The position numbers and the translations under genes are program-made. 64,000 nucleotides of DNA from a virus. Its lineage: Duplodnaviria > Caudoviricetes. Below the pieces are notes generated by a model, which was not told where the DNA came from, did no database searches, and worked only from the letters and a program-made list of their open reading frames with translations. Shown here one piece after another: positions 1 through 64,000 of this stretch. The stretch spans positions 24,871-88,870 of the IMG/VR virus record IMGVR_UViG_3300021431_000100; one strand, 5' to 3'. How positions within the stretch are numbered: the stretch's first letter is position 1; each line of letters opens with the position of its first letter.

Positions 1-1
1 T

Positions 2-391
2 GAAAAAGACCCACGCCTAAACAAAGATAATTTACATAATTTTGCCAAGCAAAATAATGAAGGAGTAGAAGGTGGCATCTTCTATGAATTGGAAAATGGA
101 TTAATACATTTATATGTTGTGGAAACATTTTGGTTTAAAGATGTAGACCAAAAAGCAGGTAATGAAGTTAATAGAGTGGCTTATGTAGCTTCACGTTTAC
201 ACGGAGACGGTACATTAGAGCAACCACAATATGTAGAAATCAAAGACAGTACCTCTCCTTCTGACGCAAAAGTTAGTAATGTAACTATTGAAGGTATGGG
301 ATTAGTAAAATTACAAGCACGTACTTTGGATAGTGCAAGACAAGAATTAGCAACTATCTTTGACGATTATACAGACGATAAATTAGAATAA
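2..391 (+). CDS. Hypothetical protein, 5'-truncated by the window edge
   Basis: The frame of ORF 89..391 is open without stops back to position 2 (EKDPRLNKDNLHNF...), so the real start lies upstream of the window. Confidence 0.75.
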   Translation, partial: EKDPRLNKDNLHNFAKQNNEGVEGGIFYELENGLIHLYVVETFWFKDVDQKAGNEVNRVAYVASRLHGDGTLEQPQYVEIKDSTSPSDAKVSNVTIEGMGLVKLQARTLDSARQELATIFDDYTDDKLE

Positions 392-404
392 AGGAATTTA
401 TATT

Positions 405-1097
405 ATGGCTATTTATTGTTTACACGACGATATTTTAAAATTACGAAACAAGCAAATTAACAAGGACGATATATTAACTTTTGACGACGGACATTATTCT
501 GTATATAAATATAGAGAGCTTTTGGATTCTGTAGATTGCAAAAAAATATTGTTTATAACACCTTCTTATATTTCTTTGGATAAACGTACAGAAGAACCTG
601 ATTTGTCTGTATATTATCAGTGGTATTATAGAATGGAAGGTAAATCTCCTTGGCTTAATATATATGAAGTAGAAGATTTAATCAAAAATCATAATATAGA
701 GCTTGGTATGCATTCTTATTTCCATGACATTGTATATGTCAAAGGAAAGAATGACGAGGATAGATTGTGGCGTATGTATAAAATCAGTAAAGATTTAAAT
801 ACCATGAAAACTTTAAATAAAATGTACGCCGTAAAATCAAAACTGAGTGTTGCGGGCTATGATATTTTGAATGGTCATTTGTATCAACGTAACGATGAGC
901 AATTTACTGAATTTATTAAATCTGATACATATATGTGTATGGAATGGTTTAAAAAATATTTTGGTAAAATTGATAAGTATGCTTTCCCATTTTTTGATTC
1001 TTCTCAGGAACTTTTGAACGAACTTCACCATTACGGCTTGAAAGACGAAAATCTTTTTGGCAAAAGATTAAATATTGTTAATGCTAAAGATTTGTAA
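405..1097 (+). CDS. Polysaccharide deacetylase (NodB/CE4)-like protein
   Basis: Motifs LTFDDG, ELGMHSYFH and YAFPF; RBS AAGGAA upstream. Confidence 0.65.
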   Translation: MAIYCLHDDILKLRNKQINKDDILTFDDGHYSVYKYRELLDSVDCKKILFITPSYISLDKRTEEPDLSVYYQWYYRMEGKSPWLNIYEVEDLIKNHNIELGMHSYFHDIVYVKGKNDEDRLWRMYKISKDLNTMKTLNKMYAVKSKLSVAGYDILNGHLYQRNDEQFTEFIKSDTYMCMEWFKKYFGKIDKYAFPFFDSSQELLNELHHYGLKDENLFGKRLNIVNAKDL

Positions 1098-1120
1098 TCC
1101 TGTTGACAATATGATATAAT
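1092..1120 (+). promoter_or_regulatory. Sigma-A-like promoter
   Basis: TTGTAA-N17-TATAAT with TG extended -10. Confidence 0.45.
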
Positions 1121-1129
1121 ATTGTTGAG

Positions 1130-1378
1130 GTGATAAATATGTGGTTAACTGCTCCATACGTAATTTCTTTGGAACAATTGACTAGCAACAATGTTGCTGT
1201 TCAGAAGTTTAATGAGATTACCAAGAAACTGTTAAATGAAGAAGAAAATAATTATATAGTTGTTGAAGTAAATGAATATAAAGATGATATAGTCGAAGTA
1301 TTAAAGGCAATGGGTTATACTGTAGAAATTAACGGAAGCACATTGACTATTAGTGGTTGGACTATTGAAGAAGGTTGA
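1130..1378 (+). CDS. Hypothetical protein
   Basis: 82-aa ORF with RBS GAGG. Confidence 0.7.
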   Translation: MINMWLTAPYVISLEQLTSNNVAVQKFNEITKKLLNEEENNYIVVEVNEYKDDIVEVLKAMGYTVEINGSTLTISGWTIEEG

Positions 1379-1382
1379 TTTT

Positions 1383-1601
1383 ATGAAAACTGCACGAAAG
1401 AAAAAACGGTTAATACCATATCCATATAGCTATTCTCGTTATCCATATTTGTATGGATATGGGTTTTATCCTATGACACATGTTGATTACGATTTGGATA
1501 ATCCAAATTCTAATGATAATACAAATACAGATATTTCCTATAGCGATTGCGATTTCGGTGGCGACTTTGGTGGTTGCTGTGATTGCGGTGGCGGGGAATA
1601 A
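1383..1601 (+). CDS. Small Tyr/Pro-rich, Gly/Cys-tailed hypothetical protein
   Basis: ATG at 1383 after GAAGG RBS; MKTARKKKRLIPYPY...GGCCDCGGGE. Confidence 0.6.
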   Translation: MKTARKKKRLIPYPYSYSRYPYLYGYGFYPMTHVDYDLDNPNSNDNTNTDISYSDCDFGGDFGGCCDCGGGE

Positions 1602-1608
1602 AATAGAT

Positions 1609-1748
1609 AGAGGTATAACATGTGTATATCTCTGAGTTCGATTAAACGGCTTTGCCACAAAGTGGTTTAATCTATGAACAAAAGTGCTTGTCACAGGTAG
1701 GCGTTCTGAACCAACAGGTGGCTAGGGAAACCAAAAAGAAATGAACGC
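1609..1748 (+). ncRNA. Candidate structured RNA (three stems) ahead of a terminator
   Basis: Stems 1609-1617/1625-1633, 1640-1647/1665-1672 and 1701-1706/1743-1748 in a non-coding gap; family not recognised. Confidence 0.3.
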
Positions 1749-1753
1749 AAAAT

Positions 1754-1783
1754 AAAAAGCCCGAATTTATCGGGCTTTTTTTT
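1754..1783 (+). terminator. Intrinsic terminator
   Basis: AAAAAGCCCGA-atttA-TCGGGCTTTTT hairpin with T-run. Confidence 0.85.
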
Positions 1784-1802
1784 GTTTTGGATATAAATTG
1801 AA

Positions 1803-1832
1803 TTGACAAAAAATCCGTAAAATCACTATGAT
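1803..1832 (+). promoter_or_regulatory. Sigma-A-like promoter of the IntC-dnaE gene
   Basis: TTGACA-N18-TATGAT; RBS AAGGAGG before GTG at 1864. Confidence 0.6.
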
Positions 1833-1863
1833 AATACTACATTTAAGAAAAGGAGGTTTAAAT

Positions 1864-1977
1864 GTGAAATTTCGACAAATTACAGATACGAATGTTTATC
1901 ACTATCAAGGAAAAGTTTTTGACTTAACGGTTGATAGAGCACATTCATATAATGTAAATGATTTTGTGGTTCATAAT
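1864..1977 (+). other. C-terminal half of a naturally split intein (IntC, 38 aa)
   Basis: MKFRQITDTNVYHYQGKVFDLTVDRAHSYNVNDFVVHN followed by Ser: block F (VFDLTV..H.Y) and block G (VVHN|S); has its own start codon and RBS. Confidence 0.9.
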
Positions 1978-2538
1978 AGTGGTGCAGGTTCTTTGGTAAA
2001 TTATGCACTTGGGATTACTCAGGTTAATCCTATGGACTATGATTTGATTTTTGAACGTTTCCTTAATCCAGACAGGGGACACTTGCCCGACATCGACTCA
2101 GATTTTGGTCCTACTAGAGGTTCAGAAGTGTTTGAACATCTTAATGAACTTTATGGCAAAGAAAATTGTTGTAATATTATAACATTCTCAAATCTTCAAG
2201 CAAGAGCGATTATTAAAGACGTATGCCGTTGTTTCGAAGTGCCATTGAATGAAGTAAACGCTGCTACAAAAGTTGTTCCGAAAGATATACATTCTTTTGA
2301 CGAACTTTTGGAGATTGCAGAATTAAAAGAATTTTTTGATAAACATAAGGGAGTTTATCAACATTGTGCTAAATTATATGGTGCACCTAGACATCATTCT
2401 CAACATCCTGCGGGAATTTGTGTATTACCGTTCCCTGTAACGGATATACTTCCTGTAGAAAATGCTACACCAACCATTCATAATATGGTTGGGTTAATGT
2501 CTCAGTATGAGAAGGAAAATGTTGAATTGGTTGGGGGT
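1864..2538 (+). CDS. dnaE: DNA polymerase III alpha subunit, C-terminal split fragment, exon 1 (IntC fused)
   Basis: SGAGSLVNYALGIT, LIFERFLNPDR, PDIDSDF catalytic motif and HPAG; reading frame broken at EL-V-G-G by an intron. Confidence 0.93.
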
Positions 2539-4597
2539 AGAGTAGTAGCTTAATGCCCCTGCAAAGTGTGGAAATTGCTGGAAAGTCCTAAAGTTTATTA
2601 TGCTACAACGTATTCTTAAACAGAACAGCGTGAACGCTTGAAAAATAATAAAATGAGCCGTCATGCTCGTAACGGAAACCACATGACGACGATGAAATGG
2701 ATAATCAGCAGCTAAAACCTCGTCAATGATTTTATTGAAGGGGGATGCTCAACGAGTAAGTAGGGAATACACCCTCGCTCACACTAGCTTAAATGTATTA
2801 AACACTTGGCGTTAAAGTGGCATTTAAGTGAAAGATATGCTCTAATCTTTATAGAAACACAAAGAAAAGGTGGAATGTATGTTATCCACCTAAATTATAA
2901 AATACTTGTTAAAATGCTATATTGTTTTGTTTTAAAATATTTTTTAAATTTTCAGTTGAAAGATTTTCTTTGTAAGAAATGCGGATGAGTGTTATATCAT
3001 GTTCTTTACATAATTTTTCTTTAATTATGTCGTTTTGATGATGTAAATCAAAATCAAACGTAGATATTTTGTTTTTCATTTTGATTTCGTGAAATGGTCC
3101 ATCATATTCAATGGCAAGATTTAAAACGGAGAAATATCCGTCAAGAGATAATTGGTCTTTGTTTTTTAACCAATCAAATTGTTTTTCAAATTCAGGTTCT
3201 TGATTTAAAATTTCTGCTATTTTTAATATACAATAAGTTCCTGTTTGAGACATTTGTGAGGAAAGATTGTTCAATATGTTTAATTCTTGATATACATTGT
3301 TTAAAGAATGGTCAAAATATTTAAGTATGGTTGGCAAACTGTATTTGGATTCATTAATAATAATGTTTTCACTAAGTACCCCATATTTTTTAACAATGGA
3401 ACTTAAATCTGTGAGAATATCATTTTTAGTAATTTTTTTGTGCATATTAGGTTGTAGACCCATTTCTTTTAACAATCCATTAAAACTACCAAAAAATCTA
3501 TCAACCGCACTTTGGGGTATGTTGGCTTCTTTAGACCGTTGGATTTTTGTGTTAAATTTGCCATATTTATGATAAAGCTCAAAAGAACGTTTTAGGATTG
3601 ATTCTTTAGTGAATTCGTTTTGATATGGTTTAATACCATATAATTTTACAAATTTTGCGAAAGAACCATAATGCTTTTTCATTTGAAATTGAGTAAGTTT
3701 TTTATCTGAGTGTGATAAAAAATATTGTAAAGTAAACTTATCTGTTGAATTATCGGATTGAAATAAAGTATATATTCTTTGTAGTTCAGATTTAAATAAT
3801 TGTTTAATTTCAATATTTTGTTGTTTTTCAAGAGGTTGTTCCCCGTTTATACCAATCATTTGTTTAATTTGGGTTAATTTCCCAACAGTTTTTTGAATAT
3901 GATATTGGCTACAATTTGCAACTTTTATTAATTCGTCCATTCGCAAATTACCATTAGTGTTAAAAAGATTTTTTGCAATTTGCAAAATGTCTTTTTTTGT
4001 TGGTTTGTTGAGCTTGGGACGGGTTGCTAGAGCGTCACATTTTACTTTATAAATATCATTCCAACAAGAAAGAGATTTTTTGAAATTTGTAAAAGTTCCA
4101 AATAATTCATAAAAATATTCTTTGTTGTAGTTATTCTTTGTTAAAAAGTCTTTTGCAGAAAAATCAATATGTGTTTGTTCCCAATATTCTTCTCCTTTTA
4201 GAATAGCTTCTTCTTTTGTAAAAGTATAGTTCCCTTTACGGTTAGCTAAATGAGCCATGCTAATTTTGTTTTTGGTTTTTTCTGAATGTGAGCGGTCAGT
4301 TTTGACAGGAGTAAATTTAAAAGTTTTTACGGTAAAATGGTTTGAGTTTTGTTGATTGTATTTTCTAACAAGAGTGAGAAACCCTTCTGTACTTGTAAGT
4401 TCTTTTGACGTATACTTACCTTTTTGAATGTATAAAGTTTTATTAATTGTTCCATATTGATTATAAATTTTATAAAAATCATCAAACAATTCTTGTTCAG
4501 AAAAAGTAGTAATTTTTTTCATATTTTGTTAACAACTCCTTAACAGTTATTATATAATATAATATATAACAAAACAAGTATTTTATAATTTTTTAAG
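2539..4597 (+). mobile_element. Group I intron (IA-like, with P7.1) in dnaE
   Basis: Exon ends in U; P1 GGGGU/GCCCC with U.G pair; P AATTGCTGGAAA 2573, Q AATCAGCAGC 2703, R TCAACGAGTA 2749, S AAGATATGCTCT 2832 with covarying P7; P8 CTTAAATG/CATTTAAG; terminal G at 4597; P10 AGCTTAAT pairs with exon 2 GTTAAGTT; splicing restores VGG-VKLDILKL. Confidence 0.92.
2909..4522 (-). CDS. Intron-encoded homing endonuclease, antisense to the intron (NUMOD3-like motif, repeated helical units, C-terminal Vsr/DUF559-like PD-(D/E)xK nuclease)
   Basis: HSEKTKNKIS motif; repeats of type TKE.IL...FG(S/T)F; C-terminal LDGYF...LAIEYDGPFH...KEKLCKEHDITLIRI; AGGAG RBS. Confidence 0.8.
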   Translation of the reverse strand: MKKITTFSEQELFDDFYKIYNQYGTINKTLYIQKGKYTSKELTSTEGFLTLVRKYNQQNSNHFTVKTFKFTPVKTDRSHSEKTKNKISMAHLANRKGNYTFTKEEAILKGEEYWEQTHIDFSAKDFLTKNNYNKEYFYELFGTFTNFKKSLSCWNDIYKVKCDALATRPKLNKPTKKDILQIAKNLFNTNGNLRMDELIKVANCSQYHIQKTVGKLTQIKQMIGINGEQPLEKQQNIEIKQLFKSELQRIYTLFQSDNSTDKFTLQYFLSHSDKKLTQFQMKKHYGSFAKFVKLYGIKPYQNEFTKESILKRSFELYHKYGKFNTKIQRSKEANIPQSAVDRFFGSFNGLLKEMGLQPNMHKKITKNDILTDLSSIVKKYGVLSENIIINESKYSLPTILKYFDHSLNNVYQELNILNNLSSQMSQTGTYCILKIAEILNQEPEFEKQFDWLKNKDQLSLDGYFSVLNLAIEYDGPFHEIKMKNKISTFDFDLHHQNDIIKEKLCKEHDITLIRISYKENLSTENLKNILKQNNIAF

Positions 4598-6352
4598 GTT
4601 AAGTTAGATATTCTTAAACTCTCAAATATGGAGTCGTTATACGACCAAATTGATTTATTAAAAAAAGAATATGATATAGATATGAAACTCGCAGACATTC
4701 CTCTTGACGACGAAAAGACTTGGGATTTGATTTGTTCTTGTGATACCACAGGCGTTTTTCAGATGGAAGGTGCTATAGGTAAAAATATCATTAAGCAAAT
4801 TCAACCTCATAACATAGAAGAATTGTCAGCGGTTAATGCGTTTGTGCGACCTGGTACTTCTGGTCTTGAAAACTATTGTGCTGCTAAAGAAGACCACTCT
4901 TTAATTCCGAAATATGACCCAAAAATTGATAAATGGTTAGCACCTACTTATGGAGCAATCGTTTATCAGGAGGAGATTCTTGGTATGATTTCCGAAATGA
5001 TGGGCGTGTCATTTGGTCGTGCAGATATTTATCGTCGTGCGTTAGAGAAGCCAAACAAGAAAGGTAACAAAGAGTTATTTGAAGATTTCTTAAACAATGG
5101 TGTATCTAATGCTGTTAAAAATGGTATTGATGAAGAAGGAGCAAAACGCATCCAAAAAGCAATAATTGATAATGCAGGTTATCTCTTTAATAAGAGCCAT
5201 TCGATTGCCTACTCCATAATAAGTTATTGGTGTGCTTGGGTTAAAGCCAATTATCCATTAATTTTTTATCTTTCTTTGTTTAATACTGAGCCTGTATCAA
5301 AATTACAGGATTGTATGCAAGAAGCTATTAAGCATGGAATTAAAATTGAGCCACCTGATATATCTAAATCCAAATTTGAATCCACTATTGAGGATAAAGA
5401 GAATATGGTTATTCGTATGGGTTTGAATTGTGTAAAGGGTATAGGTGACAAAGCTGTTGAGGAATTAACACCACAGCAACCATTTAGCGATTTCGCTGAT
5501 TACTTTGAACGTGCAGGTAAGGGTTCGGGTAAGGGTGTTGTAGAAGCAGGAATTAAAATTGGTGCATTTGAAAGTATGCCGATTAAAATTCATAAGCAGT
5601 TAATTCCCGATAATTGTCCGTTGAATATAAAAGACAACGGTGAAGAAGTTCAAGTATATTTAAATAGAGAGCAACAATTGATTTGGTACAATTCTTATCT
5701 TGATAATAAGAAGAATAAAGCTGTACCGAATTATGCAATCCCTTACGATTTGATTAAGGGCGAATATTTTGATAACTTTGATAGTGACGAATTAATTCAA
5801 GAAAAGGACGGGACTTTAATTATTCCCGAAACCATGCTTGATAAGTTTGGGTTCAATGAAACGCAAGCAGAACAATATAAAACTCGTAAAAAACCAAAGG
5901 GCGTTTTAAAAACTGCAGTAGAAGAATTTAAAATGACCCCTATAGAAAAGGGATTTAAGAGTGCTTACGAAGATATTGTTGCTTGTAAAGAAAGCAAATT
6001 ACAACAGTATTTGCAGAATATGGAAGATTTTGAATTGTCGTTTATTCCACACCCTCTTGAAGCACAAAACAAAATGATTGTTTTAATTAGCGAAGCTAAA
6101 GACGGTGCAACGGTAAAATCAGCAGGAATTATTGTTGATATAATTACCCGACAAACCAAAACGGGCAAGCCTTTTTATAATGTAATTTTGCAAACTCCTA
6201 GAGAGAAACAAAGACTTACTGTATGGAGTAATGTTTTTAATAATTATAGAGATATTATGACAGTAAATCATATTATAAAAATTACAGGTAAGATAGGTTT
6301 TGGTGGTATTACCGTAGACGGAATTTGGGACGCTAAAGCTAATTATAATTAA
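4598..6352 (+). CDS. dnaE: DNA polymerase III alpha subunit, exon 2
   Basis: VKLDIL, TTGVFQME, VRPG, VYQEE, GYLFNKSHS, PPDISKS and GLNCVKGIG motifs plus C-terminal OB fold; in frame 30 nt upstream of ATG 4628. Confidence 0.93.
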   Translation, partial: VKLDILKLSNMESLYDQIDLLKKEYDIDMKLADIPLDDEKTWDLICSCDTTGVFQMEGAIGKNIIKQIQPHNIEELSAVNAFVRPGTSGLENYCAAKEDHSLIPKYDPKIDKWLAPTYGAIVYQEEILGMISEMMGVSFGRADIYRRALEKPNKKGNKELFEDFLNNGVSNAVKNGIDEEGAKRIQKAIIDNAGYLFNKSHSIAYSIISYWCAWVKANYPLIFYLSLFNTEPVSKLQDCMQEAIKHGIKIEPPDISKSKFESTIEDKENMVIRMGLNCVKGIGDKAVEELTPQQPFSDFADYFERAGKGSGKGVVEAGIKIGAFESMPIKIHKQLIPDNCPLNIKDNGEEVQVYLNREQQLIWYNSYLDNKKNKAVPNYAIPYDLIKGEYFDNFDSDELIQEKDGTLIIPETMLDKFGFNETQAEQYKTRKKPKGVLKTAVEEFKMTPIEKGFKSAYEDIVACKESKLQQYLQNMEDFELSFIPHPLEAQNKMIVLISEAKDGATVKSAGIIVDIITRQTKTGKPFYNVILQTPREKQRLTVWSNVFNNYRDIMTVNHIIKITGKIGFGGITVDGIWDAKANYN

Positions 6353-6357
6353 TAAAA

Positions 6358-6403
6358 AAAAAGAGCAATTAGATTACAAAAATGTAGTTTAATTGCTCTT
6401 TTT
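6358..6403 (+). terminator. Intrinsic terminator
   Basis: AAAGAGCAATTA / TAATTGCTCTTT stem with T-run. Confidence 0.75.
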
Positions 6404-6530
6404 ATTTTTGGGAGTATTAATAATTATACGCTTCATAACACAAATACAAACCATATAAATCAATATTTTGTTTATAGATGAAATTATGCAATAGTTTCTC
6501 AGATTTAAATAAAAATTGAGGTGAAGTAGA

Positions 6531-9500
6531 ATGAACAGACCTATAAAAGGCGACGGTTATCGCAGAGGTCAGTATGCACATGTTATGTTCCAAGCTAGTG
6601 CATGTGACGTTCCTGAGATGAAAGTCAAAATAAACGAAGGTTCTTTTTGGGTTAATAACCGTACCATTGTAGAATATGGTGGTGGACAGTCCCCACTTAT
6701 CGAAGCTCCAAAATCAGGTGCTAAGTGGGTACTTGTTGCTATTAATAAATTAGGTAAAGTAACTCTTTATAATGGTGTTCCAATGCCTAATAACCCTGAA
6801 CCACCTAAAGTTGATAAGAACGTTCTTCCTGTAGCGTTCGTATTTGTAAAATCTTCCTCTAGGGTTATTACCAATGATATGATTTATGATGCTCGTCCAT
6901 TATACGCTGCAGGTGGTTATCCTGAAGCTCATAATGTGCTTGCAGGTAGAGAAGCAGAAGATTGCCACCCTATTTGTGCGATTTCAGGCTTGCAAGAAGC
7001 TCTTGACGATAAAATTAGTCTTGAAGACGTTCGTGAAGAAGTTGCTCGTAAAGCTGACGTAGACGGTACAACTGCTGCTAACTTTACTCTTAATATTGAC
7101 GATAGTGGTACTCCTGTTGAATATTGTGGTATTCGTGTAAATCGTGGTAATCAGCCACAGGTTGGTTTACGCTTTAACGAAGACGAAGATATGTGGCAGT
7201 ATACCAACGACGGTACTAATTGGCACGCAATTGGTGGAGGCGTAGGTTTAACTGATTTAGCTTCTTATTATAATGCAGGTATCACTCAGTTGTCTTGCGA
7301 ACCTGAAAATGCTAGACACCCAATTGCTGTTGGTGATAATGACCCTCGTTTGAAGGAAATTGAAAAGAAAATTGGTCGTGACGAATTACGTCGTGATTAT
7401 GTTTCTAAAGATGATATAGAAAAACTACTTTCTGAAAAAGCTGATTCTGACGCAGTATTTAACAAAGAAGATGCTGAAAATATTTTCTTGACCCGTGCAG
7501 AATTCAGACAGAATGGTGGTTATACTAAGTCTCAGCTCAACGATTTCTTTGACGCAAAAGCAAATGTTTCCTCTGTATATACCCGTAAGGAAGTTGAAGA
7601 AAAGTTAGGCAATTATTATAACAAAGAAGATATTAATATTCTTCTTGAAAAGATTGACGATAAATGCCATTGCTGTTGCGGTAAAGGTTCTGCTGACGTA
7701 GACCTTTCTGATTATTATACTGCTGAACAGATTGACGAATTAATCCGTCATCTTGACGAAAAGGAATATGACATTGATGAAGTAGACGAGAAAGTTTCCA
7801 ACCTTCAGACCGCAATTTATGATTTGCGTAATATGATTGGTGAAGGTGGTAGCGGAACTCCTATTAACACTTATTCTAAGGAAGAAATTGACGAAAAAAT
7901 TTTGCAGGTTGTAACTAGCACTCAGCATAATTGCAAGCACTGCGAACAGCTTTCCGAATTAACCAACTATTACACCAAAGCAGACGTTAATTTGCTTATG
8001 TCTGATAAAGCTGACATTAATCATGGTCATACTGCAAATCAGATTTCTCAGGATTCCAACCACCGTATGGTAACTGATGACCAAATTACTGCTTGGAATA
8101 ATAAGGCTGAATCTCTTAAATATGTTGCGGAAAACGTAGAAAAGAAGGGCGTAGCTAACGGTTATGCTTCTCTTGATGAAAACGGTAAAGTTCCTGTAGA
8201 ACAACTTCCTACAATGAATGTCGGTGTAGGTAAGGGCGGTGTTCAGTTTGTTGATACTTATAATGAGTTACTTAGCATTACTGAACCTGATACTGACAAG
8301 ATTTACTTTGTAACTGACGCTAGTGATGATTCCACCGTAGACAATGGTTGGGCTGAATATGTATTTGCTAAAGACGCTTGGTTAAAGATTGCAGAAGGTG
8401 AAGCTCTTGATATGGAGCTTGACTATAACAATCTTAAAAATATCCCTGATTACTTTGCTGTAGACCCTGAAATTCTTGCAAAGTATGGTACTATCGGTAC
8501 TGCGGGCAATGTTTATACCAAGACTGAAGTAGATAACTTGCTCGAAGGTAAGTCTGACGCAAACCATAACCATGACGGTGATTATATTACTGCTGAAGGT
8601 TTAACTACTGCTTTGGCAGATTATGTTAAGACTGATAATGAAAAACTTCATTCTGCAAATCAGTTAGGTTCTTTCTCTGTTAGCGAAGCTAATATGGAAG
8701 ACGGTGCAGTTCTTACCTACAATGCAGAAAAAGACGCTCTTGAATATAAGAAGATTACTGTTACTTCCGAAAATGACGGCAGTGATAAGTACGACGTTGG
8801 TAATTATCGTATCACTGAACCTGAAACTCTTGAAGACGGTATGGCTATCGTATATGAAACTGACGACCTTGGTAAAGGACGTTTAACTTATAAGAAGATT
8901 ACTGCTTCTGAGACTTCTTCTGACAGCACTAAAGTTGGTACTGTTGAAGTAGACGAAACTGATAAGGCAGAAGGTAAAGTTCTTACTTATGAGAATGATA
9001 AACTCGTTTATAAGGCACTTCCTACAATTCCTGATAATCTCCCTGAGATTGACGATACTGATAAAGCAGAAGGTAAAATTCTTGCATTGCAGAACGACGG
9101 TAAGTTAGGTTATGTAGATATGCCAACAGGTTCTAGTGAAGGTGGTTCTGCTACTAATAATGGTCAGAAAACTTTTAACCTTGTAAGCCCTGACGGTCTT
9201 GTAAAAGGTCAGTTCCGTGCTGATAGCAAGAACGCTGTAACTATTGATTATAGTGGCGATACTTACACTCTAACTTTGGATAGAAGTCAGAATGTTCAAA
9301 TGATTCAATTTGTAACAAACAATATGATTGACAAAGTATTGTATATTAATACCGAATTCACTGACGGTAAGAAATGGTCTTGGCAGGACGGCAGTTACTT
9401 CGATATGCCAATTCCTTTGATTTCTTACATTCAGGTTAATGGTAATCAGCTTCAAAAAACAACTAGTGGTTCTTATGGCGTTGATGATTGCGACAAATTC

Positions 9501-9554
9501 AAAATCACTTCTTTGAACCAAGGTTATCGTGTATTTGTTAAAATGTTGTATTAA
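6531..9554 (+). CDS. Large virion structural / tail-fibre-like protein
   Basis: Repeated Y(T/S)KxE(V/I)D stalk motifs and KGVANGYASLDENGKVP motif typical of phage fibres. Confidence 0.6.
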   Translation: MNRPIKGDGYRRGQYAHVMFQASACDVPEMKVKINEGSFWVNNRTIVEYGGGQSPLIEAPKSGAKWVLVAINKLGKVTLYNGVPMPNNPEPPKVDKNVLPVAFVFVKSSSRVITNDMIYDARPLYAAGGYPEAHNVLAGREAEDCHPICAISGLQEALDDKISLEDVREEVARKADVDGTTAANFTLNIDDSGTPVEYCGIRVNRGNQPQVGLRFNEDEDMWQYTNDGTNWHAIGGGVGLTDLASYYNAGITQLSCEPENARHPIAVGDNDPRLKEIEKKIGRDELRRDYVSKDDIEKLLSEKADSDAVFNKEDAENIFLTRAEFRQNGGYTKSQLNDFFDAKANVSSVYTRKEVEEKLGNYYNKEDINILLEKIDDKCHCCCGKGSADVDLSDYYTAEQIDELIRHLDEKEYDIDEVDEKVSNLQTAIYDLRNMIGEGGSGTPINTYSKEEIDEKILQVVTSTQHNCKHCEQLSELTNYYTKADVNLLMSDKADINHGHTANQISQDSNHRMVTDDQITAWNNKAESLKYVAENVEKKGVANGYASLDENGKVPVEQLPTMNVGVGKGGVQFVDTYNELLSITEPDTDKIYFVTDASDDSTVDNGWAEYVFAKDAWLKIAEGEALDMELDYNNLKNIPDYFAVDPEILAKYGTIGTAGNVYTKTEVDNLLEGKSDANHNHDGDYITAEGLTTALADYVKTDNEKLHSANQLGSFSVSEANMEDGAVLTYNAEKDALEYKKITVTSENDGSDKYDVGNYRITEPETLEDGMAIVYETDDLGKGRLTYKKITASETSSDSTKVGTVEVDETDKAEGKVLTYENDKLVYKALPTIPDNLPEIDDTDKAEGKILALQNDGKLGYVDMPTGSSEGGSATNNGQKTFNLVSPDGLVKGQFRADSKNAVTIDYSGDTYTLTLDRSQNVQMIQFVTNNMIDKVLYINTEFTDGKKWSWQDGSYFDMPIPLISYIQVNGNQLQKTTSGSYGVDDCDKFKITSLNQGYRVFVKMLY

Positions 9555-9576
9555 TTGTTAAGTAGGTGAAGATAAT

Positions 9577-11940
9577 ATGAAGTTATTTAATGGCATCATT
9601 ACAATAGCTTCAACCCCTGAAGAGGTAGCAGGTGCTACCTCTCAGTGGAGTTTTGAAGCTGCTTTTCAAAGCAATGATGGGTTCTTAGTTAGTGATATTG
9701 AACTAAAGGACGTTATTGTTTTGAATGGTTATGATATTAATACCGACGAAAGTCAGTATTGTCGATATATTGTCGAAAAAATTGAACCAACTTCTACTAT
9801 TGGTCACGTTAAATTAACAGTTTCTTATGATGAGGAAATTGTTGACGACGTTGTTTTTGCTCCTAGTGACGCAGATGAAAATAAAATTGGTTTGATTGGT
9901 CGTAAGACTTCTGAAAATGGTTTTACTTTCCTCCCAACCGCAGCTGACGGTGTTGATGAAGCAAGCCTTGAAAAGGCTCGTAACATTGACCTTAAAAAAC
10001 GTGATGAATTATTTGCTGTATATGTAGACACTGCAATCAATGAAATTAGAAACAGTATTGGTCAAGGTGGTAGTTCTGAAGGTGGCTCTGCTACTGACGA
10101 TACCAAATTACCAATTGCAGGTGGTACAATTACAGGCGATTTAACTGTAGAAAATCAGACTACTTTAAACAAGACTCATATTAAAGCAGGTGACACTTCT
10201 GTTAACGTAACAAGTGATGGTGTTAAAACTGCAATTTCTAGCGTAAATGCAATAGATACTAAAACTGTAGAATCTGATAACGCAATTGAGGCTTCTGTTT
10301 CCCGTGTATCTCACAATGGAGCTTCTAATGTTACCGATTTGGCAAATGGTGCAACTGCAGAAAGACTTGTTGCTACTCGTGCAACCGAAACTGCAATGTC
10401 TTCTGAGGAGGTAAGTTCTGTTGAAGGTGAAGCAAAGCATATTCTTAATGTAAAAGGTACTAAGGCAGACATTCAGATTAATGCTACAGGTCGAACTTCT
10501 TCTCATATTAATGTATCTGCTGATAAAACTCACGGTCTTGTTGAAGTAGAAGCAAAAAATGTTAACTTGAATGGTGAAGTAACAGTAACAGGTGCTCAAA
10601 ATGTTTCCGATAATGTTACTGCTAATAAATTATTTATGACTTCCGAAGATACTGAGTTTGCTGATAATCAGCTCGTATCTAATTCACGCTTAAAGTCTTA
10701 TGTTATTAGCTATGTAGCTGAGAAGATTGCTGACGCTACTAATGGTGGTCTTACTAAGTCAGAAGTAGAGGAAATGTTAAAGGATTATGTTACCAACGTT
10801 GCATTACAAAGTTTGTTAGCACAAGCTTTGGCAGAAATTCCACCTGCTAACATTTTAACTAATGACGACAATCTTTTTGTTAGTGCTGCTCAGGTAAGTA
10901 CTTGGAATAATAAAATGGACACTTTCGACCTTTCTAAGTACGAAACTGTTGATATGAAAGGTGGAGCTAATGGTTATGCACCACTTAATGAAAACAGTAA
11001 AATTCCTGACGAATACTTGCCATTTAGCACAATGCTTGACGCTGTTGAACCTGTAAAGTTTATGGACAGTGATAGTTTTGATAGACACTACAATACTTTA
11101 AAAGAAGTTAAAGTTGGAGAAGAAACCAAGACAATTCGTATGGGTGATTTGAAGGGTTCTTTGTTTGTAGTATTTGCTCCAAATGATGAGGTTCTTAATG
11201 GTGACGGTGATTTACCTGATTGGCGTTTTGTTGGCGTATATTCTGCAAACCAAGAAGACGTAACTTTGGGTCGTGCTGAAGCTGTTGGTCAGCAATTGAA
11301 GCATGAATTTGGTACATATAATTCCTCACGTAAATTAATTGATTGGAAGAGTATTGCCAATGTTCCTACTTCTTTAGTTCAGACCGATAAGAATGGTAAA
11401 ATTTCTGAGGATGTATTACCTGAAATTGGTGCTAGAAACTATGGTGGTATTCAGTTCGATAAATATGGTCGTCCTGAATCATATACTACCCCTGAAGGTG
11501 GTACAGGTTCTAATAGTGGCGGTGCTCCTGCAATGCAGTGGTATCGTGTACCACATGCTAACGGTGACGATTTGCTTGCTTATTATGGTACAGGTGAAGG
11601 TATTACTGCTAAGATTTCCAACAACAAGATTGATATTACCGTTCCTAAAGGTGTAAGCTATAGAACTTTACAGGTATGGATTGACGAAGACCACATGCCA
11701 ACTGGCGGTATCGACATTAATCTTGACGTTACTAAGACTTATATTGGTGCGGTTGAACCTACCGAAGACGGTACTGTAATCATGACAGGTCCTATCCCTA
11801 CAGTAGATGTTTTCCGTCTTGACGGTGGTATAGGTTTGGTAAGAGACTATACTTATGTTTATAATGGTGACGGCACGCTTTCACTCGGTGGCGATAGCAT
11901 TAACGAAAACGAAGCCAAAATGTACGTAATAAGATTATAA
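9577..11940 (+). CDS. Tail-fibre-like virion protein
   Basis: KLPIAGGTITGDL and KGGANGYAPLNENSKIP motifs; the latter is shared with the upstream gene. Confidence 0.55.
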   Translation: MKLFNGIITIASTPEEVAGATSQWSFEAAFQSNDGFLVSDIELKDVIVLNGYDINTDESQYCRYIVEKIEPTSTIGHVKLTVSYDEEIVDDVVFAPSDADENKIGLIGRKTSENGFTFLPTAADGVDEASLEKARNIDLKKRDELFAVYVDTAINEIRNSIGQGGSSEGGSATDDTKLPIAGGTITGDLTVENQTTLNKTHIKAGDTSVNVTSDGVKTAISSVNAIDTKTVESDNAIEASVSRVSHNGASNVTDLANGATAERLVATRATETAMSSEEVSSVEGEAKHILNVKGTKADIQINATGRTSSHINVSADKTHGLVEVEAKNVNLNGEVTVTGAQNVSDNVTANKLFMTSEDTEFADNQLVSNSRLKSYVISYVAEKIADATNGGLTKSEVEEMLKDYVTNVALQSLLAQALAEIPPANILTNDDNLFVSAAQVSTWNNKMDTFDLSKYETVDMKGGANGYAPLNENSKIPDEYLPFSTMLDAVEPVKFMDSDSFDRHYNTLKEVKVGEETKTIRMGDLKGSLFVVFAPNDEVLNGDGDLPDWRFVGVYSANQEDVTLGRAEAVGQQLKHEFGTYNSSRKLIDWKSIANVPTSLVQTDKNGKISEDVLPEIGARNYGGIQFDKYGRPESYTTPEGGTGSNSGGAPAMQWYRVPHANGDDLLAYYGTGEGITAKISNNKIDITVPKGVSYRTLQVWIDEDHMPTGGIDINLDVTKTYIGAVEPTEDGTVIMTGPIPTVDVFRLDGGIGLVRDYTYVYNGDGTLSLGGDSINENEAKMYVIRL

Positions 11941-11952
11941 TTTATAATAAGT

Positions 11953-11986
11953 AAAAACGGCTCTATATAAATATAGGGTCGTTTTT
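11953..11986 (+). terminator. Terminator-like hairpin
   Basis: AAAAACGGCTCTATA / TATAGGGTCGTTTTT. Confidence 0.55.
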
Positions 11987-12002
11987 AGGAGGTGAAAAAA
12001 GT

Positions 12003-12701
12003 ATGAATTGTACTATTACTAGTGCCACTTTTAGTTCTATTGATGAGGAAGGAGTACAAACCTACACTAAAGTTAAAGTAGCAGACAATGTGTATGGCGG
12101 TAAATATTCTATTAAAGATATAAAATCAAATGACGTTGTATATGGATATACGACAAACAAAAGTACGGGTGCTCATATATTTGCCGTTTTTAAAATAGTA
12201 TCTGTGGCTAAACAAGGATTTGGTTGGAAAATACTAATAAAACGTTCTAATGCAATTGAAGAAAATGATAATAATATCCTTGATGCTTCTTTTGGAGCAT
12301 TTGCTTGTGATTGTGTAGATTTCATTGAGGACATTCCTAGCGGTTCGGGAGCAAAACTTAAAAGTGCTAACTTAACTGAAATGGCTAGAACATATAATTT
12401 GCTTCATTTACCAAAGGCTTTTGTTGACGTAATTAAGGTTGATGATATAGTTACCGATATGTCTGCCGAAGATAGAACTAAACGTCATTATTTTAATTTA
12501 CAGCACACACCATTAGAAGAAGAATTGGTTTATATGGAAATCAATGGCGTAAATTATTATGAACAGGCAGACGATATGATTATTGATAGAGAAAATAAAC
12601 GTATTTATTTTGACACACAAGACGACGATTTTTCTTTTAAAGATTTGCAAGATTCTGTCTCTACTATTCGTGTATTCTATCATTTTATTAAAGAAACCTA
12701 A
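12003..12701 (+). CDS. Hypothetical protein (possibly virion-associated)
   Basis: 232-aa ORF with GGAGG RBS. Confidence 0.7.
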   Translation: MNCTITSATFSSIDEEGVQTYTKVKVADNVYGGKYSIKDIKSNDVVYGYTTNKSTGAHIFAVFKIVSVAKQGFGWKILIKRSNAIEENDNNILDASFGAFACDCVDFIEDIPSGSGAKLKSANLTEMARTYNLLHLPKAFVDVIKVDDIVTDMSAEDRTKRHYFNLQHTPLEEELVYMEINGVNYYEQADDMIIDRENKRIYFDTQDDDFSFKDLQDSVSTIRVFYHFIKET

Positions 12702-12765
12702 CTAATTTGAGAGCAATTAAAATAATTGCTCTCTTTTTTTCTATAATATTAATGGTGATAGAAAT

Positions 12766-13335
12766 ATGATTGCAAACAATACTTTAATTTTAGGGTTGGA
12801 TATTTCCACTAAAAATACAGGTTGGAGTGTCGTTAAGTATACAGACGATAACTATGAGTTGCTTGATTATGGTGACATTCCTCGTGGGAAAATGGATATT
12901 GATGAAGTTCTTGTAAATTTTGAAAAAGAATTTCAAAAGATATTAGACAAATGGAATCCCGACGTTATTTCTGCAGAAGCTCCTTTCGTTGGGAGCAATC
13001 GACAAACTATTGAAAAATTATGCTATGTTCACGGTGTAATGCTTTTAATGGCTAAAAAAGAAAGAATTCCCGTTACTTACTATAGTGTTATGACACTTAA
13101 ATCAAAAGTGCTTGGTGGTATTAAAGCAAAGAAAGAAGACGGCACTAAGAAAACAGGTAAGGAAATGAAACAGGAAGTTCAGGATAAAATAATTGAAATT
13201 TTTGGTAAAGAAAACTTTATCAAAGAATATAATGACGACATTACAGATAGTATGTCCGCAGCTTATACATACATAGTAATGGACGGATTACCTGTTGAGA
13301 AAAAGAAGAAAACAAGAAAGAAAAAATCTTCTTGA
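12766..13335 (+). CDS. ruvC: RuvC-like Holliday junction resolvase
   Basis: ILGLDISTKNTGW, ISAEAPF and DDITDS acidic catalytic motifs. Confidence 0.8.
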   Translation: MIANNTLILGLDISTKNTGWSVVKYTDDNYELLDYGDIPRGKMDIDEVLVNFEKEFQKILDKWNPDVISAEAPFVGSNRQTIEKLCYVHGVMLLMAKKERIPVTYYSVMTLKSKVLGGIKAKKEDGTKKTGKEMKQEVQDKIIEIFGKENFIKEYNDDITDSMSAAYTYIVMDGLPVEKKKKTRKKKSS

Positions 13336-13360
13336 CAGTAGACAAATGTTAATATAAAAT
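13332..13360 (+). promoter_or_regulatory. Sigma-A-like promoter
   Basis: TTGACA-N17-TAAAAT. Confidence 0.65.
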
Positions 13361-13396
13361 AAAATATATAAACGATAAAGAAAGAAGGATTTTGAA

Positions 13397-13858
13397 ATGG
13401 CGAACAAAAAACGGTTAATTACAGCTTATCAAGACGCTGAGTCTGCATTAAAGAAAGTTCTTCCACATGGTAGCGGAATTGATTATGATTGGAGTTTTGA
13501 GGTCAAAGGCGATACTATTGTGGCTAATAACGGTTGGCATTATATGGATGCTAATGGTATGTATGTTGGTGGAATGGGATTTGACATCGTACTTAAATCT
13601 GATGGTAGTTATTCTGACCCTAATTTTCATTTAGACGACCTTGTTAAGAGTGAAGTAGGTAAGGAAGTTGCTTATGAACACTTTGTAGATGATGAAGAAT
13701 ATGAAAATCCACAGGATTTGTCAGAAGAAGAAATCCGTAGGGCACTTGAATTTGAAACTGATTTAATTTCTGATATTATTTTTGAAATGTTTGAAACTGT
13801 AGATAAAGAAGTTCTTGCAAAAGCAGTTAAAGATTATATTGCGGAAGAACAGGCTTGA
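13397..13858 (+). CDS. Acidic hypothetical protein in its own promoter-terminator cassette
   Basis: 153-aa ORF with LPHGSGID motif and D/E-rich C-terminal half. Confidence 0.75.
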   Translation: MANKKRLITAYQDAESALKKVLPHGSGIDYDWSFEVKGDTIVANNGWHYMDANGMYVGGMGFDIVLKSDGSYSDPNFHLDDLVKSEVGKEVAYEHFVDDEEYENPQDLSEEEIRRALEFETDLISDIIFEMFETVDKEVLAKAVKDYIAEEQA

Positions 13859-13869
13859 TACAAAATTTT

Positions 13870-13898
13870 AAGGCACTCTTAACAGAGTGTCTTTTTTT
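13870..13898 (+). terminator. Intrinsic terminator
   Basis: AGGCACTCT / AGAGTGTCT with T-run. Confidence 0.7.
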
Positions 13899-13972
13899 AT
13901 TGCTATTGACAGTTTTAGGTATTTTTGATAAGATATTAACGAGAGAAATATATTAAGAAAGAAGGAATTTTT

Positions 13973-15103
13973 TTGAAAATCGTTTGTTTTGCCGACACAC
14001 ATGCGGGGGTTAAAAATTATGGTAAGATAGATAAAACTACAGGCATGAACGAAAGAGAAGTACAAACTTTAAATTTGTTAAATGAAGTGGTTGAATATTC
14101 TATAAATAACAAAGTAGATTGTGTAGTGTTTGCAGGAGATATGTATCATAAGAATATGCCGTCTCCAACATTAGTTAATAGTGTTAATGAAATAATGGTT
14201 AAGTTATCCGATAATAAAATCAGAACATTTGTTCTTGACGGTAATCATGACGTGTCTAAAATGGAAACATTTAATTCAGGGTTGACACAGTTTGACACAT
14301 TACATATTCCGTATTTTACACACAGTCGTTTTTATAAGGAAGAGTTGTTTGATTGTGAAGGTACAACTTATCGTTTTATATTTTTGCCAACCTATCATAC
14401 AAAAGATGAAATTGCAGAATATATGGCTAAGTTGGATAATAAATATCCAACATTTATTATTTTTCATGGTTCTATTCTTAATGCTCAGTTAAATGATTGG
14501 AATACTATGGATAGTAATACAAGTATTCCTAAAGAAGTTTTTAATAAGCCTAATGTATTGAGCGTAATTATGGGTCATTTCCACAAATATCAGGTGCTTG
14601 AAGAAAAACCTTTGGTATTCTATACAGGTTCTACAAATCGTATAGATTTTTCTGAGGAAAAGCAGAAGAAGGGCTTCGTTATTCTTGACGTTAATAATAC
14701 TGAGGTAAATCATGCTTTTGTAGAACTCGATAAGGCACAGAAGTTTAAGACTATTATGCTTGATTGTACTAATATGAGTACTGCACAGGAAATTGAAAAT
14801 TGCATTAGTGACGCTTTGGATTCAACAATTATTAAAGACTGTATTCTTCGTATTAGATTGAATTTAAATGAGAATATTATTGTTGACGAGAAGAAAATTC
14901 TTGAAAAAGCATATAACCAAGGCGTGTATTATATGCTTAAAATTCAAAAGACTTTACCAAATATAGAAACTATTGTAGAGGACGGCATTAGCAATATGCT
15001 TTCCGTTCAAGAGTCTTTGAAGAAATATTTTGACGGACAAAAACGAATGTCCGAGCGTGTTAATTTAGGAATGGCTATTGTTAAGGAAATTGAGGGAGAA
15101 TAA
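13973..15103 (+). CDS. sbcD: SbcD/Mre11 (gp47-like) nuclease
   Basis: FADTH, FAGDMYH, DGNHD, MGHFH and YTGS..RIDFSE motifs. Confidence 0.9.
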   Translation: MKIVCFADTHAGVKNYGKIDKTTGMNEREVQTLNLLNEVVEYSINNKVDCVVFAGDMYHKNMPSPTLVNSVNEIMVKLSDNKIRTFVLDGNHDVSKMETFNSGLTQFDTLHIPYFTHSRFYKEELFDCEGTTYRFIFLPTYHTKDEIAEYMAKLDNKYPTFIIFHGSILNAQLNDWNTMDSNTSIPKEVFNKPNVLSVIMGHFHKYQVLEEKPLVFYTGSTNRIDFSEEKQKKGFVILDVNNTEVNHAFVELDKAQKFKTIMLDCTNMSTAQEIENCISDALDSTIIKDCILRIRLNLNENIIVDEKKILEKAYNQGVYYMLKIQKTLPNIETIVEDGISNMLSVQESLKKYFDGQKRMSERVNLGMAIVKEIEGE

Positions 15104-15505
15104 ATGTACGTAAAACCTGTTACTTGTAATATGATGTTATATTATGGTGTGTTTACGAACGAAGCAGAAATCTCCAATATTTTGCATGTTAAAAAGTTGA
15201 AGTTGGAAGATTTTTATGGCTATATCTATAGTAGGGATTTACAATTTCAGCGTGTAGGTAATAGCAAAAATTCTAAAGAGTTGGTTGTTGGTAAACAGCT
15301 TGATTATTACAATGATTTTGTTGCCATGAAGATTATACATGTTGGTTCTGAAATTAAGTGTACACATATGAATGGCAAGGACATTAAACTTAAATTGACA
15401 TCACAGGAAGAAAATGAAGTAAACACCAAATTGTTGGAATTAGGGTTCTTTCCTAACACCAATTATTATTTGTTTCATAATTATGATTCAAAATTGATAA
15501 AATGA
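15104..15505 (+). CDS. Hypothetical protein
   Basis: 133-aa ORF coupled between sbcD and sbcC. Confidence 0.7.
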   Translation: MYVKPVTCNMMLYYGVFTNEAEISNILHVKKLKLEDFYGYIYSRDLQFQRVGNSKNSKELVVGKQLDYYNDFVAMKIIHVGSEIKCTHMNGKDIKLKLTSQEENEVNTKLLELGFFPNTNYYLFHNYDSKLIK

Positions 15506-15519
15506 GAGGGAAATAAAAT

Positions 15520-17580
15520 ATGTTACCAAAGTATTTAAAAATTAAAGGATTTAGAAGTTATATAGATACTGAAATTGATTTTGCACAATTCGGTGATATG
15601 TTTTGTGTAATTGGTCAAAACGGAGCAGGTAAATCTTCCATTATAGAAATGATTACAACTGCTTTGTATTGGGTAAATTCTTGCACTGATTCTAAAGGAG
15701 CAGGAATGGACGAATGTATTAATTCTGATTGCGACCATTTTGAAATTGAATTTTGTTTTGTAATGAATGGGATTGAATACATTATCAAAACTACAAAATA
15801 CCGTGGCGAGAGCCGTGAATTGGAGTTTTACATTGACGGTGTAAATCAGTCTGAAAAAGTAACTGAAACTCAGGAAAAAATTAACAATGTTTTAAAAATG
15901 GATTATGATACTTTCCTTGACACTGTTTGTATTGGACAGGGAAAATCTAGCCGTTTTATGTCCAAAAAACCTGCCGAACGTAAGCAGACATTAATGCAGA
16001 TTCTTGACGTTCAGAAATATGAACAGTATGAGAAGCTTGCCAAAGAAAAGAAAAAAGCTATTAAAGAGCAAATGGACGCTATTGATTATAAAATTGATTT
16101 GATTGGGAATAATGAAATTAATGAAGATGAAGTTAAAAGCACTATTGCTAATAACGAAATTGCGATTTCTGCTCATAAAAAATCAGTAGAAAAATTGAAG
16201 AAACAACTCGAACAAGAGTTGGAAGAAAAAGCAAAGTACAAGTCTATTATTGAATTGAATAATAATGCTAAAATGTCACAAGCTTCGGCAAACAGAAATT
16301 ATGAAAATTTGTTGAGCAAATTAAATAATGCTAAACAGAAAAAAGAAGAAATGGGTAATTCTGCTATGCCTAACGTTGAAGCTTATAAAGAAGACATTCT
16401 TAAATATAAGCAACAATATGAAGACAACGAAACCAAGTTGAATGAATTGAAAGAAAAAATTCACAACTTAAAAACACAAGCACAAATTCATCAAAATTAT
16501 ATTAATGATTATCGTAAGCAATTTGAAGATTTTAAGTCTTATGATAAAGCTATTTGCGAATTGTGTGGTAATGAAATTACTGAAAGCCATAAAGAATCTC
16601 ATTTAAGGAAAATTAAGGCACAGGCAAAAGAACATAGTATTAAGAAGAAAGAATTTTTGGCACAAGCAGAAACATTAGCAGAAGATGTTAACTTGATGAC
16701 AACACAGAATAATGAATATCGTCACAAAATTGATTTTGGTAAAGAACAAATTCACCAAGCACAGTTACAGAAAAGTAAATATGACGATATAATAAATATG
16801 TTCAATTCTTTGAATGAAATGTTTGAAGAAGCTAAAAAGCAAAAAGAACAAGCTGACAAAATGGAAATTTTGAACATTGAAGAAAAGCAATTTAATGATG
16901 ATGAAATTCGCCATAAAATTACTGCAGAAGAATCTGAAATGTTAACGTTAGTTTCTGAAAATGCTCGTTTGCAGGAAAGCATTAACAATTACAACCAAAA
17001 CAAATTGCAATTGGAAGAACTGCAAAAAGAATATGCTGTATTGAAACAAAAACATACAGACTTAACAGCAGTTGCAACAGCTTTTGGTAAATCAGGTATT
17101 CCTGCTTCTATTATTGCTCATGATATTCCTGAGATGGAAGCAGAAACCAATAAAATTCTTAAAGTGATTTCCAATGATACTATGTCTATTCAGTTTATTA
17201 CCACAAAACAAACTGCAAAAGGTAAGAAAACAACAGATACTTTGGAGATTGTTGTAAATGACACTAATGGGGCACGAGCCTATGAAACATATTCAGGTGG
17301 CGAAAAGTTCCGTATAGATTTTGCTTGTCATATTGGCATGGCGAAATTCCTCACCAAACGTGCAGGAGCAAGTATCGACTTCTTGATTATTGATGAAGGT
17401 CTTGGAAGTCAGGACGATTTTGCCAAGCAAAAGTTCATTGAAAGCATTAATGCCTTGAAGGGTTTATTTAAGCAAATTATGGTAATTACACATATTCAAG
17501 ATTTACAGAATGCTTTCGATAAGAGAGTTCTTGTAGAAAAAGACCAACTCAATGGTTCAAAGGTGGAGATTATTTCTTGA
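15520..17580 (+). CDS. sbcC: SbcC/Rad50 (gp46-like) SMC ATPase
   Basis: GQNGAGKSS Walker A, coiled coil with CELC zinc hook, YSGGE signature and LIIDEG Walker B. Confidence 0.92.
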   Translation: MLPKYLKIKGFRSYIDTEIDFAQFGDMFCVIGQNGAGKSSIIEMITTALYWVNSCTDSKGAGMDECINSDCDHFEIEFCFVMNGIEYIIKTTKYRGESRELEFYIDGVNQSEKVTETQEKINNVLKMDYDTFLDTVCIGQGKSSRFMSKKPAERKQTLMQILDVQKYEQYEKLAKEKKKAIKEQMDAIDYKIDLIGNNEINEDEVKSTIANNEIAISAHKKSVEKLKKQLEQELEEKAKYKSIIELNNNAKMSQASANRNYENLLSKLNNAKQKKEEMGNSAMPNVEAYKEDILKYKQQYEDNETKLNELKEKIHNLKTQAQIHQNYINDYRKQFEDFKSYDKAICELCGNEITESHKESHLRKIKAQAKEHSIKKKEFLAQAETLAEDVNLMTTQNNEYRHKIDFGKEQIHQAQLQKSKYDDIINMFNSLNEMFEEAKKQKEQADKMEILNIEEKQFNDDEIRHKITAEESEMLTLVSENARLQESINNYNQNKLQLEELQKEYAVLKQKHTDLTAVATAFGKSGIPASIIAHDIPEMEAETNKILKVISNDTMSIQFITTKQTAKGKKTTDTLEIVVNDTNGARAYETYSGGEKFRIDFACHIGMAKFLTKRAGASIDFLIIDEGLGSQDDFAKQKFIESINALKGLFKQIMVITHIQDLQNAFDKRVLVEKDQLNGSKVEIIS

Positions 17581-17638
17581 CCAAAATTTTGAACAAAAAA
17601 TATAATACAGATATACAAAATAAAAAGGTGGGAAGAAA

Positions 17639-18349
17639 ATGTTTATTGACGTAGAGTTTGACGAAATCGAGACTCCAAAGAAAGAAACAAAGAAAACTAA
17701 AGAGGCTAAGGAAAAGACTTTTTCTGAAGTTTTGGACGACCTTGACGAGGAATATGGTGGCAAGAGTTGTAGTTTTGTAGAAGTAGAAAATATTGGTAAG
17801 ACCATGTTACGTGCTTTGCCAAAGCTTAATTTTACAAAACTTCGTAATGAAATGAGCCACATGCATGTAAATGTATTTGAGAATCCTACTACATTTCAGC
17901 TTACCGAAGCTATGGCACAGGTACAGGTTTATAAGAACCGTTTGGCTGAAATTATGACTTTGGTAGAACACGAATATATTACTCGTAAGCGTGTAAATGA
18001 TATTTTGTTTGACGCAAACCAAGCAATCTCTAAGCAGAGTTCAGCAGATAAGCGTAAAGGTGAAGCAACTTTGCGTTTTCCAACACTGCTTATGAAGTTT
18101 AGCGAGATTGAAAGTTTCCGTTATGAAGTGAATAGTGTTATGAATAATCTTCGGTCTATTGGTGATACAATTTCTCGTCAAACTACTGTAATGCAAATGC
18201 AGATTAACCTTGGCGAATATCGCAAAAAGACAGCAGAAGATTTTAGAAATCGTGGTGAAGGTGAAGACCCACTTGATTATAAATCAGGTGCTCCACAGTT
18301 ATTTGACGAAAGCCCAATTAAAGAGCAGTCTTGGACAGAAGATTTCTAA
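17639..18349 (+). CDS. Hypothetical helical protein, possibly a UvsY-like recombination mediator
   Basis: Long amphipathic helices, acidic termini and position after sbcCD; the UvsY call is contextual only. Confidence 0.3.
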   Translation: MFIDVEFDEIETPKKETKKTKEAKEKTFSEVLDDLDEEYGGKSCSFVEVENIGKTMLRALPKLNFTKLRNEMSHMHVNVFENPTTFQLTEAMAQVQVYKNRLAEIMTLVEHEYITRKRVNDILFDANQAISKQSSADKRKGEATLRFPTLLMKFSEIESFRYEVNSVMNNLRSIGDTISRQTTVMQMQINLGEYRKKTAEDFRNRGEGEDPLDYKSGAPQLFDESPIKEQSWTEDF

Positions 18350-18415
18350 GTAATGTAAAGGGCACAATCAGCCAATTGTGCCCTTTTTATATTAATTATA
18401 AAAGGCGGTGAAAAA

Positions 18416-19486
18416 ATGAAGTTGTCAAAAAGTTCACAAGCTAATGTGGAACAGTTTATGGAAAATCGTATGGCAGTGGATGCAATTGGTAAGGCTTTGT
18501 CAAGAGCCAAAAGTTACGGTTTTACGAACGCAGAACGTCAGCCGTTAATTATCCAAAAGTTAAAAATTGTTAATGCCTACAAGGAATCCAAAGAACGAAT
18601 TCTTGCTGATTTTATTAATTGTAATGTAATGGAATTGACAGAAAATTGGTATGCTATTTTATGTTTAAATGGAAGTAAAAAAGATATATTGGTTTGTCCT
18701 TTAAATAAGAAAAACATTGCGGATATTCAACATGATTTTATTACAGGCAAGTTAAAGCCTCAATGTGAATATGGACAGTTTATTAAGCAAAATACAAACC
18801 ATAAAGCACTTGACCAATATAAAATTGATACTTTTAAAGTAGCAGATAAGATTATGGAAGAATTTTTGGATTGTATATGTACAATTACACGAAACAAACA
18901 GGAATATTCTCTTACGTCACATTGTTTGCGTCGTTGGAATGAAAGAATTTATGAAAACGACGAGAAGTTAAACAAAGATACCCGTAAAAATGCAGTGGGG
19001 GATTTAGCCAAATCTTTCGCAGAAGCTCAGTTGGTATATGAAAACAGTGACGGTAGATTTTTCTTTAATAAAGAGGACGTAATTTTCTTTGTTGTTTCAC
19101 AGGATGATAGCGTAGTTACATTGTGGAAAAGCAAATTTGGCTTTACTTGTGAAGATATTGACCGTGTTACTACATTAATGCAACTTGACTATATTAATCA
19201 AATTCAAAAAGAATTTTATGCTTACAAAGAAGAATGTGATAAAGAAGTCGAAAGACTGAAAGAAGAAGAAAATTCTTATATTAATAGTGTTCATTATCTT
19301 GAAGAACAGATTGAAAGCTTAATTAATCTTAAAAATAAAATTCAAGAAAAACGTGAACAGCTTGGACAACATATTAGTGACGTTAAAAATAGTATTACGG
19401 GAAAATACAAGATTTTGAAGAAAGAAGAAAGCTTGTTATTTAAACCGCATAAGATGGTGACTGACGTAAATGAAGAAGAAGATTAG
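18416..19486 (+). CDS. Hypothetical protein with C-terminal coiled coil
   Basis: 356-aa ORF; HCLRRWNER segment. Confidence 0.7.
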   Translation: MKLSKSSQANVEQFMENRMAVDAIGKALSRAKSYGFTNAERQPLIIQKLKIVNAYKESKERILADFINCNVMELTENWYAILCLNGSKKDILVCPLNKKNIADIQHDFITGKLKPQCEYGQFIKQNTNHKALDQYKIDTFKVADKIMEEFLDCICTITRNKQEYSLTSHCLRRWNERIYENDEKLNKDTRKNAVGDLAKSFAEAQLVYENSDGRFFFNKEDVIFFVVSQDDSVVTLWKSKFGFTCEDIDRVTTLMQLDYINQIQKEFYAYKEECDKEVERLKEEENSYINSVHYLEEQIESLINLKNKIQEKREQLGQHISDVKNSITGKYKILKKEESLLFKPHKMVTDVNEEED

Positions 19487-20072
19487 TGAAGAAAAATATA
19501 ACATTTATCGTAGAGTTTTTTTAACTCTTTGTGATAAAATTAGTAAAATGTTAACTGTCTACCCTGCAGATGAAAAAGCTATTAAAGAATGTACTGTTAA
19601 ATTGATAGTTGCAGGAGTACAAGTCATTATTGGGATTAACTATAATGATATAGAATATAATTATAAATTTGCTAGTTCTGTATATCGAACTATAATATCT
19701 GCAATGTTAATGCTTAAACCCGAAGAATTGGCAAAAATCTTTATTCCTGAGAAAACATACGACGGGGAGAGGTTTGGAGAAAAAGATTATTTCTTTGCCA
19801 AACGAGCTATTGAGAAACAAAAAAAAGTAGGATTTAATAACAATATTGAAACTCTATTAGATTATTTAACTGATTTAAATAATCTTAGTGCGATTTTGTT
19901 TGTTATTAATTGCGAAAAAATTCAACGTTGTCAAATTGAATATGAAAATCGCCAAAGAACAGCAAAAAAAATTGATGCTATTATGAAAAAGTTTAAATGT
20001 GGCGTTATACTTAATAAACACGGTAAGTTGGAACATACTTATATATATGATAATGGGAGGCTCAAAAAATGA
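19470..20072 (+). CDS. Hypothetical protein
   Basis: 200-aa ORF overlapping its neighbours. Confidence 0.7.
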   Translation: MKKKISEEKYNIYRRVFLTLCDKISKMLTVYPADEKAIKECTVKLIVAGVQVIIGINYNDIEYNYKFASSVYRTIISAMLMLKPEELAKIFIPEKTYDGERFGEKDYFFAKRAIEKQKKVGFNNNIETLLDYLTDLNNLSAILFVINCEKIQRCQIEYENRQRTAKKIDAIMKKFKCGVILNKHGKLEHTYIYDNGRLKK

Positions 20073-20632
20073 GCGATATAAAACGTTTTGACCCCGAATT
20101 TACAGAGGACGGGCAGTTTATACCCAAACAAAAGTTCTGTGCTAGTTGTAAAAAACGTATGCAATGCGACAAGTTATATGATAAACGCAAAGAAAATCAT
20201 ACTACTAATGACTATTCAGAAATTGTATTGGATATGTATTATACATGCGACGAGCATGAAGCCATGTATATAGAATTCCCTATTTTGGTTAATGGAATTA
20301 CTAGTGATATTGCTTTTGACCGAGATAATAATGAATTCAGAGTTGGTGATATGTGTATTGTTTCTGTTAATGCCGAGGGGTTTGACGACAAATTACATTT
20401 AGGTATATATTTGGGCATGTTGCCTGTATCAATTATATCTTTATATGATAAGAAAAATACAAAAATTACAAATAAGTTTAATCCTAATCCTGCTATATTT
20501 GTACCCAAGTTTAATAAAGTATTTTATGGTATGAATATGCGGTGGCAGTTTATAGAATCTAAAGAGGATTTGCTTGGGTTAGACGACAATGAACCTGTCG
20601 ATTATCTCAATATGGTTAATAACAAATTTTAA
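20069..20632 (+). CDS. Hypothetical phage protein
   Basis: 187-aa ORF, ATGA-coupled; CxxC...C N-terminus and NPAIFVP motif. Confidence 0.7.
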   Translation: MSDIKRFDPEFTEDGQFIPKQKFCASCKKRMQCDKLYDKRKENHTTNDYSEIVLDMYYTCDEHEAMYIEFPILVNGITSDIAFDRDNNEFRVGDMCIVSVNAEGFDDKLHLGIYLGMLPVSIISLYDKKNTKITNKFNPNPAIFVPKFNKVFYGMNMRWQFIESKEDLLGLDDNEPVDYLNMVNNKF

Positions 20633-20638
20633 AATTTT

Positions 20639-20670
20639 CCTCACTGTTTTTAAACAGTGAGGATTTTTTT
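20639..20670 (+). terminator. Intrinsic terminator insulating the cas operon
   Basis: CCTCACTGTTT / AAACAGTGAGG with T-run. Confidence 0.8.
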
Positions 20671-20690
20671 GTAAAAAATTTAAAAAACTA

Positions 20691-20719
20691 TTGACATTTT
20701 ATTGAGTTTGTGATTTAAT
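20691..20719 (+). promoter_or_regulatory. Sigma-A-like promoter of the cas operon
   Basis: TTGACA-N17-TTTAAT with TG extension and upstream A-tract; RBS GAAAGGA. Confidence 0.65.
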
Positions 20720-20776
20720 ATAATTGTAAGTTTGAAAAGTAATTAAATATTACAATTAGAAAGGATGACTTAAACT

Positions 20777-21979
20777 ATGGCAAAAAAGAAAAATACTAGT
20801 AACACCACAACCGCTACTACTGCACCTGTTAAGGAATTGACCAACTTTTCTTTGGAACGCAGTTTGTTTGTTTCAAGTGCAGGAAAGCTCAGTGCTGTTA
20901 AGTGGGAAAACCGACATGGAATTCAGGCAGATGTTCTTATCGACAAATTTCAGGGTGGTGCAAATGCTTGTAAAACCCACTATATGAAAGACGAGGCTAC
21001 TATTTTAGCGGAAGCTTGTGACAACAATACTCAGCAAGACCTTGATATATGTCACCTTCCTGTAGGATTTGATACTTTGTGCTTGGAATTTTCTGTGGAG
21101 GCACAGCCATTTAACAAGAAGCGAATTTCCGCTTGTAATCTTATGTCAGTAAGAAAGCGTTTGGCTTCCCTTGTTACTGAGTATGTAACTAATTGGGGAT
21201 TTAAGGACATTGCAGTGCCTTATGTAAACAACGTGGTTAATGGTTGTAGTTTGTGGAGAAATCAGAACAGTGCTGACGAGATTATAACTGAAATCGAGAT
21301 TGGCAATGGTAAGCAGTTTGTTTTCAATTCTTTTAACTACGACCAGAACAAGTTTACAACAAACGACCCTCAGATTAACGAGATTGCAGATATGATTGCC
21401 GACACCCTTTGTGGGAAGCAGAGATTGTTCAAGATGACTGTCCGTATTTATGCTCGCCTTGGTGACAGACATATTGTATATCCTTCTCAAAACCTTATTA
21501 TGGACACTAAAGGCAAGTTCCTTTATGAGTTGAATTCCGACCACCTTGCAGGACTGCATGACACTAAGATTGGTGCCGCGTTGCGTCGTATTGATACTTG
21601 GTATCCAGATTATATTAATAACAATAAAGAACCTATTCCTGTATACGCTTATGGTCAGGATAGAACTGAGAACATTGTTCATAGATATTCTTTTGACAGC
21701 AATATTTATGGATATATTAAGACTTGGTTGCTTGAAGAACAGGATATTCCTGACGAAGCAAAGCATTTTGTTATGAGTTGTTTCGTTTTTGGTGGAGTAT
21801 TTAACCCAAAAAATAACAATGACAAGAACGACGCTAACAATAATAACAATGCTGACGCTAATGGCGATAAGACTGAAACTAACGATAGTGAAGTTAAGGC
21901 TGAGGCTGAGGAAACCGTTAAGACTGACGTTAACAAAAATGAGGCTGACGACGCTAACGCTACTTTGGCTATGTTTTGA
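20777..21979 (+). CDS. cas7f: Type I-F Cascade backbone Cas7f (Csy3)
   Basis: LP..DTL, VNG..LWRN, VYPSQ.L, KIGAALRRIDTWYP and PIPV..YG motifs characteristic of Csy3. Confidence 0.9.
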   Translation: MAKKKNTSNTTTATTAPVKELTNFSLERSLFVSSAGKLSAVKWENRHGIQADVLIDKFQGGANACKTHYMKDEATILAEACDNNTQQDLDICHLPVGFDTLCLEFSVEAQPFNKKRISACNLMSVRKRLASLVTEYVTNWGFKDIAVPYVNNVVNGCSLWRNQNSADEIITEIEIGNGKQFVFNSFNYDQNKFTTNDPQINEIADMIADTLCGKQRLFKMTVRIYARLGDRHIVYPSQNLIMDTKGKFLYELNSDHLAGLHDTKIGAALRRIDTWYPDYINNNKEPIPVYAYGQDRTENIVHRYSFDSNIYGYIKTWLLEEQDIPDEAKHFVMSCFVFGGVFNPKNNNDKNDANNNNNADANGDKTETNDSEVKAEAEETVKTDVNKNEADDANATLAMF

Positions 21980-21992
21980 GGAGGTTTGAATA

Positions 21993-22535
21993 ATGTTTAG
22001 TCAGGAGATTGTGTTGGATGAACCGAGCACTCACATGTTGAGTAATGTAATGAAAAAACTGCATGGTCTGTTTAGTCAGGAGGTAAATTGTGGGAAATTC
22101 GCTGTGTCTTTCCCACAGCATTCCTTCAATAACAAGAAAGAACTCCAACTTGGCAATACAATTAGCGTTTTGTGCAACGAAGAAAAAACTTTGGCTGATT
22201 TAAATTTGTTACAGGAGTTTTCTGAATGGAAACTTCTTACCGTTAAGCCTAACATTACAAGTGTTGATAAATATTGTCTGTTTAAACGGGCACACCTTCA
22301 TTCTTACAAGGCTCATGTAACAAGAAAAATGAAGCGTGGAACACTGACTAATACAATTGATTTGTTTCAAGCACAAGAAAAGAAAAAGGAAGAATTTTCA
22401 AAACATGCGTGTTTGAAAATGTCAAGTAAATCTACAAGACGTTATATGAAGCTGTATATTACAAAAAGCAAAAACGTTGAAAATGCCAAGTTCAATTCTT
22501 ATGGATTGGTTACAGAAAGGATTAGTAATGGCTAA
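21993..22535 (+). CDS. cas6f: Type I-F crRNA endoribonuclease Cas6f (Csy4)
   Basis: KLHGL (catalytic His), AVSFP, LG..I, SSKST and FNSYGL motifs. Confidence 0.82.
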   Translation: MFSQEIVLDEPSTHMLSNVMKKLHGLFSQEVNCGKFAVSFPQHSFNNKKELQLGNTISVLCNEEKTLADLNLLQEFSEWKLLTVKPNITSVDKYCLFKRAHLHSYKAHVTRKMKRGTLTNTIDLFQAQEKKKEEFSKHACLKMSSKSTRRYMKLYITKSKNVENAKFNSYGLVTERISNG

Positions 22536-23649
22536 GAAGAAGAAAGAACCAAAAGATTTTAAAACTGAAACTGAACATGCGATTAACAAGTTGGTTAAGG
22601 CTAATACTTTTAAAAAGATGTTGGCAAATGACTGTTTTGACTCTACAATGTTTGCAACCCACGTTTCAAAGTTTTTGCATACTAAAATTAGCTTAAATAA
22701 CGTTGCCAATTTGTTTGATGATTCGGTTGCAGATAATCGTGATTATTTATGTACTGCAAATTCGGGTTATAGTGACCCTGATATTATTTTTAATGGAGCA
22801 ACCGTTAAAGCTATGCTTGCGACATTTTTATCATGTGAAATTACATATAAAGATGCACAAGGAGTTGAGAAGATTGTTACCATATTGCAGTTATTAAAAG
22901 ACGATTACAAATATTTACGTGACGCTATAACATATTTGATTGACGAGAATTATCTTTTTGTTGTGGACGATTATGACGATTTTCGTAATAAGGCGTTGAG
23001 TTGTGTTAAAACTCCTATGCCTATAAATTCTAGCCCATTGAACAATCAGATTTATTTCCCTGTTGCTGAAAATGACTATGTTTTGCTTGACCCTATTCCT
23101 TCTACTGTACTTTTTAAAGAGGTGCATAATAAGTTAAAAAATGTAAAAAATGTTTCAAAAATTCGTTATGCTATGGGTAGCGATAAGTGGAGAAACACAA
23201 CCACGAGCAAGATTGTTACCAAAACAGGCGATTTCGTCACGAGAGATATGTCTGCTAATTATATGTTCCTTACTTTGCCCCCACAAAGCTTGTTGAAAAA
23301 GAATAAGCGTAAGGTAATTTATCCAAAATTTAATGTGGAAAATATGCAAGGTGTACAGAACGGAATGCTTATTGATGACACTTTGCTTGATACAATTTGT
23401 AAAGAAGGTCTGAGAGGTCGGGCTACTGCCAAGGCTGAACGTGCAGAACGTGACGACAGTGTTAAGAGAAACTTTTTGGAAAAATATGGTTGGAGTGTAA
23501 TCCCCAACGGATATGAAATTCATCATATTATCCCAATTTCTCAAGGTGGAGCAGATGCAGTAGAAAACATGATTTTGTTAACAAAAGCACAACATGCAAT
23601 TATTACTCGTTGCCATTCTGCATATTTTGGGTGGCACATGAGGGTGTAA
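22528..23649 (+). CDS. cas8f: Cas8f (Csy1)-like large subunit with C-terminal HNH nuclease
   Basis: ATHVSKF.H and QIYFPV...Y.LL.P Csy1 motifs; C-terminal EIHHIIPISQGG...ENMILL...QH; ATG 22528 after AGAAAGG, overlapping the cas6f stop. Confidence 0.82.
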   Translation: MAKKKKEPKDFKTETEHAINKLVKANTFKKMLANDCFDSTMFATHVSKFLHTKISLNNVANLFDDSVADNRDYLCTANSGYSDPDIIFNGATVKAMLATFLSCEITYKDAQGVEKIVTILQLLKDDYKYLRDAITYLIDENYLFVVDDYDDFRNKALSCVKTPMPINSSPLNNQIYFPVAENDYVLLDPIPSTVLFKEVHNKLKNVKNVSKIRYAMGSDKWRNTTTSKIVTKTGDFVTRDMSANYMFLTLPPQSLLKKNKRKVIYPKFNVENMQGVQNGMLIDDTLLDTICKEGLRGRATAKAERAERDDSVKRNFLEKYGWSVIPNGYEIHHIIPISQGGADAVENMILLTKAQHAIITRCHSAYFGWHMRV

Positions 23650-23661
23650 AAGGAGGCAACT

Positions 23662-24480
23662 ATGGGGAAGTATGTTTTGATTGACGGAGTAGAAATTTTT
23701 GGTGCGAATGCATTTCATCGCATTTGTGTAGGTACTCCAGCTATGACAGCGTTAATGGGCTTTGTAGAAAAGTTGAAAAATGAACTGAGGGAAGAATATA
23801 ATAATCCTGCCATTAATATAGAAGCGGGATTTATTATTAATGATTATTGGCTTGACGCAGTTAAGGACTCAAAATATAAGTCGCTTCACATGAACGCAAA
23901 GACTGTAGAATATTATCGTGGTGACAGTAACCATTCACAAAAAAAGATTTTGAGTTGTCAGTCAGTGTCTAATCAGGCGTATATGGATTTAAACATGTCG
24001 TTTCTTTTAAAAATTGAAAATTTGCAAATTACCAATGACGTAACATGTTTTATTAAAAATATAGTTGAAACTTTGCGTGTTGCGGGTGGTAAAATTACAG
24101 AAGTTGACGACGTGTTTGAAATTGAAGACCTTCAAGACGTAGAATGGGGTGGACGTTTTATTACCTGCGAACAACATGCTTTGAATGAAGCAGAGGGTGA
24201 CAATATGCTTGACAAGATGATTAAAGCTTGTCAGGATGATTATAGACTGAAAGTAATTCCTTATGGATATAGACAGGAAACCCCGTTTCGTTTAAATGTT
24301 AAAAATGTACGAGAAGAAAATGTACCACATTGTTTTGTTGAATCAATTTATACATTGATTAAATTTAAACATATTTCTGAAATTGAAAGCATTGATGAGC
24401 TTTGGTGGCATTATGAATATCGTGAAGGTAGCAACAATGATGGTATTTTCATTTGTACACAAGAAAAATCAGTTGAATAA
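23662..24480 (+). CDS. cas5f: Type I-F Cas5f (Csy2)
   Basis: N-terminal I.GANA....GTPAMTALMGF..KL motif, LRVAGG.I and position in the operon. Confidence 0.8.
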   Translation: MGKYVLIDGVEIFGANAFHRICVGTPAMTALMGFVEKLKNELREEYNNPAINIEAGFIINDYWLDAVKDSKYKSLHMNAKTVEYYRGDSNHSQKKILSCQSVSNQAYMDLNMSFLLKIENLQITNDVTCFIKNIVETLRVAGGKITEVDDVFEIEDLQDVEWGGRFITCEQHALNEAEGDNMLDKMIKACQDDYRLKVIPYGYRQETPFRLNVKNVREENVPHCFVESIYTLIKFKHISEIESIDELWWHYEYREGSNNDGIFICTQEKSVE

Positions 24481-24496
24481 ATTGCTAAAAAAAATA

Positions 24497-24526
24497 TTGA
24501 CAAACACTCTTTAATTAACATATAAT
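24497..24526 (+). promoter_or_regulatory. Sigma-A-like promoter upstream of the SSB gene
   Basis: TTGACA-N18-TATAAT. Confidence 0.6.
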
Positions 24527-24662
24527 ATTTTATGTCAGGAATATTAAACAATTGCAGTGACAATCAATATTCGCTGACATAAAATATTATAGCTACATTG
24601 ACCGAGTTGCCACACATGCACTACAGCTAATATAGCATATCAAGCAAACTAGGTACAATGTA
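24521..24662 (+). ncRNA. Candidate structured RNA / leader between cas5f and the SSB gene
   Basis: Perfect 18-bp inverted repeat 24521-24538/24574-24591 with inner stems; second stem TACATTG-ACC / GGT-A-CAATGTA 24594-24662. Confidence 0.35.
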
Positions 24663-24688
24663 ATACAGTTAATGGAGGTATTTTATTT

Positions 24689-25345
24689 ATGTCTACCACT
24701 ACAAGTTTTAACATGGATTGGGGCGACGTTCAGACAGGAAGCTCCAAACAGGCAGATTTTATGAAGTTGAAGGATGGTGTAAACCTTCTTCGTATCGTAA
24801 GTAAGCCATCTCAGCTTGCATTGCATTGGGAAGCTACTACTGACGGTCAGCGTAAGAAGATACTTTGCACAGGCAGTTCTGATTGTATTCTTTGTGAACA
24901 TGGTTCTCGTGCTACAAGACGTTTTCAGTTCCTTGTAATTGACAAGAATGAGAATTGGGACGCACAGAAGCAGGAATACACAGGCGAGCCAAAGGTAAAG
25001 ATTTTCGAGACAGGTGCTTCCGTAGTTAAACAGATTCAGGACTATGCTAATGACGTTGAATATGGCGACCCTGAGAAATACGATATTCGTATTAAAAAGG
25101 AAGGTACAGGTAAGGACACTCGTTATTCTGTACTCCCTTCTCGTAACTCTAGTGAGCTTACCGACGTTGAGAAGAAAGCAGTAGAGGAAGCTCCAACAAT
25201 TGAGAGTTTGAACAAGATTCCGTCCAAGAGTGAAATCCTTGATATGCATCTTGCCATTCTTCAGGGCGTTGGCAATGACAGTTCTGCTCCTTCTTCCAAG
25301 TCCACTGAGGACGACGGTTGGGGCGACGATTTCGACAACTTCTAA
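24689..25345 (+). CDS. Phage single-stranded DNA-binding protein (gp32-like)
   Basis: FMKLKDG...RIV, His/Cys cluster (HW...C...C..C), YDIRIKKEGTG...RYSV and acidic aromatic tail DDGWGDDFDNF. Confidence 0.7.
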   Translation: MSTTTSFNMDWGDVQTGSSKQADFMKLKDGVNLLRIVSKPSQLALHWEATTDGQRKKILCTGSSDCILCEHGSRATRRFQFLVIDKNENWDAQKQEYTGEPKVKIFETGASVVKQIQDYANDVEYGDPEKYDIRIKKEGTGKDTRYSVLPSRNSSELTDVEKKAVEEAPTIESLNKIPSKSEILDMHLAILQGVGNDSSAPSSKSTEDDGWGDDFDNF

Positions 25346-25356
25346 TAAATAAAATG

Positions 25357-25396
25357 AAGCGTTACATTAAGAATTTCTTAGTGTAACGCTTTTTTT
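25357..25396 (+). terminator. Intrinsic terminator
   Basis: AAGCGTTACATTAAG / CTTAGTGTAACGCTT with T-run. Confidence 0.85.
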
Positions 25397-25486
25397 GTAA
25401 ATGCAAAAGAAACGACAAAATCAATTAACTGATTTATTATTTTTTTTATATAATATACATATCATATAGTGAAAAGAGGAAAAACA

Positions 25487-26200
25487 ATGAAAGTAACATT
25501 ACTTACACATACTCCCGAACCTGAGAAGGTAATTGCGTGTGCAGCAAAACTTTGCTATTCTTCTAAGGTGGATATTGATTCTTTAATGGATTCACTTACT
25601 CCCGAATCTACAGAAAAATTTGTAAGGAAGCTTGTTTCTTTGGGTCATCAGTCTCCTTTAGAGCATGTATCTTTTACTTTTGCTCTTGAAGGTGTATCTC
25701 GTTCTTTTTTGGCTCAGATAACTCGTCACAGAGTTGCTTCTTTTTCTGTTCGTAGTCAGCGTTATTGCAATGAAGGTGAATTTGAAGCAGTAGCTCCAAT
25801 TAAAATCAAGAACAATAAGGAAGCAAATGAGAAGTTTGAGACTATTATGAATAATTTACACGAAGAATATAATAATCTTCAGACTGAGTTTGGTTTGCCA
25901 AATGAGGACGCACGAGCAATTCTTCCAAACGCTTGTGCTACAAGAATGATTGTTACTATGAATGTTCGTGAATTGTGGCATTTCTTTAATGAACGTTGCT
26001 GCAATCGTGCACAACATGAAATTCGTATGGTTGCAAATGAAATGCTTAAAAAGTGCCGTGAAGTAGCCCCAATTCTTTTTGAAACTTCGGGTGCTAAATG
26101 TGACAGTTTAGGGTATTGTCCCGAGGGTGCAATGTGTTGTGGCAAAGCTCCAACAATTGAAGCAATTATGGAAGTATATAATAGACAAGTAGGTGAATAA
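25487..26200 (+). CDS. thyX: Flavin-dependent thymidylate synthase
   Basis: GHQSPLEH, RHRVASFSVRSQRY, EDARAILP and AQHEIR motifs. Confidence 0.95.
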   Translation: MKVTLLTHTPEPEKVIACAAKLCYSSKVDIDSLMDSLTPESTEKFVRKLVSLGHQSPLEHVSFTFALEGVSRSFLAQITRHRVASFSVRSQRYCNEGEFEAVAPIKIKNNKEANEKFETIMNNLHEEYNNLQTEFGLPNEDARAILPNACATRMIVTMNVRELWHFFNERCCNRAQHEIRMVANEMLKKCREVAPILFETSGAKCDSLGYCPEGAMCCGKAPTIEAIMEVYNRQVGE

Positions 26201-26203
26201 ATT

Positions 26204-26455
26204 ATGTGGGAATTTGCTATGAACCATTGTATAGTATTTTTATGTTGTTTTTATATAATGTGCTTGTTGCTTGAATCTGCATTAAGATGTATTGCTATTT
26301 TGGTAAGAGGTTATCCTAAGAATGATGAGGATGGGAAAAATATACTAAAAAAAAGTTCTTTAAAACCTGATACTTCTTCATGCCGTAATAAAGATTGCGA
26401 TAAATGTGAAGATAGATATGATTGTAATCCAAACGTAGGAAAAGACGAACCATAA
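26204..26455 (+). CDS. Small membrane protein with Cys-rich C-terminus
   Basis: N-terminal hydrophobic stretch; CRNKDCDKCEDRYDC. Confidence 0.6.
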   Translation: MWEFAMNHCIVFLCCFYIMCLLLESALRCIAILVRGYPKNDEDGKNILKKSSLKPDTSSCRNKDCDKCEDRYDCNPNVGKDEP

Positions 26456-26535
26456 AAATAAAAAGCTGTTGGATAATGTTTCTAACAGCTTTTTCTATTC
26501 TATATTTAGAAAGACTAGTAGAAAGGATTTTGTAA

Positions 26536-29500
26536 ATGGCGAATATTTCTAAATATGTATATTCTTCTTTGATTACAGAGAATGGTTATTTCCCGTATGT
26601 ATATAAAGACGAAAATAATAAAATATATTCCATCATGGTAATGAATGACGGTAAAGATACTTGGCTTAATTTATACACCTCTGAAAATGAGGGTGATAGT
26701 TGGGAACAAGATACTGATTTACCTTTAAACGAAGATTGTACCATGTATTCTCCAAGATTGTTTGTTAAGGACGACGTAATATATGTATTTGCTCATGGCA
26801 AAAGTGGGGCTAAAAATGCAATATATTTTATTCGTAAATTTTTAAATCTTAAAGACGACGGTAATAATCCAATTGACCCGTTTTGGGAAGAAGAATGGAC
26901 AAAATTAATATTTGATAGTTCCAAACATTGTCGTATTACAGATTTGCGTGTAGACGATTCGGGTTATTATGCTTATATCATATATGATAAAGAAACTGAT
27001 AAACAAACTTATGAAACTCGTTTGAATGTATTTTCTTTGACGGATTATGAAATTAAAATGGACGTATCTGTAAATGAGAATACTAAAATTAATCAGCATA
27101 ATGGTAAAGCAACTCTGTTAAATAATAAAATTATTGGTATTTCTTGGGAAATGCAAACAGTAAGTGTTTACGACAGCAAAACTTATCAGATTGCATACAG
27201 ACAATTTGATATTGTTAATCAAGAGTGGTCAAATACCATTATATTGAGTGAGGACGAAAAACATAATAATTATCATCAGTCAATTACACATGACTCAGCC
27301 AATAATGTTTATGTAGCTTGGTTAAATACACAGGAAACAAATACCGACGGTTCTTTATCTTACTTCAAAACTAGCAAAATTCAATATGCAACCGTTACTA
27401 ATGCAGAAAAAAGTTCTTATGAGACAATTTCAACAGACGCAAAGGAAAATGAATATCCTTATTTAGTATGCGACGAAAATGATAGTTTGTATATTGTTTT
27501 TGCTTCTCAGAATTATGTACAGTATTTTACTAAAAAAATAAATACTGACGAATGGGTAGAAATTAAAAATGTCCACCAAAATGATTGGAAATTATTGGTT
27601 GGCTTTTGCTATGATAACAATTTATATACTATTATCCGTAAGGATAATGAAATATACATGGTTCGCATTGATACTCTTTTGGCTGAAGATTTTCAGCCTG
27701 TTAGAGATTTTCAAATTGCTGACGTAAACAACAAAGAAATTTCTTTTGTTTGGACAGCAGTTCGTAATGCAGAGGATATTAAATTAGAAGAATTGGTTGC
27801 TGATACAGCTAAATGGAATTGGTTCAAACCTAACACTACCGCAGGAGTAACAGCAGATACAAATACCGTATATTGCGTTGGGTTAAATGCCAATAAATTA
27901 TATGCTTTTAAGCTACTTTATAAAGTAACTACAGATAAGAAAACACACACAATTTATTATCCAAAGCGTCTTATAACACAACACGACGCAGATGAAAATT
28001 ATCAGTTTAAATGGGAAGTCCCTGCGAATACAACCTCTCAGGAATTATATATCGCAGAAGAATTGTGGCAAGAAACTATGGATATTGCCAATGACGCTTC
28101 TGAGTGTGTTTTGCCATTTGATAATCAAGCAACTAGTTTTAGATTGAATATCACAGGTGGCATGGCAGAAGGATATTCCAATGAAGTTTCTCCTTTAACA
28201 ATTGATTTGGATAATCAAGATTATATCTTGTCTTGGTCGCCATTTAAGAACGCTGATAGCGTTAAGGTGCAACAAAGTATTGATATGATGAACTATTATC
28301 CTGCAAAAAATGAAAATATACCACCACAGTCAAGCAGTTATCGTATTGATAAAGTTAACGACGTAACATATAGTTATAGATTAATTTATCATACTGATAA
28401 GGATAATTATAGTAATGTTGTAACTTTGACTAATAATTTAAAAGTTTTAACAACTGACTATGATAAGGTAATAGTTCAATGGACAGCTATGGAAAATGAA
28501 GAAAAAACATTGTTCCAATTGACAACTGACGAAGGAAATCGTTGGGAAACTTTTAATTATCTTATTGACGATAACATTGCAAAAATTAATCAGCTAAAGT
28601 ACAATACTGATTATTGGCTGAGATTGTATTTTCCTAATCGGTTTAGTGGGAAATATTCTAATATTGTTAAATTTACTACAGAAAAATATCCGATTAAAAA
28701 ATTTGATATTCTTGAAGCTAATGATATAAACGCAATTATGAGTTTTGTCGTGTCTAAAGAATATGGTGATATTGCGGTAGTATATGTAGATACTTATGGC
28801 GAGACTAGAAATTCTGTTTTGCTGAGTACATTTAATATTGTTGCAAAAGAACAATTAAGTTCACAGGTTACAAATTCTTATTATGAAGAAGAAGTAAATG
28901 CTTTGGAAAAACGTATTACTTTAAAACTTGTAGGATTGAAAAAAGGAACATTCTATAAAGCCCAAATTCAATGTGTAAATAGTGATTGGGGCAACAGTGA
29001 TATTTTAGAATTCAAAACTTATGGTGAAAATCCACAGGGATTAAAGTTGGTTTCAGCAGATAAACATTCTGTTAAACTTAAATGGAACACTTTAGACCGT
29101 ATAACTGCTGATAATGTTGCAGAAATGGTGTTCATTGAATATTCTCGTGACGGCATAGAAAAGAATATAGTCCCTGTACTTGATTTGTCACAACCGTATG
29201 AATTAACTAATCTTATGCAAGATACTACTTATATGGTAAGGTTAATTTGTAATTATGGTGATAATGAAGGTGCTTCTGAAACTGTTGTCGTTAAAACTCA
29301 GGAAGATTTGTTTGCTCCGATATTTGGAGAGAGAAACAATAATGAGTTATGTATGTGTGTCAGCAAGAAAAATAATATAGCTTACATTTTTGATAAGGGT
29401 AAGTTATATACTTATAATATGTCTGATAATTCGCAACAATTAATAATTGATTATAATATCAGTGCCAACCATATATATGGTGATATTGTCGAAGATAAAA

Positions 29501-30750
29501 ATGGTTATATTCATTTAGTGTTTACTTTCGCTAAGGCAGTGTATTATGTTACTAATTGCAAAGAGAAAAAGGCAGATGGTACAATTATTACACATGAATT
29601 AACCGAACCAATTATTGTCAGCACAAATCCTTTAATTAACGAGTATTTATATCCTGATATTGAAATGGATATGGTAAATAATGTTTTGTATATGGCATGG
29701 CAAGAAAATTATGGATATTATTCAAACATTGTTATGACAGAATATCGTAATGGGTCAGCTTTGTTGGACGAAACGATTACTGTTTTGAATAATGGATTAC
29801 ATAATAATATTCCTAAGATTAAATTGCTTCCAATGGGCGGGTTTGTTATTTCGGCTATAGATAGTGCTGATAGATTACAATTGTTTACCGCTACGGTGGA
29901 CAATGACTATACTTCCCCAACTTTCCAAGAAATGTATTTTGATACTAAAGTATTGGAATTAGACAATCCTTATACAGAAAATTATAACAATTATGATATG
30001 TGGATTGATAATCTTGGCGGGATTAGAATTTTCTATGATTCTATTAATGTAAATAATGATAAATGTTCTACTTATGCTACTTTGGTAGACGACAAATTTA
30101 ACATTGAAACGGTTTTTCATGACGGTATGAATGATACAAGTGTATACGCTTATGACGAATTAATTTTGATTGGTAAGAGTGGCAATAAAGTATTTACCTC
30201 TAAATATTTAAGTAATTTGACAACATTTAGTGATATTAATGAAGAAGAATTTACAGTAAATGATTTTAGACCGTTAGTTACTTGTGCAGATGATGATTAT
30301 ATTTATGTATTGAATATGGAAAATGGATTGTTTAAGGTTTATAGTATTGAAGTAGACAAGATTATGAATAAGAACAATTACGTTTCCAATATTTGGATAG
30401 ATAATTATATGGAATTGCAGGATGAAGAATTAGAAGTAGACCTTGCTACATGGACAAGTGGCGACCCTAGTAAATATCCACAATTTTTCATTCGTGTTAA
30501 TGGATTAATAAAAGAAATTACTCCATTAGATGAATTTGGCGAACGAGAAAATGAGAATGTAAAATTTAATGCGTTTGAGTTTGTTGAATTGAATGAAGAA
30601 AACGAAGAAATTTTACGCAATGTGGTAAATGAAGATACAAAACTTGTTGTTAAGATTTCTTATAATTCAAAAGATATTATTATGGACGTAACAAACATGC
30701 TTTATTACACTTGGGATAATACAACTATGATAAATGTCCACGATAAATAA
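26536..30750 (+). CDS. Large beta-rich virion protein with fibronectin type III-like repeats
   Basis: FN3-like patterns (SVKLKW...LTNLMQDTTYMVRL; QLKYNTDYWLRL; GLNANKLYAFKL); 1404 aa. Confidence 0.6.
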   Translation: MANISKYVYSSLITENGYFPYVYKDENNKIYSIMVMNDGKDTWLNLYTSENEGDSWEQDTDLPLNEDCTMYSPRLFVKDDVIYVFAHGKSGAKNAIYFIRKFLNLKDDGNNPIDPFWEEEWTKLIFDSSKHCRITDLRVDDSGYYAYIIYDKETDKQTYETRLNVFSLTDYEIKMDVSVNENTKINQHNGKATLLNNKIIGISWEMQTVSVYDSKTYQIAYRQFDIVNQEWSNTIILSEDEKHNNYHQSITHDSANNVYVAWLNTQETNTDGSLSYFKTSKIQYATVTNAEKSSYETISTDAKENEYPYLVCDENDSLYIVFASQNYVQYFTKKINTDEWVEIKNVHQNDWKLLVGFCYDNNLYTIIRKDNEIYMVRIDTLLAEDFQPVRDFQIADVNNKEISFVWTAVRNAEDIKLEELVADTAKWNWFKPNTTAGVTADTNTVYCVGLNANKLYAFKLLYKVTTDKKTHTIYYPKRLITQHDADENYQFKWEVPANTTSQELYIAEELWQETMDIANDASECVLPFDNQATSFRLNITGGMAEGYSNEVSPLTIDLDNQDYILSWSPFKNADSVKVQQSIDMMNYYPAKNENIPPQSSSYRIDKVNDVTYSYRLIYHTDKDNYSNVVTLTNNLKVLTTDYDKVIVQWTAMENEEKTLFQLTTDEGNRWETFNYLIDDNIAKINQLKYNTDYWLRLYFPNRFSGKYSNIVKFTTEKYPIKKFDILEANDINAIMSFVVSKEYGDIAVVYVDTYGETRNSVLLSTFNIVAKEQLSSQVTNSYYEEEVNALEKRITLKLVGLKKGTFYKAQIQCVNSDWGNSDILEFKTYGENPQGLKLVSADKHSVKLKWNTLDRITADNVAEMVFIEYSRDGIEKNIVPVLDLSQPYELTNLMQDTTYMVRLICNYGDNEGASETVVVKTQEDLFAPIFGERNNNELCMCVSKKNNIAYIFDKGKLYTYNMSDNSQQLIIDYNISANHIYGDIVEDKNGYIHLVFTFAKAVYYVTNCKEKKADGTIITHELTEPIIVSTNPLINEYLYPDIEMDMVNNVLYMAWQENYGYYSNIVMTEYRNGSALLDETITVLNNGLHNNIPKIKLLPMGGFVISAIDSADRLQLFTATVDNDYTSPTFQEMYFDTKVLELDNPYTENYNNYDMWIDNLGGIRIFYDSINVNNDKCSTYATLVDDKFNIETVFHDGMNDTSVYAYDELILIGKSGNKVFTSKYLSNLTTFSDINEEEFTVNDFRPLVTCADDDYIYVLNMENGLFKVYSIEVDKIMNKNNYVSNIWIDNYMELQDEELEVDLATWTSGDPSKYPQFFIRVNGLIKEITPLDEFGERENENVKFNAFEFVELNEENEEILRNVVNEDTKLVVKISYNSKDIIMDVTNMLYYTWDNTTMINVHDK

Positions 30751-30832
30751 AAATAAAAAGACCTGTTATATTAACGGGTCTTTTTCAATACAATATATAG
30801 AGAAAATAAAATTAGAAATTAAGGGGGAAATT

Positions 30833-31390
30833 ATGTATTCTTTCGACGAGTATTTCAACAAATGTTCCGATAAACACAATTGTAGATATTGCAAAGATAC
30901 CGAGGATAAGCTAAATGCACATGCACAAAAAATGGCAACCGCAAAAGCAAAAGAAGCTCATCATAAAATCGACTGTTTTAATGAAGAAAAACGCATTATG
31001 ACAGGGTTATTAGGCGAGAAAGCATTGGAACATGTTTTGGGTATAGATATTATTGATTATACAATTGGTAATTCTAAAAACTATAATGTTCCTGATATAT
31101 CTCAGTACAATATAGGAGTTAAAACAGTAGAATACGGCAAGTTCCCTGTTATTTTTAAGAACAACAGTTATCCACAAATTATTTGTGTTGTGGATAAATC
31201 CAAAAAAGCAGTTTATGTTTTGGGCTTGGCAACTGTAGACGTGCTAAATAAATATCAAAGTGAAGATTTAATATTAAGTCCATATCTTCGTGCTAGAGGA
31301 ACAAAGACAGGGTTCTATGGATTAGACAAATTAATACCTATTCATTCAATTGAAGATATATTAAAATATAAACAAGGGGCGGTGGCATAA
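30833..31390 (+). CDS. Hypothetical protein with PD-(D/E)xK-like motif
   Basis: GEKAL...VPDI...IGVKT; ATG 30833 after AAGGGGG. Confidence 0.45.
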   Translation: MYSFDEYFNKCSDKHNCRYCKDTEDKLNAHAQKMATAKAKEAHHKIDCFNEEKRIMTGLLGEKALEHVLGIDIIDYTIGNSKNYNVPDISQYNIGVKTVEYGKFPVIFKNNSYPQIICVVDKSKKAVYVLGLATVDVLNKYQSEDLILSPYLRARGTKTGFYGLDKLIPIHSIEDILKYKQGAVA

Positions 31391-31650
31391 TGAGCGATTT
31401 AGAAGAAAAGTTACAAGAAATCTTAATTTCTTTAAACAATACTTTTGACGTTGAAATTCAAGAACAAGGTGACGATGAAATCATCACACAGCTTATTCTT
31501 AAAAATCTAAAAAATGACGGTTCTGAATTTCTTGAAAAGTTTATCGGTTTCTTCTCTCCGATTGTAGAACAAATGACCGACGGGAAGAAGGAAGTTGTTT
31601 ACGAAGAAGGAACAGGATTAACCATTAGGCGAATTGACATTGATGAATAA
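31390..31650 (+). CDS. Acidic hypothetical protein
   Basis: 86-aa coupled ORF. Confidence 0.65.
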   Translation: MSDLEEKLQEILISLNNTFDVEIQEQGDDEIITQLILKNLKNDGSEFLEKFIGFFSPIVEQMTDGKKEVVYEEGTGLTIRRIDIDE

Positions 31651-31677
31651 AAAAAGCACCCAAATGGGTGCTTTTTT
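31650..31677. terminator. Bidirectional terminator
   Basis: AAAAAAGCACCC-aaat-GGGTGCTTTTTT between convergent genes. Confidence 0.85.
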
Positions 31678-31678
31678 A

Positions 31679-32290
31679 TTAACTGAGAAAACTTTTCATT
31701 TTTAAAATTGCTTTTCCTCTATGACTGATTTGATTTTTTTCTTTTGTTGAAATATCTGCCATTGTTTTTTCGTAATTATAATCTGATAAATAGAAAATTG
31801 GGTCAAAAGAAAAACCGTTTTTCCCATGCGGAACATTTTTAATCATGCCTGTACAAATTTCTTCGACGGTATAATCTTGTTCTTTTTTTGGGTCATAGAG
31901 GGAAATAGCACAGTGGTATTTTGCTGTAGACTGTGTAAATCCATTGTTTTGCATCATGCAAAGAAGGACATGATTTTTGTCATTGTCATTTGGATTTGGA
32001 TTAAATACACTCATTGCAAAACGATGAGAATAGATACCAGGTTTGCCGTTAAGACAGTCTACGGTCAATCCACTGTCGTCAGCAAGACAAATTTCTCCAA
32101 TTATATTTGCATAAGATTTTGCTTTTAGTAAAGCATTTTCTTTGAATGTTTTTCCGTTTTCTTCTACTTCGGGAATTTTATTGGGGAAAAAGTCTTTCAA
32201 AGAAACCACTTCTATATCAATATCTTTAAATGCTTCTTGAAACTCTTTAATTTTACCTGCGTTTGTTGAAGCAATTACAATTTTTTTCAT
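31679..32290 (-). CDS. rdgB: Non-canonical purine NTP pyrophosphatase (RdgB/HAM1)
   Basis: ASTNAGKIKE, LADDSGL, GFSFDPIF and ISHRGKA motifs. Confidence 0.92.
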   Translation of the reverse strand: MKKIVIASTNAGKIKEFQEAFKDIDIEVVSLKDFFPNKIPEVEENGKTFKENALLKAKSYANIIGEICLADDSGLTVDCLNGKPGIYSHRFAMSVFNPNPNDNDKNHVLLCMMQNNGFTQSTAKYHCAISLYDPKKEQDYTVEEICTGMIKNVPHGKNGFSFDPIFYLSDYNYEKTMADISTKEKNQISHRGKAILKMKSFLS

Positions 32291-32320
32291 AAAAACCTCT
32301 TATTTTTGTTGTTGGTGATA

Positions 32321-33163
32321 TTATCGAACAAATACTACAGCAGTACGGTCAAGGAAATGAGTACGCTCATTTTCGGCAAGAATTCGCAGTGCGTCCTCAT
32401 TTGAAACCATAGGACTTGCGTTTACTACTGTATTCTGCTGAAAACCAATAGCCCTTACAACGAGTGGGTTAGAACCTGCCCTTGGGCAGTTTGCAATATC
32501 CTTGGAAAAACCACACATGCCATTCTGTACTACGGTATTATGGTCAATATTTCTCAGCCCATAAAATGGTTTGTTGTTAGCGTCCACAATAGTAGGAGCC
32601 ATTGTCGGCTCTAAACCTAAACCACTGCAGTCTACAATAAGACCTGTATAATTTCCATTTGCACTCATACGAGCGTTATTGCGTTCAACAGGAGTAACAC
32701 TTGGGGAAGAATAAGTATCTGTAGTACAAATATTCTCCTTTGATACGTCAGGAATAATTGCAGAAGCAAGGGAGTTGGTAGTGCCAAACAGTGGCATCTC
32801 TACCGTAACAGTATAGGTTTCATCGGCAGGATTCCATTCTTCCTTTACAATTTTTGCGTTCTTAACAACGCCCTCTACACGAGCATTGACAACTTCACTA
32901 CCGAATGCAAGGTCTTCGGTAGAAGAACTAGCCTTTACCCATACGCCCTTTGCTTCTTCAAGAAGCTGTCTGTAAGCGTTCAATACAGCTGCTCTGCGAG
33001 CATGAGCTTTCTTTGCTCCAATCTTGGTATCAGTTGCCTTTGGTAAACCGATTTCTGTAACAGTAATACAGTTATCCTCAAAAGATGCTTCCGACATTGC
33101 AAATGCACTTGTGCTGACCATTAACGTCAAAATCATGGTCATAATCATAAAAATCTTCTTCAT
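32321..33163 (-). CDS. Exported LPP20/FlgT-N-like protein
   Basis: Sec signal peptide (…SAFA); ARRAAVLNAYRQLLE..GV.V motif. Confidence 0.55.
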   Translation of the reverse strand: MKKIFMIMTMILTLMVSTSAFAMSEASFEDNCITVTEIGLPKATDTKIGAKKAHARRAAVLNAYRQLLEEAKGVWVKASSSTEDLAFGSEVVNARVEGVVKNAKIVKEEWNPADETYTVTVEMPLFGTTNSLASAIIPDVSKENICTTDTYSSPSVTPVERNNARMSANGNYTGLIVDCSGLGLEPTMAPTIVDANNKPFYGLRNIDHNTVVQNGMCGFSKDIANCPRAGSNPLVVRAIGFQQNTVVNASPMVSNEDALRILAENERTHFLDRTAVVFVR

Positions 33164-33165
33164 AA

Positions 33166-33873
33166 TTAAATCAATCCTTTCTTTGCTCTTTCTGCTCTAA
33201 GTTTAGCTCTATACGTTTCTATATTTACGTCAGGGTCTAAAGTGTACCCATAACGTTCAAAAACATCTGTCCATTCTTTAGTTCCAAACATTCTGTAGCA
33301 CCAATTAGGATTGAAATATGGTTCACCACCATAATATAAAATCCACGCTGCTTCAGCAATGCTACGCATATTTCTTTCAAACAAAGTTAAATTCGGTTTT
33401 TCTGAAATATCCTTGTAATAAAACCAAGTATATTCAGTGGTTGCATAAGAGTTAATATTTGGCTTGTGATAACTCAATATACAAAAACTACGCTTCTTTA
33501 CGTCCTCGTCCCAAAAATAATAGATTACGTTTCTTCGATAACCAACTTCACCTACTGTTTTTGTTACCATTCGTTTTGTACAGGTCATTTCAATGTCTAA
33601 TGCAACGGTACATTTATCGTAAATGTGTTTACCATCATAAATATCTGCGTCGTCAGGACTAGCTTCTCTAATCCCATCTGTTACATAGCATCTGCTATCG
33701 CAACCCCATCCACTTTCACCTAAATATTCGTTAGGTGGTGGTTCGGTTACAGCCATCCTCCACTTGACTTCTCGTGAAACAAATGCACCTTTATCCAATA
33801 CTGATTCACGAGCAAATGATGTGGTTGGTATAAGAATAATCAATGCTAAAAGCATACTTAGAATTCTTTTCAA
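33166..33873 (-). CDS. Exported hypothetical protein
   Basis: Signal peptide MKRILSMLLALIILIPTTSFA. Confidence 0.65.
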   Translation of the reverse strand: MKRILSMLLALIILIPTTSFARESVLDKGAFVSREVKWRMAVTEPPPNEYLGESGWGCDSRCYVTDGIREASPDDADIYDGKHIYDKCTVALDIEMTCTKRMVTKTVGEVGYRRNVIYYFWDEDVKKRSFCILSYHKPNINSYATTEYTWFYYKDISEKPNLTLFERNMRSIAEAAWILYYGGEPYFNPNWCYRMFGTKEWTDVFERYGYTLDPDVNIETYRAKLRAERAKKGLI

Positions 33874-35270
33874 GTTATATCCCCCCTATCTGTATTATTC
33901 ATATAAGATAAATCGTTGAAACAGTCTTTATTTGACTTTTTGTATTTAAGAATTTGATTTATAATGCGTTTTCTAATGTCAATATAGACAATATCCGCAG
34001 GATGTTGAATTGCTATTAAATAAGCTTTCTTAAAATACTTTTCTGTATCTTCAAAAGATACGAAATAGTTACAGCCTTTGAGATAATATGAAAACGCTTT
34101 GTTATTTGTTCGTTCGAGGTTAAATGTACTGATTTTTTTATGAATTTCTTGGTATTTTTCTTTCGACGTTGCGTCGTCGAGACTTTGTTTGTAATAAGTA
34201 TAATAGTTTAAAGCTGTTACATTGTCATAATAACTATTTTCGTTCATAGCTACATGTTTAAAATTGTACACGGCATAATTATCTGTTCGGGCAGGAAAAT
34301 AAGTAAGTATATATGCTTCGGTATATCTTCCTGCGTCTGCCAAAGCCATTGCTAAAATATTAACTGACGGATAAATATTCTCCAAAGTGTATTGTGGGGC
34401 ACGTTCGCCTCTAAACCCTGACTTCCACGGTACAGGCTTATATTTGCTTGCGAAATTGTTTAGAATTTCATATCCCGTGGCAATCGCCAAATTATATTGA
34501 TTGGAATAATAATATGCAATTTCTTTGGCGTATAATCCATAAAAATCTGTTGAATTTATGGATAATAACTCATTAGCTACACCTATCGTATCAGCATTAT
34601 TCATGTGAGCGTATGACAAACATAGATATTCCCGTGCTCTAAGGCTTAAAACTTTTCGCTCTTGTGACATATCGTCTGAGGAATGTAGTAACATTTGTTG
34701 ACAATACTGTACGCAAGTACCATACTGTTCTTGACGATAAGCTTGTACAGCAAGTTTATATAGATTACTTATATCGTCGTCTTTTAAAGAAGTCGGATTA
34801 ATGGATTGCTTCTTGTATTCTTCCGCTTCTTGTTCGTTGATATTTGACAGTTCACGATAATATTCCTTCTGAGCGACCTCTTTGGCTTTATCCAAAGCCT
34901 TTAGCAACATATCGTCGTCAACGTTTACTATTAAATGGCATGTAAGCCCTTCGTTGGTTGTAGAGAATTCTTTTTTTAAAACCTGTTGTATCGAAGCTGT
35001 TGTGGCTATAATTACTTCTGTGTCGTATGCCATATCACGTGTTTTTGTTAAACTTTCTACCACAATACCCAATTGTTCGGAAACTTTCATTTGAGCATTT
35101 TTATAGGCAAGTTTTTCCTGCACGTCGTATATAACTTCATTTAAAGAATTACGCTCTTTGGCATATTCGACTGAAATAGGTTCTGAAGTAACTTCGATTG
35201 TATGAGTTTTTGCCATAACGTGTGGTGAAAAACAAACCACACATAGCAGAGCTATAATAAATCTTTTCAT
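33870..35270 (-). CDS. Exported protein with LPP20-like N-terminus and TPR-like helices
   Basis: Signal peptide (…HVMA); AVQAYRQEQYGTC and EIAYYYSNQYNLAI TPR-like units. Confidence 0.55.
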   Translation of the reverse strand: MKRFIIALLCVVCFSPHVMAKTHTIEVTSEPISVEYAKERNSLNEVIYDVQEKLAYKNAQMKVSEQLGIVVESLTKTRDMAYDTEVIIATTASIQQVLKKEFSTTNEGLTCHLIVNVDDDMLLKALDKAKEVAQKEYYRELSNINEQEAEEYKKQSINPTSLKDDDISNLYKLAVQAYRQEQYGTCVQYCQQMLLHSSDDMSQERKVLSLRAREYLCLSYAHMNNADTIGVANELLSINSTDFYGLYAKEIAYYYSNQYNLAIATGYEILNNFASKYKPVPWKSGFRGERAPQYTLENIYPSVNILAMALADAGRYTEAYILTYFPARTDNYAVYNFKHVAMNENSYYDNVTALNYYTYYKQSLDDATSKEKYQEIHKKISTFNLERTNNKAFSYYLKGCNYFVSFEDTEKYFKKAYLIAIQHPADIVYIDIRKRIINQILKYKKSNKDCFNDLSYMNNTDRGDIT

Positions 35271-35294
35271 ATTATTTTCTCCTTGTTTGTATTA

Positions 35295-35323
35295 ATTATA
35301 ACAGATTTGTAGTATTTTGTCAA
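35295..35323 (-). promoter_or_regulatory. Consensus sigma-A promoter of the exported-protein/rdgB operon
   Basis: Perfect TTGACA-N17-TATAAT on the minus strand. Confidence 0.8.
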
Positions 35324-35331
35324 TACCTTTT

Positions 35332-36732
35332 TTAAAAATTTACAACATCCATATTTTTTTTCCATTCAGGTTCAGTGCAATACAGAGCTTTTCTATAAAG
35401 AAAGTGCTTGTAAAATGTTGGGTTTTCGTCCATGAAATCATATACGTGAGCCATATTACGACCTTCAAACAATCTCAGTACACGTCCTACTCTCTGAAAT
35501 GCACGAGTAGAAGATTTACCACTTGCAGTTAAAATTAAAACTTTTAATGCAGGACAATCCAACCCTTCGTCAGCAATGGTAGAACCAAGAAGAATTTTTA
35601 CTTTTTCCTGACGAGCACCTTCAAGGATTGCATTACGCATTTCCATATCAGTTTCACCGCTAATAAGTTCTACTGTATGAAGATTATAAGTTTTACCATT
35701 GTATTCTACCTCTACAGGAGTAGAACCAAACTTGTTTTCAATCATGCTCTTTAAGTGCCAACCATGTTCAATTCTACCAAACAGAACCAAGATAGAACCA
35801 AGGTTGTTTTTAATGCTGTGGTCAATAACCTTCAAAACTTTGTTATTACGATTTTCGTTATTAACAATTGCGGTGTTATAAGTTTTTTCATAATTACCAA
35901 GCCAACCGCAAGGGTCTTCCTGCTTAATAAAATGGATTTTGCAAGGGGTTAATTTACCTTTTTTAATTAAAGTGGAAGCGTTGATATTGGACTTTGGATT
36001 ACGAACATTAATCGCTGCTTCAATTAACAAATCGTCATTGCCGTCACGCCAAGGGGTGGCAGATACCGCACAACGATAGTAAGCGTTTTTAGCTCCCTTA
36101 GCAACGTCAAATAAAGTTTTTGCACCAAGAAATTGGCATTCGTCAACTAAGAGTGCTTTTGCCTGACCGAGAAGTTCAGACTTTAAAACGGTCTGTGGAG
36201 TAACTACGGTAATATCCTGTATATCAGTTTCAAGACCTGTCATAATACCAACTTTTACACCGAGAAATTTAGCAATTTCATCACGTAACTGATAAGCAAG
36301 GGTTGCCTTTGGGGAAAGAACGATAACAGGCTTAACATTAAATTTTGCAATGGCACTAGCCATCATAACGGTTTTTCCTGCACCTGTTGCAGCTTGAACA
36401 ATGGTACGAGTGGAAAGATTATCATATACATTTTGCTGATAATCTCTGAGTGTAACCCAATCTGCAATTTTAAAATTTCCATTTTTAATAGGTTTTACAC
36501 GCTTATCAATAATTTCAACCTGCAAACCTACTTTTTTACATTCAGCAACAATATAAGGGATAAGACCTGTGTATGTCATACAGGTTTTAGGGTTAAATAA
36601 AACGTGCAACTGTTTTGGAGCACCAAACCCACCTGTGTAGTAAGATAATTTATCTGCGATTGTATATTTAAGCATTTCGCTGTCAATGCCATAAGCCTTG
36701 CAAAGTACGTTACCGTATTCAATCTTTACCAT
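35332..36732 (-). CDS. Superfamily 2 DNA helicase (UvsW-like)
   Basis: AATGAGKT, VDECQ, SATP, EGLDCP and QRVGRVLR motifs. Confidence 0.88.
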   Translation of the reverse strand: MVKIEYGNVLCKAYGIDSEMLKYTIADKLSYYTGGFGAPKQLHVLFNPKTCMTYTGLIPYIVAECKKVGLQVEIIDKRVKPIKNGNFKIADWVTLRDYQQNVYDNLSTRTIVQAATGAGKTVMMASAIAKFNVKPVIVLSPKATLAYQLRDEIAKFLGVKVGIMTGLETDIQDITVVTPQTVLKSELLGQAKALLVDECQFLGAKTLFDVAKGAKNAYYRCAVSATPWRDGNDDLLIEAAINVRNPKSNINASTLIKKGKLTPCKIHFIKQEDPCGWLGNYEKTYNTAIVNNENRNNKVLKVIDHSIKNNLGSILVLFGRIEHGWHLKSMIENKFGSTPVEVEYNGKTYNLHTVELISGETDMEMRNAILEGARQEKVKILLGSTIADEGLDCPALKVLILTASGKSSTRAFQRVGRVLRLFEGRNMAHVYDFMDENPTFYKHFLYRKALYCTEPEWKKNMDVVNF

Positions 36733-36762
36733 TGTATTTTCCCCCTTGCTTTATTTGTCTTA

Positions 36763-36791
36763 ATTATATAACAAAAGTTTAAAAATGTCAA
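36763..36791 (-). promoter_or_regulatory. Consensus sigma-A promoter of the helicase
   Basis: Perfect TTGACA-N17-TATAAT on the minus strand. Confidence 0.8.
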
Positions 36792-36889
36792 TACCTTTTT
36801 TAAAGTTTATATGTATTTACGATTGTATAAAAATTATAATAAAATATATTTAAATAATAGAATGTTTTGACAAAAAGAAGGTGGTTAAT

Positions 36890-37444
36890 ATGCGAATCGG
36901 TGTAGATATTGATGGTACTATTAACAATTTTGCAGATATTGCTTCAAAATATATTGAATTAGAAACGGGATTTAAATGGGACAGAAAACAATATGAAATA
37001 TATCCAAAAATGAATGCTGACGAAATACATAATTTTATGTTACGTCATCGTCAAGATTTTATTGATGAAGTTCAACCTGTTAACAATTCACAAGACTGTA
37101 TACGCAATTTGTTAAATGCTAGAAACCAAGTATATTTTATTACCGCTAGAGATTATGTTGTTGCAGAAGACACGCTACAATGGCTTAGGAAACATGGATT
37201 TTTATACACCGATATTTTTTTTAATTGTGGAGATAAAGTCGGTGCTTGCATATGGAAAGATATTGATGTTATGATTGACGACTCTCCATATAATATTAAA
37301 AAATTGGAAGAAAATCATATTCCCTATATAGTATTTAACCAACCCTATAATCAAAACATTAATGATGGTTTATATCGTGCGACTAATTGGAATGAAATTG
37401 AAAATTTTATTAATAATAGTAATATAATTGAGGATATGGTATGA
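36890..37444 (+). CDS. HAD-family 5'(3')-deoxyribonucleotidase-like protein
   Basis: GVDIDGT, FITAR and MIDDSP motifs. Confidence 0.8.
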   Translation: MRIGVDIDGTINNFADIASKYIELETGFKWDRKQYEIYPKMNADEIHNFMLRHRQDFIDEVQPVNNSQDCIRNLLNARNQVYFITARDYVVAEDTLQWLRKHGFLYTDIFFNCGDKVGACIWKDIDVMIDDSPYNIKKLEENHIPYIVFNQPYNQNINDGLYRATNWNEIENFINNSNIIEDMV

Positions 37445-38031
37445 GTAAATTATCTAAAAAATTAAAAATATTTCAAAATTCTACAAACAAAACATATAAT
37501 GTTAATTTATATTCTACCAAAGCTGAAGCTTTAAATTCTCCATTTAAAATAACTTTGTCTGACGGAACGACAGCTTATGTGCCTAGTAGACCCGCAAAAA
37601 CAGATACACCATTAGCTTTTACATATAAAAATAAAACTTATTATGTTACGTCAAAAGCTGAAGAAATAATAGAAAGAACAACAATTGTTGTTGATATGAC
37701 TAATGATTGGTGGACTTGCCCTGAAGGTGTAGAAGTAATAAAGATAGAAAGTTTGCATGATGGTTATGGTTGGACAGGTCAAGGTGTAAATAATATTGTT
37801 AAAGTAACTCCTAATAAAAAATACCGTTTTTGGTTTACCTATTATTCACCTATGGACAACGATGAGTGGTTTAGTGATTTTGGGGTATATAATACGTCTC
37901 AAGAAAAAATTTTGTGGAGTAATTCAGGCACTTATGAAGACGGTGAAGAGATTAATATAACTGATTATATTTTTAAAATTTCCTATAGTTCGGCAATTAA
38001 TAAGATGACCCCTGAATATTATGCGGATTAA
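37441..38031 (+). CDS. Hypothetical protein (probably tail-associated)
   Basis: 196-aa ORF coupled to the tail-fibre cluster; WTCPEGVEVIK motif. Confidence 0.5.
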   Translation: MSKLSKKLKIFQNSTNKTYNVNLYSTKAEALNSPFKITLSDGTTAYVPSRPAKTDTPLAFTYKNKTYYVTSKAEEIIERTTIVVDMTNDWWTCPEGVEVIKIESLHDGYGWTGQGVNNIVKVTPNKKYRFWFTYYSPMDNDEWFSDFGVYNTSQEKILWSNSGTYEDGEEINITDYIFKISYSSAINKMTPEYYAD

Positions 38032-38050
38032 TTTATGAGGTGATGTATAA

Positions 38051-39067
38051 ATGGCTGATGAAAAACATATTTCTTTTGGCAATTTAGCTAAATTCAAAGA
38101 AAAATATGACGAAAAACTAAGTGATGAGTTGACAAGTAGAGTAGACGTTGTAGAAGGTAAAGGTCTATCCACTAACGACTTTACCAACGAACTTAAAGCT
38201 ACTCTTGAATCTGCTTTACAGGTTAACGATTTGGTTGACTATGCTAAGAAAACTGATATTTCTAGTGTGTTTAAATACAAAGGTAGTGTAGAAAATTATT
38301 CTGATTTACCATTAGAAAATACAATTGGTGACACTTACGATATTGTTAATACTAACGCAGAACATAATATTGATGCAGGTGATAATTTAACTTGGAACGG
38401 TGAAGGTTGGGATAATTTATCAGGCATAATAAATTTAACTCCTATTAACACTAAACTTAGTGAAATGGAAACTTCTGTTAGCAATATTGGTAAAGTGGAA
38501 TTTACAAGTGATGAAGATATAGAGTCCTTGTTCTATACCAAGAAATCTATGACAAATAGTCAGAATTTGGCTGATTTTTTTGGATTGAAAACAGGTTGTG
38601 TGAAAAACGCTTACAATGGAGACAGCGAGTGTTATCGCCTTTCTTTAAAAGATACCAATAACAAAGTTGTTAATGAAATATATAGAAATAAAGCAATCTT
38701 ATGGAATCAACAATATGTTAACGAAAAAGCATTTGATTTTAAAATTAATGACATAACAATAAATGTTTTGTTTGGGGATGTTGTTAATCGTGATGCAATA
38801 TTTACGGACGGTTATAATAATTTATATACTATTGATGCAAATGGTAATCACATTTATCAGTATTCTGCACAACCTGAAACTATTTTGAAACAGCCGTCTA
38901 ATAATCTCAGCGTATTAGCACAGCGAATCAATGATACAAATTCCTGCTTTAAGGCAGATTATACCAATGGTGTTTTTTCAATTATCAACACTGATGGTGA
39001 TGATTTTGTAATTTCCAACACCGCAGGTTCTAAGATTGATGTAGCAAGTAAGTTGAATTTTGCATAA
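38051..39067 (+). CDS. Tail-fibre-like protein
   Basis: VDVVEGKGLSTNDFT and VFKYKGSV..Y.DLP...GDTY fibre motifs. Confidence 0.65.
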   Translation: MADEKHISFGNLAKFKEKYDEKLSDELTSRVDVVEGKGLSTNDFTNELKATLESALQVNDLVDYAKKTDISSVFKYKGSVENYSDLPLENTIGDTYDIVNTNAEHNIDAGDNLTWNGEGWDNLSGIINLTPINTKLSEMETSVSNIGKVEFTSDEDIESLFYTKKSMTNSQNLADFFGLKTGCVKNAYNGDSECYRLSLKDTNNKVVNEIYRNKAILWNQQYVNEKAFDFKINDITINVLFGDVVNRDAIFTDGYNNLYTIDANGNHIYQYSAQPETILKQPSNNLSVLAQRINDTNSCFKADYTNGVFSIINTDGDDFVISNTAGSKIDVASKLNFA

Positions 39068-39221
39068 ATAGAGTTCGTATAATATTAAAAGACCTCTTTG
39101 TGAGGTCTTTTTTATTGTGTAAACAAAACATACCTGAAAAGTATTCTCGTTCTAAGAAAATATAAACATTTAATATAAAACTATTATTTAAGTGACACAT
39201 ATAATTAGGTGGTGAATTTTA

Positions 39222-40385
39222 ATGGATAAGAAAGAATTGTCTTTGCAATCTGTATATGATTTAATACAGCAGAAAGCAGACGTTAACCATACACATACAT
39301 TTGTAGGCTCGATTGAAAGTGCTCTATCATTACAGGGCGTGCCATATTGGGAATTTGTAAGAAATTCTTTAAAAGACCAACGTATAAAAGCATATTATGA
39401 TAATGTTACTTTTGGCGTTGGCTCTAAAAATTCAGAACTCGTTTTAAAGGCTGAAAACGATAGAACAAAAATTGAAGTTAATAACCAAAATTTGAGTACA
39501 CATAATTTAACTATTACAGGACATGAAAATGAGGACGTTGTTCTTAAAGTTAATGGTAAATTAATGGTAAATGAATCCCAAGTATTGACCATGAACGACG
39601 CAGGTGAAATTACAGGTATAGACCCCGAATCACTTGATGTAAATGGTAAAGGTATTTTAATTGACCGTGAAGAACCAAGTAAAACTTCGGACGGTACAAT
39701 TTGGGGAAAAGTTTTAGACGAAGATTATGTGGAAGATAATACTGCGATAGCTAATAATACTTTATATACTGTTCCTGTTGGTTCAATTATTAAGGTTTTG
39801 GCTTCTTCTGTACCTAACGGTTTTCTTAGGTTAAATGGTCAGCTTGTATCTCGTGTGGGATATAGAGGGCTTTGGGAATATGTAAAGGCAAAATCCCCAT
39901 TAGTAACTGACGAAGAATGGCAAGCAGAATATGTAGACACTACAACTACTGTTCAAAAATACAGTTATGGTAATGGTAGTACAAATTTTAGACTTCCTAA
40001 TATGCCTACAGGTGACGATACTATATATATTGTTAAAGCTTACGATGAATTAACAACTCGTACAGAAATTAATGTAGCTCAAATTGAAGCTGACGTTAAA
40101 GATTTGGTTGCCAATAAAGTTGTTACGGGTGTTGGCTTTGTTAAATTTGCAGACGGCAGTTTAATTCAACATGGCACTTCTTTTGGTAATGAATGTCATT
40201 TTACTTTACCTTTTATTGATAACAAATATACAATCACAATGAATTATGAAGGAACAGCTTCGGGTGTGGACGTTACTGTAAATGTTAAGCAAGCAACAAA
40301 ATGCAGTATTATTGTAACAAATGCAACGGGTATAAAATTATCAAGTGCTAAAGTTAATTTTATAGCAATAGGTAGGTGGAAGTAA
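39222..40385 (+). CDS. Tail fibre with tail-collar domain
   Basis: PVGSII...VPNGFLRLNGQLVSR..Y..LW...GNGSTNFRLP collar motif; C-terminal GFVKFADG.LIQ.G. Confidence 0.8.
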   Translation: MDKKELSLQSVYDLIQQKADVNHTHTFVGSIESALSLQGVPYWEFVRNSLKDQRIKAYYDNVTFGVGSKNSELVLKAENDRTKIEVNNQNLSTHNLTITGHENEDVVLKVNGKLMVNESQVLTMNDAGEITGIDPESLDVNGKGILIDREEPSKTSDGTIWGKVLDEDYVEDNTAIANNTLYTVPVGSIIKVLASSVPNGFLRLNGQLVSRVGYRGLWEYVKAKSPLVTDEEWQAEYVDTTTTVQKYSYGNGSTNFRLPNMPTGDDTIYIVKAYDELTTRTEINVAQIEADVKDLVANKVVTGVGFVKFADGSLIQHGTSFGNECHFTLPFIDNKYTITMNYEGTASGVDVTVNVKQATKCSIIVTNATGIKLSSAKVNFIAIGRWK

Positions 40386-40834
40386 TGGCAATAAGATATT
40401 TTGCAGAATTTGCAACCAATGGCGAAAGATTGATTACATATGTAGCAGACGGTATGCCCGATACAGCAGAAAGCATTATGTTAAATCATCCTAAAGCCGT
40501 TGAGATTACAGAAGACGAACAGGCTTTGTATTTAAATGGTTATATCCGTGGATTAAACGGTAAACCTCAATTAAAAACCATAATGGAAGGGGAAACACAA
40601 GTAGAAGTTGTTCGTCGTGATAAAATTGCAGAAATTCGTCAAATGGCAAAAAACAAACTTATGGAAACTGACCATGATATTGTGGAATATTTAGAATTAC
40701 ACAACTTAACTGACGAAGAATATGCAAATCTTAAACAACAACGTCAAGTTATTAGAGATTTACGAGATTCTTTAATTCAAATCGCTATTGATTTGGACGA
40801 CGTAGAAGCAATTAAAAACATTTCATTTAAATAA
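40385..40834 (+). CDS. Tail fibre assembly chaperone-like protein
   Basis: Follows the fibre gene; LMETDH....YANLKQQRQ.IRD motif. Confidence 0.55.
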   Translation: MAIRYFAEFATNGERLITYVADGMPDTAESIMLNHPKAVEITEDEQALYLNGYIRGLNGKPQLKTIMEGETQVEVVRRDKIAEIRQMAKNKLMETDHDIVEYLELHNLTDEEYANLKQQRQVIRDLRDSLIQIAIDLDDVEAIKNISFK

Positions 40835-40963
40835 TCTTCTTTAATATTTGGCGTTTATATAAAGAGAGAATAGGTTTTTTGACTTATTCTCTTTTTTTTA
40901 TTGACTAATTTTGAGAAACTTAAATAAGATATATCTACAAATAAAAAAGGAGGGAATTCATTC

Positions 40964-42166
40964 ATGAATCCAATTGATGCAAAAATCAAAAAGAAAAAGT
41001 TAGCCATGCTTGCAAAAACCATGAAAACTCTTGCAAAGTCTACCAAGGATGACAATATCGTACAGATTTTGGGGCAGAAACCTATGGACGATAAAGAGCG
41101 TTTCCCTACAGGGTATCTCACTCTTGATTATGCTACAGGTGGCGGTATTCGTCGTGGTACAATCGGTGAGTTGTTTGGACCTGAATCGTCAGGTAAATCC
41201 CTTGTTTGTCAGAAAATTATTGCTTCTGCACAAAGACTTGGTGCTCTTTGTGCTTATGTAGACGTTGAACAGACATTCGACCCTATATTTGCTAAGAAAC
41301 TCGGTGTAAATACAGACGAATTGATTATTTCACAGCCACGTTCCTTGCAACAGGCGTTTGAGGTAATTGACGGACTTGTAAAGGCAGAGATTGATATTGT
41401 AGTGCTTGACTCTGTAGCAGCTCTCGTTCCTGAAGAAGAACTTGAAGCTGAAGTCGGCAAGCAGAACATCGGTTTGACTGCTCGTTACATGTCGCAGTTC
41501 CTTCGTCGCCTTAATTCTGTTATTGCTGATTCTCAGAGTTCCGTACTCTTTGTAAATCAGGTTCGAGACAAGGTTGGGGTATTGTATGGGAATCCCGAAG
41601 AAACGCCAGGTGGTAAAGCTTTAAGATTCTATAGTTCCCTTCGTATGCGTGTTTCTAAGTCAGCAGACGGCATGATTAAGCCAAAGGCTGACGCAGAACC
41701 AATCGGACAGGGTATTCGTGTAAGATGCGTTAAAAATAAAACCGCTCCACCATTCCGTACCGCAGAATTTAAGGTATATTTTGATGGACGTGAAACTTCT
41801 GAGGTTGACGAAATTGCAGATATTGCTCTTGCGAAATCTTTAATTCCTAAGTACAATTCTGCAGGTGAACTTTGTGCCACAGGCAGACAGTATCGTTGGG
41901 CAGACGAACCTGAGTTCCTTGCAAAGTCTAAGGCAGAAGTGCCTGAACAGCTTAAAAAATTCCCTAAAGTTGCAGAAGCTTTAAAGGAAATCATTGTTGG
42001 CGGTAAGATTGACGAAAATACCGTAGATTATGACGGTGGTCAAGCAGAAGATATGGACGCTGATTATGATGACGAAGATTTTGAAGAAATTATGAAAGAA
42101 GAAGCTGACTCTATTGCAAACGGTAGTGAAGCTGAAGAAATTGAAACGGGATTTAACGATTTTTGA
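40964..42166 (+). CDS. recA: RecA/UvsX recombinase
   Basis: GPESSGKS, YVDVEQ, LDSVAAL, NQVRDK and PGGKALRFY motifs; acidic tail. Confidence 0.95.
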   Translation: MNPIDAKIKKKKLAMLAKTMKTLAKSTKDDNIVQILGQKPMDDKERFPTGYLTLDYATGGGIRRGTIGELFGPESSGKSLVCQKIIASAQRLGALCAYVDVEQTFDPIFAKKLGVNTDELIISQPRSLQQAFEVIDGLVKAEIDIVVLDSVAALVPEEELEAEVGKQNIGLTARYMSQFLRRLNSVIADSQSSVLFVNQVRDKVGVLYGNPEETPGGKALRFYSSLRMRVSKSADGMIKPKADAEPIGQGIRVRCVKNKTAPPFRTAEFKVYFDGRETSEVDEIADIALAKSLIPKYNSAGELCATGRQYRWADEPEFLAKSKAEVPEQLKKFPKVAEALKEIIVGGKIDENTVDYDGGQAEDMDADYDDEDFEEIMKEEADSIANGSEAEEIETGFNDF

Positions 42167-42229
42167 TTGAAATAAAGTTAGGGAAGGGTAATTCTCCTTC
42201 CCTAATGTTATGTCGAAAGGAGAAACGCT

Positions 42230-42835
42230 ATGAGTGCGTTAGGATTGATTTTTATTGTAGTAATTAATCTACTTATTTCGTGGTTTAATGCTAAGAGTAC
42301 AGGTAAGATTTGGCTTGAAAGTAAAGCTGTTGGTGGATGGGTTCGCCTCATGGCTTGGTGCGGTGCAATTATATCTGCTGTCGGTTTTACTTATTGTTAT
42401 TCTATTATTATAACTATGGGCTTGCTTATGACTAATACAATTAGTGAGCAAATAGCTCAGTATGTTTTTAATTTAACTTATTTGTTAGTTGTTGTTCCAA
42501 TTATTGGTGCAGGTCTGATTGTTACTATTAATTCTTGGATTATGTTTGCTAGAGAGCGTTCTTTAAAAAATTTAGGAGTTGCGTCATGGAATACTTTTGC
42601 ACAAGCTTTTAATATGTATAATGCTTTGGATGGTGTTCCTAGTGCATTTTCTTCTATTTCTGATTTGTTTGATTTTGACGGTGATAGTGACAACGCAAAG
42701 TCAATGATTGTAATTGCCATTGTATTATTTGCTGTAGTTGGTGGTATAGCAACAACAATGTACATTATGCAAAAAGAATATGGTCAGTTAGGTGTTTCTC
42801 AGGAAATTAGAGATTCACATCAGCCTATCCGTTAA
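42230..42835 (+). CDS. Multi-pass membrane protein
   Basis: About 4 hydrophobic segments. Confidence 0.7.
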   Translation: MSALGLIFIVVINLLISWFNAKSTGKIWLESKAVGGWVRLMAWCGAIISAVGFTYCYSIIITMGLLMTNTISEQIAQYVFNLTYLLVVVPIIGAGLIVTINSWIMFARERSLKNLGVASWNTFAQAFNMYNALDGVPSAFSSISDLFDFDGDSDNAKSMIVIAIVLFAVVGGIATTMYIMQKEYGQLGVSQEIRDSHQPIR

Positions 42836-42897
42836 ATTAACAGTTACCTTTAGGATTGCATATACTATATATGCAATCTTTTTTTTGGAGGAAAACA

Positions 42898-43896
42898 GTG
42901 GATATTTTTATTAATAAAAAAATATGGCGACAATTTACAGAAGAACAAACCAAAGAGTATGTAAATAACGTTTTTAAATATTATAGGCAACATGGATTTC
43001 CGTACTACCCCACCGACAAAATCACTAGGGACAAAAATTTCAATAAATTCATTACCTATAATGGAGTTGTCTTGGAAAATAAAAAATTAAAACAAACTAT
43101 GCATGGGTTGAATTTAGCTTGGTCATATTTCCCCCACATGTGGGAAATACAATGTAATGGATTAAAAACCCCTATGGATTTGTTTAACGACGACGAAACG
43201 TTAAAAGCTGTTATATCAAAACGAATGCGAATGGGCGATAATATGAGTGACGCAGGATTACGTAAAATGCTGAAGATATATACAGGTACACAATGCGTTA
43301 GTAATTTTAGACCTACGTCAGCCAAAGCGTTATATGATGAATTTGCTTCTGACGGTGTTGTATATGATATGTGTTGCGGTTTTGGTGGTAGACTGTTGGG
43401 ATTTATTGGCAGTAAAGCCAAAACATATATTGGTACAGAACCTAGTTCCAAAACTTTTGAAGGATTAAACAATCTAAAACAAGATTATGGTAGCAATAAA
43501 GATATTCAATTATATAAATGCGGTAGTGAAGATTTTACTTTTCAGAAAGATAATTCTGTAGATTTTTGTTTTACCTCACCACCATATTTTGATTGTGAAC
43601 ATTATTCGGACGAAGATACTCAAAGTTATGTCAAGTTTAATACAAAAGAAACATGGATTAATGGTTATTTGAAACAAACATTCGATAATTGTTATAAAAT
43701 GTTAAAGCTAAATAGATTTATGGCGATTAATATTGCTAATGTGAAATCGTTTAAAGATTTGGAAGAACACACTATTCAAACAGCTATTAGAACGGGGTTT
43801 GAATATGTAGATAAATATTATTATTGTCTATCAAGTTTGTCGCACAAATCAGATTTTAAATATGAACCTGTGTTCTTGTTTAAAAAAATCTCATAA
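42898..43896 (+). CDS. Orphan amino-DNA methyltransferase (SPPY type)
   Basis: DMCCGFGG SAM-binding motif and FTSPPY catalytic motif; GTG start after GGAGG. Confidence 0.75.
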   Translation: MDIFINKKIWRQFTEEQTKEYVNNVFKYYRQHGFPYYPTDKITRDKNFNKFITYNGVVLENKKLKQTMHGLNLAWSYFPHMWEIQCNGLKTPMDLFNDDETLKAVISKRMRMGDNMSDAGLRKMLKIYTGTQCVSNFRPTSAKALYDEFASDGVVYDMCCGFGGRLLGFIGSKAKTYIGTEPSSKTFEGLNNLKQDYGSNKDIQLYKCGSEDFTFQKDNSVDFCFTSPPYFDCEHYSDEDTQSYVKFNTKETWINGYLKQTFDNCYKMLKLNRFMAINIANVKSFKDLEEHTIQTAIRTGFEYVDKYYYCLSSLSHKSDFKYEPVFLFKKIS

Positions 43897-43979
43897 AAGC
43901 TGATTGAATGCGTGCTCACAAGAGTACGCATTTTTTTGTTATCTATTGCATATTTAATTAATAGAAGGATGGTGACTCT

Positions 43980-44327
43980 ATGATAGATTTTACCACTACA
44001 GACTTAGATACAATGGTAAGAGATATTATTGACATTTTTACAAATGTTGAAGGTGTAAAACTTGTTAGATTGTCAGGTTTGTTCGTAAGAGAACAACGAA
44101 TTTCTAACTATAAAAATCTTACCCCCGAACTATTGGACAATATTATTCATAAGCTTAAAAATGCTCATGTAATAGACTATCAATATGTTTTGTATTGTCC
44201 AAATTGTTTTGAAGTAACATATCAAGTAGAACATACCGAAAACCCATACAAAGCGAAAGTATGTGATACTTGTGGGCAAATCTATATTCCGACTAAAGAA
44301 GTTTCTTTATTCGAGTACGAGGATTAA
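43980..44327 (+). CDS. Zinc-ribbon hypothetical protein
   Basis: CPNC...CDTC at the C-terminus. Confidence 0.65.
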   Translation: MIDFTTTDLDTMVRDIIDIFTNVEGVKLVRLSGLFVREQRISNYKNLTPELLDNIIHKLKNAHVIDYQYVLYCPNCFEVTYQVEHTENPYKAKVCDTCGQIYIPTKEVSLFEYED

Positions 44328-44367
44328 ATATAATAAGAATATAGTTTTAATGAAAGGCTAGGTTCTT

Positions 44368-45099
44368 ATGAGAAAAGATTATACCTCGGAATTGGAAGAA
44401 TATAAATCCAATTTATGGGATGAAGAAATTGGCAAACCTGCTAGATTTTTTCTAAAAAAACGTAAGATATATAAATCTACCGCAGAAGCTTGGAATATGG
44501 GTTATTGCCCTAAAGATTATGTTCCAAAATGTTATAAGGACGAGAAATATCCTTTTTGGGAAAAAATGCAAGGAAGAATAATCTTACCTGTATTTGATTC
44601 AAATGGAGATTTACTCACTTTGTCGGGTAGAGCAATATCAGACGATATAAAACCTAAATATATGCATTATACATTTCCTACGGGAAAAACGTTGTTTGGG
44701 TTGTACATAAATGAAAAAGATATTTTAAAGAAGAATGCGATTATATTTACAGAAGGACAGTTTGACGTAATATCTGCATGGCAACATGGTTTAAGAAATG
44801 TCGCATGTACCTTCGGTTCACATTTTTCTTCTGACCAAATTTTATTGTCAGCAAGATATACAGATAGAGTTTATATTTTGTATGACGACGACGACGCAGG
44901 TCAAGAAGGAGCACGTAAATCTTTAGAAAAAATTAAAATTCGAGGGGACGTAAAAATAAGTCTATTAAAGGGGATTTTAAAAAACGGAGAAGATTTGGAT
45001 GATTGGGTAAAGCACAATAATTGTAATTTCTTTGATAAAATATTTAATTCTAGTAAGGAGGATTTGCTAAAATACAAACTCAGCTTAATAAAAAGCTAA
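44368..45099 (+). CDS. dnaG: DnaG-type primase catalytic core (Toprim), no N-terminal zinc-binding domain
   Basis: GRIILPV, SGRAI, PKY, EGQFDV and YDDDDAG motifs. Confidence 0.85.
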   Translation: MRKDYTSELEEYKSNLWDEEIGKPARFFLKKRKIYKSTAEAWNMGYCPKDYVPKCYKDEKYPFWEKMQGRIILPVFDSNGDLLTLSGRAISDDIKPKYMHYTFPTGKTLFGLYINEKDILKKNAIIFTEGQFDVISAWQHGLRNVACTFGSHFSSDQILLSARYTDRVYILYDDDDAGQEGARKSLEKIKIRGDVKISLLKGILKNGEDLDDWVKHNNCNFFDKIFNSSKEDLLKYKLSLIKS

Positions 45100-45123
45100 T
45101 TATACCCCAAAGGAGCAACACGT

Positions 45124-46611
45124 ATGAAAAAAACTTATGTACTAGACACTAATGTATTACTTTCCAATCCTGAAGCATTGTTTTCTTTTGAAGAAAATGA
45201 AGTAGTTATCCCTGAAGCTGTTTTGGAAGAATTGGATAACAAGAAAACTGCTAGGGAACAAATTGGTATGAACGCTCGTGAGGTTGCAAGAAAATTATAT
45301 TCGTTGAAAGATTCGTGTAGCAACTTGTTCGATGGCATACAACTACAGAGCGGTGGAATGTTATACATTGAGTCGGCAGATAACAATAAGGGAGATGTTG
45401 AACTTCCTAGTACATGGGATTCTAAAAAGCGAGACAATGACATTTTAAAGACTTGCAAGGCATTAATCGAAAAGGGGAAAAATGTTACTCTCGTTACTAA
45501 AGATATTTTCCTTGGAATTAAAGCAGACGCTTTGGAAATTCCTAACGAAGATTTTAGAACTGATTCTGTTGTAAGTGTATCTGAACAATATAAAGGTATA
45601 CTTGATATTGTTGTAAATGACGACGATTTTGAAAGTTATTTAGATAATGGCTATATTGATATTGCTAAAACTTATGTTATTGAACATACAGACGACACTT
45701 ATAATGAAGTATATGAATACGAACATTATCCTAATGAATATGTTATTTTACATAGAGCAAGCAATTATGGCAAATCTACAGCTTTGGGTAAAATTTCAAG
45801 GAACGGTCAGATTGTAGATAAGTTGAAATTTGCGAATGAACATCCGTTTGGTGTAACTCCTAGAAATGCTGAACAGGTGTTTATGCAGGAAGCTTTAATG
45901 ACTTCTGTAAAGGAAGCACCACTAGTAATTATTAAAGGACCTGCGGGAACGGCAAAAACATTTTATTCTCTTGCTTGTGGTCTTGAATATATTTACGAAG
46001 AACCTACAAGAGCTTATGCTTATAAAAACAGTAAGAAAGCACATAAGTCTATTCTTACTGATGATAAATTCCGCAAGATTTTGGTTTGCAGACCAAATCA
46101 GACTATGGAAGAAGATATAGGTTGTCTGCCTGGCACAGAAAAAGAAAAAATTTCTCCACTAATGCGACCTATTTACGACAATCTTGAAGTGCTTGTTGTT
46201 TCTGATAAAGAGGCTCGTTGTGAAGACGAAGAAGCTTTGGAAGATAGAGTACAGGAGATTTTTGACCGCAAGTTGATTGACACACAAGCAGTAGGTTATC
46301 TGCGTGGTCGTTCAATCGAAAGTCATTGGGTAATTATTGATGAAGCACAGAATTTGACAGCTAATCAGGCAAAAGCTATTGTAACTCGTGCAGGTGAAGG
46401 AACAAAAATTATTTTCTGTGGCGACCCTATGCAGATTGATAATCAGTATGTAACTGAAAAAACTAATGGTCTTAGCTATTTAGCAGAAAATATGAAAGGT
46501 TCACCTTTAATTCATATTATTACCACAAATGAAAGTGACATTGTACGTTCTGACCTTGCAAAAGAAGCTGTTAAGTATTTGGAACGTAAAGAAGAAATTG
46601 AATTTGATTAA
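45124..46611 (+). CDS. phoH: PIN-PhoH family ATPase
   Basis: VLDTNVLL PIN domain; GPAGTAKT, YLRGRS, IDEAQN and GDPMQID motifs. Confidence 0.9.
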   Translation: MKKTYVLDTNVLLSNPEALFSFEENEVVIPEAVLEELDNKKTAREQIGMNAREVARKLYSLKDSCSNLFDGIQLQSGGMLYIESADNNKGDVELPSTWDSKKRDNDILKTCKALIEKGKNVTLVTKDIFLGIKADALEIPNEDFRTDSVVSVSEQYKGILDIVVNDDDFESYLDNGYIDIAKTYVIEHTDDTYNEVYEYEHYPNEYVILHRASNYGKSTALGKISRNGQIVDKLKFANEHPFGVTPRNAEQVFMQEALMTSVKEAPLVIIKGPAGTAKTFYSLACGLEYIYEEPTRAYAYKNSKKAHKSILTDDKFRKILVCRPNQTMEEDIGCLPGTEKEKISPLMRPIYDNLEVLVVSDKEARCEDEEALEDRVQEIFDRKLIDTQAVGYLRGRSIESHWVIIDEAQNLTANQAKAIVTRAGEGTKIIFCGDPMQIDNQYVTEKTNGLSYLAENMKGSPLIHIITTNESDIVRSDLAKEAVKYLERKEEIEFD

Positions 46612-46623
46612 GAAAGGAATATT

Positions 46624-46965
46624 ATGGATAATACAGACGTTATATTAGACGTTGACCTAAAAAAAAGAACTGATGATGAATGGTCAAATATATATCATAT
46701 ATTTTTAGTTGACGGAGAAATTGATACGACACCTATTGACGAATTTAATTGGGCGTACAAATTATCCAAAAGCAAGTATTATTTAAAACCTTCCATTAAT
46801 GCATATACCAAAGAATTGGATTATAGTGTTGCAGAAGAAATGGAAGTGAGAGCAATGAAGATTAATCGTGATTTATTCTCTCATGCTGATAGAGCAGAAA
46901 AGGAAATGCTTTATAAAGGTAAATATATTCAAACAAAATATGTTCTTGATTATAAAGTGAAATAA
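46624..46965 (+). CDS. Hypothetical protein
   Basis: 113-aa ORF with AGAAAGG RBS. Confidence 0.7.
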   Translation: MDNTDVILDVDLKKRTDDEWSNIYHIFLVDGEIDTTPIDEFNWAYKLSKSKYYLKPSINAYTKELDYSVAEEMEVRAMKINRDLFSHADRAEKEMLYKGKYIQTKYVLDYKVK

Positions 46966-47068
46966 ATAAAAAGGACTTACATTTAATATGTAAGTCCTTT
47001 TCAAATATAATATTTAGTGGGCTATAGAACTCAAAACAAATTGTATTGTATTTATGAGGTGAGGAATA

Positions 47069-47665
47069 ATGAGTTTTATTAAAAAGTTTAAACCAATTAT
47101 TGCTTGTATTTTAATTATAGCCTTAATTGCCTTTATTGGATATAAAATTAACAAAAGAATGAACAAGGAAATTACTCCTGTAATTATGACACAGGAAGAA
47201 GTCAAAGACCCCGAACAAGTTCAAAAAATGGTAAATAAAAATAGTGACGCAAATATTTCCAAGTATCAAGCAAAGGAAATCACTAATACCATTACACGAA
47301 TAATTGAAAAAGAAGTACCACCTACTACAGTTGTTCAAACTACAGGAGAAAATTATCAGCAAAAATCTAAAGAATATGCTGAACAGCATAAGGCAGACGC
47401 AGTGATTATTACTCCTGCTAAGGGAGAAACTAAAACTGTAGAAGAAATTAAACCGACAGACGTGGTAAATTTAAATCAGTATAATATCAAGGCTTATCCC
47501 GAAAATTTAATAAGCATTGGTGCTTATGGTGATGGTGACGTATCTTTGGATTATGAACATAAAATTAAAGTATTTGGTGCTCATGCCTATATTGGTCCGT
47601 CCGTTAAGTATAACACTAAAGATAAAGACGCTACTGTTGGCGTAAAATTAACAATACCATTTTAA
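47069..47665 (+). CDS. Membrane-anchored hypothetical protein
   Basis: N-terminal TM helix; beta-rich C-terminus ending in Phe. Confidence 0.65.
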   Translation: MSFIKKFKPIIACILIIALIAFIGYKINKRMNKEITPVIMTQEEVKDPEQVQKMVNKNSDANISKYQAKEITNTITRIIEKEVPPTTVVQTTGENYQQKSKEYAEQHKADAVIITPAKGETKTVEEIKPTDVVNLNQYNIKAYPENLISIGAYGDGDVSLDYEHKIKVFGAHAYIGPSVKYNTKDKDATVGVKLTIPF

Positions 47666-47687
47666 AGAGAAAGGAAACAATTTATAA

Positions 47688-48401
47688 ATGAGTGTAGTTA
47701 AACAGTGTAAAGTATGTATGTCAAAACATAAGGGGATTATTGAGGAATTAGCAATTAAGAAGTTTTCCCCTGAAAAAATATATGAACATCTTCAAAATCT
47801 GACAGACCCTAAAGACGTTAAAATTGTTCAAGAAGAAAATATTAAACCTTCTTCTATTAGACGACACTTACAACGTCATTTTAACGAACGAGATAGTTTA
47901 TTAATAAAAGACGCTACGGTACAAAGTCGTATTAAGTCTTCCCGCAAGAATTATTATGACGGCAGAAAGATTAATATAGATAAGGCAAATACAATAGCTC
48001 ACATGATTGAACTTGCATTAGCCCGTATGGAAGAAGTAGAAACCCTGTCTGATGCAAAGAAGCATCAATATACCATCGGTTACATGGGACAGATTAAGGG
48101 CTTGGTAGACGAGCTTGACAAAATTTCAACAGTAATTCAGTCCGATGGAACAATAGATGCTCAGTTCTATAAAAACCAAATGGACACATTTGCTAAAATT
48201 GTGCTTTCTACAATCAGAGCGTTAGACCAACAGTTTAATATGAATTGGGAGCTTGAAGTTGCGTTTTCAGAAGAATTTAAGAAACAATGGGAAGCTTTCA
48301 AACAGAGAGAAGAAATGATTTTTGCAGGTCAACTATCTCCAAAAGACGGCGACCAAGAACGCAACATCAACACTTTTAATGACGCTAGTAAAAACGTGTG
48401 A
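47688..48401 (+). CDS. Hypothetical protein with CxxC and possible HTH (terminase small subunit-like?)
   Basis: CKVC...SIRRHLQRHF followed by helical region; the function is a guess. Confidence 0.3.
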   Translation: MSVVKQCKVCMSKHKGIIEELAIKKFSPEKIYEHLQNLTDPKDVKIVQEENIKPSSIRRHLQRHFNERDSLLIKDATVQSRIKSSRKNYYDGRKINIDKANTIAHMIELALARMEEVETLSDAKKHQYTIGYMGQIKGLVDELDKISTVIQSDGTIDAQFYKNQMDTFAKIVLSTIRALDQQFNMNWELEVAFSEEFKKQWEAFKQREEMIFAGQLSPKDGDQERNINTFNDASKNV

Positions 48402-48413
48402 GGAGAGGTCAAA

Positions 48414-48884
48414 GTGGCATATAAATATTATTTTAAAACTTACGAAGAAATTACGTCATTTATTACGTATGCACAAGATTTGTTGGAATGGGGTTGCAGA
48501 ACTTTTAGAATGTCAAATTCTGTTAATGCAGTATTGGATTTAGATACTACCAATTATGCTAGTGGCAATTCTAATGGCTGTGTGCGGTTTGGTGACGTTG
48601 TAGGCTATATTAATCAGTATTATACTCAAAATAACGAACAGCCTGTTACTATGGAAATTAAACTTGTTTGCCCTGAGAGTTTTCGTGCAGAAATGGACAG
48701 AGACAATTATTATAGAGCTTTCTTTTTAACTTTCTATTCTAATAAAAACATTCATTACATGAATTTGGGTTATAGTGAAAATGGTAATACATTGCAGACA
48801 AGCCCATATACTGTCTATGCGGGTTACATTCAAAATTTATTTGATAAGTGGAAAATGTACTATGCAAATGAATATGAAAGTTAA
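48414..48884 (+). CDS. Hypothetical protein
   Basis: 156-aa ORF, GTG start with GGAGAGG RBS. Confidence 0.7.
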   Translation: MAYKYYFKTYEEITSFITYAQDLLEWGCRTFRMSNSVNAVLDLDTTNYASGNSNGCVRFGDVVGYINQYYTQNNEQPVTMEIKLVCPESFRAEMDRDNYYRAFFLTFYSNKNIHYMNLGYSENGNTLQTSPYTVYAGYIQNLFDKWKMYYANEYES

Positions 48885-48950
48885 TACAATATAAATAGAT
48901 AATAATTACTTTTATATAAATATTTTTTTTGAAGAAAAGAGGATTAAGCA

Positions 48951-50246
48951 GTGCAACCATCAATCCAAGCTGTCCTACAAATTTTTAAAAATTTGAATTT
49001 TGAAGCATATTACAATGGTGAGAAATGTCGCAATGAATTATATAACGAACTGATTAAAGGTAAGCATTTAAAAACTTTAAATACTACCATTATAACAAAT
49101 GCGTTACCTGACGATATTAAAAGAATTTTCCCAAATGCAATTCAAAATCCCGACAACGAAATGAGTTTTATGATTGAGTTTGGTAATGAAAAGATGTGTG
49201 TAGAATCATTCCATTCTCAAACTTATTATGTTAATGAAAACGGCAAAGAACATTTTTTGAGTGTTCCTATTGTCAAGTCGGTAAGCACTTTGGACGAGGA
49301 TTTTGTCAGAAAAGTATTCACTATCAATTGCGTAGCAAAGGATATTGAAGGTAATAATTATTATGGTGTTAGTGCCCGTATGGATATGGGTAATAAAACC
49401 ATAAAGACAATTGAAGATTCAAAAAAGACTTTTTATGAATATCCTATCCGTTGTTTACAGGCATTTGTTCTTATGTCGCAGACAGGGTTTTCTATTGAAA
49501 AACAAACTTTGAAGGACATAAAGTCTACTATGAGATATTTGAGATATATGCCTAGTGAACTTGTTGGTAAAGAGCTTCGTAAAATTATTGTTGGTAATAA
49601 TGTTATTCCTACATTGAAACTAATGCAGAAGATTGGCATTTTTAATTCCAAATGTTTGGTTGAAGTTGAAGTGGACGAAAACAAGACAGAACGTCAGAAA
49701 GAAAAGATTATGACACCTTTCCATATAGGTAATGCTTCTCAGTTTGACGTGCTAAGTAAATTCAGAATTTCAAGTGAAATTGAATTAGAATTATGGTCTT
49801 TGTTGTTTGAAGACGTTGCAATTGCCAAAGCAGAACTCGGTAAATTTAATTGCTTTACCGACAAAGAGCTAAACACAATTCTTTGGCTTATGAACAACAG
49901 AAATATTTGCAAGGTGAAAGGCGATATTGAAATTCGTCAGGCAATATACAATTCAATTTCTGATTATGAAAAAACTGAAGGTATTCATTATTTAAAGGAA
50001 TTAATTCTTATGTCTAGTCATATTTATAAAATGACAGACGAAATTGATACAAAAGAACAGAAAAAGGAAAACTGCAAACGTCTTATGTTTAATTTGTGTT
50101 GCCGTCCTTATTTTGTAAATCAGCTTACTTGGGACGTAACAGATAAGCAGAAAGAAGTTTTGATTACTAAATTATTAGAAGAAAAAGTTTATCCTATTTC
50201 TGACGAAGAAATTTCAAACTATATTGCAGAAAATGGCGGGATATAA
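48951..50246 (+). CDS. CCA-adding/poly(A) polymerase class II nucleotidyltransferase homologue with degenerate active site
   Basis: Collinear with CCA enzymes (AY..G...R, IITNALP, EDFVRKVFTIN, PIR.L.AF....GF.I), but DxD, RRD and ED.LR are substituted. Confidence 0.75.
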   Translation: MQPSIQAVLQIFKNLNFEAYYNGEKCRNELYNELIKGKHLKTLNTTIITNALPDDIKRIFPNAIQNPDNEMSFMIEFGNEKMCVESFHSQTYYVNENGKEHFLSVPIVKSVSTLDEDFVRKVFTINCVAKDIEGNNYYGVSARMDMGNKTIKTIEDSKKTFYEYPIRCLQAFVLMSQTGFSIEKQTLKDIKSTMRYLRYMPSELVGKELRKIIVGNNVIPTLKLMQKIGIFNSKCLVEVEVDENKTERQKEKIMTPFHIGNASQFDVLSKFRISSEIELELWSLLFEDVAIAKAELGKFNCFTDKELNTILWLMNNRNICKVKGDIEIRQAIYNSISDYEKTEGIHYLKELILMSSHIYKMTDEIDTKEQKKENCKRLMFNLCCRPYFVNQLTWDVTDKQKEVLITKLLEEKVYPISDEEISNYIAENGGI

Positions 50247-50570
50247 ATGAAAAAACGTTTAATTATCGCTGACGATATGCACGAAGCTAGTGCTAAGATT
50301 TTAGAAATCAGACAGTCAGCAACAGACCTTCTTGATGTATATAAGAAGTTGTTTGAGGATTTGAACGACTTATATAACGGTTATCCTAATCTTTATCAGG
50401 AAATCCAAAGGGTAGTTAAATTGCCTACAAATGAGGACGCAAATGACGTAACAACTTTTTATAAGGATTTATTGCAGGAGTTAGAGCTTTTGAAAAATCC
50501 TGAGAACTTACAAAAAGTTTTGGACGGCAATTCTTTGGATGCACCTGAAGGTAATGGAGACGAAGAATAA
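50247..50570 (+). CDS. Acidic helical hypothetical protein
   Basis: 107-aa ORF, MKKRLIIA N-terminus. Confidence 0.7.
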   Translation: MKKRLIIADDMHEASAKILEIRQSATDLLDVYKKLFEDLNDLYNGYPNLYQEIQRVVKLPTNEDANDVTTFYKDLLQELELLKNPENLQKVLDGNSLDAPEGNGDEE

Positions 50571-50617
50571 ATATATTTATATTAAAAGGGAATATTTTAA
50601 CATATTCCCTTTTTAAT

Positions 50618-51340
50618 TTGAAAGAGGTGAATACTTTGGCTAGTTATAAAGTTAAAAAAATAGTTTTACATACTTTTAATGATATAAACAAACAATGGTC
50701 TTTACTATATCCAAAAACTTCAGGCGATATGGTTGAAGGTCGGGTAGAAAATTCCCGTTTATTTGACGGATATGAAACAAAAGATTTTTTACCTTCTACG
50801 TTTTCTAGTTATATGAGAGTTGTTAGTGATTTAGATAAACAAACCCCACAGGGTATGATGACCAAAGGTATTGTTGTTACTAACGATTACGATAAAGACG
50901 AGGCAAAAGCAAAACCTAACTCTATTTGGGTTAAAGGTAATGTTTTTGTGCAAAATGGTGCATTGGAATTATCTACAAAGAAATATGTAGACGAAATTCA
51001 TGGTTTGCTTACTACAGGTGATTATACTACAACAGATTCTACTTCGGCAGGTGGCAAGAAAAACACTGTACAGAGTGGTGAAATCTATAATCATTTGGTT
51101 TATCGTTCTGAAAAAGCAGATAAATTGACCACCCCCGTTAAAATTAATAGCGTCGTTTTTGACGGAACAAAAGACGTTGAAATACCATTCTACGAGGTTA
51201 CAGATAATCCACCTGCTTTAAAGAGTAAATTGTGGATAAAAGCTTCAACTCATACAATTTATTATTACGATACAACGAAATCCAAATGGATGCCTACCAC
51301 CTCTGTATGGGAAGAAGAAAAAAATAATGGTATTTTGTAA
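50618..51340 (+). CDS. Virion/tail-associated protein
   Basis: ADKLTTPVKINSVVFDGTKDV fibre-type motif. Confidence 0.5.
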   Translation: MKEVNTLASYKVKKIVLHTFNDINKQWSLLYPKTSGDMVEGRVENSRLFDGYETKDFLPSTFSSYMRVVSDLDKQTPQGMMTKGIVVTNDYDKDEAKAKPNSIWVKGNVFVQNGALELSTKKYVDEIHGLLTTGDYTTTDSTSAGGKKNTVQSGEIYNHLVYRSEKADKLTTPVKINSVVFDGTKDVEIPFYEVTDNPPALKSKLWIKASTHTIYYYDTTKSKWMPTTSVWEEEKNNGIL

Positions 51341-51352
51341 GGTGGGTAATAT

Positions 51353-52084
51353 ATGGCAAATACTTATACTACAATACAGGCTCAAAGAGCGGTATTAAAT
51401 AAACTATATAATCGCTATGACGCAGTTACAAAGAAAGTAAAAATGTTTGGCGACCCTGTTAGCACTGATTCGGGAACTATTTCTTCTATAAAACCAAAAA
51501 TAAATTACCAAACTATTTATAACCAAGCTGTTGATTATGATAGTACAGACCCGAACCCGCAAATCATCACAGTAAAAGATTTGCAGAAAGCAATTAACTT
51601 TTTAGAAAATCGTTTTAGTAATAACTGTAATTGTGCCAACATTCCTGATAACTGTACATATACAATGAATGCTTCACTTGAATATGATATAAAAGACAGA
51701 AAAGGTAATAAAATTACTACTTCACAAGTCGATGAATATTTAACTTGTCAAGCACAATGTACCAATGACAAAGGAAACCCTTTAAATATATATTCTTGTC
51801 AATATGTGGCAGATAGATTAGTATGTCAATCTTATGCTTGTCAAACTTTTGTTTGTCAGACAGTTTCTACACGTAAATCTTGTGAAGAATGTCAGTCTTG
51901 TCAATTATGCCAAGCTATGGAAGCTACTTATGCTTGTCAGTCTTGTCAGTTGTTCTCTTGTCAAACAGTACGTTGTGAAGCTCCAAAGCCACAATGTGCG
52001 TGTCAGGAATGTCAGACTGATTGTTCTCAATGTTCTTGTCAGTCAATAGGTTATTATCAATCCTGTCAAACTCAATGTAAATAA
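51353..52084 (+). CDS. Cys/Gln-repeat protein
   Basis: 25 Cys and 15 CQ dipeptides, nearly all in the C-terminal half. Confidence 0.75.
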   Translation: MANTYTTIQAQRAVLNKLYNRYDAVTKKVKMFGDPVSTDSGTISSIKPKINYQTIYNQAVDYDSTDPNPQIITVKDLQKAINFLENRFSNNCNCANIPDNCTYTMNASLEYDIKDRKGNKITTSQVDEYLTCQAQCTNDKGNPLNIYSCQYVADRLVCQSYACQTFVCQTVSTRKSCEECQSCQLCQAMEATYACQSCQLFSCQTVRCEAPKPQCACQECQTDCSQCSCQSIGYYQSCQTQCK

Positions 52085-52100
52085 AGGAAGGATTTGAAAA

Positions 52101-52592
52101 GTGCTTAATTTATCGGGTATTATTGAAAATTCAATTGTAGACGGTGACGGAATAAGATATGTCGTTTTTGTACAAGGGTGTCCCCACCATTGCGAAGGGT
52201 GTCACAATCCTTCTACATGGGATTTTGTTAAAAACCAAGAGGTGTCTGTACAAAAAATTGCTGACGATGTAAGCAACGACATATTATTAGCGGGCATAAC
52301 ATTTAGTGGGGGAGAACCATTTACACAACCTAAACCGCTAATTGAATTAGCTGATAAAGTACATGCTATGGATAAAGACGTTTGGTGTTTTACAGGCTAT
52401 ACTTTTGAGGAATTGTTAAATTTTACAGACGAAAAAAGAGAATTATTAAATCATATTGACGTGTTGGTTGACGGAAGATTTGAAATACAAAAAAGAGATA
52501 TTAGCCTCATGTTTAGAGGTTCTTCTAACCAAAGAGTTATTGACGTGCAAAAATCTTTACAAACAAACGAAATAGTGTTAAAATACGAATAA
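52101..52592 (+). CDS. nrdG: Anaerobic ribonucleotide reductase activating protein
   Basis: SIVDGDGIR, QGCPHHCEGCHNP, GITFSGGEP, LVDG.F and FRGSSNQR motifs. Confidence 0.93.
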   Translation: MLNLSGIIENSIVDGDGIRYVVFVQGCPHHCEGCHNPSTWDFVKNQEVSVQKIADDVSNDILLAGITFSGGEPFTQPKPLIELADKVHAMDKDVWCFTGYTFEELLNFTDEKRELLNHIDVLVDGRFEIQKRDISLMFRGSSNQRVIDVQKSLQTNEIVLKYE

Positions 52593-52640
52593 AAGGCTGA
52601 TAATCAGTCTTTTATTTTTTTAAAAACTTTAAAAAAGGTA

Positions 52641-52669
52641 TTGACATTTTACTACACTTATGATACTAT
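52641..52669 (+). promoter_or_regulatory. Sigma-A-like promoter
   Basis: TTGACA-N17-TACTAT with TG extension and upstream A-tract. Confidence 0.65.
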
Positions 52670-52711
52670 ATACTCAAAGATAAAACAAAACTTTGTTGAA
52701 AGAAAGAGGTA

Positions 52712-53713
52712 ATGAAAATGTTTAGAAATCCTAATTATGAGTGGATGTTAGATTATGACGAATATCAGGAGCCATTTTTTGGTTCTTTATATTGGGTATA
52801 TATGTATCATAAAATTTTCAATCAGGGTACTGACGAAGACCGTTATAAGATGGAAGAATTGTATGACAAGTATCAGAGCCATGCACCATTCCCATATAAC
52901 ATTATCACAGGAATTTTTGAATTCGGTGAGGTATATCAAAAAGTTGTACAGACTATGGTATATGACAATGTTATGGAGCATTACAAGGACGAGAGTGCTC
53001 GTAGAGACGAGTCAGAAGCCATTGTTCGTGAGAAGAAGTATAATGAATGTACTAAGAAGCTTGAAGTATTTACTTGGGGCTATAGTCATACCGAAGCAGA
53101 AAAACAGGCAACTCTTGATGCTAACAGACTTCGTGCAGAGCATACCGAAGAACAGAAGCAGTTTGATATGGATGTAAATTTGGGAGTTCCTATTCAGTAT
53201 GGTAGCGGAACATACTTAAAGAATAATGTACGTATTTTAAAAAGAGACGACCTTGAATTTACCAAATATGGTCGCAAGATTGGCGTTCATGGTATTCTGT
53301 TCGATATGTACAAGGGATTTTACCTTGCTGCGGTATATGTTGACGGTGAATACGACGAAAACGGTAAGCAGGTAGTACATCAGGCTTGGGACACTCGTTA
53401 TGCAAAGATGAATCCAAAAGGATTGCAGATGGACGGAATTGAAGCACGCTATCGTCTCTTTATTGACGAAATTAAAAAGAATATTAATACCCATTGCGAT
53501 TTAAAATTCTATACTAATCCTTATAACTTCTCCAATGTTCAGATTAAGGGTACTAGCTTGACTAATATAGCTAATTCTGCTAAGGCTAGTCGTAGTTCTC
53601 GGTCTGCTAAAACCACTAAAGTCAGCAAGAAGAATAACGTTGATATTTCAAAAATCAACAAGGCTCTTGGTCTTGAAAGTTCCGACGATGATTTGAATGG
53701 CGATATTTTCTAA
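52712..53713 (+). CDS. Hypothetical (probably early) protein
   Basis: 333-aa monocistronic ORF with its own promoter and terminator. Confidence 0.75.
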   Translation: MKMFRNPNYEWMLDYDEYQEPFFGSLYWVYMYHKIFNQGTDEDRYKMEELYDKYQSHAPFPYNIITGIFEFGEVYQKVVQTMVYDNVMEHYKDESARRDESEAIVREKKYNECTKKLEVFTWGYSHTEAEKQATLDANRLRAEHTEEQKQFDMDVNLGVPIQYGSGTYLKNNVRILKRDDLEFTKYGRKIGVHGILFDMYKGFYLAAVYVDGEYDENGKQVVHQAWDTRYAKMNPKGLQMDGIEARYRLFIDEIKKNINTHCDLKFYTNPYNFSNVQIKGTSLTNIANSAKASRSSRSAKTTKVSKKNNVDISKINKALGLESSDDDLNGDIF

Positions 53714-53980
53714 AAAAGTAAAAAAGTGCTTGTTTTGAGCAAGCACTTTTTCTTTGTTAACTTATGACTAAATTCCTATATAATAATCCTTATATGTTGT
53801 ACAATCAATCGTTTTTTTGGCATAAAAGGAAAATTATATAGGAATTTTTATTTACTATAATACATTAAGTCGCCAAAATTATCTCCCAGAAAACAACAAT
53901 ATTTGTTTACAGAATTTCTATTAATATTATGAAAGCTCAAAAGCTCCAAATATATATTTTTTTTGAGAGGTGTTACAAAA

Positions 53981-54283
53981 ATGTATTTTGTAGGTCTAAT
54001 GGTCACTGCCGTAGTTTTGTACGCAGTAAATCTCTATTTTGAAAAACGTAACGACGTTGACGCTTTGAGTAGAGAAGTAGAAAAGCAAGCATTGGCACTT
54101 TTCCTTTATGCGGAAAAACAAGAATGGGTTGGTGAAAAGAAAATGAAGTTTGCTGTAGAAAAGCTTATGGATTTGGTAGAAGATACCGTTCTTGCTAAAA
54201 TTATCGGCACAAGTACTGTTGAAAAATGGATGCAGAACCTTTATGATGAAGTAAAGGCTGAGATTGAACAGATTGTAAAATAA
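53981..54283 (+). CDS. Putative holin
   Basis: N-terminal TM helix followed by ALALFLYAEK...GEKKMKFAV, a pattern seen in Firmicute phage holins. Confidence 0.5.
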   Translation: MYFVGLMVTAVVLYAVNLYFEKRNDVDALSREVEKQALALFLYAEKQEWVGEKKMKFAVEKLMDLVEDTVLAKIIGTSTVEKWMQNLYDEVKAEIEQIVK

Positions 54284-54415
54284 AATCACCCATCATACAT
54301 CTATTTTATTATAGGTTTTATATATTGTGTTTGTAGATGTATTTATATCTGCAAACACATTTTCTAACTTGTCCACTTTTTATCAAATTTACCGCAAATA
54401 TGAAGGTGACGGGAG

Positions 54416-54682
54416 ATGAGAAAAGAAGAGTTCACTAACGAAATTCTGCAACGTATAACTGCTATTGAAACTAATATGCAACTTATCCTTGCTGAACGTC
54501 CTGATATGAGGGACGAATTGCTTGACATTGTTACTAAGAATGTGGAAATTCAACGAGATGTTGAGCACAACAGAGAACAAATTGAAGAACTTGAAGCAAA
54601 GTTAAACAAGTTTTTCTGGGGCATACTTAGTACAGGTCTTACAATTATCGGTGCTTTATTGTCCTATATGTTTATGAATTAA
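54416..54682 (+). CDS. Coiled-coil protein with C-terminal TM helix (XhlA/holin-like)
   Basis: Coiled coil followed by FFWGILSTGLTIIGALLSYMF. Confidence 0.5.
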   Translation: MRKEEFTNEILQRITAIETNMQLILAERPDMRDELLDIVTKNVEIQRDVEHNREQIEELEAKLNKFFWGILSTGLTIIGALLSYMFMN

Positions 54683-54764
54683 GCATCAAAAAAAAGGCAG
54701 GTCATTACGACCCGCCTTTTTTATATGTCTGAATATTATTGAATTTTGGTACAATTTAGACATA

Positions 54765-55112
54765 TTACTTTCTGACTAATGTAATTCCGATGAATGTTAG
54801 CAAATCTTTAACATTCATTGCTTCTAATTTATTGCAAATAATATTATAGATAGAAAACTTTAGATTATCTAATTCTTCGTTCAATTGACCTGCGTCATAA
54901 TCTGTATTGTTTTGAGTATATTCGTCAGAAATTGGCTGTAAAAACTTAGTAGCAATTGTTTGTAGGAATTCTTCACTATCGCCAAACAAAATGTTTTCTA
55001 CTAAATCTTTATTGGTAGAAAAACTTACATATACGTCATTGGCAATATCAGTTGCCTCTACATTTAATAATTCACTAGAATAATCGGTTTCTGCAATGGC
55101 TAATCTTTTCAT
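54765..55112 (-). CDS. Acidic hypothetical protein
   Basis: 115-aa ORF, MKRLAIAE N-terminus. Confidence 0.7.
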   Translation of the reverse strand: MKRLAIAETDYSSELLNVEATDIANDVYVSFSTNKDLVENILFGDSEEFLQTIATKFLQPISDEYTQNNTDYDAGQLNEELDNLKFSIYNIICNKLEAMNVKDLLTFIGITLVRK

Positions 55113-55276
55113 TTCTTATCCTCACTTATGATAATAGGTTTCTTGTATATATGTCTTGTAAATTCAACATATATATCGGGCTTCTCGTTAAAATCTGTTT
55201 TACAACCGCAATACGGACAATAATGATAATCTAATTTTAATTCCTTTTTGCAATTATAGCATTTTAAATCAATCAT
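55109..55276 (-). CDS. Small zinc-ribbon protein (55 aa, below the ORF-track cutoff)
   Basis: MIDLKCYNC...YHYCPYCG; stop overlaps the next ATG (ATGA). Confidence 0.7.
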   Translation of the reverse strand: MIDLKCYNCKKELKLDYHYCPYCGCKTDFNEKPDIYVEFTRHIYKKPIIISEDKK

Positions 55277-55374
55277 AACATACAGTCCTTTGTTCGCAAT
55301 TATCTATAAAATATATAGATTACTACTGTTATTATATTAATTTAAATTTTTTTTAAAAAAGTTTCAAAAAGCTA

Positions 55375-55403
55375 TTGACATGTTATTGGGGAAGAGTTAT
55401 AAT
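55375..55403 (+). promoter_or_regulatory. Consensus sigma-A promoter
   Basis: Perfect TTGACA-N17-TATAAT. Confidence 0.8.
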
Positions 55404-55480
55404 TAGGTTACAAAGTTGAGAAACAAACAACTTAGAGGAAATGTTAACTGATTAAATTAAACAGAAAGAGGGTATTTTTT

Positions 55481-56437
55481 ATGGCAGCAAATGTAGAGAA
55501 TATGTTTTATGTGGACGCAGACGGTAGACACGCTCCTTGGCACGGACTTGGTATCAGAGTAATGGAAGCACCTACAAGCGATGACGCTCTCCGTATCGCA
55601 GGACTTGATTGGAACGTTCTGCAGGCTGAGGATTACTTCAAGGTGAACGGTGTAGATATTCCAACAGGCAATATTGTTAACTACCGTGACTCCGACAATA
55701 AGGTGCTTGGTACTGTATCTACTCGTTACAAGCCTGTACAGAACCGTGAAGCCTTTGAGTTTACCGATGAGCTTATCGGCACAGGTGACGTAAGATATGA
55801 TACCGCAGGTAGCCTTGACGGTGGTCGTATCGTATGGCTGTTGGCTCAGATGCCTGAGACTTCCATTCTTGGTGACGCAGTAGAGCCTTATTTGCTCTTT
55901 GCTAACTCCCATGACGGAAGTTCCGCAGTACGTTGTACCGTTACTAATGTTCGTGTGGTTTGTCAGAACACTCTGAATTTCGCTCTTGAAGGGGCAAAGA
56001 GAAGCTTTTCTTTCATGCACAAGGGCGATATTAAGAGCAAGCTTGAGGAAGCACGTAAGACCATTCAGAACGCAAATCTGTACAATGAAGCTTTGAATAA
56101 GGAAGCTGAGAAGCTTGTAGCCAAGCGTTTCTCTCGTGAGCAGGTTCAGGCTCTTATGGACACTCTGTTCCCGATTGATAAGGACGATTACTCTAAGGTT
56201 CAGCTTGAACACATGGAGCGTATGCGTAGCAACTTCATCAAGATGATGAATGCTGACGATTTGCAGAACTTCAAGGGTACAGGTTGGGGACTTCTGAACG
56301 CGGCAAGTGATTATGCTTACCATGCACGTCCAATCCGCATGTCCGAAACCTATAATGAGAGCATTATGAAGAATGCAATCAACGGTAGCAAGTTCCTTGA
56401 TACTGCATACAAGTTCGTAACCTCCGCAGTAGCGTAA
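55481..56437 (+). CDS. DUF932/DUF945-family phage/plasmid protein
   Basis: PWHGLG...AL..AGLDW.V, YKPVQN.EAF.F, AGSL.GGR and TNVRVVCQNTL motifs. Confidence 0.85.
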   Translation: MAANVENMFYVDADGRHAPWHGLGIRVMEAPTSDDALRIAGLDWNVLQAEDYFKVNGVDIPTGNIVNYRDSDNKVLGTVSTRYKPVQNREAFEFTDELIGTGDVRYDTAGSLDGGRIVWLLAQMPETSILGDAVEPYLLFANSHDGSSAVRCTVTNVRVVCQNTLNFALEGAKRSFSFMHKGDIKSKLEEARKTIQNANLYNEALNKEAEKLVAKRFSREQVQALMDTLFPIDKDDYSKVQLEHMERMRSNFIKMMNADDLQNFKGTGWGLLNAASDYAYHARPIRMSETYNESIMKNAINGSKFLDTAYKFVTSAVA

Positions 56438-56448
56438 GTCACAAAAAG

Positions 56449-56477
56449 AAAAGACCACTCAATGAGTGGTCTTTTTT
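56449..56477. terminator. Bidirectional terminator
   Basis: AAAAGACCACTC-aat-GAGTGGTCTTTT. Confidence 0.85.
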
Positions 56478-56899
56478 CATTGCTGTAAATCAATTATAAA
56501 ATTTAATGCATCAGAATCAAAAACAATTTCGGCATATACTTTTTTGCCTTTATGCGTTATTGTTCCGCAGAAACCTTGTTCTGTTGGTTCAGAACTATTA
56601 CTGTTGTCAATATGCCTACATAACACGTCACCTATCGCATAAATAATATCTTCAGTTAATCCAAAATTTTTAAGCATAGGTGAATATGATTTTACTTCTT
56701 TTGTTTTGATAATTAATATGTCTGAATTGTCTGAAAATTCAAACAATTTATCTAAATATTTTGATAAATTTTGTTCTACTTCAAATTCAATGTCCACGTT
56801 TATTGAAGTATCTACAGTATATTCATCTAGCGTGGAATATTCTACATTCGCTAAATCTACATTTTCCATAATTTTGCTCCTAACTCCATAAATGGTCAA
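56477..56899 (-). CDS. Hypothetical protein
   Basis: 140-aa ORF at the end of a minus-strand operon. Confidence 0.65.
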   Translation of the reverse strand: MTIYGVRSKIMENVDLANVEYSTLDEYTVDTSINVDIEFEVEQNLSKYLDKLFEFSDNSDILIIKTKEVKSYSPMLKNFGLTEDIIYAIGDVLCRHIDNSNSSEPTEQGFCGTITHKGKKVYAEIVFDSDALNFIIDLQQ

Positions 56900-57551
56900 A
56901 GTATTTGCCCATTAGCTCTTTACATTCATTATATTTTTTATTGTAGTCATCGAATTTGTCAATTAACATTTGGTCATGAGTATATACAATTTCTTCGCAG
57001 AACCAAATCAGCTTTAATAAGATTTTATCCCATTCTTCTTCTGTAATGTCAGGCGGGTAACTTACAGTTGTATCTTTAAAAGCTTTCAGCATTTTTGGAA
57101 GTAAAGCCTTACAAATAGTCATGTCGAAATTATACGTTTCTGTAATTTCAAAATTGTTTTTGACTTTTTCTCTATAATAATCTGTGCTTTTGTCTGTCGC
57201 ACTAAGAATTAAAAAATTACCAAAATCTGCTTGGTCAATAACTTTCATCCAACTGTAATCTGTAACATGACGATAACCTTTTTTTATATCAGAAGCGTTT
57301 ATTACAATGTAATGTTGGTCGTTTTCAATTCGCTCTTGTAAACGATTGATAAATTTATCAATGTCTTCGTGGTCGGGATTTTCGACAAGCAACTTATCAA
57401 AATAAGTTTCCTCGTCTTCTTCGTCAATAGTGAATGGAGAAAGAAAAGACGCATAAAATAAATTATGCGTTTTTAAAAATTTAGTTTCCTGTTCGCTTGA
57501 CATTTTCTGATATAATTCGTTAAGCGTCTGTATCTCTTTCGTAGTCAGCAT
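56880..57551 (-). CDS. Hypothetical phage protein
   Basis: 223-aa ORF; YPPDITEEEWDKIL...YFDHLW C-terminus. Confidence 0.7.
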   Translation of the reverse strand: MLTTKEIQTLNELYQKMSSEQETKFLKTHNLFYASFLSPFTIDEEDEETYFDKLLVENPDHEDIDKFINRLQERIENDQHYIVINASDIKKGYRHVTDYSWMKVIDQADFGNFLILSATDKSTDYYREKVKNNFEITETYNFDMTICKALLPKMLKAFKDTTVSYPPDITEEEWDKILLKLIWFCEEIVYTHDQMLIDKFDDYNKKYNECKELMGKYFDHLWS

Positions 57552-58056
57552 CGTTAAAATCTCCTTCTACTTCTTCAACAGGTTTTTGAGATTCTTTTTT
57601 ATCTTTTTTATTTTTCTTTTTGGAATTACTTGAATTGTTAGAATCATTAGAAGCAAATTCTTCTCTCAATTCTTGTAAAATTTTGCCAAGGTGGTTTTCA
57701 CCTTTGCCGTTATTTGTTCCCCAAAAAGTATTTTCCCAAGTTGTTTCGTTAATAAGTTCACCTTCGGTAGCCAAAAGCTGTTCTTTCAACTCTTTGTTGG
57801 AGAATTTGGTACGGCAAATTTCCTTCATTAAATCCAACTGTTCTTCGGTAGAGAACTCTTTTGTGGTGTACTTTTTAACGGTAGCGATTGCTTGTGCAGG
57901 TAACATTTTACCTACAGTTTTTCTTTGCACGTCACTAGATAAAGATTGAGCCACAAAAGCACAAACAACGTTGTTGTATTCTATACCGTTGTACTTAAAT
58001 GGGAAATGAAAATAGCTACTCAAAAAATTATATTGTTCTGTAAAACCTTTTACCAC
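57520..58056 (-). CDS. NADAR (YbiA/DUF1768)-like protein with substituted catalytic residues
   Basis: FLS...PF.Y.G..Y, KFSN.EL...LLAT, FWG...G.GEN.LGKIL motifs. Confidence 0.75.
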   Translation of the reverse strand: MVKGFTEQYNFLSSYFHFPFKYNGIEYNNVVCAFVAQSLSSDVQRKTVGKMLPAQAIATVKKYTTKEFSTEEQLDLMKEICRTKFSNKELKEQLLATEGELINETTWENTFWGTNNGKGENHLGKILQELREEFASNDSNNSSNSKKKNKKDKKESQKPVEEVEGDFNDADYERDTDA

Positions 58057-58068
58057 ACTATCACCTCA

Positions 58069-58560
58069 TTAATCAATATGAACAACGTGGTATTTGAAAT
58101 GACCTTCGTATTTTTTGTTCACATGATAGACAATTATATTAGATTGCTCTTTAGTCTTTGAATATGCCGTTACGGAAAGAGTTTTTTGCAACTTGTCGTT
58201 ATATACAATAGTTGTTTCTACAGGAATGTTCAATTCTCTGAGAGTGTCAGCAAGTGCAAATCCGTTTTCTAAACAATCAGCAGTCATAATATAAATAAAA
58301 AGTCTGTCGGATTCTATTTTGTCTAAAAACTTTGGTGGGAAATATGAGCCTGTTAAATTTGCAAAAAATACGATTAATGCAATAATCCATTTATCTTCTG
58401 AGGTAGAATTAGCCATAATGTCTGCCACGAAGATAAACAACATGGCAGACAAGCTATTACAAATAGAAGACAACAAATACTTTTCTTTTATTAAGAAAAC
58501 GTTTTTGATAGTGCTTAAAGCACAGTCAAAAAATTTTAAAAAGAAAGTAATTATAATCAT
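58069..58560 (-). CDS. DUF5698/DUF2179-like membrane protein
   Basis: Three TM helices followed by a small beta domain; LSTIKNVFLIK pattern. Confidence 0.55.
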   Translation of the reverse strand: MIIITFFLKFFDCALSTIKNVFLIKEKYLLSSICNSLSAMLFIFVADIMANSTSEDKWIIALIVFFANLTGSYFPPKFLDKIESDRLFIYIMTADCLENGFALADTLRELNIPVETTIVYNDKLQKTLSVTAYSKTKEQSNIIVYHVNKKYEGHFKYHVVHID

Positions 58561-59153
58561 GAATTAGTTTCCTCTTGCGTTAAATTTGGGGGCTGAATGA
58601 ATTCTTCACCCATAGCATTAACCACTTCTTTACAAATTATATATGCAGGACGATATACGGTGTCTTTTATATGGTCGGGTACATTAATATATGCATACTG
58701 CCCTTGCTTTGCAATTCCGTTTTCTGTCAATTTCTGTAACAAATGACAGTCAAATACAAAATACTTGTAAATGTGTTTCTCGGAAGGGCTTAATGTACTA
58801 AGTTCGCTGTTAATAATATTTCCTATGTCAATCATTGGTCGGGCTTGACCCTGAGAAGCCCCTTGACGATTGAATGTGTTTAATACGTCCCACAAAACCT
58901 CGGTGATTTTACAGGAGATGCGGGTCAAAAAATCAGTAATTATTATAGAATCCTGTTTCCAGTCCTGACAAACATCAGGTACTGCATAAGCTACAGCAAT
59001 GTATTCTGAATCTTCTGTAGTAATAATTAAATTGTGTCGTGTAATCAATATATCCCTAAATGGGTATTTTTCCACTTTTACATGAACATTAAGCATTTTT
59101 GTTAAATCAATGTCCACGATTGTATTGTCGTCAATTTTTGTTAATAAATACAT
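58557..59153 (-). CDS. Hypothetical protein
   Basis: 198-aa coupled ORF. Confidence 0.65.
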   Translation of the reverse strand: MYLLTKIDDNTIVDIDLTKMLNVHVKVEKYPFRDILITRHNLIITTEDSEYIAVAYAVPDVCQDWKQDSIIITDFLTRISCKITEVLWDVLNTFNRQGASQGQARPMIDIGNIINSELSTLSPSEKHIYKYFVFDCHLLQKLTENGIAKQGQYAYINVPDHIKDTVYRPAYIICKEVVNAMGEEFIQPPNLTQEETNS

Positions 59154-60259
59154 TAGTTCAAACCTGCACTTTCAATAAATTTTCGTTCATTTTTCTTTAA
59201 ATAACGAATGGTTTTTTCAAAATGTGTCTTGTCGCACTTATATAAAGAACGAAGCATGTCAATGTCTTGCTTCTGCACCGCATTGATAATTAAAGGTTTT
59301 ATTGCCCTAGAAGATAAACGCCCTGCAACGTAATTCTGAATGATTTCAAAATCTTCGTTACTGCAAGAATAATCTGCCCGATTAAGTGACACAGTAGTAG
59401 TGGCTTTCTTCTTGGCATTGGAAGAATATGTAGGCTCACAATGTTCCATAACATATTGCATTGATTGTTTCTTCAAACTTTGCGTTGCACCACAATACTG
59501 TTTTGGGAAAGCAAAGTTATACATAAACAACAAGTTTTCCTGCTGTTCGTTAGCAACTCTTTCAAGTTCTATTGCCAAATTCTTCTTTGTAATACGGGTC
59601 TTGTCATGGACAAAGTTCTTGAATGCATTCAAATCTTCATGAGTATGTGGAACGTTAGCAAAGTATTCATCATCAAAAACGTCCGTTACAATAGTTTTCT
59701 TGGAGAAACCATTTATCATACTATTAGTATAATAAGAACGGTTTTTCTTGGACACAGGAGCATTAATGGCTTTTAATTCGCCACCGCACCGACAGGAATA
59801 TAAATGCGGATTAAGGAAAAGGTCGCTTTTCTCGTCCACGAGGAAAGGCTTATGACACTTAACGCAAGTCATATTGTATTTTACGTCCAAATCACAATTC
59901 AGGAATTCACTGCTAAAAGTATCTTCAAAAAATACTCCTTCAATTTTTTTTAATTCTTTTAAAGTGCTTTCCTGATTTTTAAATGTTCCGTTTTGATTGG
60001 TGCATACGAGATAACGGATAAACAATTTCTGAATTTTTTTAGAAGTGTTTCTCATATAATGCTCTGAGAATTCTACACAAAACAGATTGTTTTTGGTGTT
60101 GTACCATATTTTTACAGGTAATGCAACTTCTTTTCCGAACCCCGCAAAAATAACGTTTGTGGCACAATTCACCCCGTAATCGTAAATATAGGTCACTACA
60201 GTTGTTCGAGCCATAGCAAATGCACCCATAACTTCTTCTTGTGTTAATTGTTTTTTCAT
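59153..60259 (-). CDS. Hypothetical protein with SprT-like zinc ribbon
   Basis: KYNMTCVKC...YSCRCGGEL ribbon; no HExxH upstream. Confidence 0.5.
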   Translation of the reverse strand: MKKQLTQEEVMGAFAMARTTVVTYIYDYGVNCATNVIFAGFGKEVALPVKIWYNTKNNLFCVEFSEHYMRNTSKKIQKLFIRYLVCTNQNGTFKNQESTLKELKKIEGVFFEDTFSSEFLNCDLDVKYNMTCVKCHKPFLVDEKSDLFLNPHLYSCRCGGELKAINAPVSKKNRSYYTNSMINGFSKKTIVTDVFDDEYFANVPHTHEDLNAFKNFVHDKTRITKKNLAIELERVANEQQENLLFMYNFAFPKQYCGATQSLKKQSMQYVMEHCEPTYSSNAKKKATTTVSLNRADYSCSNEDFEIIQNYVAGRLSSRAIKPLIINAVQKQDIDMLRSLYKCDKTHFEKTIRYLKKNERKFIESAGLN

Positions 60260-60376
60260 CGACTAACCGCACCTCTTTTTTATAAAATTTTTAGCAATAA
60301 TAATATTGTTGTTAAAAATTATATATTGTTTATAAACACATTTTGTAACTTGTGTTTAAGATATTGTATGAATTTA

Positions 60377-60405
60377 AGTATATCGGTATCTTAAACATTT
60401 GTCAA
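60377..60405 (-). promoter_or_regulatory. Sigma-A-like promoter of the minus-strand operon, overlapped by an 11-bp inverted repeat
   Basis: TTGACA-N17-TATACT; TGTTTAAGATA 60353-60363 / TATCTTAAACA 60387-60397. Confidence 0.65.
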
Positions 60406-60508
60406 TATTTTTTTGCATATATTTTTTTTGTTTATAATATTGAAGCAAAATGAATATATTAAATTATAAGAAAAGAAATAGTTCATATTTAATAAGGAAG
60501 GTTTTGTA

Positions 60509-60709
60509 ATGAGTAAAGTAGTCTACATGGTTTTAGGTAATCCACCGATACATGTATTGGCAGACGGGCAACTTATTAAGGAAAACTCCAAATTTGTTTA
60601 TATAGAATTTAATTCAAAAATATATGTCTATGTTAAAACAGAGGAAAATCAAAATGCAATTGTATATAAAGACGTATATAAAGAGGTAAGTTGTGATGGC
60701 AGAATATAA
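60509..60709 (+). CDS. Small hypothetical protein
   Basis: AAGGAAGG RBS. Confidence 0.6.
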   Translation: MSKVVYMVLGNPPIHVLADGQLIKENSKFVYIEFNSKIYVYVKTEENQNAIVYKDVYKEVSCDGRI

Positions 60710-60875
60710 AGTAAAGATTACCAAAACTCAAATTTGTGAAATTATTTTAAAAGCAGAGGACGATGCTGATTTGCAGGAAGTAGTTGACGAAGCTATGTCT
60801 AGCGGAGCATTTAACTTTGACAATCAAGAACCAAAATATAATGTGGAGGTGAATGAGCTTGGTAGAGAAAATTAA
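60693..60875 (+). CDS. Small acidic hypothetical protein
   Basis: GAGG RBS; overlapping ORFs. Confidence 0.6.
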   Translation: MMAEYKVKITKTQICEIILKAEDDADLQEVVDEAMSSGAFNFDNQEPKYNVEVNELGREN

Positions 60876-61062
60876 AGATTTACAGGAACTTTATCAAACA
60901 AATCTTGAATTAAAAAAGCAAGAAGAAGAAACTCGCATTGAGTTGGAAAAACTAATTACTTTAGCCGACGCTTATTATGGCAATAATAGACGCTATGCCA
61001 ACATCATGAGCGGGCTGAGTGGATTTTTAATAGGTGTCGCAGTTACTTTGTTATTCATTTAA
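60853..61062 (+). CDS. Small protein with C-terminal TM helix
   Basis: GGAGG RBS; coiled coil followed by a hydrophobic tail. Confidence 0.6.
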   Translation: MSLVEKIKDLQELYQTNLELKKQEEETRIELEKLITLADAYYGNNRRYANIMSGLSGFLIGVAVTLLFI

Positions 61063-61077
61063 AAAAAAGACGTTGTT

Positions 61078-61239
61078 TTAGCAACGTCTCTTTTTCATTT
61101 CTTCTTTTAAAATTTCTTCAAAAGTTTTATTGTCTTCGTCCTGTTCAGTTTTAATGTCTATATCTTGCTTGTTGTTTGAGGTATTATGGTTAATTAATAC
61201 CGTAGGATTTACAGGAGTGATTCTTAAATAATCATTCAT
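61078..61239 (-). CDS. Small hypothetical protein (53 aa, below cutoff)
   Basis: MNDYLRITPVNP...TFEEILKEEMKKRRC; GAAGGGGA RBS. Confidence 0.55.
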   Translation of the reverse strand: MNDYLRITPVNPTVLINHNTSNNKQDIDIKTEQDEDNKTFEEILKEEMKKRRC

Positions 61240-61329
61240 ATTATCATCCCCTTCTTTACAATATTAATATATTAAAAAAGAAGAAAAATTAACAAACTCA
61301 AAAATTATAAAAAATAATTAAAAAAAGTA

Positions 61330-61358
61330 TTGACAACACAGAACATAAGTAGTATAAT
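61330..61358 (+). promoter_or_regulatory. Consensus sigma-A promoter
   Basis: Perfect TTGACA-N17-TATAAT. Confidence 0.8.
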
Positions 61359-61387
61359 TAGAGTACAAAAAGGAAAGTAGGTTAAAT

Positions 61388-62065
61388 ATGATTTATGTAA
61401 CAGGTGATACCCATATTCCAATCGACGTTTCAAAACTTAATACTGAAAATTTTCCTGAACAAAAACAAATGACAAAATCCGACTATGTAATTGTATTGGG
61501 TGATTTTGGTCTGTATTGGAAAAAGAACAAGACATTTGAATATTGGTATAAATGGTTGCAAGAAAAACCGTGGACTACTTTATGGTTAGACGGTAATCAC
61601 GAGAACCATCAGTGGATAAATAGTATGGAAGTAACTGAATGGAATGGTGGCAAAGTTCATAAAGACGGACATATTATTCATCTAATGAGAGGTCAAGTAT
61701 ATAATATTGAAGAAAAAACGTTTTTCGTTTTTGGAGGAGCTGATTCGATTGACAGAATTTACAGACAGGAAGGTATAGATTGGTGGGCACAAGAAGTGCC
61801 GAATTTTCAAGAAATCAACGAAGGTCTTGATAATTTAGAAAAATATAACAACTCTGTTGACTATGTTTTAACGCATACTTGTCCATATAGTTTGATAACA
61901 AGTATGTTAAAACTTAATCCTAGTGGAATTAATAATGTAGAAAAAATTTTACAACAATTTTATGAAGTGCTGAGTTTTGACAAATGGTATTTTGGTCATT
62001 GGCACACAAATTGTAAAGAAGGAAAATTTGAATGTTTGTATAATAATATAGTAAGGTTGATTTAG
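61388..62065 (+). CDS. Calcineurin-like metallophosphoesterase
   Basis: GDTH, GDFG, DGNHEN, THTCP and FGHWH motifs. Confidence 0.88.
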   Translation: MIYVTGDTHIPIDVSKLNTENFPEQKQMTKSDYVIVLGDFGLYWKKNKTFEYWYKWLQEKPWTTLWLDGNHENHQWINSMEVTEWNGGKVHKDGHIIHLMRGQVYNIEEKTFFVFGGADSIDRIYRQEGIDWWAQEVPNFQEINEGLDNLEKYNNSVDYVLTHTCPYSLITSMLKLNPSGINNVEKILQQFYEVLSFDKWYFGHWHTNCKEGKFECLYNNIVRLI

Positions 62066-62079
62066 AAAGGACGATATTT

Positions 62080-62397
62080 ATGTTGATAGATGGTATGGAA
62101 TTGAAGGATTACGCAGAAAAACGAAAGAAAGAATTTAAGCGTGAAATGGAAAATTGCAATAATAACATTAAAAGAATTGCACGTGATGTACGCAAGGTTC
62201 AGGTAAAATATGAGATTCCTTATACTGAAGTCGGTATGGTGGCAGGTGTTTCTCCAGACACAGTTAGTGAATTTTTGCGTGGCAAGACCACACCACATTT
62301 ATTTACAGCTTGTGCTATTGCTAAAGCCGTAGGTAAATTGAAAAAGATTTATGAGGAACAAAAGAAGAATGATAATAATGCAAAAACAGCAGAATAA
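62080..62397 (+). CDS. XRE-type helix-turn-helix regulator
   Basis: YTEVGMVAGVSPDTVSEFLRGKTTP....CAIAKA. Confidence 0.75.
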   Translation: MLIDGMELKDYAEKRKKEFKREMENCNNNIKRIARDVRKVQVKYEIPYTEVGMVAGVSPDTVSEFLRGKTTPHLFTACAIAKAVGKLKKIYEEQKKNDNNAKTAE

Positions 62398-62452
62398 AAG
62401 CGTATAAAAAAAGCTCGGAGTAATATTTTCCGAGCTTTTTATTTTACTACTA

Positions 62453-62842
62453 TTAATATTGATTGATTTTCTTTTGAATTTCTTTAGTAGTATTTTCATA
62501 CTCAAATACATTACATAAAGTATTTTCATATAAGTATTGAGCATTCTTCATAATTTTCTTAAAACGTTTTGCCATCGCTTGATTGAGTTTTGCAAAAGCT
62601 TTCTTTCTTGCAATAGCCTTACCTTTTGCAATATCAAATTCGTTTTCGTCTTCTTCGTCATACTTGGCGATACCTGTATAAGACTTAGATAATTTTAAAG
62701 CGTCTCCATTAATATAAATCATATTATTAGAATACGCTTTTAGTAGATTGTCCAATTTGTTGAGCGGGCAATCTGCAACTTCGTCACCTTCAATGGTGCA
62801 TGTAATGATTTTTTTGTCTTCGTCTACATGATAAGTAATCAC
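62453..62842 (-). CDS. Hypothetical phage protein
   Basis: GTG start after AGAAAGGAAG; YTGIAKY...FD..KGK.IA motif. Confidence 0.65.
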   Translation of the reverse strand: MITYHVDEDKKIITCTIEGDEVADCPLNKLDNLLKAYSNNMIYINGDALKLSKSYTGIAKYDEEDENEFDIAKGKAIARKKAFAKLNQAMAKRFKKIMKNAQYLYENTLCNVFEYENTTKEIQKKINQY

Positions 62843-63067
62843 TTTACAACTACACTTCCTTTCTAATATAGTATATTCAAATAAAATCAATTTGTAAAAA
62901 AAATAAAAAAAGTTCAAATTACTATTGACATAATGTTAAAAATATGATACTCTATATACAGAGTTAAACAAACGGTTTGTCAAAAATAAATATTAAGAAG
63001 GGTATTGACAAACTAAACAGGATATGATACAATGTTCTTAACTTAAAGAAAGAAAAGAGGTAATAAA

Positions 63068-63250
63068 ATGGCTATGTTGAAAACAACAAATTTTGAAATT
63101 AATGAAGCAATTAAGGAGCTTGAAATTGCAGAGAACCACTTCAACAATGCTGACCCACAGTTTATTGAAAGTGCATTGTTGCGATTGGCAAGTGCACAGG
63201 AAAAGCTCAACGCACTTTTTAAGATGCGGAAGAACGAAACTGCTGTATAG
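63068..63250 (+). CDS. DUF2508 (YaaL)-like small helical protein
   Basis: ELEIAENHFNNADP.FIE.AL..L..A..K.N.L pattern; own promoter. Confidence 0.55.
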   Translation: MAMLKTTNFEINEAIKELEIAENHFNNADPQFIESALLRLASAQEKLNALFKMRKNETAV

Positions 63251-63326
63251 TAAAAAAAGTTGACAATCAAATTCAATTATGTTAGTATAACCAAGTGTTA
63301 AAAAACAGGAAAGAGGTAATGAAAAA

Positions 63327-64000
63327 ATGGCAAACAAAAACGTAACACATTCCAAGAACTACATTCAGATTGTACCAAATGATTTTATCAATCTGTTCCT
63401 TGATTTGTATTCTCACGAGAATTCAATTGAACGTAACCCTGCAATTATGCTTTGGGGTCAGCCTGGTGTTGGCAAGTCTCAGGCAGTAAAGGAAGCTGCA
63501 CAACTTCTTGCTAAAAAGCTTCATAGAAAGGCAAAGGTAACTGTTGCTTCTCTGTTGCTTATGAACCCAATTGACCTTCGTGGTATTCCTGCCAAGGCTG
63601 AAAATGACGCAGGTGAAATTGTAGCTCGTTGGCTGACTCCTGAGATTTTTAAGATGGACGATAGCGACGATGTATTAAATGTACTGTTTCTTGACGAAAT
63701 TTCCGCTGCTCCACCTTCTGTTCAGGCTGCTGCTTATCAGATTTGTCTTGATAAGCGTGTTGGTGAGCATCAGCTTCCAAAGAATTGTATTGTAATCGCC
63801 GCAGGTAACAGAATCACCGATAAGGCAGTAGCATACAAGATGCCAAAGCCTCTTGGCAACCGTCTTACCCATTTTGAAATGGTAGCTTCCGTAGAGGACT
63901 GGAAGAAGTGGGCTTACAAGAATGATATTGATACTCGTATCATTGGTTTCATTAACCATGACCATGATTATCTGTGTAGATTCGACCCTTCCGTAGAGGA
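63327..64000 (+). CDS. MoxR-like AAA+ ATPase, 3'-truncated (absent from the ORF track)
   Basis: LWGQPGVGKS, PIDLRGIP, LFLDEI and AAGNR...PL.NR motifs; own promoter and AGAGG RBS; runs off the window. Confidence 0.85.
   Translation, partial: MANKNVTHSKNYIQIVPNDFINLFLDLYSHENSIERNPAIMLWGQPGVGKSQAVKEAAQLLAKKLHRKAKVTVASLLLMNPIDLRGIPAKAENDAGEIVARWLTPEIFKMDDSDDVLNVLFLDEISAAPPSVQAAAYQICLDKRVGEHQLPKNCIVIAAGNRITDKAVAYKMPKPLGNRLTHFEMVASVEDWKKWAYKNDIDTRIIGFINHDHDYLCRFDPSVE

Follow-up and report, generated by a model that had tools for sequence, protein, structure and literature searches.

A phage-carried type I-F Cas8-HNH Cascade with no CRISPR array on its contig

Four cas genes on an 88,870-bp contig from a very large phage of gut or rumen are, judged by their sequences, a type I-F Cas8-HNH Cascade of the known kind (Altae-Tran 2023), under purifying selection and evolutionarily maintained. 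Our verdict is a phage-carried version of a known system, with guides that would be supplied in trans. As to where these guides come from, we lean tentatively, and short of even confidence, towards an operon unlinked from its own array rather than orphan, with the array elsewhere in the phage genome. Positions refer to the window, a 64,000-nt stretch of the contig, unless stated otherwise. The operon and the signals before it are as follows.

20638-20663, plus strand: intrinsic terminator (11-bp stem, then a T-run) closing the upstream phage gene
20691-20719, plus strand: sigma-70-like promoter of the cas operon (TTGACA, 17 nt, TTTAAT)
20777-24480, plus strand: cas operon, comprising cas7f, cas6f, cas8f::HNH and cas5f (Pfam, TIGR, PADLOC)
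20777-21979, plus strand: cas7f (Csy3), 400 aa (Pfam Cas_Csy3, 6.7e-65; TIGR02566, above cutoff; PADLOC Cas7f)
21993-22535, plus strand: cas6f (Csy4) endoribonuclease, 180 aa (Pfam Cas_Csy4, 7.7e-17)
22528-23649, plus strand: cas8f::HNH, 373 aa (Pfam Csy1 and HNH)
23662-24480, plus strand: cas5f (Csy2), 272 aa (Pfam Cas_Csy2, 4.3e-24; PADLOC Cas5f, 8.6e-29)

Cas8f::HNH unites a Cas8f N-terminal domain and a C-terminal HNH nuclease in one protein, the HNH replacing the helical bundle. Pfam places Csy1 at residues 58-246 and HNH at residues 346-368 of the 390-aa ORF, the start at 22528 is preceded by a ribosome-binding site (GAAAGGA), and the protein matches the "Cas8f fusion with HNH" of PDB 8YDB/9SJN over its full length (9.2e-47). 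The HNH motif is intact: H332/H333, N347 and H356 do not vary in alignment A1 and line up with the Selenomonas protein. The sequence-only reading of this DNA had recognized the cas genes and the catalytic His of Cas6f, and both observations hold; alignment to the Cas6 chain of PDB 8W1P (8w1p_I, 1.5e-16), in which the LH, S-ST and SYGL motifs are aligned, indicates that the catalytic Ser and Tyr are kept as well. The Cas7f product bears a low-complexity C-terminal extension of ~60 aa. Cas3f, Cas1 and Cas2-3 have no match anywhere on the 88.9-kb contig. Comparison of the operon with a natural variant (L001) reveals 22 differences, 18 synonymous and 4 non-synonymous, a proportion that indicates strong purifying selection. 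Together, the intact genes, the intact motifs and this selection support the prediction that the effector is functional. Cas6f would process the crRNA, Cas5f, Cas8f and six Cas7f subunits would assemble on the processed crRNA, and the HNH fused to Cas8f would cut the target, with no need for Cas3; cleavage of the kind that marks such Cascades would be double-stranded, guided by the crRNA and dependent on a PAM.

Cas8-HNH Cascades are rare, with only six protein clusters at 50% identity reaching E<=1e-30 among 1.84 billion representative proteins, and the operon proteins share only 34-42% identity with all known relatives. No relative was detected in IMG/VR using Cas8-HNH, alignment A1, Cas7f or the SSB encoded downstream of the operon, no DNA match to a phage in the GenBank phage collection, and nothing in GTDB contigs scanned with A1 peptide patterns. 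The Cas8-HNH Cascade of Selenomonas sp. RGIG9219 (PMC10910872; structures PDB 8W1P and 8YDB, PMC11480323, PMC11459484), which recognizes a 5'-CN PAM (PMC11480323), likewise comprises cas5, cas6, cas7 and cas8-HNH, lacks cas3 and has an intact H-N-H. The match is significant (Cas8, 9e-47; Cas6, 1.5e-16), but identity is only ~35-40%, and the Selenomonas locus is bacterial whereas the present one is AT-rich, belongs to a huge phage and encodes a Cas7f and a Cas8f with insertions or extensions relative to their Selenomonas counterparts. The nearest relative with available DNA, the metagenomic locus L002 (OCTX011659458.1), has the identical gene order, cas7-cas6-cas8HNH-cas5, but its neighbours are bacterial or mobile-element genes (AAA/DUF4143, ATPase_2/DUF234, resolvase), and it has arrays of GC-rich canonical repeats on both sides (11 and 3 repeats), which the phage contig lacks. 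Both L002 and a further relative, L003, have arrays directly beside an operon of the same gene order. Vibrio phage ICP1 carries its own arrays, Cas1 and Cas2-3. It offers a likeness in that its type I-F effector is phage-encoded and serves the phage itself (bioRxiv 10.1101/2024.03.09.584257); the present contig, in contrast, has no arrays, Cas1 or Cas2-3, and cutting would fall to the HNH fused to Cas8f. The cited descriptions of Cas8-HNH concern bacterial loci discovered through linked arrays; the present Cas8-HNH set is divergent and maintained, is carried by a phage and has no array near it.

The phage locus has no neighbouring array of the kind expected of Cas8-HNH systems (28-nt I-F repeats, 32-nt spacers); the Selenomonas locus has one ~120 nt past cas5. 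The sequence-only reading had found no repeat-spacer series in the 64-kb window, and the same holds for the contig in its full 88,870 bp, of which 24.9 kb precede the window, leaving 45 kb upstream and 40 kb downstream of the operon free of arrays. The single-repeat search that it had proposed, run contig-wide with an I-F repeat covariance model and filters off, found no canonical I-F repeat, even a solitary one: the best hit reached 11 bits (E=1.4), which is the contig background, whereas positive controls score 24.6-44.9 bits. Rfam gave no match, fuzzy matching with the Selenomonas and PA14 repeats gave nothing at <=9 mismatches, and the 510-nt gap at genome positions 17876-18385, like the other gaps, is without repeat-like content. 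Guides must therefore come from elsewhere than the operon's own flanks, as had been proposed, although the three sources then named (a distant phage array, host type I-F arrays and a non-canonical single guide) are not separable. Even very distant I-F systems share strongly conserved repeats (alignment A2), so the phage effector would be expected to use repeats of this kind.

The contig is a fragment: ORFs are cut at both of its ends, CheckV gives a completeness of 50% (IMG/VR class, linear), and terminase, portal and major capsid families have no match among ~50 of the largest proteins, which were scanned for them. Its DnaE is nearest to that of the 497-kb Bacillus phage G, and contigs of 41,253 bp, 63,116 bp and up to 404,374 bp are recorded as encoding the very same Cas7f and Cas8-HNH sequences, the largest (ENA) being tied in by identical proteins alone and thus in principle another replicon or a misassembly. 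The contig represents no more than half of the phage genome. Because it is a fragment, the earlier term "orphan" stands for the local absence of an array but is not proven for the whole genome, as an unlinked array may lie on the unsampled part; and because at least half of the genome, probably ~80%, is unsampled, a distant phage array is the leading option among the three guide sources. The complex would then be loaded in trans with crRNAs bearing canonical I-F repeats, transcribed from an unlinked, probably short array in the unsampled 50-80% of the genome. Huge phages commonly carry compact arrays and no adaptation genes (PMC7162821), and with no Cas1 or Cas2-3 on the contig the phage alone could not update an array. 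No such array was actually seen, and we infer both its existence and its place; an unlinked layout would be atypical, since every relative examined, like most phage systems described, has its array next to the cas genes.

Alternatively, though we consider this doubtful, the phage may have no array at all, its Cascade-HNH loading host type I-F pre-crRNAs and either cutting competing phages and plasmids, to the advantage of the phage, or diverting crRNAs from the host effector, the latter being a class 1 counterpart of the "biomimicry" described for array-less phage Cas9. Such borrowing would accord with 88.9 kb devoid of array and adaptation genes, yet under purifying selection in the operon, and a candidate host is at hand. 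A 2.1-kb block (33132-35271) shares 89% nucleotide identity with a contig from the chromosome of a Selenomonadaceae member, and the phage probably infects this family. Among its short matches (27-42 nt) in genomes of the family, all eight that were examined lie outside arrays. Exact canonical I-F repeats occur, mostly as arrays, in 28 of the 262 species genomes of the family (~11%) and full-length Cas8-HNH in 3 of the 262; the gene-exchange link and these repeats make use of host arrays feasible, and the near invariance of I-F repeats makes cross-loading plausible. It has been suggested that host CRISPR RNA serves array-less phage Cas9, whose tracrRNA is matched to host repeats (section 13 of PMC10910872), as well as huge-phage systems that miss components, and phages are known to share repeats with their hosts (both PMC7162821). 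Those systems resemble the present one in having a phage effector, no linked array and no adaptation genes, but they are class 2 (Cas9) or arrays without effectors, whereas here the class 1 effector is complete. Several observations tell against dependence on the host. I-F repeats are absent from G026 and G027, the genomes with which the phage has DNA in common, repeats in ~11% of the family would make the phage dependent on a minority of hosts, and the link to a host is at family level only. Matching 1,691 spacers from I-F arrays (GTDB, IMG/VR and L002/L003) to the phage gave nothing beyond chance level (21 identities at best). An active HNH guided by an anti-phage host spacer would, moreover, cut the phage genome. 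We are similarly sceptical of the wider proposition that a huge phage with a nuclease-competent Cascade-HNH and no array turns host crRNAs against competing elements or host immunity, the decayed repeat described below being either the last trace of an abandoned array or a retained Cas6f site for processing of the cas transcript.

The flanks had been described as holding only a terminator, promoters and hairpins; these elements could all be located, but the downstream flank also contains a degenerate repeat.

24465-24492, plus strand: single degenerate I-F-like repeat, overlapping the cas5f stop codon
24497-24526, plus strand: sigma-70 promoter (consensus 12/12) of a gp32-like SSB gene, outside the CRISPR system
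24521-24591, plus strand: long inverted repeat with perfect 18-nt arms, 5' hairpin of the 160-nt SSB leader

The repeat reads AAAAT-CAGTT-GAATA-AATTG-CTAAAAAA, that is, a 5-nt flank, a 5-bp stem (CAGTT/AATTG), a GAATA loop and a handle (CTAAAAAA). No other site on the contig combines such a stem with a GNATA loop and the handle (7/8 match), a combination for which simulation gives a mean of 0.33 per genome, and the repeat lies on the sense strand exactly at the cas5f stop. It sits where the downstream array of L002 begins, 3 nt past the conserved Cas5f CTQ codons; the L002 repeat likewise begins within a few nucleotides (5 nt) of the C-terminal CTQ codons of Cas5. It probably derives from the first repeat of an array that would once have lain 3' of cas5f, as in L002, and that has since been lost but for this single decayed repeat. 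A degenerate array in these flanks, which the sequence-only reading had named as the observation that would count against it, is thus present only as this one vestigial repeat, and not as an array. It is improbable, in our estimation, that the repeat still functions, with Cas6f cutting a cas read-through transcript after G24484 and either releasing a crRNA-like RNA, composed of the handle CUAAAAAA and downstream sequence, or fixing and regulating the cas mRNA 3' terminus, in the manner of CreR/crlRNA or of an autoregulatory element. Its uniqueness and position would suit such a role, as would the retention of 5/5 stem pairs although the canonical stem has been replaced by an AT-rich one, the lack of a terminator between cas5f and the repeat, and the precedent of degenerate mini-CRISPRs that regulate cas genes (bioRxiv 10.1101/2023.03.10.532045). 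However, the element scores 5.5 bits with the covariance model, under the 11-bit background of the contig, and although it folds as real repeats do, its hairpin has a stability of -1.3 kcal/mol versus -9 to -10. A second copy, which could provide a 3' hairpin, was found neither downstream nor elsewhere on the contig, and IMG/VR holds none similar; the would-be spacer (24493-24524) amounts to the SSB promoter, and nowhere on the contig is there a partial target for it that has both a seed match and a C-N PAM. A non-canonical single guide, based on one decayed repeat without a partner, is accordingly a weak candidate. In being a lone repeat-like hairpin that carries an I-F handle and lies beside cas genes in a phage, the element resembles Racr and solitary repeat units (Camara-Wilpert et al. 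2023, PMC10651486) and the degenerate mini-CRISPRs of CreR/crlRNA (bioRxiv 10.1101/2023.03.10.532045; 10.1101/2024.10.29.618823). Racrs are close repeat mimics expressed as small RNAs from their own promoter, while this element is far more degenerate and no close mimic (5.5 bits, where solitary I-F repeats in IMG/VR phages reach 28-44 bits), has no promoter of its own and forms the end of the cas5f coding sequence; nor does it have the two repeats and the pseudo-spacer, partly complementary, beside a PAM, to a cas or toxin promoter, that define CreR/crlRNA. It appears very unlikely that the whole operon was captured recently and is now decaying, a remnant that no longer functions. The loss of the adjacent array, the absence of cas3 and adaptation genes and the degeneracy of the repeat would fit decay, but all four ORFs are intact, catalytic motifs are conserved, synonymous differences between the two natural variants outnumber non-synonymous ones by 18:4, the operon has its own promoter and ribosome-binding sites, and identity of only 34-42% to relatives speaks for a long residence, not a recent capture.

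Cas8-HNH Cascades attract interest as small and precise tools for genome editing. If the unlinked array that we tentatively favour exists, the phage operon broadens the diversity of Cas8-HNH and huge-phage CRISPR systems in an ordinary but useful way. Should the complete phage genome prove to have no array, it would be a class 1 case of a virus that brings the effector alone and borrows its guides, and trans-use of host crRNAs could be tested with the four-gene operon.

The inverted repeat at 24521-24591 was also considered as a guide scaffold and rejected, as it bears no resemblance to an I-F repeat and begins where transcription from the SSB promoter is predicted to start. A putative structured leader of the gp32-like gene is the better reading, by comparison with the autoregulated leader of T4 gene 32.

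The window spans bases 24871-88870 of one virus record of 88,870 bp. Four cas genes lie in the same orientation at 20777-24480 of the window, preceded by a terminator and a promoter:

20638-20663, terminator upstream of the operon
20691-20719, promoter upstream of the operon
20777-21979, cas7f (Pfam Cas_Csy3, 6.7e-65)
21993-22535, cas6f (Pfam Cas_Csy4, 7.7e-17)
22528-23649, cas8f with a C-terminal HNH domain (Pfam Csy1, 7.6e-15, and HNH, 1e-5)
23662-24480, cas5f (Pfam Cas_Csy2, 4.3e-24)

Cas8f-HNH, in which the HH...N...H motif is kept, matches over its full length the Selenomonas sp. 'Cas8f fusion with HNH' structure (E=9.2e-47; PDB 8YDB/9SJN/8W1P), and the Cas6 chain of the same HNH-Cascade complex aligns to the phage Cas6f (E=1.5e-16), confirming the catalytic His reported from the sequence alone and adding the Ser and the C-terminal Tyr-Gly-Leu. 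Because both proteins match the Selenomonas complex with their motifs kept, we assign the operon by homology to the type I-F Cas8-HNH system, the 'HNH-Cascade' of Altae-Tran et al. 2023, in which HNH stands in place of Cas3 and a crRNA with a 32-nt spacer guides a precise double-strand cut (PMC10910872). Neither Cas1 nor Cas3f was matched on the 88.9-kb contig. The Cas8-HNH family is rare: of 1.84 billion representative proteins, those that match at E<=1e-30 fall into six 50%-identity clusters. No other member exceeds 42% identity to the phage protein. The phage Cas7f ends in a low-complexity Asn/Asp/Lys-rich extension of ~60 aa (window 21789-21979), partly encoded by an imperfect 27-nt direct repeat (21812-21838 / 21932-21958), that is lacking in the 334-aa Cas7f of the related Cas8-HNH locus L002 and in other relatives.

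The absence of an array beside the operon and throughout the window, as claimed by the sequence-only reading, is confirmed. Tandem Repeats Finder and a direct-repeat finder returned only coding or low-complexity repeats in the window, while k-mer chain and sliding-window scans (20-36-nt windows, spacings <=160 nt) of the whole 88.9-kb contig, including 24.9 kb outside that reading's view, turned up repeats only within protein-coding genes (one LRR-like, others tail-fibre-like) and no repeat series in any intergenic gap. An I-F repeat covariance model, built from the relatives' repeats and three canonical repeats and run with filters off, gave a top match on the contig of 11 bits (E=1.4), without a hairpin; repeats outside the training set, including solitary or degenerate ones from other phages and bacteria, scored 24.6-44.9 bits. 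An Rfam search gave no match. The largest non-coding gap of the contig, 510 nt at genome 17876-18385 in whole-record coordinates (window -6994 to -6485; L007:4976-5485 under its contig handle), contains no CRISPR-like repeat; it holds a terminator, a near-consensus promoter at genome 17967 and then ~400 nt without a called ORF, a possible site of a small gene or non-coding RNA.

In contrast to the phage operon, L002, the nearest relative with DNA at hand (37% identity, same gene order), carries on each side of the operon (L002:2462-3102 and 6561-6712) an array of the repeat GTTAACCACCGCATAGGTGGCTTAGAAT. The downstream one lacks a leader, and its diverged first repeat begins within the cas5 stop codon, which implies that the array would be transcribed by read-through from the cas operon. 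At L003, another relative locus, the Selenomonas repeat GTGTACCGCCGGATAGGCGGTTTAGAAG lies ~120 nt past cas5. Since I-F repeats are almost invariant across Pseudomonas, Selenomonas and the L002/L003 loci, an I-F-type repeat would be expected for the phage effector as well.

A scan of both contig strands for a 5-bp stem, a G-N-A-T-A loop and the handle CT[T/A]AGAA[A/T/G] at >=6/8 positions found one site, AAAAT-CAGTT-GAATA-AATTG-CTAAAAAA at 24465-24492, where first-order Markov simulations of the contig predict 0.33 per genome. The site occupies the sense strand where cas5f ends, the TAA stop falling within its loop, and starts 3 nt past the conserved Cas5f C-terminal Cys-Thr-Gln codons, compared with 5 nt for the first repeat of L002. 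We estimate the chance of such placement at ~1e-3 or less, a soft figure because the handle criterion was loosened after the site was seen. The match is probably not a product of chance, and we take the site to be what is left, in decayed form, of the first repeat in a downstream array since lost. That it still works, as a single guide or processing site, is improbable: it reproduces the canonical-repeat fold, but at -1.3 kcal/mol versus -9 to -10 for real repeats; it scores 5.5 bits in the covariance model, under the contig background; no second copy was found either downstream or in the rest of the contig, nor in IMG/VR; and the 32 nt that follow are accounted for by the next gene's 12/12 sigma-70 promoter and have no partial target elsewhere on the contig.

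The flanks had been described as holding only a terminator, promoters and hairpins; these are present, but so is the degenerate repeat, and the features other than this repeat belong to neighbouring genes. In the stretch 24497-24688, the -10 box of the 12/12 promoter sits within an inverted repeat with perfect 18-nt arms (24521-24538 / 24574-24591). Downstream of the promoter lies the 160-nt structured leader of a gp32-like SSB gene (-40.7 kcal/mol, z=-3.5). T4 gene 32 has an autoregulatory leader, and the SSB leader may by analogy be autoregulatory, or an operator.

All four ORFs of the operon are intact, with their own promoter and ribosome-binding sites. L001, a natural variant spanning 22105-23788, differs from the phage operon at 22 positions, 18 synonymous and 4 non-synonymous, a ratio that points to strong purifying selection acting on cas6f, cas8f and cas5f. 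A dead remnant is thus unlikely, and a decaying operon without function, being at odds with this selection, is the least credible of the explanations considered.

The label 'orphan' cannot be justified, since the record is a fragment: ORFs are cut at both ends (window 63327-64000 and genome 2-874), IMG/VR classes it as linear, and its completeness by CheckV estimate is 50%. The 3'-end ORF has a Walker-A-like GQPGVGKS motif and, read by eye, appears to be an AAA+-type ATPase. No terminase, portal or major capsid family was matched in a scan that took in ~50 of the contig's largest proteins. Genes for replication and recombination are numerous (split DnaE, primase, helicase, UvsX, SbcCD, SSB, ThyX, PhoH), and the best phage match of DnaE is the 497-kb Bacillus phage G (43%). 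The DnaE-type DNA polymerase III alpha lies in separated pieces (genome 19137-21248 and window 4628-6352), between which stands a minus-strand HNH/homing-endonuclease ORF (window 2909-4522). An identical Cas7f and an identical 373-aa Cas8-HNH are each recorded for two contigs, the longest of 404,374 bp; together with the cut ends and the CheckV value, this indicates that the contig is at most half of the phage genome, probably ~1/5.

The phage encodes a genuine, maintained effector with no array nearby, and its guides would therefore come in trans. The sequence-only reading had proposed a distant phage array, host type I-F arrays or a non-canonical single guide; guides from elsewhere stand, and the degenerate repeat ranks last of these three sources. 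We tentatively place first an array unlinked to the cas genes, in the portion of the phage genome beyond the contig, because most of that genome lies outside the record and compact arrays are frequent in huge phages (PMC7162821). Host I-F arrays rank second, feasible but less likely, and have a precedent in array-less phage Cas9 (PMC10910872 section 13). Exact canonical I-F repeats occur in 28/262 Selenomonadaceae species genomes, mostly as arrays, and full-length Cas8-HNH in three of the 262; neither G026 nor G027, the two whose DNA is partly shared with the phage, shows any of these repeats, and neither 1,691 I-F spacers nor eight fetched short DNA matches from Selenomonadaceae gave any sign of CRISPR targeting of the phage. 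The remaining probability falls to other, guide-independent roles.

Window 33132-35271 matches G026:C13:12472-14614 at 89% nucleotide identity, on a 19.5-kb contig of a Selenomonadaceae species genome that is otherwise ordinary chromosome (holB, serA, serC, metA; GC 0.44-0.46) and has nothing else in common with the phage. This match on such a contig points to recent gene exchange between the phage and Selenomonadaceae, the family where Cas8-HNH was first found, and gives a clue to the host. The module comprises two minus-strand ORFs, of 235 aa (33166-33873) and 466 aa (33870-35270), neither with a Pfam or PHROG family, and sits where the GC skew is reversed.

Both the Cas8-HNH system type and phage CRISPR systems lacking components are already known, and our literature search found no description of a phage-encoded Cas8-HNH. 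What is new is a divergent Cas8-HNH Cascade on a huge phage, apart from any array and ending in a probable relic repeat that records the loss. Solitary canonical I-F repeats (28-44 bits in the repeat model) also occur outside arrays on four other IMG/VR phage contigs, at L130:2175-2202, L136:2841-2868, L138:477-504 and 580-607, and L139:1260-1334, and are candidate RNA anti-CRISPRs (Racr-type solitary repeat units).

Follow-up and report, generated by a model that had tools for sequence, protein, structure and literature searches.

How would a CRISPR effector that sits in a viral genome with no array beside it obtain its guides, and what would it cut? The locus that raises this question occupies positions 20777-24480 on the plus strand of our window (the whole 64,000-nt stretch analyzed, part of the 88,870-nt IMG/VR virus record G000), where cas7f, cas6f, cas8f::HNH, and cas5f are mutually adjacent. 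The original prediction had recognized adjacent Csy3, Csy4, Csy1, and Csy2 genes, and a profile search agreed, with all four proteins scoring above the Pfam cut-offs and NCBIfam profiles concurring on all four families. The locus and its borders comprise the following features:

20638-20663, plus strand: intrinsic terminator of g187 (gene 20069-20632), an 11-bp stem followed by a T-run; left edge of the cassette
20691-20724, plus strand: predicted sigma-70-type promoter of the cas operon, -35 TTGACA with an extended -10
20777-21979, plus strand: cas7f (Csy3), 400-aa backbone subunit; Pfam Cas_Csy3 6.7e-65
21812-21976, plus strand: extra C-terminal tail of Cas7f (residues ~346-400), Asn/Asp/Glu-rich and of low complexity
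21993-22535, plus strand: cas6f (Csy4), 180 aa, predicted pre-crRNA endoribonuclease; Pfam Cas_Csy4 7.7e-17
22528-23649, plus strand: cas8f::HNH, 373 aa, Cas8f-like N-terminal domain with the helical bundle replaced by a linker and HNH
23317-23649, plus strand: linker and HNH nuclease domain (Cas8f-HNH residues ~264-373)
23662-24480, plus strand: cas5f (Csy2), 272 aa, predicted binder of the crRNA 5' handle; Pfam Cas_Csy2 4.3e-24
24481-24688, plus strand: right insertion edge, with the SSB gene's own promoter and a conserved structured leader

The Selenomonas HNH-Cascade (type I-F4) was the best PDB match for each of the four proteins, and matches to canonical I-F structures were far weaker; with these, for example, Cas8f reached 19 bits and Cas5f 36 bits. 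Cas8f-HNH aligned end to end with 8ydb_J, 9sjn_A, and 8w1p_G (E 1e-46), bearing out the suggested homology to the Selenomonas Cas8-HNH of Altae-Tran et al. 2023 (PMC10910872). Cas7f best matched the I-F4 Cas7f of 8w1p (4.1e-48), and a Cas7f phylogeny that included known Cas8-HNH systems placed the phage protein within the I-F4 clade (support 100/98) on a very long branch. Cas5f matched 8w1p_H at 4.1e-38, and Cas6f matched 8w1p_I at E 1.5e-16 and 64 bits, the Selenomonas Cas6f being only a distant relative. Profiles, PDB matches, and the Cas7f tree all place the Cas5f, Cas7f, and Cas6f that accompany Cas8f in the I-F lineage. The fold is settled by this homology to solved structures.

Within Cas6f, the His of a KLH motif and an S-x-ST motif align with the Selenomonas protein; we take these residues to correspond to the catalytic His29 and Ser148 of P. 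aeruginosa Csy4, and on this alignment the catalytic motif is intact. The cas8f open reading frame was first called from a TTG at 22477 (390 aa), but its true start is the ATG at 22528. An AAAGGA ribosome-binding site lies 6 nt before this codon, and the gene then shares 8 nt with the end of cas6f; the ribosome-binding site of cas5f is AAGGAGG. The Pfam Cas_Csy1 profile (7.6e-15) matched only at its positions 19-191 of 378, in the N-terminal half, and Pfam HNH matched (1e-5) at residues 346-368 of the 390-aa frame, in line with replacement of the Cas8f helical bundle by an HNH domain. Residues H332, H333, N347, and H356 are invariant across a nine-sequence alignment of the Cas8f-HNH family, and H333 aligns with His305, the catalytic residue mutated in Selenomonas Cas8 (PMC11480323). 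The HNH catalytic center is, by this comparison, intact.

As had been predicted, cas1 and cas2-3 are missing: a profile search of the whole 88,870-nt record matched neither Cas1 (PF01867) nor Cas2-3 (TIGR02562), and Cas3/Cas2-3 and Cas1 are absent from the gene lists of the phage stretches L009, L041, and L199. The marks of canonical I-F1 or ICP1-like systems (Cas2-3, Cas1, and a full-length Cas8f with its helical bundle) were not found here, and the canonical I-F layout was seen at the comparison loci L158 and L159. Judged from its sequence, then, the operon encodes a type I-F4 effector that lacks Cas3 and whose Cas8f is fused to an HNH nuclease. Its gene order had been described as circularly permuted relative to the canonical one; the same order (cas7-cas6-cas8HNH-cas5) occurs in 15/15 other I-F4 loci examined and is the I-F4 norm rather than a peculiarity of the phage. 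Cas7f carries a ~55-aa acidic, Asn-rich tail past the end (residue 346) of its alignment to the 335-aa solved I-F4 Cas7f, and this tail is present with diverged sequence in the variant P0156. The PAM-reading residues D83, K85, R88, N193, S196, and S204 of Selenomonas Cas8 (PMC11480323) are G, T, A, K, N, and T in the phage, and the target rules of the Selenomonas system are therefore not transferable.

The carrier is a jumbo phage, its genome measuring 333 kb or more. This part of the original prediction holds because, in addition to the virus record itself, identical Cas7f proteins sit on contigs of 333-404 kb, including NODE_18 (ENA ERZ12302815; 333,100 nt) and others of up to 404,374 nt. 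The phage bears 13 tRNAs, and gene-free gaps beyond the window on the 333-kb contig are tRNA clusters rather than arrays. Nine tandem paralogous genes lie upstream of the window on the same contig. A viral scan gave no match for a protein from beyond the window. The source of the phage was probably the rumen, as suggested by co-occurring S. ruminantium loci. A phage variant (L202) that is 87% identical allowed us to estimate dN/dS for cas genes, which ranged from 0.07 to 0.21 at a dS of ~0.25 (cas7f, 0.21; cas6f, 0.07; cas8f::HNH, 0.09 over the N-terminal part covered by L202, about 300 codons). As these low ratios show, the operon is kept under purifying selection.

The borders of the operon indicate how it is placed. 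On the left, a terminator scan located the predicted upstream terminator of g187, which is identical in L202. The expected promoter of the operon itself also emerged, as a -35 TTGACA (20691-20696) and an extended -10 TG-n-TTTAAT (20711-20719) at a spacing of 17 nt, conserved in L202; a TATAAT at 20719-20724 lies 22 nt from the -35, too distant to pair with TTGACA. Consensus promoters of this type number 8 in the window vs. 0.8 expected. On the right, the SSB consensus promoter (24497-24526) scores 12/12, and the SSB leader (fold z-score -2.75) is conserved by alignment in the cas-less related phages G002 and G003. The region 24481-24688 was considered as a CRISPR leader or array and rejected, as it has no I-F repeat and its leader is shared with these cas-less relatives. 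The operon had been placed within a recombination/replication module. Its neighbors are as described, with RuvC, SbcD, and SbcC upstream, a gp32-like SSB and ThyX downstream, and UvsX among nearby recombination genes. Module membership did not hold, however: because the cas-less G002 and G003 show an otherwise identical order, SbcD-SbcC-...-g187-SSB-ThyX, gene-order comparison identifies the operon as a self-promoted insertion of ~3.85 kb rather than part of the module, and its placement there as incidental.

The array was sought both locally and at a distance. In 15/15 other I-F4 loci, an array of 28-nt I-F-type repeats and 32-nt spacers begins 105-120 nt past cas5f, and the phage locus is the sole I-F4 locus without one. 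Because the flanking array typical of I-F4 is lacking, we file the locus, as far as its sequence goes, as an orphan I-F4 effector module and not as a complete CRISPR-Cas locus. No I-F- or I-F4-type repeat was found in ~114.5 kb of the phage (NODE_18, 140,182-254,715) by k-mer, fuzzy-match, or covariance-model searches. The I-F repeat covariance model (R1) picks up even lone repeats in short bacterial contigs; its sole match in the phage (E 0.12) spans 56 nt within a coding region and was not credible. Across the 88.9-kb record and its extensions, nothing credible was returned by searches for exact or near-exact periodic repeats, for fuzzy matches to I-F4 and P. aeruginosa repeats, for arrays among dispersed repeats and intergenic gaps, or for handle-plus-hairpin mini-guides and Rfam matches.

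Likewise, scans of IMG/VR for I-F4-like repeats yielded no array contig bearing the phage's Cas7f or otherwise tied to the phage. The array-pattern matches that did appear were coding tandem repeats (e.g., L119) or arrays of unrelated elements. One candidate, the 363.5-kb phage G010, does contain an I-F-type array; at E <= 0.001, however, it has no match to Cas7f, and its PhoH-like match reached 27% identity over 166 residues only. The Cascade of G011 and G012 is of the canonical I-F kind and lacks an HNH. The idea of a minimal RNA-guided DNA cutter thus stands for its Cas3-less HNH effector but not for its guide, given a repeat-free ~114.5 kb.

On balance, we lean somewhat toward a functional I-F4 HNH-Cascade that the phage acquired as an array-less cassette and that receives its crRNAs from a distal array on the phage itself. 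A jumbo phage would have gained the 3.85-kb module, with its own host-type promoter, at a site that has the g187 terminator on one side and the SSB promoter on the other, leaving behind the array that follows cas5f in bacterial loci. Since the cassette came without an array, crRNAs would have to come from elsewhere, most likely from an array in the unsampled part of the phage genome (about two-thirds of it), with host arrays as the main rival source. Such a distant array would be atypical for I-F4, because every other locus has its array just past cas5f. Six Cas7f, one Cas5f, one Cas6f, and one Cas8f::HNH would assemble on a 60-nt crRNA. By homology to the solved Selenomonas complex (PMC10910872, PMC11480323, PMC11459484), this assembly would bind PAM-flanked DNA, open it into a full R-loop, and use its HNH domain to cleave the two strands at the PAM-distal end, without Cas3. 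As in the phage ICP1, the targets would then be rival mobile elements or loci of the host.

It is possible, though rather unlikely in our estimation, that the phage is array-less throughout and that its HNH-Cascade uses host crRNAs, whether to weaponize host spacers against rivals or to soak the crRNAs up. In a piratical form of this idea, about which we are similarly doubtful, Cas6f and Cascade-HNH would load crRNAs from host I-F or I-F4 arrays and cut whatever the host spacers match, namely competing phages and plasmids, even with the host's Cas3-dependent pathway absent or blocked. The contrast between a repeat-free 114.5 kb of phage DNA and arrays at 15/15 cellular loci is consistent with such piracy, but the sampled sequence is only about one-third of the genome. 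The cassette border falls directly past the cas5f stop, from which it follows that no array was transferred along with the genes. Cross-use of host repeats is plausible because I-F repeats are strongly conserved in alignment across very divergent Cas6f proteins; against this, the phage Cas6f is only distantly related to that of Selenomonas. A cellular I-F4 locus (L003; GC 0.34, vs. 0.33 for the phage) does share metagenome 3300037400 with the variant L202, and the LigA of L003 shares only 47% identity with the S. ruminantium protein. Yet none of 373 spacers from I-F-type arrays of the fetched bacterial and viral loci matched the phage, leaving no link to any host, and any host spacer directed at the phage would turn the complex against its own genome unless PAM rules differ.

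An improbable alternative is that the Cascade works as an anti-CRISPR mimic, sponging up the host's crRNAs or their precursors in complexes that require a different PAM and so disarming host immunity against the phage. A precedent has been proposed in a phage Cas9 that lacks an array and may derail the crRNAs of its host (PMC10910872; variant II-C2, PMC12669027), and the PAM-reading residues here are indeed unlike those of Selenomonas Cas8. However, a pure decoy would need neither an intact HNH site nor purifying selection, and four genes make a costly one.

Very improbable is the original proposal of a programmable homing nuclease coupled to RuvC, SbcCD, SSB, and UvsX, whose breaks would be repaired with the phage copy as template. 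HNH-Cascade makes defined double-strand breaks (PMC10910872), and phage recombination genes are nearby, but the cassette is self-promoted in an intergenic site, and because the cas-less G002 and G003 share the module's gene order we see no evidence for a link to recombination. Finally, if the locus were degenerating, or were bacterial DNA joined in error to a phage contig during assembly or binning, this would account for the missing array and adaptation genes and for a CheckV completeness of only 50%, but such a reading is effectively refuted by the recurrence of the g187|cas7f and cas5f|SSB junctions in four independent assemblies (among them L004, L005, and L011) and in the diverged variant, by the phage-like GC (0.35), and by uniformly open frames, intact motifs, and a dN/dS of 0.07-0.21.

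A distal array on the phage thus remains our preferred source of guides, and the locus has wider significance. I-F4 HNH-Cascades are extremely rare, with only six Cas8f-HNH clusters (50% identity) at E<1e-30 among 1.84 billion representative proteins, and they are under development as compact, highly specific genome editors. The phage system is the most divergent member found in this analysis, and its differing PAM-contact residues may broaden the targeting range. Movement of an I-F4 module into a virus as a self-contained cassette is unreported in the papers, phage records, and IMG/VR contigs searched. What is new is both this phage carriage, of which INPHARED, IMG/VR, and the literature searched held no other case, and an I-F4 locus without an array. 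The missing array offers a concrete test case for how guides are supplied to array-less viral cas modules, and if host crRNAs were indeed used, the phage would provide the first viral example of a multi-subunit CRISPR effector that pirates its guides.

Three known systems frame these results. Al-Shayeb et al. reportedly described in 2020 huge-phage CRISPR-Cas loci without adaptation genes and sometimes without nucleases. Our phage resembles these in its large genome, many tRNAs, and cas module without cas1 or cas2, but its effector contains a nuclease of its own and has no array nearby; to our knowledge, none of those huge-phage systems is an HNH-fused I-F Cascade.

The closest counterpart is the I-F4 HNH-Cascade of Selenomonas sp. 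RGIG9219 (Altae-Tran et al. 2023, PMC10910872), with structures 8w1p, 8ydb, and 9sjn (PMC11480323, PMC11459484, PMC12848945) and a type named by Makarova et al. 2025 (PMC12669027), so that the effector class is already solved and classified. Both systems have the same four proteins in the same order, a Cas8f N-terminal domain joined by a linker to a C-terminal HNH with the catalytic His kept, and no Cas3, Cas1, or Cas2 at the locus. They differ in their carrier, which is a jumbo phage in one case and a bacterial chromosome in the other; in addition, the phage system has no array past cas5f, does not conserve the PAM-contact residues, adds ~55 aa to Cas7f, and has a GC of 35%. Relative to its nearest non-phage relatives, the phage Cas8f-HNH reaches ~36% identity in the best BLASTP alignment.

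The third system is the type I-F of Vibrio phage ICP1 (Seed et al. 2013, as cited in PMC10161043; structures 7wwu and 8k0j). According to PMC10161043, ICP1, unlike our phage, has arrays and requires Cas2/3 for cleavage. It also lacks an HNH, its close relative Vibrio phage 1.161.O has cas1 and the canonical order csy1-csy2-csy3-csy4, and the ICP1 Cas7f is only 27.5% identical to that of our phage. Still, both phages encode a type I-F Cascade, and ICP1 uses its own offensively against a host-borne anti-phage element, making it a functional precedent for phage carriage of an I-F effector.

The original prediction of a type I-F effector operon was borne out by profile searches: four closely packed genes all matched Cascade families, with Pfam and NCBIfam concordant. 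The upstream terminator and own promoter that it had described were likewise found, the terminator being followed by TTGACA / TG-n-TTTAAT ahead of the cas genes.

Features of the cas operon, with Pfam E-values
20638-20663, + strand: terminator, ends the gene preceding the operon
20777-24480, + strand: the four cas genes, as follows
cas7f, + strand: Cas_Csy3 (6.7e-65)
cas6f, + strand: Cas_Csy4 (7.7e-17)
cas8f::HNH, + strand: Cas_Csy1 plus HNH (7.6e-15 and 1e-5)
cas5f, + strand: Cas_Csy2 (4.3e-24)

Cas8f matches only the N-terminal half of the Csy1 profile and has an HNH motif in place of the remainder. The ORF finder starts this gene at TTG 22477. Because an AAAGGA ribosome-binding site lies 6 nt ahead of ATG 22528, which also overlaps the cas6f stop by 8 nt, we take Cas8f-HNH to be 373 aa; relatives have short cas6/cas8 overlaps too. 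The window has ten times as many consensus sigma-70-type promoters as expected (8 vs. 0.8), from which it is evident that the phage relies on promoters of the host type.

In a search against all PDB sequences, the top match of every subunit was the Selenomonas HNH-Cascade, with an end-to-end alignment for Cas8f-HNH (E 1e-46) and E-values of 4.1e-48 for Cas7f, 1.5e-16 for Cas6f, and 4.1e-38 for Cas5f. Canonical I-F subunits scored much lower (19 bits for Cas8f, 36 bits for Cas5f). The KLH histidine and S-x-ST motif of Cas6f align with Selenomonas Cas6f, and we take them to correspond to the catalytic His29 and Ser148 of P. aeruginosa Csy4. HNH residues H332, H333, N347, and H356 of the phage Cas8f are invariant across a nine-member family alignment, and H333 aligns with His305 of the Selenomonas protein, mutation of which abolishes cleavage (PMC11480323). 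The suggested kinship with the Selenomonas Cas8-HNH of Altae-Tran et al. 2023 (PMC10910872), for which several groups have since solved structures (PMC11480323, PMC11459484, PMC12848945) and which is now named variant I-F4 (PMC12669027), thus holds for all four proteins. The phylogeny agrees: in a Cas7f tree with one canonical I-F1 and one Vibrio-phage I-F protein as outgroups, the phage proteins fell within the I-F4 clade (support 100/98), on a very long branch with no settled placement inside it. The Cas8f-HNH family is very rare: six clusters at E<1e-30 came out of a full HMMER search of 1.84 billion representatives; the phage protein formed a cluster of its own, at ≤40% identity to the others.

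Gene order follows the same assignment. The order is circularly permuted relative to a canonical I-F locus (L158), as predicted, but it is no peculiarity of the phage: cas7-cas6-cas8HNH-cas5 recurred in 15/15 non-phage I-F4 loci fetched (S. ruminantium ATCC 12561, a RUG MAG, L003, L007, L008, L157, and L161-L169) and is therefore a family trait. One of these, the bacterial locus L003 (a 40-kb contig of JGI 3300037400), has an 11-repeat array in a GC-34% genome. Since its LigA shares only 47% identity with the S. ruminantium protein, I-F4 reaches beyond Selenomonas. Separately, we found stand-alone HNH proteins of ~220-250 aa (L014 6258-6977, L015, L170; P0011-P0025) whose C-terminal ~105 aa share 42-52% identity with the linker and HNH region of the phage Cas8f. 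All members with a traced genome belong to Selenomonadaceae (Anaerovibrio, Mitsuokella), and they are possibly relatives of the HNH domain donor.

Carriage by a jumbo phage, also part of the original prediction, is supported by exact counterparts of the window's proteins on contigs of 333,100 to 404,374 nt and by 13 tRNA genes clustered just past the window's end. The operon lies on a single IMG/VR virus record (G000, 88,870 nt) with a split DNA polymerase, SbcCD, RuvC, a gp32-like SSB, ThyX, a UvsX-like recombinase, a helicase, PhoH, and tail-fibre-like proteins. The 333,100-nt ENA contig is colinear with this record over contig positions 140,182-254,715, and it is an identical Cas7f that occurs on contigs as long as 404,374 nt. 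An assembly chimera was ruled out, as both the g187|cas7f and cas5f|SSB junctions recur in independent assemblies (L004, L005, L011). We infer a rumen origin because the OCTW metagenome set holds a fragment 99% identical to the phage (L160) and loci in its sister set OCTX (L162) match the S. ruminantium cas genes at 99.7% identity. The accession prefixes may point to the same source.

Several other features of this genome were recorded. The tRNA genes (Tyr, Leu x2, Lys x2, Asn, Glu, Ile, Ser, Asp, Cys, Thr, and Gln) lie in two clusters about 10-15 kb beyond the window end (L041 15606-20603), each with consensus promoters ahead. Upstream of the window, at least nine tandem paralogous genes, each encoding ~404-446 aa and none matching Pfam (L199 1-11215, L001 881-3427), sit immediately before large structural genes. 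PHROG DNA-polymerase matches fall in separate pieces (L002 137-2248 and window 4628-6352) that are separated by an ORF of 537 aa on the minus strand (window 2909-4522). Nearly identical stretches, with exact matches of up to 36 nt, join the starts of two ORFs of 476 aa and 338 aa (G000 21656-22065 and window 38048-38441) and represent a recent partial duplication or gene-conversion tract.

Two phages in IMG/VR, whose SbcC proteins are 53% and 49% identical to the window's by tblastn, both retain the order SbcD-g133-SbcC-g236-g356-(g200)-g187-SSB-ThyX, with only about 260-280 nt and no cas gene between g187 and SSB. The 208 nt 3' of cas5f align to this intergenic region; in them lie a TTGACA-18-TATAAT promoter of perfect consensus and an SSB leader that is both structured and conserved. 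On this alignment, an insertion of ~3.85 kb (roughly 20665-24495), comprising only a promoter and the four cas genes, took place after the g187 terminator and ahead of the SSB promoter. The position among recombination genes is as originally described, but cas-less relatives share the synteny, so adjacency is no sign of functional coupling. Cas7f was also absent from two more distant jumbo relatives (233 kb, 90% complete; 409 kb, 96% complete). At window 24497-24688, a 15-bp inverted repeat overlaps the -10 box of the perfect-consensus SSB promoter, and the structured ~155-nt leader (z -2.75), kept in the two cas-less relatives, may be an autoregulatory operator by analogy with T4 gp32 mRNA.

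The cassette is clearly under purifying selection. A second phage variant (L202), with Cas7f 87% identical to the window's, shares the insertion site, terminator, and promoter, and comparison of the two gave dN/dS values of 0.21 for cas7f, 0.07 for cas6f, and 0.09 for the N-terminal ~300 codons of cas8f that L202 covers, at a dS of about 0.25. Cassette GC (0.35) is in line with that of the phage (0.33).

In all 15 non-phage I-F4 loci the first repeat lies 105-120 nt past cas5f, and 12 of them have full arrays, one with an additional upstream array. A covariance model built from eight distinct repeats detected lone first repeats at the extreme ends of short contigs L007, L008, and L157 (E 4e-8 to 0.016). 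Run with and without filters on the window, the remainder of G000, and the ENA and Logan extensions, it gave no credible hit. Nor did anything emerge from searches for periodicity, fuzzy matches, dispersed repeats, intergenic gaps, and mini-guides, or from Rfam. Thus, ~114.5 kb around the operon lacks an I-F-type repeat, and a further 220-290 kb of genome lies beyond the searched part. Cas1 and Cas2-3, predicted to be lacking, were not found on G000. IMG/VR scans for I-F4-like arrays returned unrelated elements only. One is a different jumbo phage (3300021514_000002, 363,531 nt, 100% complete) with a 9-repeat I-F-type array (L235 1912-2431, repeat GTTCACTGCCGTATAGGCAGCTTAGAAG) and no detectable homologue of the window's Cas7f, an array-only counterpart to the array-less window phage. 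Large viral contigs of 112 and 166 kb (3300045988_176777, L255 9250-13282; 3300045988_162833, L256) carry an I-F Cascade that lacks HNH and has the canonical order (full-length cas8f, cas5f, cas7f, cas6f), with a mini-array and a TnpB/Cas12f-like gene close by; the 16-18 kb read from them showed no Cas2-3.

By homology, Cas6f would cut the hairpin repeat and remain bound at its 3' end, Cas5f and the Cas8f N-terminal domain would hold the 5' handle, and six Cas7f would cover a 32-nt guide. The Selenomonas PAM-reading and duplex-wedging residues D83, K85, R88, N193, S196, and S204 (PMC11480323) are replaced by G, T, A, K, N, and T in the phage Cas8f in the PDB-match alignment, with K42 retained; the phage PAM likely differs. 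We favour guides from an array elsewhere in the phage genome, in which case the biological role would resemble that of the I-F system of ICP1 (PMC10161043). In the main rival reading, the phage would use host I-F or I-F4 arrays, in keeping with the marked conservation of I-F repeats across very divergent Cas6f proteins and with the co-occurrence in one metagenome (3300037400) of L202 and the cellular locus L003, of phage-like GC (0.34); no spacer from any collected array matched the phage, leaving no host link. That the cassette is a pure decoy (anti-CRISPR) fits poorly with its conserved active site.

No Cas8-HNH occurred among 50,697 phage records, nor in IMG/VR other than in this phage, and we found no literature connecting HNH-Cascade with phages. 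The effector class itself is already known and structurally solved. What is new is I-F4 carried by a phage, at an orphan locus without an array, and with divergent proteins, including a Cas7f with an extra acidic, Asn-rich tail.

Follow-up and report, generated by a model that had tools for sequence, protein, structure and literature searches.

A diverged type I-F HNH-Cascade encoded by a jumbo phage from the sheep rumen

The window analysed here, a stretch of 64,000 nucleotides, forms part of the 88.9-kb virus record IMGVR_UViG_3300021431_000100, which is catalogued in IMG/VR. Its plus strand carries a complete four-gene effector set in the order cas7f–cas6f–cas8f::HNH–cas5f, and all four genes match type I-F families in Pfam and PADLOC profile searches. 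The features of the locus, with positions counted from the first nucleotide of the window, are as follows:

20638–20663, plus strand: terminator-like hairpin (11-bp stem, then a T-run) that ends the upstream gene and marks the 5' boundary of the operon
20777–21979, plus strand: cas7f (Csy3), 400 amino acids; Pfam Cas_Csy3 E 7e-65 over residues 25–342, PADLOC Cas7f E 5e-65
21993–22535, plus strand: cas6f (Csy4), crRNA endoribonuclease, 180 amino acids; Pfam Cas_Csy4 E 8e-17
22528–23649, plus strand: cas8f::HNH, 373 amino acids; identified by Pfam, PADLOC, phmmer and structure comparison, and homologous end to end to the Cas8-HNH of PDB 8w1p, 8ydb and 9sjn
23284–23649, plus strand: linker and HNH nuclease domain of the same protein (residues 253–373), delimited by the structural model, VIA and the phmmer alignment
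23662–24480, plus strand: cas5f (Csy2), 272 amino acids; Pfam Cas_Csy2 E 4e-24, PADLOC Cas5f E 9e-29
24481–24688, no strand: 208-bp gap between cas5f and a gp32-like ssb gene, free of repeats, with a perfect sigma-70-type promoter (12/12) at 24497–24526

A TTGACA sequence is present downstream of the hairpin (20691–20696), where the promoter scan called no consensus -10 element. At the other end of the operon, the 208-bp gap holds the promoter and an inverted repeat only, and gave no match in an Rfam search. The Cas7f protein is 31–36% identical to Cas7f from other HNH loci and ends in an Asn/Asp/Glu-rich tail (residues 343–400, nt 21803–21979) that is lacking in its bacterial relatives (~312–336 amino acids). 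In Cas6f, H24 and S145/S147/T148 are invariant across the seven family members aligned and have as their counterparts His29 and Ser148 of the Cas6 protein of Selenomonas sp. RGIG9219 (hereafter Ss; PMC11459484); by this alignment, the catalytic residues of Cas6f are kept.

At least eight independent assemblies contain the operon in intact form. In several strains that differ by 0.5–1.5% at the DNA level all four ORFs are likewise intact and the changes are mostly synonymous. For cas6f, 13 synonymous and no non-synonymous variants were counted (summed from four comparisons that overlap in their sites and cannot be taken as independent), and the strain differences in cas6f and cas8f are mostly synonymous (7 synonymous against 3 non-synonymous, for example). 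The operon genes are under purifying selection.

The cas8f::HNH ORF runs from the ATG at 22528 to the TAA at 23649, the encoded protein ending in ...NGYEIHHIIPISQGGADAVENMILLTKAQHAIITRCHSAYFGWHMRV. Gene callers used for public assemblies place the start 45 nt further upstream, giving a protein of 388 amino acids, but the 373-residue form is preferred on account of an AAGGA Shine–Dalgarno sequence 7 nt 5' of the ATG at 22528 and the overlap with the cas6f stop codon. A Cas8f N-terminal and central part (residues 1 to ~252) is followed by the linker and HNH domain (~253–373). Pfam detects Cas_Csy1 (PF09611; E 7e-15, residues 41–229), the match breaking off at position 191 of the 378-position profile, and HNH (E 9e-6, residues 329–351), whilst the PADLOC Cas8f profile scores E 4e-16. 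Searching PDB chains titled 'Cas8f fusion with HNH' with phmmer gave E 9e-47 and ~36% identity over residues 36–370. An earlier, sequence-only reading of this DNA had described a 373-residue Cas8f-like protein ending in a complete H-N-H motif; the ORF and the motif (residues 330–356, nt 23515–23595) are as it described them, and the range 23400–23649 that it singled out corresponds to residues 291–373, taking in the last part of the linker and the HNH domain.

That reading had also proposed that the domain folds as an HNH with an intact active site, and both proposals are borne out. The AlphaFold model has pLDDT values of 76–93 in the linker and HNH domain; the N-terminal two thirds are poorly modelled (mean pLDDT 59.6). 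When the modelled linker and HNH domain were aligned with solved Cas8-HNH chains using VIA, Z scores of 17–18.7 and rmsd values of 2.1–2.6 Å were obtained over 116–118 residues, with 42–43% identity to Ss residues 221–342, and the best 15 Foldseek matches of the model are all Cas8-HNH chains. Alignment of the Cas8f model with the Csy1 N-domain gave a VIA Z score of 5.5, in the part where the model is of low confidence. The predicted catalytic residues H333 (23524–23526), N347 (23566–23568) and H356 (23593–23595) align with Ss H304, N318 and H327 (phmmer alignment; PMC11459484) and do not vary among the nine family members aligned; sensor-helix residues T360, H363 and W369 are also conserved (PMC11459484, PMC11480323). 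As modelled, then, the C-terminal domain has the HNH (beta-beta-alpha-metal) fold with its catalytic residues in place, and on sequence grounds the phage protein is predicted to be an active nuclease.

The type I-F HNH-Cascade (Cas8-HNH) of Selenomonas was described by Altae-Tran et al. 2023 (PMC10910872), and Cas8-HNH Cascade structures followed by cryo-EM in 2024–26 (PDB 8w1p, 8ydb, 8z0k, 9sjn; PMC11459484, PMC11480323, PMC12848945). The phage locus is a new, deeply diverged member of this known group, so that the 'new orthologue' of the sequence-only reading stands as regards the member itself, whereas the kind was already known from the 2023 paper and the 2024 structures. The Selenomonas complex makes a crRNA-guided, HNH-dependent cut in both strands just past the PAM-distal end (PMC10910872, PMC11459484, PMC12848945). 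A defined cut, as had been foreseen for the phage protein, is thus shown experimentally for its homologue; its position, however, is fixed by the fully paired 32-nt R-loop's PAM-distal end and not, as had been supposed, by distance from the PAM. [quoted passage not shown]

The Cas8-HNH family is a rare one: clustering of 1.84 billion representative proteins at 50% identity puts its members in just six clusters, and among 185,579 species genomes full-length Cas8-HNH was found in two Selenomonas ruminantium genomes only. The phage Cas8f::HNH is 30–36% identical to each other family member. Its gene order recurs in eight other HNH loci and, across the genes covered, on three truncated contigs; one further locus is arranged differently. 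The phage locus is the only one of the 13 HNH loci without an adjoining CRISPR array. In 11 of the other 12 the array directly follows cas5f and in the remaining one it lies upstream of cas7f, with 28-nt repeats and 32-nt spacers throughout the bacterial loci.

The operon is carried by a sheep-rumen jumbo phage with a genome of 333 kb or more: both ends of the record map at an identical offset to a 333,100-bp contig (ENA ERZ12302815, NODE_18), and the phage genes include those for DNA polymerase, a helicase, PhoH, RecA and tail-fibre domains. No cas1, cas2 or cas3 was found in the 88.9-kb record, in keeping with the earlier proposal that the HNH domain takes the place of Cas3, and the precomputed Pfam families assigned to genes at record positions 140,182–273,000 include none of the three. 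In all, 133 of the 333 kb of the phage genome were inspected. IMG/VR relatives of the phage (fragments picked by PhoH similarity) lack both Cas7f and the repeat.

The 88.9-kb record yielded no array, mini-array or lone repeat when searched for exact 18-mers and for 21/28 matches spaced 40–110 apart, by a Hamming scan with the bacterial repeat and with a covariance model. The one covariance-model match in the window (32420–32475, 17.2 bits) requires a 29-nt loop insertion, lies inside an ORF and was taken as chance. On the longer contig of the same phage, however, two CRISPR arrays of 12 and 7 repeats lie 59 and 63 kb downstream of the operon. Their leaders, which carry a promoter, agree at 200 positions of an alignment of 232 columns; the repeat is 35 nt long and starts GTCTAA, and the spacers measure 26–31 nt. 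The 3' 27 nt of the repeat comprise an I-F-style hairpin and an 8-nt handle, UUUAAAAC, that fit a covariance model trained on 10 bacterial I-F-HNH repeats: phage repeats are the top 11 matches in the array locus, in the correct strand and register, each single match being weak (12.5–15 bits; E 3.5 in 173 kb). Searches of IMG/VR and of 401 Negativicutes genomes did not recover the repeat, Rfam leaves it unclassified, and the arrays have no match among GenBank phages. ORFs of 647, 787 and 1404 amino acids, each close to the operon or the arrays, were considered as hidden effectors and rejected, as they give no Cas or RuvC signal and resemble common phage or structural proteins.

Three of the spacers match Selenomonadaceae genomes (25/26, 26/28 and 26/29), with targets in prophage and other accessory DNA; one protospacer sits in an HK97-type prophage capsid gene. 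All three protospacers have a 5'-TTTV flank (TTTA, TTTG and TTTC). A further match (24/28, with a GAGA flank) was treated as unreliable, and several BLAST matches of the arrays in Selenomonadaceae genomes were discarded as falling on the repeat or on a terminator-like last 'spacer'. In the opposite direction, none of 296 I-F-type spacers from bacterial Cas8-HNH loci and IMG/VR contigs matches the phage, a result that is neutral with regard to any use of host crRNAs.

Taken together, these results lead us to propose, with a probability of roughly 0.78, that the operon specifies a working type I-F HNH-Cascade, independent of Cas3 and carried by a jumbo phage of Selenomonadaceae, for which the arrays 59 and 63 kb downstream are the likeliest source of guides. 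In such a system, Cas6f would cut the pre-crRNA at the base of the 5-bp hairpin and remain bound, and Cas5f, six or so copies of Cas7f and Cas8f would assemble on the crRNA. Cas8f would then recognise the PAM and open the target, and the HNH domain, tethered by its linker near the PAM-distal end, would cut the DNA at a defined place without calling in Cas3, with H333 predicted to act as general base and N347 and H356 to hold the metal. The inspected parts of the phage contain no adaptation genes. The guides would most likely come from the two remote arrays; it is likely that these arrays feed the HNH-Cascade. As their spacers match prophage and accessory DNA of Selenomonadaceae, the system would destroy competing phages and elements in a shared host.

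Which PAM would be read is suggested by both the protein and the arrays. Asp83 of SsCas8 reads the C of the 5'-CN PAM (PMC12848945). In the phmmer alignment, the Ss PAM residues Asp83, Lys85 and Arg88 correspond to Gly90, Thr92 and Ala95 of the phage protein, the wedge residue Asn193 corresponds to Lys220, and the PAM-reading loop varies across the family (nine-sequence alignment). Replacement of the PAM-reading Asp by Gly fits a different PAM, and the candidate array targets point to a T-rich one. It counts against the link between arrays and Cascade that, with spacers of 26–31 nt, a 32-nt guide would end in 1–6 repeat-derived bases that are unmatched in the three targets. If the remote arrays do supply guides of ~27 nt, the R-loop checkpoint would have to differ from that of the Selenomonas enzyme: the phage Cascade might be licensed by a shorter duplex or might act mainly as a non-target-strand nickase. 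The full picture of a Cascade loaded from the remote arrays, with a T-rich (TTN/TTTV) PAM and a guide of ~27 nt plus repeat-derived bases, used by a jumbo phage against the prophages of its own host, is put forward tentatively, at a little under even odds.

The remote arrays might instead serve another effector, such as a type V nuclease, whilst an active Cascade loads host I-F or I-F-HNH crRNAs during infection, so that the host's spacer library would be turned on rival elements with no need for Cas3. The TTTV flanks, the 26–31-nt spacers and the 35-nt (35–36) repeat starting GTCTAA do resemble type V-A, no cas gene adjoins the arrays and a second effector could lie outside the 133 of 333 kb inspected. 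Moreover, strong conservation of the bacterial I-F-HNH repeat extends over hosts with Cas proteins no more than 30–55% identical, so the phage Cas6f, though diverged, might be able to accept it as well. The hairpin of the phage repeat, however, lies 8 nt from the spacer, a class 1 (Cas6) layout, whereas in type V repeats, to our knowledge, it lies within 0–2 nt; the Cas12a UCUACU...GUAGAU motif is absent, and no large RuvC-like ORF is present in the 133 kb. Loss of the PAM-reading Asp from Cas8 would also be odd if the host spacers used had been selected for a CN/CC PAM. Complementary partial CRISPR systems of jumbo phages and their hosts have been proposed (PMC13037316), but here we consider such an arrangement unlikely.

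It is far less probable still that the operon is a counter-defence decoy, its Cascade subunits soaking up or mis-assembling host I-F crRNAs (a biomimicry anti-CRISPR) with HNH cutting irrelevant. The lack of an adjoining array and of adaptation genes would suit a decoy, and an array-less phage Cas9 has been proposed to hijack host crRNAs (Altae-Tran et al., PMC10910872), but against a decoy stand the purifying selection and the conservation of all three HNH catalytic residues, of those in the sensor helix and of the active site of Cas6f, and the two arrays, driven by promoters and carrying spacers that match other elements, point to offensive use of guides. That the operon is a defunct bacterial remnant, recently captured and shorn of its array on transfer, is scarcely credible: its being alone among 13 loci in lacking an adjoining array is outweighed by ORFs intact across strains with mostly synonymous changes, by a GC content (33%) equal to that of the phage and by 30–36% identity to all relatives, a long, old branch that speaks against recent capture.

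If the phage-borne HNH-Cascade works as proposed, its interest is twofold. HNH-Cascade is in development as a precise class 1 genome editor, with one orthologue characterised so far; a ~36%-identical copy whose PAM loop differs, and which possibly uses shorter guides and a T-rich PAM, would extend the range of sites that can be targeted and would help to single out the indispensable parts of the activation checkpoint. It would also mean that the arsenal of jumbo phages against competing prophages includes a point cutter that needs no Cas3.

A phage-borne type I-F system is carried by Vibrio phage ICP1, and phage CRISPR-Cas systems known to us use either Cas3-dependent type I or class 2 effectors. 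No other phage-borne Cas8-HNH was found in IMG/VR (where the search returned isolated HNH matches only), among GenBank phages or in the published literature searched, and the present one would be the first such example found. The CRISPR-Cas systems of huge and jumbo phages that lack adaptation modules (Al-Shayeb et al. 2020, 2022, as cited in PMC13037316) are likewise phage-encoded and without cas1 and cas2, with small arrays and spacers against competing elements in the same host.

Canonical type I-F1 Csy of Pseudomonas aeruginosa (PDB 7jzx, 6ne0) has homologous Cas5f, Cas6f, Cas7f and Cas8f N-terminal domain, and its repeat, like that of the phage, combines a pentaloop hairpin of 5 bp with an 8-nt handle. 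In the phage protein, however, the Cas2-3-recruiting helical bundle at the Cas8f C-terminus has given way to the HNH domain, a placement that the sequence-only reading had recognised and that PMC12848945 gives for the homologue. Neither cas1 nor cas2-3 was found in the 88.9-kb record, and point cleavage would be expected rather than processive degradation. The type I-E Cas5-HNH Cascade of Candidatus Cloacimonetes (PMC10910872) similarly has an HNH on a Cascade subunit in place of Cas3 and cuts PAM-distally, but there the HNH is on Cas5, was acquired independently of Cas8-HNH and is associated with collateral ssDNA cleavage that is not seen for Cas8-HNH (PMC10910872).

The closest counterpart is the Selenomonas HNH-Cascade, which shares with the phage its gene order, Cas8 domain layout, catalytic H/N/H residues and linker and HNH fold; it has no cas3, and none was found in the inspected 133 kb of the phage. 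Against this stand several differences. The phage system is encoded by a jumbo phage rather than a bacterium; its Cas8-HNH, at ~36% identity, exceeds its counterpart by 30 residues and has two insertions and an added basic stretch at the N-terminus, and its Cas7f bears a 58-residue acidic tail. Finally, it has no adjoining array but candidate arrays 59–63 kb away, with a 35-nt repeat, 26–31-nt spacers and TTTV flanks in place of 28 nt, 32 nt and CN.

The cas8f::HNH gene lies in an operon of four cas genes, laid out in the window as follows (E-values are those of the gene assignments).

20638-20663, terminator-like hairpin 5' of the cas operon
20777-21979, cas7f (E 7e-65)
21993-22535, cas6f (E 8e-17)
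22528-23649, + strand, cas8f::HNH, ATG to stop, 373 aa
23662-24480, cas5f (E 4e-24)
24497-24526, perfect sigma-70-type promoter 3' of the operon, driving a gp32-like ssb gene

Public gene calls start cas8f::HNH 45 nt further upstream, giving a protein of 388 aa; the ATG at 22528 has a better ribosome-binding site than the public start and overlaps the cas6f stop codon. Cas6f retains its catalytic residues, a histidine (H24) and a Ser/Thr cluster (S145/S147/T148). Cas7f ends in a 58-aa Asn/Asp/Glu-rich tail (residues 343-400, window 21803-21979) that is absent from all bacterial relatives, is probably disordered and might act as a DNA mimic or have a regulatory role.

The sequence-only reading had placed an HNH nuclease with an intact active site at the C-terminus of this Cas8f (range 23400-23649, residues 291-373; motif at nt 23515-23595, residues 330-356), and this proved correct. 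Pfam identifies Cas_Csy1 at residues 41-229 (E 7e-15) and HNH at residues 329-351 (E 9e-6), PADLOC assigns the protein as Cas8f, and a Protein Data Bank sequence search matches residues 36-370 end to end with chains annotated 'Cas8f fusion with HNH' (E 9e-47), which are those of the Selenomonas sp. type I-F HNH-Cascade (8w1p, 8ydb, 9sjn and others). The beta-beta-alpha-metal site of the Selenomonas protein (SsCas8) comprises His304, Asn318 and His327 (PMC11459484, PMC11480323, PMC12848945). These catalytic residues align with H333, N347 and H356 of the window protein, which are invariant in all nine aligned family members, as are T360, H363 and W369 of the C-terminal 'sensor' helix.

The AlphaFold model made with that alignment is poor overall (mean pLDDT 59.6), with residues from about 261 to 370 confident. 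The best 15 Foldseek matches of the model in the PDB are all Cas8-HNH chains, and VIA-align places window residues 253-370 on Ss residues 221-342 (Z 17-18.7, rmsd 2.1-2.6 Å, 42-43% identity); colicin and pyocin HNH DNases rank next (Z about 3-4), and the Csy1 N-domain is the match for the N-terminal part (Z 5.5). Since the model superposes on Cas8-HNH chains, the domain is predicted to fold as an HNH, and the refuting outcome named with the sequence-only reading, a domain lacking this fold, is not borne out. The nearest stand-alone relatives of the linker and HNH (residues 264-370) are ~240-aa proteins with 42-52% identity (L034:2593-6977, from Anaerovibrio lipolyticus, and a second locus, L121), whose genes in Selenomonadaceae come immediately after two genes for dynamin-family GTPases; the HNH module may derive from these proteins, or they may belong to a separate defence operon.

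The accompanying proposal, that the HNH replaces Cas3 and cuts at a fixed distance from the PAM, is the mechanism already established for the Cas8-HNH family and would by analogy hold for the window protein. In SsCascade, both strands are cut a few bases past the PAM-distal end of a 32-nt protospacer, the PAM is 5'-CN with Asp83 as its main reader, and target-strand cleavage needs full PAM-distal pairing (PMC11459484, PMC11480323, PMC12848945); with PAM-distal mismatches the target strand is uncut and the non-target strand is only nicked (PMC12848945).

Full-length Cas8-HNH proteins are rare: among 1.84 billion representative proteins, scanned exhaustively with HMMER, there are only six clusters, the only full-length copies among 185,579 species genomes are in two Selenomonas ruminantium genomes, and a metagenome scan added nine loci. 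No other phage-borne Cas8-HNH was found in GenBank phages, IMG/VR or the literature searched. The window protein forms a long branch, shares 30-36% identity with each of the other members, and has a longer basic N-terminus and insertions around residues 107-150 and 233-245. The SsCas8 PAM contacts Asp83, Lys85 and Arg88 and the wedge residue Asn193 (PMC11480323, PMC12848945) align with Gly90, Thr92, Ala95 and Lys220, respectively. The PAM-contacting loop is variable across the family, and a change of PAM relative to CN is probable for the phage Cascade. One metagenomic locus (L118:4107-9534) carries, before cas6f-cas8f::HNH-cas5f and an array, an additional cas5 and an additional cas8-like gene of weak similarity; cas7f was not detected there at E 1e-5.

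Genes from both ends of the 88,870-bp IMG/VR record that contains the window lie on a single 333,100-bp ENA contig from a sheep-rumen metagenome; the shared offset (147,969) shows record and contig to be collinear. The record encodes DNA polymerase, a homing endonuclease, a helicase, PhoH, RecA, SbcCD, RuvC, ThyX and tail-fibre domains; neither Cas1 nor Cas3 was found in it. Two contigs longer than 200 kb are on record with an identical Cas7f protein. DNA divergence among strain variants of the phage is 0.5-1.5%, and at least eight assemblies keep all four cas ORFs intact. In cas6f no non-synonymous differences occur, and in cas8f synonymous ones predominate (for example, seven against three non-synonymous). 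The genes are maintained by selection. One strain comparison of cas7f, counted over the whole gene, gave 15 non-synonymous and six synonymous differences.

Elsewhere in this jumbo phage, the DNA polymerase gene (window 2909-6352) is interrupted by an opposite-strand homing/HNH endonuclease ORF (PHROG matches). Just upstream of the record, where it breaks off, lie seven complete tandem paralogous genes (L239:668-9982; 432-446 aa) without Pfam matches, flanked by a partial gene before and the record's 404-aa gene after. A cluster of 13 tRNA genes occupies L216:8089-13086, and a few kb past the window end lies a possible tmRNA (L005:17160-17400), a region of structured RNA whose T-arm resembles that of a tRNA.

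A CRISPR array adjoins the cas genes in all 12 other full-length loci, directly 3' of cas5f in 11 and upstream of cas7f in one (L112), with a 28-nt repeat, GT(G/T)TA-CCGCC-GNNTA-GGYGG-YTTAGAAN, and a period of 60 nt. There is no array at the phage cas locus and nothing repeat-like in the whole 88.9-kb record. Walking the 333-kb contig in 10-kb steps revealed two arrays outside the window.

L216:14921-15653, + strand, array 1, 12 repeats, 58.9 kb downstream of cas5f
L216:19456-19879, + strand, array 2, seven repeats, 63.4 kb downstream of cas5f

The arrays share a leader with a TTGACA promoter (200 identical positions in a 232-column alignment) and the last repeats of both are degenerate; the two features together assign transcription to the + strand. 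The arrays have no cas gene next to them; their neighbours are the tRNA genes and genes for a dCMP deaminase, a CCA-adding enzyme and an amidase. The 35-nt repeat reads GTCTAAAAGTTT-CAACT-GAATA-AGTTG-TTTAAAAC and the spacers are of 26-31 nt, most often 27; their GC content is 41%, compared with 33% in the phage. In its 3' part the repeat is laid out like an I-F repeat: the 5-bp stem ends in G, the pentaloop is GNNUA, and the 8-nt handle is identical to the bacterial UUUAGAAG at six of eight positions. With a covariance model made from ten bacterial I-F-HNH repeats only, phage repeats are the 11 best matches in the 22-kb array locus, in the right strand and register (12.5-15 bits); a single match has E 3.5 for the 346 kb searched, not significant alone, and for a site chosen beforehand we estimate a chance of ~1e-4. 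Only one site in 173 kb of phage DNA outscores them (window 32420-32475, 17.2 bits, E 0.35, reading GUUUACUACU...AGUGGGUUAGAAC), and with a 29-nt loop insertion and a position inside a minus-strand ORF it is probably a chance match. Single I-F-type repeats are present in many other low-GC IMG/VR viral contigs, and a viral mini-array (L105:4640-4760, IMG/VR 2854132136_000003) comprises a promoter, an I-F-HNH-type repeat, one 32-nt spacer and a closing degenerate repeat ending in a T-run.

A search of the arrays in 262 Selenomonadaceae genomes matched three spacers over their full length.

25/26 (G437) and 24/26 (G429), unknown ORF beside a GtrB-like glycosyltransferase, 5' flank TTTA
26/28 (G471), beside a type I-like methylase/specificity gene, 5' flank TTTC
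26/29 (G254), inside an HK97-type major capsid gene adjoining a prohead protease, 5' flank TTTG

The per-genome E-values are 1.6e-4, 2.2e-5 and 9.7e-4, and taken singly only the second would hold after correcting for 262 genomes. Jointly, the matches are convincing because their limits are exactly those of the spacers and a TTTV flank accompanies all three. The arrays are aimed at prophages and accessory DNA, and the matches make Selenomonadaceae, the family holding the bacterial Cas8-HNH loci, the probable host family.

That the phage HNH-Cascade uses these two remote arrays we put at roughly 55-60%. No cas module other than this operon was found in the 133 kb inspected of the 333-kb genome, the hairpin-and-handle geometry of the repeat is class 1 and nearest to the family's own repeat, Cas6f is intact, and the Asp that reads the CN PAM is lost from the window protein. 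Against this, compared with all relatives the repeat has 7 extra nt and the spacers lack about 5, so that a 32-nt guide would end in repeat bases unmatched by targets, the kind of PAM-distal mismatch that limits SsCascade to nicking the non-target strand (PMC12848945). The arrays may also belong to a type V-A-like effector encoded in the remaining 200 kb or so of the genome, given that TTTV flanks, 26-31-nt spacers and a 35-nt repeat starting GTCTAA are type V-A-like traits. The large unknown ORFs near the operon and near the arrays give no Cas or RuvC signal.

Whether or not the remote arrays serve the phage HNH-Cascade, the Cas8f-HNH system itself is of a known kind: the Selenomonas sp. type I-F HNH-Cascade was first reported by Altae-Tran et al. 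2023 (PMC10910872) and its structure has been solved by three groups (PMC11459484, PMC11480323, PMC12848945). The phage locus is therefore a new and very divergent member rather than a new kind, and what it adds to the family is carriage by a phage, arrays that are detached and atypical, and a probable change of PAM.
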